Below are positions 1 through 64,000 of a DNA stretch of 64,000 bases, in pieces. The stretch comes from Saccostrea echinata (Eukaryota). Position 1 is the first letter of the stretch. Every line of letters begins with the position of its first letter. The notes under the pieces were generated by a model. It saw only the letters and a program-made list of their open reading frames with translations. It made no database searches and was not told the DNA's origin. The translations under genes were made by a program, and so were the position numbers. The stretch covers positions 4,216,001 through 4,280,000 of the forward strand of contig NW_026889772.1 in NCBI RefSeq assembly GCF_033153115.1, given 5' to 3'.

Positions 1-90
1 TGCGGTGGGATTCGTACCCGCGACGTAAGGATCATATCCTTACTCCGCGACTCCAACAAACGCTCCAACCACTGCGCCGCGCAGGCGACT
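1..90 (-). mobile_element. tRNA-derived SINE head (partial), shared with the copy at ~35440-35720
   Basis: The reverse complement contains a B-box-like GGTACGAATCCC and a tRNA-like head. It aligns with 35640-35720. Confidence 0.6.
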
Positions 91-430
91 ATTATGCTAA
101 TAGAAGCCTAAAATAGGGATATTCTTCACACATCCCAATCAATTGAAAATTAACGTGAATTAAGTTTTAAAAAATACATACTCATAGGACAAATAATTTA
201 AAGTCACTTAAAATAAATAAAGTTATTTTTTTCTGTTATCTAAATGTCTAAAGCCTTACTAGTTATTATTTCAAGTCATTTCATGATGCTGAGTTTTGAT
301 ATCCCATGCCGATCATTCCTTAAAAAGAATACTTGTTTCCCCTTCTTTTTTTAAAACTATTAACACTTGCAAAGAATTGAATTCATACCGATACATGTTA
401 TGATAGTAGCTCTTTAACATATTTTTCTAG

Positions 431-1677
431 GCACCCAGACGACATTGATCTTTTTTCTGGCGGATTGTCTGAGAGACGCCTCCGCGGTGCGTTAATCGGT
501 CCTACCTTTGCCTGTATCCTAGCTTACCAGTTCCAACAACTCAAGGTCGGAGACAGATACTGGTATGAGAATCCACACCCAATCTATGGATTTTCATCAG
601 GTACATATACTCCTTTTTTTACTTATAAAAAGCAAAAGCTTTGCCTAATAGAATTGTATATTTAGGACTGTTTTCTCTATCCTTTTATCGACATGGTATC
701 TAATTTCGTATGCATTACGCAACAGGCTACACTATCAACATTTTATATAAGAGTTTTGTAATAATATTTGTTTGTTATATTATTTCATGTGTTCAAATCT
801 TCGGCACCTATTCTCTATGATATATACGAAACAAGTTTTCTAGTTTTTGTTACTGTGACCAGTTAGTACTAAGTTAAGTGTTTTTTTTTCTACAGAACAA
901 TTAAAAGAGTTAAAAAAAGTAAGTCTTGCGAAGGTCATTTGTTCCACGGCGGAGGAGGGCAAAATTATGGACATCCAGCGGAATCTTATGATACGTACAA
1001 GCAGGCGGTAAGGCTTGTCTTCAAAACTTTATAACTCGGTCGCATTTAAATCAAATAATTAAGTAAATTTGAATTTCAAACATTATTTCTGATTTCTATA
1101 CAAAAGGGGGGAAAATTTTTGTTCATATTTTAGTAAACTACCTTGATTACATGTCGACTTTTCTCTTTTATTACTATATGAAGGCTTCATTTTCCATACA
1201 GACCAAAATGTAAATTTCCTTATCGATGTAATGTCTTTGAAACTATAAATAAGCTTATGGTTTTTTTCCGTTTTTACTATGATATGGGTAATAGAAAATG
1301 TTATTTTAAAAATCAATCTCTTAAATCTAATAAAACTTACAAAACAGAAATTTCAATTTTCAAAACTTTTTTAAAGGAACCCCCGGATGACCTGTAACCA
1401 AGTGTTAGGAGAGGGGCAGGAGCTGGGGTACCGTATAAACGTGTTTGGAACAAACTTTCTTGGTCATAGGGAACCGGCAATAAGAAATATACAGAGACCT
1501 GTGCGCATATTAAGGCGGATCTATTCATATAACCCCACACTGCAGCATCTTCTCAGAAACAGACCCCACAATGAAAACATTGCCAGAGAGGTTGTTCTTC
1601 CCACGAGGAGCGGGCATAGGAGGCGTATTGCGGTCAGCACACGGAGACCTCTCCAGTTTGATACCCATGTAGCGTGA
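431..1677 (+). CDS. Secreted animal heme peroxidase, copy A: last three exons (431-600, 896-1007, 1377-1677); the 5' part lies outside the window
   Basis: GT-AG exons splice in frame: HPDDIDLFSGGLSERRLRGALIGPTFACILAYQFQQLKVGDRYWYEN / EQLKELKKVSLAKVIC / Arg-rich tail. These are typical C-terminal motifs of the peroxidase-cyclooxygenase family. Exon sizes (170/112/301 bp) are identical to exons 10-12 of the full copy at 36065-40372. Confidence 0.9.
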
Positions 1678-3118
1678 CTTCGATACCCAGGATAACAGAA
1701 TTAATATGTACCTTGTGCTATTTAAGTATATGCGATTATGAAGGAGTACATGTAAATGTGGTATTTTATTTAAAGACACTGGACAGGCGGTAACATGACT
1801 AGGTTCCATTAACTAAATTCTCGTTTTCTTTTACTGACGACCCGCACTCCTGACCTACCCATTCAACTATATAGACGTTTTATCATTCTTCTGGTATACA
1901 GATATTAATAATATTTGTATTGTGCTCGTGCGTGTGTAGTAAGAATTATTAAATTTGTAAAACGATTTATGTTAATATAAAGTCTAGTCTTTTGTATGTA
2001 TGTATGGTCTGGGCTTTAGTCAATAGTTTAAATATTTTTATAATATTACTAGGTTGTTTTATTTGCCAACTTTATTGAAATTTTTGAAAGTTAGATCAGT
2101 CAAAACTTCTTTAGGCACAAATGGCGCCCAAGTTTACTCCTTAAAGCTATCCCAATAATAATTAAATAGTTTATCAAGAGGTGATTTATGACATTACCTA
2201 CCATGATGTTACATAAAGAGAGTTGGGATATGAGGGACAGTGTCTTGTAAATGACCCTGGAATTAAAGAAATAATTATTTAGAGTATTAGAAAAGGGATA
2301 CAGCCAAATCTATACGAATTCCTCTTCATGAAAAAGTCGAGGATATTCTTGATGTTTGATGAAGTGTCAAATAATGCAATGTTCATACAACTTCTTTAAT
2401 GCATATCAATTTCAGGGAGTGTTCAACACCCTCTGGGTGTAGATGATTATTTTAAAAAAAATATCTAAGAATGAATTACTCTATCGTAAATTTTGTATTT
2501 CTTTGAGTTTCGAACGGTTAAAATCTCAAATGCGTTACATGTACGATACGCATAAAAACCATGTTTTGCTTCTACCTGAAATAAGAAAAGTTGAGAAAGA
2601 AGTTAAGATTAACAGAAACATCACAGTAAGATTTCCGTAGTAAGAGGATAAATTCAGTCAAATTTTGAAGAAACTTGATACACCTAAAGTTGATTCTAGA
2701 CAAGATTATCCCAGAGGAAGTAGTAACTCCTACGAAGAAAATTAATGAAATCAAAGAGGTCAACATAGAGAACATGATAATTCTTAAAGAAAGTTTGGTA
2801 AACATGACCCAAACTTGTAGCGATCTATACTGGTGGCTGAGCATAGACCGGGATACTCCGAGATAGAGGCCAACAACTTCATTGTGACATTGGTTGATTG
2901 TGACCTCCAAAACCAAATTTTGTCGCTAAAAGGATATCTTGTCGTCTGTTTTCTTATATGTACTGTTTATGTATAGTAAGCTGTCCATGTAAAGATTTAA
3001 GTTAAAATACCCAAGGCAGGCGTTGATTTGGATACAGATATTCTCATAAAATGATCACCACAGGTGCTTGCAGATAGGAGTGACATTATTTCTCCACAAG
3101 TCAAAATTCAAATAATAA

Positions 3119-3870
3119 TGTGATAGAGTGATTTATTTCATATATTAATTATTACATTTCAGGATTACATTAATTCAGTTAAATTGTCATATTTATTTCT
3201 TTACAGCATTTCATTTACTGAATAAATCCACATGGAATTATTTACATCAATCTGTGTTCATTTAGTTATTTATAGATGTATGATATCACAGTGGTCATTT
3301 AAACCCCTGTCCCTTTTCTATATATATCTTGTGTAGTGTCCAGGCCAACTTGGATTTCATTGGTTGGTTAGTTTCCCTCTCTTTTGGTTTTTACCTAGTT
3401 AATTACTTTTGTTTGAGATCTTGGTCTTAGCAGACATATTGGCTTTTTGATATTATATGACTTAATTATGACAATGACCAAGGCAGGACAGAATGTAAGT
3501 TTACTTTTACTAATTTCATCTTCTCTATGTAATTGTTTATCTGCTAAATTACCAAATAATAATATTCTAATATAAAGTATGAAAGTTCAGTTTGTGTGAT
3601 TATTTTATGACTTTGTAAATATTCAGAGTAATAAGTATATTTTATATCTGTGAGAATAAGTGTGTAATATAGTAAAGTTCTATTTATATTATTCATACAC
3701 AGATCACTGAATAGAGTACAACTGTGTTCAGCTTTATATATATTTGGATTTCTGGCTCTATATCACATATAGGTATGATGTATATATATTTTGAATATTG
3801 TCTATATAATTATATTATTCTGGAAGAGTTCAGTATCATTTGATCTCATTGTTTATATATATTTCAGAGC
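3119..3870 (+). repeat. Left arm of the long inverted repeat (probable outer/U3 part of an LTR)
   Basis: Reverse complement of ~11827-12581; I counted only about 4-5 differences over the outer ~720 bp. Confidence 0.93.
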
Positions 3871-4132
3871 TGTGATACTACTGATAATACATTTATCCAC
3901 AACAACAACATGGTGTTTGTATTTATTATTCCTTAAACGAACCCCATTTCAATGGCATCCACGGTGGGATTGGCTGACTGCCCATTACGAGACTGACCGT
4001 GAGGATCTCACGCCGAGGAGGATCTAGGATCCACCGACGTGGTGTATAGTGTGTACAGATAGAGACTGTGATTATTCCGTAATTCATTCAAAGCTGGACT
4101 TTCAGTGAAAGTGACTTCATTAATTTTTCATT

Positions 4133-6690
4133 AATTTTGGATTAGAAAGCTAGGGACAGCCTTTCCCTATGGATGTAATGACAATGTCGATAGTGTTGGA
4201 AATCTTTCCAGTCCACAGTGTAGCAATGTAAATGTGATGGGACTTTTTAACCATACACAGAGACGTAAGCGTAGTCATGGGCATCGGTCTTACAATAAAC
4301 CTTTAATACACGATGTCTCTTTTGATTCGTTACTACCTTACGTAAATCAACAGTTAGGTCTACATCATATTCTCACCAAACTTTACTCTGTCCCTTTGAA
4401 ACTTTTAAATAGTCTTCTTGAAAAGGTCAAGGAAAGTCCATTTTTTGATTCCTCGACACCAGAATATAGGCTCGGATCTGTGATTATGGATATTGCAAAT
4501 CATAGGCTTTTTATACCCCCGCGTTTTACTGAAGAAAATGCAGCTAAAACGATCCATTTTTTCCTTAAACTTCAATATGCCAACAAAGGAATTGACGCGG
4601 TTAATATAAGTAATATTCTTAATCACAAAAGGGTCCAGTCTTGTATTCCACCATATTTCAAGTTAAAGACTACACCTTGTATTTCCTACAAAGATACATC
4701 GACTATTGCTTCCAAACTTTTTAATTACAAGAAAACTTTACAGGGCCTGGATATCGAATATCTGAAACATAATCCTCCATCGTGTTCATGTTCTTCTTCG
4801 CCCTATAACTATAGTCCTGCTGGGCACGTTATTACTGGTGACGTTAATATAGTTAATAATGAGGACCTTAGATCACTAATTTTAAAAGGTCCTAAATTTA
4901 GTGAACCCCGATCCTTCAACTGGCGTCGGAATTTCATAAATATTATGGATTCTGTAGAGGACTACGCCAGGCGATGGGCCAGACATGAAAACGAAGACCT
5001 TGACACTTTGTCAGAATGGATTAAATGTATCAGATGTATGTTAAAATCACGCATTAAAAGATTGAGGGGCAATATGAGAACCATCTATCCTTCTGTATTC
5101 AATAATCCAGAAGTGAAAAAAGAATTAGATAGATTACATGATCAGTACGTACTGGTCCCTGCTGACAAAGCAGGTAACACCATTGTCTTTGTTTGTAAGG
5201 CTCATTATATTAAATGTATTTTAGAGGAACTTGGATTTAATTCTACAAGTGGTAATCCAACTTATACTCGTAGTTCCCTTTCTAAGGAAGACATTCTTCA
5301 AAATCATATATCAGTTTTGAATATTTTGAATATTCCAAACAACCAAAATGAATTTGAATTACCATATTTATATTGGATTCCGAAACTTCATAAAAATCCT
5401 TACAAACAAAGATACATAGCGGGTTCCAGTAAATGTTCAACCAAGCCTCTTTCTTTACTCCTCACTAAGATATTAACAGTGGTGAAGGAGAAACTTCAAG
5501 AGTACTGTGCAAGTGGTGTAAATCAGATGTGGATACTTAAAAATTCCAAGGAACTTTTGGAAAATTTGAAATCGCAAGATTTTACCAAAATCAACAGCTT
5601 AAAAACTTATGACTTTTCTACTTTATACACAACCATTCTCCACGATAAATTAAAGTCCAGGCTTTTTGATATAATTGACAGCTGCTTTTTCAATAAAAAT
5701 GGAACTCGTAAATATACTTACCTTGTCATTGGTCATTTGAAAATTATTTTGCTAAAAAACATTCTGATTGTACACACAAGTACTCTGAAGTTGACATTAA
5801 AAAGATGCTTGAGTTTCTGATTGACAATATCTATGTGGTTTCTGGAGACCAGGTCTTCCAACAATCTATTGGAATTCCCATGGGTACCAATTGCGCCCCG
5901 TTATTAGCAGACCTTTTTTTGTATTCATATGAAGCAGAATTTGTCCAAAATCTTGTACGTGAAAAGAAGAAAACACTTGCTGTGGCCTTCAACTCGACAT
6001 TTAGATATATCGACGACGTATTGTCAATTAACAATGGCTATTTTCATTCTTATGTCGATACGATATATCCTTGTGAGCTTGAGATAAAAGATACCACAGT
6101 TTCATATTTGGATATTTTACTTGAAAAAGACGTTAATGGTAATCTAACAACCAAGCTTTATGATAAACCTGATGACTTTAACTTTTCAATCGTCAACTTC
6201 CCTTACTTATGCAGCAATATACCTTCATCACCGGCATACGGGGTATATATCTCTCAGTTGATTCGATACGCAAGAGCATGCTCTACGTATGAACAATTTC
6301 TAAAACGAGGTAAATTATTGACAAACAAGTTGATGAAACAAGAATATCAGCTGTCTCGTTTAAAGTCATCATTTCGTAAGTTCTATGGTCGATACAATGA
6401 CCTTGTCAGCAAATACAATTTATCATTGAGTCAAATGCTGACTGACGTTTTTCATACTAATTGTTAGGCCATTATTTACACACTGAATTGTCGACGGATT
6501 TTTCCGTTATTTCCCGATCATGACAAGGAGCACACGGCGGGTGTGACCGGTCGGCAGGGGATGCTCACTCCTCCATGGCACCTGATCCCACCTCTGATGT
6601 TTAGAGGTCCGTGTTTGCTCTGCTCCTATTTTGTATTGTTTTATGGACTTTTGAGCTTGAATACTGTTCGTTATCTCCATATATTTCATT
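4133..6690 (+). mobile_element. 5'-truncated Penelope-like retroelement of the N-terminal-endonuclease (Naiad) type, nested in the left LTR-like region of the Gypsy element
   Basis: The frame upstream of 4234 reads FWIRKLGTAFPYGCND, like the C-terminal end of a GIY-YIG domain. It is followed by a CxC linker (PPSCSC...AGHVITGD), PADK, YWIPKLHK, DFSTLYT, GIPMG and RYIDD. The ORF stops right after the thumb, with no C-terminal endonuclease. TTTCATT occurs at both ends (4126-4132, 6684-6690). Confidence 0.85.
4234..6467 (+). pseudogene. PLE reverse transcriptase ORF, split by a 1-nt deletion near 5740, with small in-frame deletions near 5508 and 6098
   Basis: ORFs 4234-5820 and 5805-6467. The sister copy at ~15700-15730 restores the frame (HLQNYFVKKHSDCTHKYSEVDIKKMLEF) and supplies the missing ESDTS. 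Confidence 0.88.
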
Positions 6691-7891
6691 CATTGAACTT
6701 TTTGTGACAATATATTCATTGTGATACTTAGAAGCTTGCCAGCACGGTAAGGTATTTTTTTTATTGTTGTGCTCAAAACACGTGTATTTTGGACTGACCA
6801 GTAAGACAGACATACTAGTGTTATAAAGTAAATAGCCTGCTTTATCCTTCCTGTATATAAGATAAATGTAAATATTATTTATTTTTGAGCAAAAGACAAT
6901 TGTAGTGTGCAAGAAATTAATTCTATTAATCTAAGATACCAGTTTCCATCCTACATTAATCTCTTTTCTCTTGATCAGCTGACCTTGACATTAGTGACCT
7001 ACATTTAGACTTTCAGGTACAGGTTGTTTACAGGTGATTTGAGGTAGTGTCTAGTGAGTTAATTGTTTTGATCAGATTTGTTGATCTAGTCAGTATTTAG
7101 TTGCTATATCACCCCTGTAGTAAATATGTGAAATATTTCATTTAATACTCAGATTGCTGTACTTTTAAGTACATATTCCTAAGGTCACATTACTTTGAGT
7201 AATCAGTGTTGGTGGCTTTCACCATTGTCCGTCATTTATTGTTTACCCATTGAATTCCTTTTCATTTTTTTTGCATTGTTGTTCCGTTTACTTTGATTTC
7301 GCGTGATTTTGTTTACATCGGGTATTTGACCCCTGGTCGAGAGTTCGTCACGCTTGAGCGCACATGGTGTACTGAAGAACAGAGTTATCTTCCTTGTGTA
7401 AGTTTGTAGTTAGAGTTATCCTTCATTACTTAGAACCACTTTAGTTATTTAGAATATAGTATTAGATTAAGGGTATATTTATTTAGGATTTAGTTAGTAC
7501 ATTCTTTAAACTTATATTTATCAAACTTATTAAGATATTTAATTTACTTTATTTTAATTTCAGCTTATTTAGAAATTTAATATTAAATTTTGTTTTTCAG
7601 GTGAATAATACTTTTGCATTTCAGTGAATTTTAGTGTTACATAGAATTAAAATTTAATTAAGTAGATATTTAGAATTGAAGTTTAATTAGTTTTATCAAT
7701 TAGTAAGATTTAATTAATCAACTTCATCTCAGACTCTTCGGATTGGATTTACCTATTGGATTCTTCAACTTCAGAGGATGTATTTTGAGATTTATTAAGA
7801 TAATTAAGGTAGATTTAGTTACTAGGTACCTAGCTAGTATTTAGTTAATTAGAGAAGTTTTATTTAGAAATCAATCAACAAACAATTCAAC

Positions 7892-9082
7892 ATGTCAACA
7901 GAATTTTCTCAAGAGGAACTTAATCAAATTACATCAGTTTTCAAGGAATTAAATATAAAACCAAAGGCAGATTCAGCACAGGATTTCAAACAATGGATGA
8001 CTCAGTATGTTGCACAAATGAATGAGGAGGAAATTGTCAATGTAAAAACAGAACCATACACGGATACTGGAAATTCATCAGCATCAGGAAGCACCATCAG
8101 TTCCCACATCCCAAAGATCTCTTGCTTTTCTGGAGACGGCAGCAAGAATGACACCACATATGATCTTTGTCGATATGAAGTTGATTGTTTGATCAAGGAA
8201 AAGTACAAGGAGGAAACAATTGCTCAGTCAATTAGGAGATCATTGCGAGGAGATGCAGGAAAGGTTGCCATGAGACTTGGTCCTAGAGCCACTGTTACCC
8301 AAATACTGAACAAGATGGAGAGTGTATTTGGCACTATAGAACGAGGAGAAACCATCATAGAGCAATTTTACAGTGCGCGACAAGAAAAAGGAGAGGATAG
8401 CGTGAGTTGGAGTTGTCGTTTAGAGGAGATTTATAGGAAAGCTGTTATCAAAGGAGTTGCAACGAAGGAGGATGCAAATGAGAAATTGAGATCAAAATTT
8501 TGGAATGGATTTCATCAATGGATTAAAGATATTACTGGATACAAATTTGATGCACTGACTAATTTTGATGAACTTAGGAAGGAAATCAGACTTGTAGAAA
8601 AGGAACATGAAACGAAGAAGGCACAATCAAATATGGCTGTAGCATCAAGTGAAGCTGAGAAAGGAGATGAGATTAAGGAACTTAAAGGAATGATTCAACA
8701 GCTTACTACCAAAGTCAGTGCTATGGAAGAAGGAAATAAGAGATCAGGACAACAGTGCACAAACAGGAATTACAAAGATTTTGGTGAACCATATGACAGA
8801 TTTCAGCCACAGTCCAGAAGAGGAAACTATGGATCTGGAAATTCATACAGTGGAAGTCCTCAATACAGGAATTACAATGGTCCAAGATATAATCAGGGAT
8901 ACGGCTATGATTATGGATATAGCGACAATCAGGACTCTGCTTTACAAGAGACAGAGGATGGAGAACCTATATGTTATAGGTGCAGACAACCTGGACATAT
9001 AGCACGTAGATGTCATGTGCGTTTGGACCACAGCAGAAGACATTTAAAAACCAGTAGACCTTCGTTGCGGGGCAGACGATAG
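7892..9082 (+). CDS. gag: Ty3/Gypsy Gag (capsid-like domain plus CCHC zinc knuckle)
   Basis: Intact 396-aa ATG-initiated ORF. It has a Gypsy/PNMA-like capsid region (FSGDG...IRRSLRGDA...FYSARQEKGE), a Gly/Tyr/Asn-rich linker and CYRCRQPGHIARRC. Confidence 0.9.
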   Translation: MSTEFSQEELNQITSVFKELNIKPKADSAQDFKQWMTQYVAQMNEEEIVNVKTEPYTDTGNSSASGSTISSHIPKISCFSGDGSKNDTTYDLCRYEVDCLIKEKYKEETIAQSIRRSLRGDAGKVAMRLGPRATVTQILNKMESVFGTIERGETIIEQFYSARQEKGEDSVSWSCRLEEIYRKAVIKGVATKEDANEKLRSKFWNGFHQWIKDITGYKFDALTNFDELRKEIRLVEKEHETKKAQSNMAVASSEAEKGDEIKELKGMIQQLTTKVSAMEEGNKRSGQQCTNRNYKDFGEPYDRFQPQSRRGNYGSGNSYSGSPQYRNYNGPRYNQGYGYDYGYSDNQDSALQETEDGEPICYRCRQPGHIARRCHVRLDHSRRHLKTSRPSLRGRR

Positions 9083-11686
9083 GTCAATACAGGAGAAGCC
9101 CTAATAGGAGTAGAACCAGTGAATTAGTAGGGAGTACTTCAGAAGTTGAAGCAAGTTTAGAAGGAAACTTAGAGCATTGATAGACACTGGATCTACTGTG
9201 TCAACAGTTAGCTTTGATTTTTATATGAAACATCTTAGTCACTTAGAACTTCATCCAATAGAAGAACTTTTAAAAGTGGAATGTGCTAATGGTCAACAAT
9301 TGCCATATCACGGATACATCGAGGCTTCCATCATCAGTAATGGATTACCACAATCATCAGAGGAACATCAGTTTCCATTACTCGTTGTATCAACAAGCAA
9401 TTATAACAGTACAGTGCCACTACTTATAGGAACAAATATACTACAACATATGCTAGATGATGTCAAAGACAAATATGGAGACAGATATCTACAGGATGCT
9501 GCATTATTTACACCATGGTATCTAGCTTTTCGAGGAATGACAATACGAGAAAAAGAACTTGCTCGCAACAACAACAGACTTGGAATTGTAAAATCAGCTG
9601 AAAATCACTGTATTATCATACCACCTAATTCAACAGTTTCTATATCTGGATATGTCGACAAAGCTATACCATATCAGTTTACAACAGCTGTTCTACAAGC
9701 CACATCCTGCTCTGTAATTCCATCAGACCTGGATATTGTGCCATCACTTACAGACTATTCCTATCCAGCCAATCATGTGATAAGAGTGGACATTGATAAC
9801 ATCACAACAAGGACAGTACAAGTTCCACCTAAATCTATACTTTGCAAGCTACAACCTGTGAAAGTAGAACCAAATCAGACAGATATTCCTTGTTCTAACC
9901 TCCAGCAAACCAAAGATGTCCTGAATTTAGTAAAGATTGAAGAAGATGGGCTTATACTTTCAGAAAAACAAGGAGCAGAACTATTATTAAGAAAGTATGA
10001 AGATGTGTTTGCCAAGTCAGACATTGACATAGGACACACTAACATCGTAAAACACAGAATTGAGCTACATGACGATACTCCATTTAAACAAAGACCAAGG
10101 CATATACCACCTGCCATGTTTGAGGAAGTCAAAGATCATTTAAGGAAGCTTTTAGAGGGAGGAATTATAAGGAAGACTAAGTCACCTTGGTCGAGTAATG
10201 TCCTTTGTCGGAAGAAAAACAACGAACTGCGCATGTGTGTAGATTACCGACAGTTAAACCTTAGGACAAAGAAAGATTCATATGCATTAGCACGAATCGA
10301 AGAAATTTTGGGTACCATCAAGTTGAGTTACATGAAAGTCACAAGGAAAGAACTGCGTTTACTGTTGGACCTTTAGGTTTTTACGAATATCATCGCATGC
10401 CATTCGGTCTAGTCAACGCACCTGCTACATACCAAAGGCTAACGGAGGACTGTTTTGAAGGGCTCCACCTTGATATATGCTTCATCTATTTAGATGACTT
10501 GATAATATTTTCCAAAACATATGAACAGCATTTAGAGCGGTTGGAAAAGATATTTCAGCGACTAAGGGAAGTAAATCTGAAACTGTCACCAAAGAAATGC
10601 GAATTTTTCAAAAGGAAAGTAAAATATGTAGGAAACATTGTTAGTGAGGAGGGGATAGAACCAGACCCGGAAAAGATCAGCAAGGTACAGAACTGGCCGC
10701 AACCAAGAAATTCAAATGAAGTTCGCCAATTCCTGGGTTTCGTTGGTTATTACCGGAGATTCATTGAGGGATTTTCAACAATAGCACGCCCATTGAATGA
10801 CCTTCTACCAAATACCAAGAAGAAATCTAGAAAGGGAATAAGAACACCAAAAGAACCAGACAAGTGGAGATGGGGAAGTGAACAGGAACAAGCCTTCAAG
10901 ACACTAAAGGAGAAACTTACAACCTATCCAATTCTAGGATTTCCAAATTACTCTTTACCCTTTGAGCTACATACAGATGCCTCGTCATCAAGCATCGGCG
11001 CTGTATTATATCAGCCACAAGAAAGATTCAAACGGGTAATAGCCTATGCCAGCAGGAGTTTGTCCAAATCAGAAAAGAACTATCCTGTCCACAAATTGGA
11101 ATTTCTGGCTTTAAAGTGGGCTGTATGCGAGAAATTCAGAGATTACTTATATGGAGGAACATTCAAGGTTTATACAGACAACAACCCACTCACCTATGTC
11201 TTAACATCTGCGAAACTCGATGCGATAAGCCAAAGATGGATTGCTGATCTAGCCAACTTCAACTTTGAAATATTATATCGACCTGGATCACACAACGCAG
11301 ATGCAGATGGATTAAGCAGGATACCAAACCAAGAAATCATAACATCTGATTCCATTAAGACCATATGCAACTCAACTGTATCCAATAGTCCCTATGTACA
11401 ATGCTTGTCCATATCTCCATCTTCAGTTGACAATCTACCAGACTTGAGTGATCAGTCAGAGGTTGATATTCGTCGTCATCAGTACAATGACCCAGTACTA
11501 AGATTTTGGATACCATACGTGCGAGATCAGTACAAGCCAGCAAAACACCATCTACCATACAACAACATCCAGTACCATGCTTTACTTCACAAGAATTTTG
11601 ACAAACTTAGATTGAGAGATGGGATCCTCATTAGAGAAACAATAGTGAATGAGAAAAAGAAATCACAGATACTTTTACAAACATAA
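9058..11686 (+). pseudogene. pol: Ty3/Gypsy Pol (protease-RT-RNase H), disrupted and truncated before integrase
   Basis: Motifs: LIDTGS (protease); SPWSS, RMCVDYRQLN, MPFGLVNAPATYQR, IYLDD (RT); TDASS, YASRSL, LEFLAL, TDNNPL, NADADGLSR (RNase H). There is a frameshift at ~9168 and a deletion at ~10310 that removes the first catalytic Asp region. Homology ends at QILL (~11678). Confidence 0.92.
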
Positions 11687-11826
11687 ATATTTTATAACAA
11701 AACATACATGTAGATCACTTGCCAGATAGCACGGTCAAATGAAGAGTTATTTCCCTTTAATTGTGCTCATAGATAAAACATTAAGAGTTATCTTTCTTAA
11801 TCAATAATATGTACAAAGTATAAACA

Positions 11827-12581
11827 CTCTGGAATATATAGATAAAACAATGAGATCAAATGATACTGAACTCTTCCAGAATAATATAATTATATAGACA
11901 ATATTCAAAATATATATACATCATACCTATATGTGATATAGAGCCAGAAATCCAAATATATATAAAGCTGAACACAGCTGTACTCTATTCAGTGATCTGT
12001 GTATGAATAATATAAATAGAACTTTACTATATTACACACTTATTCTCACAGATATAAAATATACTTATTACTCTGAATATTTACAAAGTCATAAAATAAT
12101 CACACAAACTGAACTTTCATACTTTATATTAGAATATTATTATTTGGTAATTTAGCAGATAAACAATTACATAGAGAAGATGAAATTAGTAAAAGTAAAC
12201 TTACATTCTGTCCTGCCTTGGTCATTGTCATAATTAAGTCATATAATATCAAAAAGCCAATATGTTCTGCTAAGACCAAGATCTCAAACAAAAGTAATTA
12301 ACTAGGTAAAAACCAAAAGAGAGGGAAACTAACCAACCAATGAAATCCAAGTTGGCCTGGACACTACACAAGATATATATAGAAAAGGGACAGGGGTTTA
12401 AATGACCACTGTGATGTCATACATCTATAAATAACTAAATGAACACAGATTGATGTAAATAATTCCATGTGGATTTATTCAGTAAATGAAATGCTGTAAA
12501 GAAATAAATATGACAATTTAACTGAATTAATGTAATCCTGAAATGTAATAATTCATATATGAAATAAATCACTCTATCACA
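11827..12581 (-). repeat. Right arm of the long inverted repeat
   Basis: Reverse complement of 3119-~3870; identity decays over the innermost ~30 bp. Confidence 0.93.
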
Positions 12582-12726
12582 ATAAGAGATGGATTCATTA
12601 TATTTAAAGGAAGGAACTATTGAATTCTGAACACAGACATTTCTGGAAAAAAAGTTTTCATCAAAGTTTATTCTTAATTCAGTATGAATGACTGATGTAA
12701 TTCCTACTTCTTATGACAATACTTTA

Positions 12727-12885
12727 TTATTCTTCATCGGGGCAGTATTGTGTCTCTTGTCCTACATCTGATCAGTGAACGTTTCTATATACAGGTGACC
12801 GGTTGTGCTGTGTTGGCCGTCGAAGTCCATTCTTAACGAGCGGTGCGTTATGTACGTCCTGAACCAATCTGTACATCTCAAAGGC
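12727..12885 (-). pseudogene. Orphan duplicated terminal exon of the nacrein-like carbonic anhydrase, with a premature stop
   Basis: Matches 41950-42108 (AFEMYRLVQDVHN.PLVKNGLRRPTQ). TGG has become TGA at 12772-12774, and no upstream CA exons are present beyond ~13048. Confidence 0.85.
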
Positions 12886-13079
12886 CTGAAAAATTTATTG
12901 AGATCAGTTAAAAACAATTGAAAGTACTATAATCCTATGGGTTTAAGTGAATCGGTCCATTATTTTGCGTTCATTTTCATTGATAAAATACTAGGCAGTC
13001 TAGTTTATTTTCGTCTAGGCGAAAGCTTTTTTAATTCTGAAATCAACAAAAGTAATATAGAAGAAATTATATATAAAAT

Positions 13080-13330
13080 AGGTGAAGATAACGAGCAGTG
13101 ATTGATTTAAAAAAATCTATGAAAAGGGCATATCTAAAGCAGAAACCGCTGGAAATTCCAGATGTGAGATCAGGTGCCTAGGCGGTGTGAGCATCCCCTG
13201 TCGACCCTTCACATTGATCAGGTGGACGGAATAATCCCTAGTCAAATTTAGTATAAAAAACAAAGGCCTATCAATTGGTATGAAATAATAAGTTAAAATA
13301 CGGCACAGTAATAAGTGGTATTTGCTAACA
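13080..13330 (-). mobile_element. Degenerate Naiad-type PLE 3' end
   Basis: Carries the conserved 3' motif (gatcaggtgcctaggcggtgtgagcatcccctgtcgacc on the + strand). Confidence 0.65.
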
Positions 13331-13429
13331 AGCTTTCTGTTTGAAAGGAAATGATTTCCTTATTTATCCTACTTTGCCTCTTTCGTATTTATTGTACTGT
13401 TCAATAACCTCATTTTCTTTCTATTTTAG

Positions 13430-14436
13430 AAACACGAAATACTGGAAATGACCAGTATATTATGGAGAGAGATACTCCTATGAAATTTCATTATAGTTTT
13501 TCTCGCCAAAATGATGGCGAAATGGTGAACTTGCTAAGTGACGGCGCTCATGTGTTGGCATCAATGAGTAAAAGATCAGCAGAAATGTAAGTAAGAATTA
13601 TATGGTAAGGTATGCTCGTATGTAATGAGTTTTTGGACTCCAAACTTCACACGAAAGAGTGTACAATGATTCTATCATGTTCATACTTAATTTGTTTTAG
13701 TTACTAATATTAAGTAATTTAAACACAACAGGATGAACGCACGGAGCGCCGAAGATGTCCGAGAAATTATAGATGATCCCTCCTATCAAGAGATGATGCG
13801 GGAAGAGTTTTCTCCATACTGCTATCAGCTGCCACGTTTGACCCAAACCAAAAGTACCGCTCAGCATGCGGTGCCTGTAACAACCTTAGGGCACCTCTGT
13901 ATGAAAAGTTCTTTACACCGTTTCGTCGAATTGTACCGTCAAAGCATGAAGGTGGTAGGTCACCAATGATTGGTTTATTAATGACCTTGACTGTGTCACT
14001 TTAAAAACCTAATAGAAAAATTGGTGCTTGTTAGAAATCACAACAAAATGTTAAATTAAGTTCCTATCAATCTTTATTGTACTTAAGCAATTTTTCAAAC
14101 AGGTATTGAGGCACCAAGAACCGGAAGTGTACTAGGACGTAGCTTACCAAGTGCTCGTGACGTCAATAACGCTATCCACCTGGAGCGTGCAGCAAGTGTT
14201 AACGCCGTCATTACGCCGTCTGTCTACTCCTTTGGACAATTTCTTGACCATGATTTCACTAGCACACCTTTAATGGAAGGTAGCCTTATAGCTTTTGATA
14301 AAATGCGTCGCAAAAAAGTATCACATTTCAAAAATTGTTTATTGTAAAAAGAAGAATTTGACTCAGTAGAATTTTCATCTTTCTGTCTTTTCATTATTTC
14401 TTTTCTTCAGATGAAAATGGAAATTTGAATGAGGAC
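13430..14436 (+). pseudogene. Peroxidase fragment, copy B: exons 13430-13586, 13732-13954 (frameshifted), 14103-14279 and partial 14411-14436
   Basis: Homologous to exons 2-5 of the full gene and retains FGQFLDHD. A 1-nt deletion near 13837 makes that exon 223 bp instead of 224. Exon 5 runs into a repeat; exon 1 and later exons were not found. Confidence 0.88.
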
Positions 14437-14760
14437 ACTTTAGTTTCGACTCGATGTCTCGAGAAGCCTTTGAGCCTTTGCAATGAAATTTTGCATAAAG
14501 AATCCCTGTGGCCTGGGGAAGACTCCCATTGATTTTAAGGTCAAAGGTCAACGTCATGAATTCATAAATTCAGTCTGTTTAAACGCTTTATTTCTGTGCT
14601 ACATCTCGAGAAGCCTTCGAGCTTTTGCTTTGATATTTTAAACCACAACTTCCTATGAACTAAAGACCCCTATTGATTTCGAGGTGAAAAGGTCAAAGGT
14701 CAATGTCAAAAATTTATACATTTTGTTTGTGTGTAAAACTTTCATTTCCGAGCGATATCT
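14437..14760. repeat. Degenerate ~145-bp tandem repeat (Helentron/MITE-type internal repeat); a related unit resumes at ~15866-15910
   Basis: The unit ctcgagaagcctt(t/c)gagc(c/t)tttgc...cccattgatttt.aggtcaaaggtca occurs twice. Confidence 0.55.
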
Positions 14761-14761
14761 C

Positions 14762-15865
14762 AATGAAATATATCTAGATAACGAACAGTATTCAAGCTCC
14801 ATTATACAATACAAAATAGGAGCAGAGCAAACACGGACCTCCAAACATCAGAGGTGGGATCAGGTGCCATGGAGGAGTGAGCATCCCCTGCCGACCAGTC
14901 ACACCCGCCGTGTGCTCCTTGTCATGATCGGGAAATAACGGAAAAATCCGTCGACAATTCGGTGTGTAAATAATGGCCTAACAATTAGTATGAAAAGCGT
15001 CAGTCAGCATTTGACTCAATGATAAATTGTATTTGCTGACAAGGTCATTGTATCGACCATAGAACTTACGAAATGATGAATTTAAACGATACAACTGATA
15101 TTCTTGTTTCATCAACTTATTTGTCAATAATTTACCTCGTTTTAGAAATTGTACATACGTAGAGCATGCTCTTGCGTATCAAATCAACTGAGAGATATAT
15201 ACCCCGTATGCCGGTGATGAAGGTATATTGCTGCATAAGTAAGGGAAGTTGACGATTGAAAAGTTAAAGTCATCACGTTTATCATAAAGCTTGGTTGTTA
15301 GATTACCATTAACGTCTTTTTCAAGTAAAATATCCAAATATGAAACAGATGTGTCAGACTCTGTGGTATCTTTTATCTCAAGTTCACCAGGATATATCGT
15401 ATCGACATAAGAATGAAAATAGCCATTGTTAATTGACAATACGTCGTCGATATATCTAAATGTCGAGTTGAAGGCCACAGCAAGTGTTTTCTTCTTTTCA
15501 CGTGCAAGATTTTGGACAAATTCTGCTTCATATGAATACAAGAAAAGGTCTGCTAGTAACGGGGCGCAATTGGTACCCATAGCAATTCCAATAGATTGTT
15601 GGAAGACCTAGTCTCCAAAAACCACATAGATATTGTCAATCAGAAACTCAAGCATCTTTTTAATGTCAACTTCAGAGTACTTGTGTGTACAATCAGAATG
15701 TTTTTTAACAAAATAATTTTGCAAATGACCAATGACAAGGTAGGTATATTTACGAGTTCCATTTTTATTGAAAAAGCAGCTGTCAATGATATCAAAAAGC
15801 CTGGACTTTAATTTATCGTGGGGAATGGTTGTGTATTAAGTTGAAAAGTCGTAAGTTTTTAAGCT
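14762..15865 (-). mobile_element. Naiad-type PLE, 3' portion (RT C-terminal half plus 3' UTR)
   Basis: Near-identical reverse complement of ~5597-6690. ORF 15179-15580 contains GTNCAPLLADLFLY and RYIDD. Confidence 0.92.
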
Positions 15866-18196
15866 TTTTAAGCTTTTGCAATGAAATTTTATATCATAAC
15901 TCCCTATGGCCCCGCCCGTTCCTCTTAAAGTGTCCCGTCCCCCAACCCCCACCACCCTACGATCACCACCCCTCTAGATCCGTATATGCTCTTCTTTTTT
16001 CCTTAAGCAGGGGACACAGATTCTCTGAATTAGCTTGTTAGTATTGCATTTATATTTGGATATTGTGAAAGCGTATCCTGTTTTATACTGAAACTGGTAA
16101 ATAAATTACATTCTCACCTTTAGCTTGATGCATAATGTGAAAATGCTATGAGGATGTTTTTTAAAGGTCATTTATTGATAAAAATGTAGCCAAGACAAAA
16201 TATTGAAAGCCTATACACTTACCATATTGAGTGACTTGTACGTTGAGATTTGTGCTACATGCATGTAAAAACTCTTTTGTTGTTTTTGTAGACTAAGTCC
16301 TTGTTCTAAAATGTACATTTTTGACCCAATTCAACAGCCCGCACTTTTCCAATGACAATCAAATTATATTTTCCTGTGGCAGAAAAAGCCTGAATCCATT
16401 TTACTTTGCAATATTATTCTTAAAAACTTGAAAATTTAGAGACATTGATGATGAATATTTCAACCCAAATATGCATGGGTTTACACATAATAGATCTGCC
16501 TTTTCCCAAAATTTAATCAATAATAATATGTTGTAGTAATCTGCTGGACCTTTTCGGACAATCTGTTTTTGTGCTATCTTGAATTTATGTCGATTGCTAA
16601 ACTTGAGTTGGTTGGTAAGATTGATGGACCTTATGGTGTGTAATGTAAACATAATTTCCAAAGTTTAGTCCTTGAAAATGTTGAAAATAAATAATCTGTC
16701 CCTGCCTTATTCCTACGGTTTTCATTTTATTCAGTGAAAGCGGGGGACAAAAAGGCAATTTTTATATTCCATTGTGACCTTGAACTTTGACTTTCTGTCC
16801 GTATTTACCAATTCAGGTGATGCTATATGTAGTTATTGTCCACCAGAACTGTAATTTTGTTTACTCATGCTGTTTAAAACAAATGTATTAGTTGGGACAC
16901 AGAAAAAAATGTGTTGTTTCCTTAAATTTCTATCTAAATCGAGCCATTTTGCCCTTGGCCTTTGACCTTTTGTCATGAAAATTGATTTTTCTCTTTGTTT
17001 TTGCTGTTGTGTACCACATAACTAAATTTGGTTTCAAACCATTTTAAAATACTCAGGTATTTATATGGAAACTGATCGTAGATTCCTATTGCCCTTGTCT
17101 GGAATTCTTTAAAAAAGCATAAGTTTGTAACCATGGTAACATGAAAACAAAATATGAATACCAAGTGTTTCTTTGCAGTTTATATTAGATCTATATATAG
17201 ACTTTCAAACCAATGTATTTATTTTTTCCCATATGTCCGCAAAATTTTATACCAGGCTTTTCAAAAGAGCCTAAAATCTACAATTTTTCCACAGAAAAAT
17301 CCTACCTAAAACCGGGCGATGTTTTTTCTATTAGGTAAAGTTACTCAAATACTAGAAATTATCTAAAGAACTATAAAAATGATGTATTTTGGCAGAAAGA
17401 TGAAATCATGTAAATATCTTGTTGTATTAAAGAGTTTTAATTAGTCAAAAAGGGTCATTTTTCATCAAAATTTAGCTTTTTTTAAGGCCATGAAAAATGT
17501 ATGTTGGTTGCCATGGTAATCATTGACCATAGCAACCATTTTATTATGAATTTTAGTTTCATACATCAATATAGGAATGTGTGCCAAGTTTCATAAAAAT
17601 CTAAGACCTAGCGTGCCACACTTTCTATATAAGAGTTTAAATGCTTACAGAGAATGGCTATTAATTGCTTGGTAATATTATAATAGATTCTCTCTATTAT
17701 AGAAGATATTTTTTTAAGATTGTAGGGGATGTGATGTGTGTTTTTCTGAGGGATGATATTCCGTTTGAGTATATCGTTTAATTTCTCATTATATCTCCAT
17801 AGACCATGTGCTGAGGCATAGGAACGTTTAGTTACGTTTCCTTCTACGAACACCTTGGCCTACACAAATTGCAGAAATCAGCGATCCTCATTTTTTACAT
17901 GAATATACACAACGTTTGGAAACGCCTTTCCCCAACAGAAACTTACTTCTTATTGTTTATTTTGTAAAGAAATTATTTCCCATCAATTTGAAAAAAAAAA
18001 TGCTATTTTGTTTATACATTTATATACTTCAAATAATCTTTGAATAAAAAAATTATAGGATAATTTTGTTAATCGAGAAACGAATCTAAAGCCTTCGGCT
18101 TTATAAGGTGCACAACATCTTAAAAGATCAATCAATCTGAATGGAAAAAATGTACAACAAAATTCAGAACTCTCTGAATGGTTGAAAAGACGGACA

Positions 18197-19220
18197 AATG
18201 AAAAATATGGAGATAACGAACAGTATTCAAGCTCAAAAGTCCATAAAACAATACAAAATAGGAGCAGAGCAAACACGGACCTCCAAACATCAGAGGTGGG
18301 ATCAGGTGCCATGGAGGAGTGAGCATCCCCTGCCGACCGGTCACACCCGCCGTGTGCTCCTTGTCATGATCGGGAAATAACGGAAAAATCCGTCGACAAT
18401 TCAGTGTGTAAATAATGGCCTAACAATTAGTATGAAAAACGTCAGTCAGCATTTGACTCAATGATAAATTGTATTTGCTGACAAGGTTATTGTATCGACC
18501 ATAGAACTTACGAAATGATGACTTTAAACGAGACAACTGATATTCTTGTTTCATCAACTTATTTGTCAATAATTTACCTCGTTTTAAAAATTGTACATAC
18601 GTAGATCATGCTCTTGCGTATCGAATCAACTGAGTGATATATACCCCGTATGCCGGTGATGAAGGTATATTGCTGCATAAGTAAGGGGAGTTGACGATTG
18701 AAAGTTAAAGTCATCTCGTTTATCATAAAGCTTGGTTGTTAGATTACCATTAACGTCTTTTTCAAGTAAAATATTAACATTTAATGTTATGCAGATTATT
18801 ATAAATATAAAGAGATATAAGCTTTCAAGACATCACAATGCTTAACTTCTAAATTTTACAGATTTTCTTTAAAATGTTATTGGGTTCTTTTGTATTGTCA
18901 ACATTAAGGAGCTTAATTAATTTAAAGACACTAATTTTTGTATAACAAAACCATTAAATACATTATTATATCATCATCATCAATTTTACATTTCGAGATA
19001 AAATATAACTGGTCTTCTATATCATTTTGATCACCCAATTTACATATATTTTTATATTCCTTAAGAAATTATTTTGTCGACATTTAGATATATCGACGAC
19101 GTATTGTCAATTAACAATGGCTATTTCCATTCTTATGTCGATACGATATATCCTGGTGAACTTGAGATAAAAGATACCACAGAGTCTGACACATCTGTTT
19201 CATATTTGGATATTTTACTT
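18197..19220 (-). mobile_element. Naiad-type PLE 3' end (18197-18773, -) with an inverted upstream piece (19076-19220, +)
   Basis: Both pieces are near-identical to the 4133-6690 element and abut in element coordinates at atattttactt. Confidence 0.85.
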
Positions 19221-19407
19221 AAATTTCATAATATGATATTATTAAGCTATTAAGCTATAAAGAAAACTGATCAGATCTTATGTTTAATTCTCTCTGCAGT
19301 GTAAGAATTTGCCGTTAAAATATTTGTTTCTGGTCTCTTACGGAGGCGTTGCATTGTGCACGGTAGAATTTTTTTTTTCATTTACTTTTTTGGTAATTCA
19401 TTAAAAT

Positions 19408-19895
19408 TAGGGATGTCAATTTTGTCAATAATTATTATTCGAATATTCAATGAAAGTATTCGAATATATTCGAATATTCGATAAAATAAATGAAATCTGG
19501 TTTATTTTAAATATGCATCATCCAACTTTCATGAAAGGTTTAGCGTAGGTATACTTATATTGGAAGTAAAACTGTATAAAGACTTTTGTAGGTGTACAAT
19601 AAGGAATTCTATTTGATATTTGTCAATGTTTGAAACAAATATTTGATTTAAATGTAGAAAAGAATAATTTTAACAAATGGTACACGTGTTTTGATAGTAG
19701 CTCCAACTTTGGAACCAGTCTCTTACCAAAAGCAGGTTAGTCGTATACTTTTCAGATTTCAATACGTGTAATTAATTACAATTATCAGTCTAATAAGAGA
19801 TATGTTTAGAATCGTTCGAATCAAAATTTATAAATCACGGTACTTCTTTTTATAAAATCTGAAAAGCACCGAAAAACATCGAATATTCGAATCTT
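19408..19895. mobile_element. hAT-like MITE remnant (TAGGGATGTCAA end, subterminal attcgaat repeats)
   Basis: Same end and tcgaata/tattcga motifs as 44778-46593. Confidence 0.45.
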
Positions 19896-20046
19896 AAATT
19901 ATTTTGAAAACTTTTATTTATACTAGATAAAACATTCATATCGCAGCCAGGTCTATATTGTGTACTTAAAATTATAAAACTTTTATTCTAGTTCGTAACT
20001 TTTATGAATTTTTTTTTACACTGAACACATTTTACATGCCTGTTAG

Positions 20047-20402
20047 ATTGATTGATTGATTGAATGTTGTTTGTTACTTCCCGTTCGAGAATTTTTCACT
20101 CATATAGAAACGTCATCATATACCCGTGAAGGGCTTCAAATTTAGATCTTTACTCGCCACTCAGGGCCATTGAACAGTGAGGGTTCTTTATGGTGCCAAC
20201 GCCTACTGTGACATGGGTCCTAACTTTTTAAGGTCTCAACCAAAGGACCCGTAACTTTCACTTCAAAATGCCGAGCGCTTGGCAAAGGAACAGTTGCTAC
20301 CCTTTTTTCTTTATCGACTTAGGTCAGTCAAGGCCGTGATTCGAACGCACGACCTTCCGATCACGGAGCGAGCGCTCTAATGACTGAGCTTCCGTGACGG
20401 CC
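20047..20402 (-). mobile_element. tRNA-derived SINE
   Basis: The reverse complement begins GGCCGTCACGGAAGCTCAGTCATTAGAGCG...GGTCGTGCGTTCGAATCAC (A and B boxes). It has an internal ATGAGTGAAAAATTCTCGA and a (CAAT)n tail. Confidence 0.8.
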
Positions 20403-20689
20403 ATACTTGTTAAAAGAACATACTGAATGAAAAAAGAAAAATAAATCTCAGGAAGTGCCGATATATTTTGAAGCATTGTGATCCTATCTACTAAGCAGAT
20501 AATAATTTATTAAAGTAGATAGCACACTCCAATACTAGTAAAAGATCTTTGTGAAATAAAGTCACAAGAAGTGTACACACTATTGTAAGATCAGAATAAA
20601 TGTTAAGATGCTTACAAACAACCGAGCTACTCTCATGTTTTGTTCTCTGCTATAAACAGCACTTTTTATTCGCAAGAATCGATATTTGA

Positions 20690-22143
20690 CATATGGAAAT
20701 AACGAACAGTATTCAAACTCTTATTCCTCTTAAACAATAATTAAATTGGGAGTAGAGCAAACACAGACCTCCAAAAACATCAGAGTCGGGATCAGGTGCT
20801 ATGGAGGAGTAAGCATCTCCTGTCGACCGGTCATACCAGCCGTGTGCTCTATGTCATGATCAGGTAAATGGAAAAATCTGTAGACATAATGGCCTAAAAA
20901 TTAGTATGAAAAACGTCAGTCAGCATCTGACCGAATGATAGATTGTATTTGCTGATAAGGTCATTGTATTGACCATAGAACGTGGGAATTGTTGACTTTA
21001 AACGAGACTAGCTGTTGATATCCTTGTTTAATCAACTTATTTGTTAAAAGCTTGTCTCGTTTTAGAAATTGTTCGTTCGTGGAGCATGCTCTTGAGTATT
21101 AAATCAACTGGGAGGCATAAACTCCATATGTAGGTGATATTTGTTATTGCTACATAAATAAGGGAAGTTGACAAAAGAAAAGTTGAAGTTATCACGTTTA
21201 TCAGAAAGTTTTGTTGGTAGGTTACCATTAACGTCATTTTCTAATTAAATATCCAAATATGAAACAGATCTGTCAGACTTTGTGGTATCTTTTATTTCGA
21301 GTTCAGAGGGATAATTCTATTCAATGAAGGGATGAAAATAAATATAGTAAATAGATAAAACGTCGTCGATATACTAATACCTTAATGTCGAGTTGAAGGC
21401 CAACGCAAGTGTTTTCTTCTAATGTAAAAGTTTTTGAATAAATTCTGCTTCATATGAATATAAAAATAGGTCTGCTCATAACAGGGCGTAATTGCAATTG
21501 GTTCCTATGGGAATTGCGACATATTTTTGGAGGACTTGATCTCTAAAACTAAATAGATATTGCCAATCAGAAACTCAAGCATCTTCTTAATATCAACTTT
21601 GGAGTACTTCTGTGTACAATCAGAATGTTTTCAACAAAATAATTTATCAATTGACCAATGACAAGGTAAGTAAATTTACGAGTTTCATTTTTATTGAAGA
21701 AGCAGCTGTCTATAATGCCAAAAAGTCTGGACTTTAATTAATATTTATCGTAGAGAATTGTTGTATAAAGTGTTGAAAAGTTGTACGTTGTGATATTATT
21801 GATTTTGGTAAAATTTCATGATTTCAAATTTTCTAAGAGTTCCTTGGAATTTTTAATGTATCCATATCTAATTTACATCACATCTCGAATATATTGTTGT
21901 ACAGTACTCCTGAAGTTTCTCCTTCACTGCTGTTAATATTTTAGTGAGGAGTAAAGAAATAGGCTTCGTAGAAAATTAACTGGAACCCTATATGTATATC
22001 TGTTTGTAAGGATTTTTATGTAGTTTAGGAATCCAGTAAAGGTATTGTAATTCAAATTCAATTTGATTGTTGGGAATACTAAAAATATTTAAAACTGACA
22101 TGAACGATGAGTATTAGTTGAATTACCACTTGCAGAATTAAAT
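20690..22143 (-). mobile_element. Older degenerate Naiad-type PLE (RT plus 3' UTR)
   Basis: Collinear with ~5230-6690, with many indels and stop codons. Confidence 0.85.
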
Positions 22144-50100: not shown

Positions 50101-53100
50101 CAGGCGATGGGTCAAACATGAAAAAGAAGACCTTGACACTTTGTCAGAATGGATTAAAAGTATCAGATGGATGTTTAAATCTCGCATTAATCGATTGAGG
50201 GGCAAATATGAAAACAATCTATCTTTCTGTCCTAATAATTCAGAAGTGAAAAAAGAATTAGATATATTACACGATCAGTATGTACTGGTCCCAGCTGACA
50301 ATGCAGGTAACAACATTATCTTTGTTTGGCTCATTATTTGATTTGTACTTTAGAGGAACTGGGATTTAATTCTGCAAGCGGCAATCCAACTTATACCCAT
50401 AGTTCCCTTTCTAAGGAGGAAATTCTTCAAAATCATATGTAAGTTTTAAATATTTTTAATATTCCTAACAATCAAAATGAAATTTGAATTACCATGCCTA
50501 CACTGGATTCCTAAACTTTATACAAATCCTTACAAGCAAAAATACTTAGCGGTAAATGTTCTACCAAGCCTCTTTCTTTACTCCTCACTAAAATATTGAC
50601 AGCATTGAATGAAAAACTTCAAGAGTACTGTACAACGATATATTCGAGAAGTGGTGCATGCGGATACTTAAAATCTCCAAGGAACTTTAAAAAAAAAAAA
50701 AATACCAAAATCCATAACATCAAAACGTACGACTTTTATTAATCACATTATGGAACTATTCCTCACGATGAAGTCCAGGCTTTATAACATAATAGCTGCC
50801 TTTTCTATAAAAATAGAACTCGTAATTTTACTAACCTTGTAATTGGTCATTTGCAAAAGCAAGATTACTTTGTTAAAAACATTCTGATTGTACACACAAG
50901 TACACACGAGTACACTAAGTTAAAAGATGGTTGAGTTTGTGATTGACAATATCTATGTGGTTTACTGAGATCAGGTCTTTCAACATTCGGTCGGAATTCC
51001 CTTCGGTACAACTGCGCCCTGTTATTAGCAAACCTATTTTTGTATTCATATGAAGCAGAATTTGCTTAAAAATTTCTACAAAAGAATAAGAAAAACACCT
51101 CTTGTGACCTTAAAAATTGATCTCGACATTTACATATATCGGGGACGTATCATTAATTAGCAATAGTTACTTCCATTCCAATGTCGACTTGATATATCCC
51201 AGTGAACTTGAAATAAAAGATACCACAGAGTCTAATACATCTGTTTCATTTTTGGATATTTTACTAAAAAAAGACGTTATGGATAACCTAACAACAAACT
51301 TTAATGATAAACGTGATGACTTCAACTTTTCTATTGTCAACTTTCCATACTTATGTAGCAATATACCCTTATCACCTTCATATGGGATTTATATTTCCCA
51401 GTTGATTCGATGCGCAAGAGCATGCTCCATGTGCGAACTATCTCTAAAACAAGGCAAGCTATTGATAAACAAGTTGATGAAACAAGGATATCAAAAGTCT
51501 TGGTTAAAGTCATCATTTCGCAAGTTCTATGGTCAATATAATGACTTTGTCAGCAATTGCAATCTATCATCAAGTCAAATGCTGAATGACATTTTTCATT
51601 CTAATTGTTATGCCATTATTTAAGGGGATGAAGGACACTTGGTCTCATGACTCAGTTTAACAACGTCATAGTCTCTAATAATACAAGTGCAATACCTGAT
51701 ATAAATCATCAGTAATTGTAAAAAGAATTTGACAATTTGTTTTGCTTCAGCATCTTATATAAAAATATTAAAAAGTTTAAACTTTTTTTGTAAAATATTG
51801 ATAAACTACAGGAAAAATTGACCCACTCTTTTGTTTCCCTACACTGTGCGTCCAACAAGTCAGTGACGTCATACACGATCATACTCGGTGAATACACGGG
51901 CAGTATTATTACATAAAAACGGGTCAAAATCAGCACATGGTAGGGTATTTTGTAAATTAGAGGACACTAAATATATTTTTACACTGTTTTTGACAGAAAT
52001 CTTTTGCAGGTATGTCTTATTTCACTTATTTAGCTTACGTGTGCCGTCATAGTTGGTTTTTCCCGTACTCGAGAAATGTAAACATGACATGTTTGGAATG
52101 CCGTGTGTAGTGTCAAATAAATAGAGGTTTTTTATGAGATACAAGAATTGAAAACTTAAGATATGATTTTAGCTATCGTGTAAGAATGATGGTGGTAAGT
52201 ATGATTAAATCTTACATGCATATTGTAGGTGTCAAATGATAATAGAAATCATGTACGAATGTATCAAATAATAACAGTGTTCATGTAATATTATGTCTCC
52301 AATTAATGAAATACATGTAACTATGTATTGCAACTATGTACATTTCTAATAATAATAGTGTAATTGTAAGACTTTGTCAAATGATAATTATATTTACCAT
52401 GTGTGCTCGTGACACATTATAATAGTCATCATAAGACTGCAAGTATATACCAACTGTAGAAGTGATCGTGTAAGTTTTTGACGATAATCATGTCAGATTG
52501 TACATCTTCAAAAACGATTGACATCAACATGTAAGGTTTGTATCAAATAAAAAGTATTACTAGTGTAAGATTGTGTCAATAAAGTGTAAACCAATTAATC
52601 ATTCCTGTGTTTCAAATCACAGCCATAGAATAAATGAATATTCCATATTCCTTTACAAATGCTTTTTGGTTAAAAATTTTTCTTACCGTTGTTTCGTATT
52701 TTCCCGGGTACTCTAGTACACAGATTCACAAAATGTAACGCAGTTTGCGGCCAGTAAATGGTATTTTGGGTTTTAATGTTGATCGGTGACTGGAATTTCC
52801 CTTCACAATCATGCCAACATGGCGTCACCAGATGCCACTGTGTAGGCCCTGTAAAGTATTAGAGATCATTCCTGGTTTTGTTTTGGAAGAAATTATTTGT
52901 ATGTACAATTACTTCATGGCCTGTTTTCACACCTGTGTTTAAACCAGCAGGATTGTTCATAAGAAATCTAAAGAAACATTTCGTGGTAACACACATTGTT
53001 ATCTAAGGCAAGCTTAAAGGAAATTTGATTTCTCTGAAAATGTGTTTTTGTCTGCTTTTTACAAGTCTGTTTCTAGGACCTCAAAGAACCTTGAATCATA

Positions 53101-53415
53101 GTTGATGCATGAAATGAAAATTGTTGCACGAAAAAAATTCAGTTTCAAGCTTCATTTTGAGGCTTTTTCAATTAGATAGTATTTATAAGAGTTATTGTTC
53201 TTGGCATCTTAATTCCAACTTTGATAAAAATATGAAAATTCATAGGAAACTTTACCATGACATCCAAAGGGATTATAACTGAAATGAGCTGATTTACAAT
53301 CCTCCTCAAAACAGAGACCGAATGCTTGTCTGTCTCTAGAGTACAAAGAGGTCGCGGAGGAAGACGGCACAAGAGGCAGCAGCAGACGTAAAACTACCCA
53401 GCAGAAAATCACCAT
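41950..53415 (-). CDS. Nacrein-like secreted alpha-carbonic anhydrase, ~388 aa. Exons: 53415-53256, 52848-52687, 48205-48042, 46897-46805, 44678-44571, 44510-44351, 43836-43676, 42108-41950
   Basis: Motifs: signal peptide MVIFCWVVLRLLLPLVPSSSA; HFSY..GP.QW; QSPINI; NNGHS; IHFHIG...GSEHSIDG..YPMEAH (three Zn-binding His); DGLVVIGIMVE; YHGSLTTPPC; RRPTQ. GT-AG, phase-consistent, 1167 nt. The boundaries of exons 5-6 are the least certain. Confidence 0.88.
42365..43030 (-). mobile_element. Degenerate Naiad-type PLE 3' fragment in the last CA intron
   Basis: RT remnant (YPFELE.K.TTESDT) plus the family 3' motif. Confidence 0.8.
44094..44174. repeat. Compound (GA)n(GT)n microsatellite
   Basis: Directly visible. 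Confidence 0.97.
44778..46593. mobile_element. hAT-like non-autonomous element
   Basis: Ends TAAGGATGTCAA ... TTGACATCCCTA with subterminal tcgactattcg repeats. The flanking 8-mers ctttttat and gttttaat are an imperfect TSD. Confidence 0.55.
46960..47957. mobile_element. Tc1/mariner-type MITE with long imperfect inverted arms and TA TSD
   Basis: TA|CGAGGGTT..AAAAGTCATGTCACAACTGATATAAAATC ... GATTTTATAGCAGTTGTGACATTACTTTT..AACCCTCG|TA. Confidence 0.8.
47805..47848 (+). ncRNA. Degenerate minimal type I hammerhead ribozyme within a probable Penelope-like pLTR fragment (~47570-47875)
   Basis: GCATCA-CCGAAGA-GACataatttcTC-GAAA-TGCGCA-TC-TGGTGC. Stem I is intact, the core CUGANGA carries a U>C change, and stem III is short and palindromic. 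Confidence 0.65.
48750..49230 (+). mobile_element. Highly degenerate Naiad-type PLE RT fragment
   Basis: ggaattcccatggg...tgtattcatatggagcagaattt...atatcgacgat...tatcccactgaactcgaaataaaa. Confidence 0.7.
49560..51622 (+). mobile_element. Degenerate long Naiad-type PLE copy (RT pseudogene)
   Basis: Collinear with ~4473-6478. ORF remnants 50087-50341 and 51117-51623 match the RT. Confidence 0.9.
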
Positions 53416-53749
53416 TCCAACATTAGAAAGCTGCAAGTTATCTTGCAATGGCCACGTCAGAAGTACTAGAACGGAACACTGGACACTGACGGCTTGAAAT
53501 TGACTTACGACATATGTTACATTTATGTTAACTGATCAGCCAATGAAAGGAAATATAGAAATATCTGCATAAACATATGTTGTACAAAGCACTTGTTTCT
53601 TCATGCTTTATACGATTAAAGGATTATACAAACTGTTTTTCTTCTATGATGAAGCTTTCATGTTGTATCAGTCATATTTTCAGGATTTTAACCTCGTATT
53701 TGAATTAACGTCGATACTATTTTCATAAGGAACTTCATGTTGAAAAATT

Positions 53750-54275
53750 TGAAGATAAACATGGATGAATCTCATATATAAATCCTTCAAATATTACGAA
53801 TCGTGAACAGGGCAAAAAGACGGACCCCTGAAGACAACGGAGGTGCGATCTGGTGCCCAAGAGGAGTAAGCACTTCTTATCAACAGGTCACACCTGCCGT
53901 GTATCTTTTGTAGTGATCTGGTGAATTGATTTATCCCCAGTCAAAATTTGTGTTAAAACAATGGCCTTACAATATGCATGAAATATGTAAGTCAAAATAA
54001 GGCTCAATGATAGGTTTTTTTTTTAAACAGGGTCATTATATCGATCATAGAATTTGCTAAATGCTGATTTTAAAGAGATTGTTGAAAGCCCTGTAACACC
54101 AACTTATTTATCGATAGCCAGTCTCGATTTAAAAATTGGTCATACTCAGATCGTTATCAGTTGGGAAACATAAACAACATACGCAGAAGATATTTGAATA
54201 TTACTGCATAATGTGGGAAGTTGATGTTGGAAAAGCAAATTTCATCACATTTGTTATTCTGTTGTCCATCAACCA
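53750..54275 (-). mobile_element. Diverged Naiad-type PLE 3' end (different subfamily)
   Basis: gatctggtgcccaagaggagtaagcac...ggtcacacctgccgtg, plus an FSNINFPH...YVVYVSQLI remnant. Confidence 0.65.
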
Positions 54276-54480
54276 ATGGCTGCAATAATGCATTAAAAAT
54301 ACGTAACCGTATAGTGCATGGAATATAGAACATCGAAAATGCATATTTTGTCAATTACTAGATGCACACACTAACAGGACTTTACAATTCTAAAGGTGTT
54401 TCAAGGTACATGTGTAGAAATATATTTGTATTGTTTGTGCTTATCATGTTTAGGCACCGAAAGTCATGTTTATAGAATGA

Positions 54481-55255
54481 TTTTTATGTCCCCGTATTCA
54501 AAGATTTGGGGACATGTCTGTCTCTTTGTCCGCAAAACATTGAACAGTTGGTGCTAGGGCTTTCATATTCAATATACATGTGTATTTCCAGTGACAAGAC
54601 CTTTCTTTGGATACCGTCATGAGCTTAACCTTGGAGTTTGATCTACTTTTGAAAATTTTTTAACCTTGGTCATAACTTTTGAATGGTTGGCGCTACAGCT
54701 TTCATATTTCACTTACATATTTCTTGTGATAAGACCTGTTTTAATTACTATCATTTTTGACCTGAAGACCTTGACATTGGAGTTTGACTTTGTTTTGGAA
54801 AACTTTAACCTTTAATGGTTGGTGCCAGAGCTTTCGGGATTCATGTGTATTTCCTATGACAACACCTTTCTTTGGGTTTCAACATTTTATGACCTCGAGA
54901 CTTACTTTTGAAAAATTTAAACCTTGGCCATATTTGATGGGTTGGTGCTAGGGTTTCACGTGTGTGTTCCTTGTGACAATGCCTTTCTTTTGATACCACT
55001 ATTTTTTACCTCATGATCTAGACTTGAAGTCTTATCTACATTTGAAAAACTTAAACCTAAGGCATAATTTTAATGGGTCGGTGCGGTGCTAGGCTTTCAT
55101 GTTTCATATGTGTGTTCCTTGTGACCAGACGTCTCTTTTGTTACCAACATTTTTGGTCCATGACTTTGATCCTGACATTTAACCTACTTTTGATAGACCT
55201 TGGCATGAGTAACGTTGCCATAAGGGGGCATTAGTATTTTAAAATTACATCTTGT
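54481..55255 (+). mobile_element. Helentron/MITE-like element with ~5 degenerate ~140-150-bp tandem units
   Basis: 5' palindrome atgtccccg...ggggacat. The unit ttggtgctagggctttcat...cttgtgacaagacctttc...ccttggagtttga is repeated, and the 3' end has gggggcat. Confidence 0.6.
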
Positions 55256-58200
55256 TTTACTATAATTACAGTAGAAATGACAAAGGGTCTAAACCCAAGT
55301 TGTTTCTCAAATTTACAAAAACGGCATTTAACACAAAACAAAAGTCAAAGACTCGTAAAGTACAAACATCAGAAAGGAAGAAAAATGAACAATTGAAGAT
55401 CAGAGTGCTAAGAAATATACATGTATAAAACGAGTCTCATAGCACGTACTTGGATTCATACCTCTAATTATTTTTAAAATCTTTAGGGGAAGAAAGTAAT
55501 GCACTAAAACAAAATAGTTTCTGAACTTGCAAACAGTCTGTACTAAAAATCCTTGATATATAAAAAAAAGAAGAGAAAATTCCACGTTCAAAACCATTTT
55601 CAGTTTTGTTTCTCTTTGACAGGAAAAGAATTGAATTGTTTGATATGTGCATATCCTGAATTCTGGAAATTTTTACTTTCATTTTCAGATGTTTCTGTGA
55701 ACACGTGCGTTTTGCCGGAAAACGAATATGTCGTGCCATCTCGAGAATTTAACCAGTCAGAGAGAATATGACATGCTTTCATATGAGGGATGTTCCATCC
55801 TTCTACAAAAATTAAGGGGAATGCATTTCCTATGGGAAATGTATTAGTGAACTGTTTACCCACTTGCCTACCGTACGCTCAATTAAAAAGCTGGAGTAAG
55901 TTATAGTTTTCGCGTTCTTTAATGAAACTTGCTTAATACATGTATAGTTCTGAGTAATCTTCAAATTTCCTGTTCATACTATTTATTTTTCTTCCATTTT
56001 AAACGTCCATACATAACTCGCTATTGTATGAGACCTGAATTAGCAGGTACTTGTATAGTGAGAACTCATTTCTTGAGAAAGCAAAGGTTTTACTCATCGG
56101 TTGACTGAACTGAGTAGTAGATTTTGAGCATTAAATAACATTTAAGTTCATATTTTAAAAGGAAAGACTTTCATATTTTGTAAAAATTTCCTCATTACAA
56201 ATATTGTATGCATGAATTTCGGAACTGTAAGTTTTATACGTTTTATTTAGCTGACTTATAACAAACTTTAATTGTAATATCCAACAGGAAATGTAGTAAT
56301 TTTAGAAAGCATTTGTTAAATCATCACATGACTTTTTATTGAACATATATGAACAATACATTAAAATATAAATAAACTGAGAAAAATTTTAAACAAAACA
56401 AGTATAATTTTAATAAACACGTAAATGTGAGCAAAAATAAAAGTCAGAAATACTGAATGGTTCTGGTATAAATTCTCCATTCTTAAAACGGAGACCGGAA
56501 GTGACGATATCAATTGGCACCATAGCGGTAGAATCCCTTATATTTAGGAGACACATTCAGTCCCATTTTCCTGGCGACATCTCCTCCCTGATAGGATGGG
56601 GAGGCGGGCTGAACTGGGGGGTCTGCAAGTAGATCATGTCAATTCACGTTAATGTGATACCTTTAGCCAAAGTGTCACGTGATTTATCTGTCATCATTTG
56701 AAAATATTTCTCTTTAATTCTTTTGTCTGATTATAATACTTTTTTTTCTATTTTGATCAGAAGTTAGGATTATTCTGTAAATTCATTGAAGAAAAAGTCA
56801 CTTGAAAATACAAATCTTTACAAACTAGCAAACTAATACAAGTATAATATAATAGCACAAAGGTGCACATCTTTAAATAAATACTGAAGCAACTGCAAGC
56901 TGTGTTATTAGTCCATTATGTAAAGTATTCCTTGCTGTGTTTTTATCTATCTTAGTTTAAGATAAATAGAGAAATTTAAGTAAACAGATGGCGCATGCAA
57001 TTACTGAGCTGTGTATTCCTTCTAAACATCCATCATCTGAATACAAACTTCTTGCATACACCTGATGGGTGCCATTTCATAAAAATAGTTTATATACAGT
57101 AATAAGCGTGAAAAGAAACTTTTCAACTGCCATGCAAATGGATTAGTTTTAACTGTGATTGTAGTTGTTAAAGTGTATCATGTTTTCCAATACATTAAAG
57201 TTACGAAATCTGAGTAAATTTTCTTAGGCGAACTTTTAAGAGACATGTGATTAAAACGACACAGACTAGCACATGCGTCTAGACTTACAAGGCGACTCAA
57301 CAGTAGATGTACCTAATGGTGCGAAGGGGTCAAAATAGGCGCGGGTAGGAGAGAACGAAAGGCGCCTCCCGGGCCCCTCAGGTCGGTACGGATCTTAAAG
57401 AAAAAGAAAGCCATCAGAACAGACAGACAGACTTACAGTTGACGGATTCGCCGACCGGCTTCGTCTCAGGTGATACTTTGTTTTTAATGTGTGGCATCAT
57501 CGGTACTTGTGATGTCAACGCCTGGTTGAAATTTTCTGAATCGTAAACACTAATCAGACCTGAAGTACATTGAATTAGAATATTGGAAAAAAATAAAGCA
57601 CATTCTGTTTGAAATGAAGGTTTACGTAATTCAATGATTTCTGTAACAATTTTTGTAACTATTCAAAGCATATAAAAATAATTGACCTTCTACATTAAAA
57701 CAAGCATGTTTTAGACTTAACACCTAAGGATATCCGCTCCTCCGTCAGGTAGGATAACTCTTACATCTATTATTTAATCTAAAAAGTCTAAAAATGAAGC
57801 TTGAAATTGAAATATTTCGTGCAGCAATTTTCATTTAATGCATCTCAATATGATTCAAGGTACTTTGAAGACTTAGAAACGGTCTTGTCAAATGTTGAAC
57901 ATCTGTACTTCATAAAAGAAAAAAATAAAATCATTTTTAGAGAAATCGAATTTCCTTTAAGCTAGCATGAGGTACCAATGCTTATTAGCATGATATGAAA
58001 TTAGACGTGATGTGTGATATCTAGCAATGATAGCACAAGCTTTTTACACTAAGTATTATATAACAATTGAAGTAAATAGAAGAACTAATATACTGTATAA
58101 GCATTAAGAATGCAATTTTCTCCAAATGTCTGGATGCCTACATTTTTTATCCTAAAATATATTTGTTGATCAATTTTCAATTAGAAAATACATAGCTGGT

Positions 58201-58925
58201 GCTTTTATTCGCAATTCCTGAAAAGATTTTTGATATTTGATAATTTTCCCTATATAATATGATTTACTGTAAAGATAAACTTTGAAGAAATACCATGGGG
58301 AAATTCACAGTACTCTGTGAAATCAGAGACAATTTTGTTATTTTTTTACTTAAAAGCTAATTTTCAGAACCTGAGGATCGGACTACCTTAAATTATTTTC
58401 TTTTTGTTTATTAACATGATTTATACCATCAACATAGACAACTCGACTTCCTCCGTGCCCTAGAACTTCCTTTATGTGTCTCCAACTCCCTCCAATTCTC
58501 CCTTGCCTTTGCCTGGATGGAACAAATACGCTTAAAATTAAACATTTAAAATTGGACGAAAAATCAATGCAAGAACCTACACGAAGTATAAAATTACCTT
58601 GGATTTCCAGGGTTTGGGTATCTGTAGGCGATTTTGTTGGTTAAATTACTGAAGGCTTTCTTGAACTGTAAATCATGTTCTTTTTGTTCGCTCTAGAAAA
58701 GAATATTTTAAAATATTTACATTTCCAAGTATTTTTCCTTAAGATTCTTTGCAAATTAGAAGATTACAAGTTCATTTCCTCATGAACTACCATGAGCATG
58801 AATATCTCCATTGTTACGTCATAATACCTTACTTGACGTCAAAACTATAGTGCAAACTGTTTTGCTTGAAAAATGACAGTTGAATGGCGTAACTTATGGA
58901 TTCTAGTCAGAAAAATAATGTAAAT

Positions 58926-59084
58926 ATAAGAAATGAATTTAATTTTTGAAAATTCATGAGGTACATGAACTACAACGCTTCACGCCGGCATATGAAGCGC
59001 TAACGCGCTTCATGAAATATGCCGGCGTGAAGCGTCCTAGTTCATGTCCTCATGAATCTTCAAAAATTAAACTCTTTTCTTAAT
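58926..59084. repeat. ~160-bp foldback palindrome
   Basis: tttaatttttgaa.attcatgagg.acatgaacta..acgcttcacgccggcatat / atatgccggcgtgaagcgt..tagttcatgt.cctcatgaat.ttcaaaaattaaa. Confidence 0.9.
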
Positions 59085-62000
59085 AAAACAATATATCTTT
59101 GATTTAGGTTTTGGGATAAAAAAAATCTTTGATAGGCAGAAATAAAAAAAAATCAATCTCTGTGCAAACTTACACGTGTAAACCACACACCTTCACCGCC
59201 TTCTAAACGTGGACTGGACGCATACCAAAGCATTCTCGTCAGTTTCTAAATTTCTAAATTAATGACGTCATAATTGCTTGCGAATTGGGGTCACTGGATA
59301 TTTAATTATGACGTCACCGTCTACTTTTTTTTTTTAAATAAAATATTCTTTACCATGTTTACCTGGCCCGAAGACCATAACTTAAGTTAAATTGGTAAAA
59401 CTATTGAAATAATTTTGAAAATGAAACAAAAATTTCACTGCATATGTTTGTATTTGTATTTCATATTAACATGCAAGTTTTAAAATATTTTTGTTAAATA
59501 AAACTCAAGATTTTAAAAATAAAAATTTTGACGCAAGTCTGTTCTCAGGTTATGGTCTTTGGCCCTTATTCGTATCTAGGAGAGACAACTCATAGACTGA
59601 CCTTTTTTAAATTATGCCAGTTATTATCTGACATTGTGACAGGAACCCCATTCCGGGAAACTTTCATCCAATCGTTCATGTTTCCATATGTTGTCCTAAC
59701 AACGAACAAAAGAATCAATGGTTCAATAAGGTACAAAGGCTTTTAAAGAGGGAATAAACTATGCATTTTATAGCGAAGAAAGATCGTAAATTAGAGTATT
59801 ATACCGATGCAAAGTTAAGTTCTTTTATGCGGAACGAGTGATTTTATTTCAGTGTAGAATAAAGAATTTGTGGAAATAAATAATGAGAAATATCTTAATG
59901 ACACAGAATTAAGTGCTCATTAAGGTGTGCATATTTGGTGGAAATCGCTGTAATATAATTCCCTTATCAACTCTTTCATACATGTACATGTATATGTCAT
60001 TCGCTTATGATTTTGACCACCAACGAAAAAAATCAAGATTTTTAAAGTCTATAGTAAATTACAATTATAAATAGAGTAGTAAACTTCACTACTCCCAAGT
60101 TTGACTGAAATAACACTAGAACTAAACCTCATCACGATTTACAGTTAGATTAATTTAAAGAAACTGATTATATACATACTTTCAATCAAATCCATATGGG
60201 ATTGTTTCTAAAATCTGTATACAATGCATGCCAACTCTTTTTGAGAAATCTTTAAAGAGCGATTAAAAAGAAGCATTTTTAAAGCTGTAGATTTGTTTTG
60301 CTCCTATAGTGTGTTTGTCCATTTCGAATTTTTATTTTCCCTTCGTAATAAAAGTCAATAAAAGTAATTCAATGTTTTCCATCCTTGGCAATGGGAAGAT
60401 ATTATTTGCAATGTAGAAATGTAGTTGTATTTAAATCAACGTTTCCTTATAATCGAATAAAAAGATTGATGTGTTAGAAATCGGTTTGAAAGTGTATTTA
60501 AGAAGAGGTCAAATTTCCTCAAAACGAATTAAAACTTCATATTTTTTACTCAAGTTTCAAAATCTTTGGTCTAAATAACCGAAAATAATAAGCATTAAAA
60601 GAGTTGCTCGCGTCTTATCTTTTATACCAATCAAACGAGCAAGATTCAATTTCATATATTTAAAAAAAAAATTAGTCTAAAGAAGTTTACAAAATGCTCA
60701 ATAAAACATGGACATTTAGCTTCGACGTCCTTGTCAACAGCATTTTGCAATATGCACGAGTAAATTATTAAGTTCAATGAAATGGTGTTTTACAAAACAT
60801 AAAAGTGCACTCGAAGCGATGATAATACTCATGGCTAACAAAAATTAATTAAAATGTCACCTTTCTCTGCGAACACCAGGCGGCTCAAAGTCACTCCATA
60901 AGTACGCGGGGGTGAAGTTCTGGGCGGAGGCGGGCCTAGGTGGGGCCACGACTGTCGGGGTGGGCTCGCAGTACGTAGGTTGATCGCCGTACATGGTTCA
61001 GACACGGGCAGTGTTGAGTGTTGCTAGACCTTTTTACTCCTACACCTAACAGTTAATCGTCCACCGTGTCAAGTGAATCGCACGACACCCGTTAATCCCA
61101 AAGGTGATTATATCCTGTATCCTTTTTAAATGCCTTTTGTTGGAAAAAAATATCACCGTCTACCGAACTCCACATAGACTGTATATTTAAACTATGGGTA
61201 AATATTTTCTTATCTTAGATGAATTACAGTGTTTGAGATTCGATAACAACGGTACCCCTTGCATGGCCCCGAAAGATTAAATCCCCTACAAACCGTTTTG
61301 TGTGTGCTTAACGACTGCTTTATAGGTATATAGACCGGTAATGTTGTATTGCTAACTAATCAATATCTATTAATGAATTATGCACGTCCCTTAGAGCTTC
61401 GTAACGCAATGATTCAAACTTTCAAAGCCATGTTCGTCGGAAAGGCTTCAAGACAAAGACATTCGCAGTCCACATTTAATACTGAAGATTATGAAACAAA
61501 AAAAAAAATAATAATAAAAGTGCTACAATTTACATTCGTGACAACTTTTTTTCTTTTCTTTTCCTCTACAACATTGAGCCGTCAGGTCTTTTGTTTTCCA
61601 TTCTGCGGGTAATTTTTTTTCGCGCCATTCTGCATTAACCGATATATGGATTGTTTTATTTTTCAAAAAATTTGTAGCAATTTGCCAGACAATTATTTAT
61701 ATTTTCTTAATGAAATTATTGTATACAAATTGAGGAATGAATTTTAAATGTTGTTAAAAATATTTTTATTGCCAAGAATGGAAATTAAAACAAGGAAAGT
61801 GCGAAAGAATAACAAGTTGAAGTGAGCGCAAATAAATACTCAAATTAAAAAGCGTAAAAGAAAACTAGTGATAGGCTAAAAAAAAAGTCTATGATGCATG
61901 GTCAATTCTACTCCACGCCGAAATAGTGATGGCTTCAGATTTAATCTACACTCGTCTGGGAAACAGTGCTTGTATGGATAATATCTGATAATAATACGTA

Positions 62001-64000
62001 CTCATAGCCCCCGATACTGAAATAAAGTGGCAAAACTTTTATTTTCTGAGTTTATTTCAAATCTGCCAAAAAAATTGTAGAAATGAAAAGAAAATTTTAA
62101 AAGTTTATAACTACGTTCTTTTTTATTATATTACATGAATGAAACAAAGGACAGATTGTTGTTAGATAAAACATACAGAAAAAAATATGAATGAATGTGT
62201 GATAATAGTCTTACTTGTGTCGACTCAGTGGTCGATATCGGCGGAGAATCGTCTCACTGGTGAAATCCGGGTTTGGTTGAGGTGCCAGAGCCATGTCTAT
62301 CGTACGAACGATTCCACAATATACAGAGAAATAGCTTATGTCGAACTCTCATTAATAGGAAACGATACCCAAAGAATTACATTCTATAATAGGCTTAGAT
62401 TAATAAACCATTGAACCTTTCAGAGTGCGGATGTCTCTCGCTCCAATGAGCTTTCATCAGGAGATGTCCAAATTTCGAGTCACGGTCTCCGCCCCGCCCC
62501 CTATAGACGATAGAGAATGTCTGTTAGAGAAGAGTTACAATGTCTACAGAATATCTGGGTGTCTGTTCATCAGTGTGTTCTTTATCAAACACTGCAGTGC
62601 AGATGTAACCTATTGTGTCCGCGGTAAATTAAATCAGCTCAGCCATTATATGTAGTATTTATTAAGGGTACTTATAAGACAATACCCCCCTCAAAACTCT
62701 GACATTCTGTTGACGGGGATATTTAAACACTGCATCAGCTAAAGCCGTATTATCACAGTTTGGCATTCTTATAAAGATTTGATTTTGTCATTGACGTAGA
62801 CACGTGTAATCATTACATGAATGAAAATAGAATTCTTTTTTCCGTTGACCATGTTTATTAACTTTGTTTTTAGAGGCTGTTTTTTTTTTAGGTTGGCTCT
62901 CTTCTGCATTCTCAAAATGATGTATAGCTCAGGCACGTAGTATCGTTCTCGAAAAGAGGGGAGGGCAACCAGAAAAAAAAAATTGACAACTTACCTGAAA
63001 GAAAACTTTGCCCCCCCCCCTCCAAAAAAAAAATTGTAATTGTTTCCCCCGATAAAATACAGAAAATGACAATAAAGAGGCAATCCTCTGCCCTCTTGTC
63101 TTCTCCTTAGAAAAAAATAAAACAAAAACAATTCTCTGGTAGTCAAAATTTGGATTATGTGATCGTCGACAAAAATTTTATCAAAGTGGGCCTTTCAGTT
63201 GTTCATATTAGGTTCATTGTTACTTGTAGAGGTTCATCGGTTTGATTAAGAATCAATCAATTTTTCTTAACCAAGTTAGACTCAATCTTCTGAAAACAAC
63301 CAGGCTTTACTGTCTTCTAATGTATTTAAAATCATTGGACTAAAGCTTAAGGCGAGGATGGGGTCCGTGATCCAAAATGAATACAATAAGATCCAAAGGC
63401 CAAACTTCAATTTTCAGATCAGTCTGGCAGTTTAAGGAGGCATAAGTTTGTCTAATTTAACCTTTTTAAGCGCTAAGCGCAGCGCAAAGCGCTTACTGTC
63501 ATCTTATATCTACTTCCGTTCGCGATCCAGCGCCACTAAGCAAGTTAGATAACTCCACTGGGTTTTCTAAAAATATGCAACTGGAAATCCCCGACTCTCT
63601 TTCGGCTATTTTAGTGTAATACTAAATTACGTGCAGTCTAATAATAGGAGTCAATTAGTTAGGTAAAGATATGCATGTACATTGTACGAAAATCCACTGT
63701 TAGTAGATAAGGGCGGTTCTTGTCATGCTTATCTCTATACATTGTAGATCATTTAAAATCGTGTCGGCACTCATCACTTGTGTACCATGTAGCTTACAAC
63801 TGCTGCATCTATGGCGCATATACTTAATTGAAAACGGTTTATTACATGTATATGTCATGTACATGTAATGCAGTGATTGAATAAGTACATATTTTAAAAA
63901 CTCAGATGGGATTTTAATAAGTATTTAAAACTCAAACTGGAATTGAGTTATTTAGTAGAAAAATTCGCATAAAATTGATTTACAAAATACTTACATATGT

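Follow-up and report, generated by a model that had tools for sequence, protein, structure and literature searches.

An inverted-LTR insertion of an ordinary Ty3/Gypsy retrotransposon in Saccostrea echinata, with the same U3 terminus at both borders

DIRS elements have inverted terminal repeats, use a tyrosine recombinase instead of a DDE integrase and leave no target site duplication (TSD). Ginger elements have TG..CA ends, a short TSD and a Gypsy-like integrase, are bounded by TIRs, lack gag and RT, and spread as DNA. Ordinary Ty3/Gypsy elements (Metaviridae) are recognised by the pol domain order PR-RT-RNase H-integrase downstream of gag, by direct TG...CA LTRs with a PBS and a PPT, and by a short TSD of 4-6 bp. 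Complex LTR retrotransposons, as described in bioRxiv 10.1101/452573 (citing Sabot and Schulman 2007), are three-LTR tandems with flanking TSDs that come from abnormal template switching or pre-integration recombination, and PMC9278108 and PMC12657518 report proviruses in which aberrant strand transfers led to deleted or asymmetric LTRs and to inversions. In addition, concerted integration by retroviral integrase works with donors each bearing only the U3 end (PMC3579926). A literature search for natural inverted-LTR or U3-U3 insertions gave nothing specific.

The window analysed here, 64,000 nucleotides of the S. echinata contig NW_026889772.1, holds a copy of a Ty3/Gypsy family at positions 3119-12581 whose LTRs are inverted. 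A preliminary description of this DNA had reported that the unit starts with TGTGA and ends with TCACA, that ATAA stands on either side, and that both ends arrived in a single event, all of which agrees with what we find at the borders and at a paralogous locus. On direct inspection of the sequence, ATAA at 3115-3118 is followed by TGTGATAG, and ATAA at 12582-12585 is preceded by CTATCACA. About 38.7 kb away, in a direct segmental duplication, the target site is unfilled and present as a single copy, ATAG (41810-41813); the locus reads ...CAAATAATAG followed by GAGATGG..., and is collinear with both flanks of the unit (by BLAST, 2500-3138 corresponds to 41202-41833, and 12581-13049 to 41809-42280). 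Because the empty site is collinear with both flanks, the 4-bp duplication is real and the two ends of the unit arrived together. Moreover, the paralogous flanks have diverged by 5.9-6.3% as opposed to 0.4% for the inverted arms, and the insertion therefore postdates the segmental duplication. An inverted-LTR unit with a TSD and an empty counterpart is thereby confirmed as a real observation in the assembled sequence.

The family LTR is ~1013 bp long, and neither arm reproduces it in full. The left LTR (3119-3951, forward strand; delimited by BLAST to eight intact copies) starts with TGTGATAG, i.e., with U3 position 1, and ends with ...CCCCATTTCA, and it is without a 168-bp internal segment, here called B (LTR ~736-903). 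The deletion lies between two copies of a 22-nt imperfect repeat, its junction falling within the common heptamer ATTGTTT (3848-3854); segment B is kept in all 33 of the 33 other aligned LTRs, and a genome search found the deletion junction at no other locus among the matches listed. The right arm (11677-12581, reverse strand; delimited by BLAST to both LTRs of eight intact copies) consists of 905 bp and is the reverse complement of LTR positions 1 to ~901; it retains segment B, is without the last ~110 bp of the LTR, and has U3 position 1 as its outer end. An inverted repeat of ~99% had previously been noticed by eye between 3119-~3870 and ~11827-12581, and BLAST indeed aligns 3116-3869 to the reverse complement of 11827-12584 over 758 bp at 98.7%. 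The arms are, however, longer than the ~750 bp given at the time, and seemed to stop at ~3870 and 11827 because of the internal deletion in the left LTR. Over the 737 bp common to both they differ by three substitutions and one 1-nt indel (99.6% identity), with a stretch of 421 nt that is 100% complementary. When compared with 28 other LTRs, each of the four differences is a singleton in one arm, whilst six states are private to both; the arms can be shown to have been identical sister copies at the time of insertion. In LTR coordinates, the right arm has its inner end at 899-901 and the deletion in the left LTR has its right edge at 897-903, a proximity that random landing within the LTR would produce in roughly 7 of 1013 cases. 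This shared LTR site (~897-903) suggests one coupled error.

Between the arms, the copy has the anatomy of its family up to the point where it is cut. The PBS (TGGCATCCACGG...; 3953-3968, forward strand) stands one base past the LTR end, and every reference copy has the identical sequence behind its 5′ LTR. Within the Gypsy leader, collinearity with the references is broken by an unrelated, highly repeated, non-LTR-retroelement-like insert (4129-6691, forward strand), around which position 4128 corresponds to reference 1391 and position 6692 to reference 1381, and which is flanked by an imperfect ~10-12-bp duplication of the leader. This repeat has many 5′-truncated copies in the window sharing the 3′ end at ~6690 (BLAST), a weak match to RVT_1, and atlas neighbours belonging to DUF8422/RVT_1 clusters. 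Beyond the insert, the copy is collinear with reference positions 1381-6428. Its gag ORF (7892-9082, forward strand) is open, has PNMA and zf-CCHC matches and, at 396 aa, equals in length that of intact copies; the pol remnant (9177-11678, forward strand) comprises protease (DTG), reverse transcriptase (YLDD), with a frameshift near 10376-10397, and RNase H. The earlier statement that gag, PR, RT and RH are cut where integrase begins holds, as pol stops at residue ~908 and the Integrase_H2C2 zinc domain of intact copies begins at 909. The junction with the arm had been placed at ~11678-11690, but the right arm adjoins pol directly at 11677/11678, with 2 bp (AC) common to both partners as microhomology. 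A 160-bp probe for this junction matched at full length here only, among the matches listed by the genome search.

The parent family is an ordinary, recently active Ty3/Gypsy. Intact relatives with integrase and direct LTRs, for which the preliminary description had recommended a search, are present: they have LTRs of ~1013 bp in direct orientation, a PBS, a PPT (GAAGAGGGGAAGTA) before the 3′ LTR, a gag of 396 aa with a zinc knuckle, and a pol of 1481 aa in the order PR-RT-RH-IN (RVT_1 403-561, RNase H 640-769, Integrase_H2C2 909-964, rve 977-1074). Their TSDs are of 4 bp (GAAA, GTAG, AAAA), as is the ATAA of the window copy, and their normal U5 end, ...CATTTCA, has only TG/CA in common with the U3 end (TGTGATAG...). 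Sixty-four LTR starts were counted in the genome, forming direct pairs with ~8.1-kb spacing at 12 loci and a single inverted pair, that of 3119-12581, which makes one of the 13 paired loci inverted. A three-LTR tandem of the same family lies on contig C7.

Like these relatives, the window copy has the family sequence, the gag-PR-RT-RH order, TG...CA termini, a PBS, a 4-bp TSD and precise integrase-type borders. Unlike them, it has no direct LTRs: its right border is an inverted U3 position 1 instead of a U5 end, integrase gene, PPT and 3′ LTR are missing, and the left LTR is short of 168 bp. The complex three-LTR elements of bioRxiv 10.1101/452573 resemble it in being cDNAs rearranged outside the chromosome and inserted as a unit with a normal TSD, but their LTRs are all direct and their outer ends are U3 and U5, whereas here one LTR is inverted and the outer ends are U3/U3. 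Defective proviruses share with it one-LTR partial deletions, short-homology breakpoints and inversions ascribed to reverse-transcription errors; a provirus with U3 at both outer borders, however, is not described in the accessible parts of PMC9278108 and PMC12657518. Two U3 ends were likewise inserted in concert in RSV integrase assays with single-U3-end donors (PMC3579926), though in the test tube and from two donor molecules, whereas the window copy is a natural germ-line insertion with its inner parts joined. The comparisons with Ginger and DIRS made at the outset do not apply, since intact members have a normal Gypsy integrase and direct LTRs. In contrast to DIRS, the family pol carries Integrase_H2C2 and rve and no tyrosine recombinase, and the window copy has a 4-bp TSD; in contrast to Ginger, the unit has gag, PR, RT and RH but no integrase, and no further copies among the matches listed.

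The DNA that was inserted demonstrably bore the U3 terminus at both ends and entered one ATAA site in one event. Given the one site, the one event and the family-typical 4-bp duplication, it follows that the element's integrase joined both ends. As to the origin of such a substrate, there is in our estimate about an even chance that this was one aberrant insertion of the ordinary Gypsy family, with a single rearranged cDNA from template switching, carrying U3 termini at both ends, as the substrate; that both breakpoints fall on one LTR site speaks for a single rearranged molecule made in reverse transcription. If such interpretation is correct, the aberrant cDNA would have been made by template switching inside the particle. 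A plus-sense strand would have started at U3 position 1, ended near LTR position 901, and been joined via the 2-nt microhomology to minus-sense synthesis at pol position ~6228, which would then have proceeded backwards across gag, the PBS and the final ~110 bp of the LTR. On arriving at that same LTR site, near position 901, synthesis would have jumped from the second to the first copy of the 22-nt imperfect repeat, skipping 168 bp, and the LTR would then have been copied back to position 1, the end of the template. The product would be a linear molecule, each side of which ends in a genuine U3 terminus that integrase can use. Once inserted, such a copy would be incapable of the normal RNA-to-cDNA cycle and presumably has not multiplied since, the nested non-LTR insert, the RT frameshift and two private mutations per arm being later gains. 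Even so, the template-switching route is a model, fitted to a pair of junctions; the 168-bp deletion, lying between pre-existing 22-nt repeats, could be independent later slippage, the coincidence of breakpoints could be due to chance or to a local hotspot, and the 2-bp microhomology suits host end joining equally well. An inversion-based precursor, with a small plus-strand fragment beside an intact inverted 5′ half, was also considered and rejected, as it calls for one more inversion, through 5-7 bp, and explains away none of the coincidence.

The preliminary description had proposed, as one of two options, a one-off integration through the U3 ends of two cDNA molecules. The one-off character and the use of the U3 end on both sides are upheld by the borders, the TSD and the empty site, whilst the evidence does not show two separate molecules. 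It is possible, though we would call it doubtful, that two cDNAs from one particle, or one cDNA and a broken left-end fragment, contributed one U3 end each, that their inner ends were joined by host end joining, and that the 168-bp deletion arose independently. The inner ends after resection would in that case be pol ~6228 and LTR ~901. Such an origin accounts equally for the empty site, the TSD and both borders. Pairs of donors, each with a single U3 end, are the routine substrate of concerted integration in vitro (PMC3579926), end joining typically leaves microhomology like the 2 bp at 11677/11678, and sister arms are to be expected if one source element gave both cDNAs. It requires, however, that two cDNA left ends meet in one complex and that one molecule be shortened by ~2.8 kb and the other by ~8 kb, and it leaves to chance the coincidence between the end of the right arm and the edge of the left-LTR deletion.

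An assembly artefact, in which the animal's genome would lack the internal join or have the right arm in another orientation, is improbable. Dozens of family copies with ~95% similarity are present in the genome and can mislead assemblers, but both borders are precise junctions of a U3 end with host DNA, with a matching 4-bp duplication and collinear paralogous flanks, and an artefact would demand two genuine insertions of opposite orientation in one place. The unit is no fold-back chimera, because its arms differ by four private changes and the 168-bp deletion, and there is no repeat to collapse on, because the internal join has only 2 bp in common; the nearest N runs are 12 kb from the unit. 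An origin after integration, either by two opposite insertions into the same ATAA followed by an ~11-kb deletion or by chromosomal rearrangement of a normal copy, appears very improbable, even if sister-like arms would also be expected from one master element inserting twice in quick succession. The normal right border, ...CATTTCA, is not the complement of TGTGATAG, and a precise inversion of a normal 3′ LTR is rejected because its U5 and U3 ends have only TG/CA in common. No inversion or deletion can make U3 position 1 adjoin the duplicated ATAA exactly, and no third ATAA or U5 end is left inside the unit. Furthermore, with ~64 LTR copies in 923 Mb of genome, a second hit on those 4 bp is much less probable than a single aberrant integration.

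That the copy belongs to an undescribed inverted-LTR family mobilised as DNA by an integrase of Gypsy or Ginger type, an enzyme that would accept TG..CA inverted ends with a 4-bp TSD, can hardly be credited, given that it is the sole inverted pair among 64 LTR starts, that both internal junctions are unique among the matches listed, and that arms and interior are pieces of an ordinary Gypsy family. This is the other option put forward earlier, a new family mobilised in trans, and it is not supported, the other 12 paired loci all being direct; direct LTRs elsewhere together with a unique junction had been named beforehand as the mark of a one-off rearrangement, and this is the pattern found. 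The genome searches score about 40 candidates per query, so that uniqueness here means ‘none found’ and is not proof. Neither the junction probes nor the scan of LTR starts gave any sign of DNA-level propagation of the unit among the matches listed, and several independent insertions with a common inverted architecture and internal junction, the hallmark of a new class, were not encountered. A DNA transposon with long TIRs and captured Gypsy debris was excluded as well, the arms being the family LTR and the interior collinear with intact copies. Since both internal junctions are unique to the locus and the inverted pair stands alone, we regard the unit as a one-off: a malformed single copy, born of a rare natural mishap in reverse transcription and integration, that gives no basis for a new class of mobile element. 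There is little probability that U3/U3 inverted-LTR insertions arise repeatedly as Gypsy elements replicate in this genome, as opposed to a single accident; were this so, they would be natural, integrase-competent, TIR-bounded intermediates on the way from an LTR retrotransposon to an integrase-mobilised DNA transposon.

Same-terminus integration has until now been known mainly from test-tube assays, and the copy is apparently a clean natural example of a retroelement integrase putting DNA with the same LTR terminus at both ends into the germ line, the proof being the empty paralogous site. The two breakpoints at one LTR site may preserve a record of aberrant cDNA assembly and point to a possible pause or break site in the family's reverse transcription. 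For annotation, LTR finders that need direct repeats will miss or mis-split copies of this kind.

Two sequence landmarks near the breakpoints deserve mention. An internal purine run, GAGAAAAAGAAA, lies 16 nt before the breakpoint in pol, but is a weak candidate for a central PPT because the interior has 11 such runs. LTR position ~901 could be a putative poly(A) site, with a T-run of pol priming on the poly(A) tail; no copies ending there with such a tail turned up in a search. TATAAA occurs 13-18 nt upstream of this position, and the LTR subtypes diverge only from ~935 onward, which is no less compatible with a start site lying downstream of the second TATA-like repeat.

The Ty3/Gypsy unit at 3119-12581 is bounded by an inverted repeat (3116-3869 against 12584-11827; 98.7% over a 758-bp BLAST alignment, with one 421-nt stretch perfectly complementary), and both borders can be read directly: ATAA at 3115-3118 and then TGTGATAG on the left, CTATCACA and then ATAA at 12582-12585 on the right. 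Both flanks are contiguous in a direct segmental duplication ~38.7 kb downstream, where the empty paralogous site at 41810-41813 reads CAAATAATAG followed immediately by GAGATGG. Therefore the 4-bp duplication is real and the 9.46-kb unit is one insertion, later than the segmental duplication, just as the preliminary description held for the inverted termini, the target-site duplication (TSD) and the single arrival. Divergence is 0.4% between the arms versus 5.9-6.3% between the flanks. The nearest N runs to the unit are far away, at 24.5-25.2 kb. The segmental duplication itself (1-3118 and 12582-13049 against 35956-42280) is ~6% diverged; in its downstream copy ~168-bp units are repeated in tandem over ~1.7 kb (37110-38800), an array missing from the upstream copy.

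Eight full copies of the same Gypsy family were fetched as references, and alignment to them gives the anatomy of the window copy, whose structure rests on one assembly. The left LTR (3119-3951) has its first 735 bp joined directly to its final ~110 bp, the 168 bp between them (B, LTR ~736-903) being missing; B is flanked by two imperfect 22-nt direct repeats, each starting ATTGTTT, and the deletion junction falls within this heptamer at 3848-3854. The PBS and leader run from 3953 onward, and beyond a nested insert (4129-6691) the leader, gag, PR, RT and RNase H are collinear with the references (6692-11678), gag being open and RT frameshifted near 10376-10397. At 11677/11678 pol residue ~908 abuts the reverse complement of LTR ~901, with 2 bp (AC) in common, and the right arm (11677-12581) is an inverted LTR 1-901, with B and without the last ~110 bp. 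Arm ends at ~3870 and ~11827, as first described, are thus not borne out; it is solely the absence of B from the left LTR that made the arms seem to stop there.

The nested insert is unrelated and highly repeated, and ~10-12 bp of leader sequence are imperfectly duplicated around it. Many 5′-truncated relatives with a common 3′ end lie in the window (14762-15868, 18197-18774, 20691-22221, 49561-51622 and others). The repeat has a 528-aa ORF without a Pfam match, which the atlas places beside DUF8422 clusters, RVT_1 being present in some of these, and downstream of it a weak RVT_1 (reverse-transcriptase) signal; it seems to be an abundant, non-LTR-retroelement-like sequence.

The right arm's inner end lies at LTR 899-901 and coincides to within a few bases with the B deletion's right edge (897-903), for which the chance is roughly 7 in 1013 if the landing site is random in the LTR, and this suggests one coupled error. 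On its bottom strand the unit reads plus-sense through LTR 1-901, then minus-sense from pol 6228 back via gag, PBS and LTR tail to ~902, and finally minus-sense through LTR 741-1. One plus-strand break or stall at ~901/902 could account for both breakpoints: a primer ending at LTR 901 would have re-primed at pol 6228, whilst the template end at 902 would have forced the nascent strand to jump, to land on the upstream look-alike repeat and to run off at U3 position 1, leaving a genuine U3 end at each side. Work on proviruses documents aberrant strand transfers yielding asymmetric LTRs, deletions and inversions (PMC9278108, PMC12657518), and in plants TSD-flanked three-LTR elements, complex yet with direct LTRs, have been put down to pre-integration events (bioRxiv 10.1101/452573). 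This route through a single rearranged cDNA has, in our judgement, an even chance of being correct. Its main rival, the two-molecule route of the preliminary description with two cDNA ends in one intasome and the inner ends joined by host end joining, is no worse a fit to the 2-bp microhomology but has to treat the breakpoint coincidence as chance, and we find it rather doubtful.

As for the borders, a normal copy ends on the right in CATTTCA, and in the unit this place is taken by the complement of the U3 start, which abuts the duplicated ATAA precisely. Neither inverting a normal insertion nor deleting from it can bring the U3 start to exactly this position. That two independent insertions hit the same 4 bp is far less probable than a single aberrant event, and a misassembly would call for two insertions that are both real, oppositely oriented and at the same site. 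The border sequences therefore indicate that integrase attached a U3 end to each side of one staggered cut, in support of the one-off U3/U3 integration proposed earlier. Retroviral integrase performs concerted integration in assays from donors with a single U3 end each (PMC3579926), making such an event biochemically plausible.

A new inverted-LTR family mobilised in trans had also been proposed. With about 40 candidates scored for each genome query, and among the matches listed, a 160-bp probe of the pol/inverted-LTR junction matches in full at the window locus only, all others covering just one half, and a probe of the B-deletion junction likewise matches in full only here. Since both junctions are confined to this locus among those matches, and B is present in 33 of 33 other aligned LTRs, a new element class is rejected, on the terms that the preliminary description itself had set. 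What remains is an unusual structural form of an element of known kind; it records same-end integration in nature and, it seems, a coupled reverse-transcription error, which makes it moderately interesting. No account of a natural Gypsy insertion bordered by U3 on both sides came up in an incomplete search of the literature, so novelty is not thereby established.

When the arms are aligned with 28 other LTRs, all four differences between them prove to be singletons in one arm, with the family state in the other, and another six states occur in both arms and in none of the others; the arms were identical at insertion and have gained two changes each since.

The source is an ordinary Gypsy family. 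At least 40 copies in the 923-Mb genome are 93-96% identical to the 751-bp left arm, and a 25-nt probe finds 64 LTR-start sites (34 forward, 30 reverse; control 0 and 2), with same-strand pairs at 12 loci, spaced 7.6-8.2 kb (one a triple on contig C7), and the window pair as the only opposite-strand one. Reference copies have direct LTRs of ~1013 bp (TGTGATAG to CCCCATTTCA), a PBS (TGGCATCCACGG) starting one base past the 5′ LTR, a PPT (GAAGAGGGGAAGTA) upstream of their 3′ LTR, and open ORFs for gag (396 aa) as well as for pol (1481 aa; RVT_1 at residues 403-561, RNase H 640-769, Integrase_H2C2 909-964, rve 977-1074). The LTR pairs are identical within several of them, showing that the family has recently been active. 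Their PBS-gag leader is unusually long, about 1.38 kb (3969-4128 plus 6692-7891 in the window), with no ORF of at least 100 aa. A 4-bp TSD is exact in three of seven and matches at three of four bases in a fourth; matching flanks are absent from L034, L035 and L038 (G000:C56, C84 and C51), where inter-element recombination could have followed insertion.

The C7 triple (G000:C7:3494541-3511800; L009-L011, L031) has three same-strand LTRs spaced exactly 8118 bp (LTR-internal-LTR-internal-LTR). It is thus one of the tandem ‘complex’ elements that are put down to unequal recombination or to template switching before integration. From ~935 the LTR 3′ end occurs as two diverged subtypes across the family, suggesting recombination between subfamilies. 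In one otherwise normal copy (L033, G000:C46:4786201-4795313; LTRs L008/L017) the last ~45 bp differ between the 5′ and 3′ LTRs, one having the majority subtype and the other the minority subtype, as in the window's left LTR.
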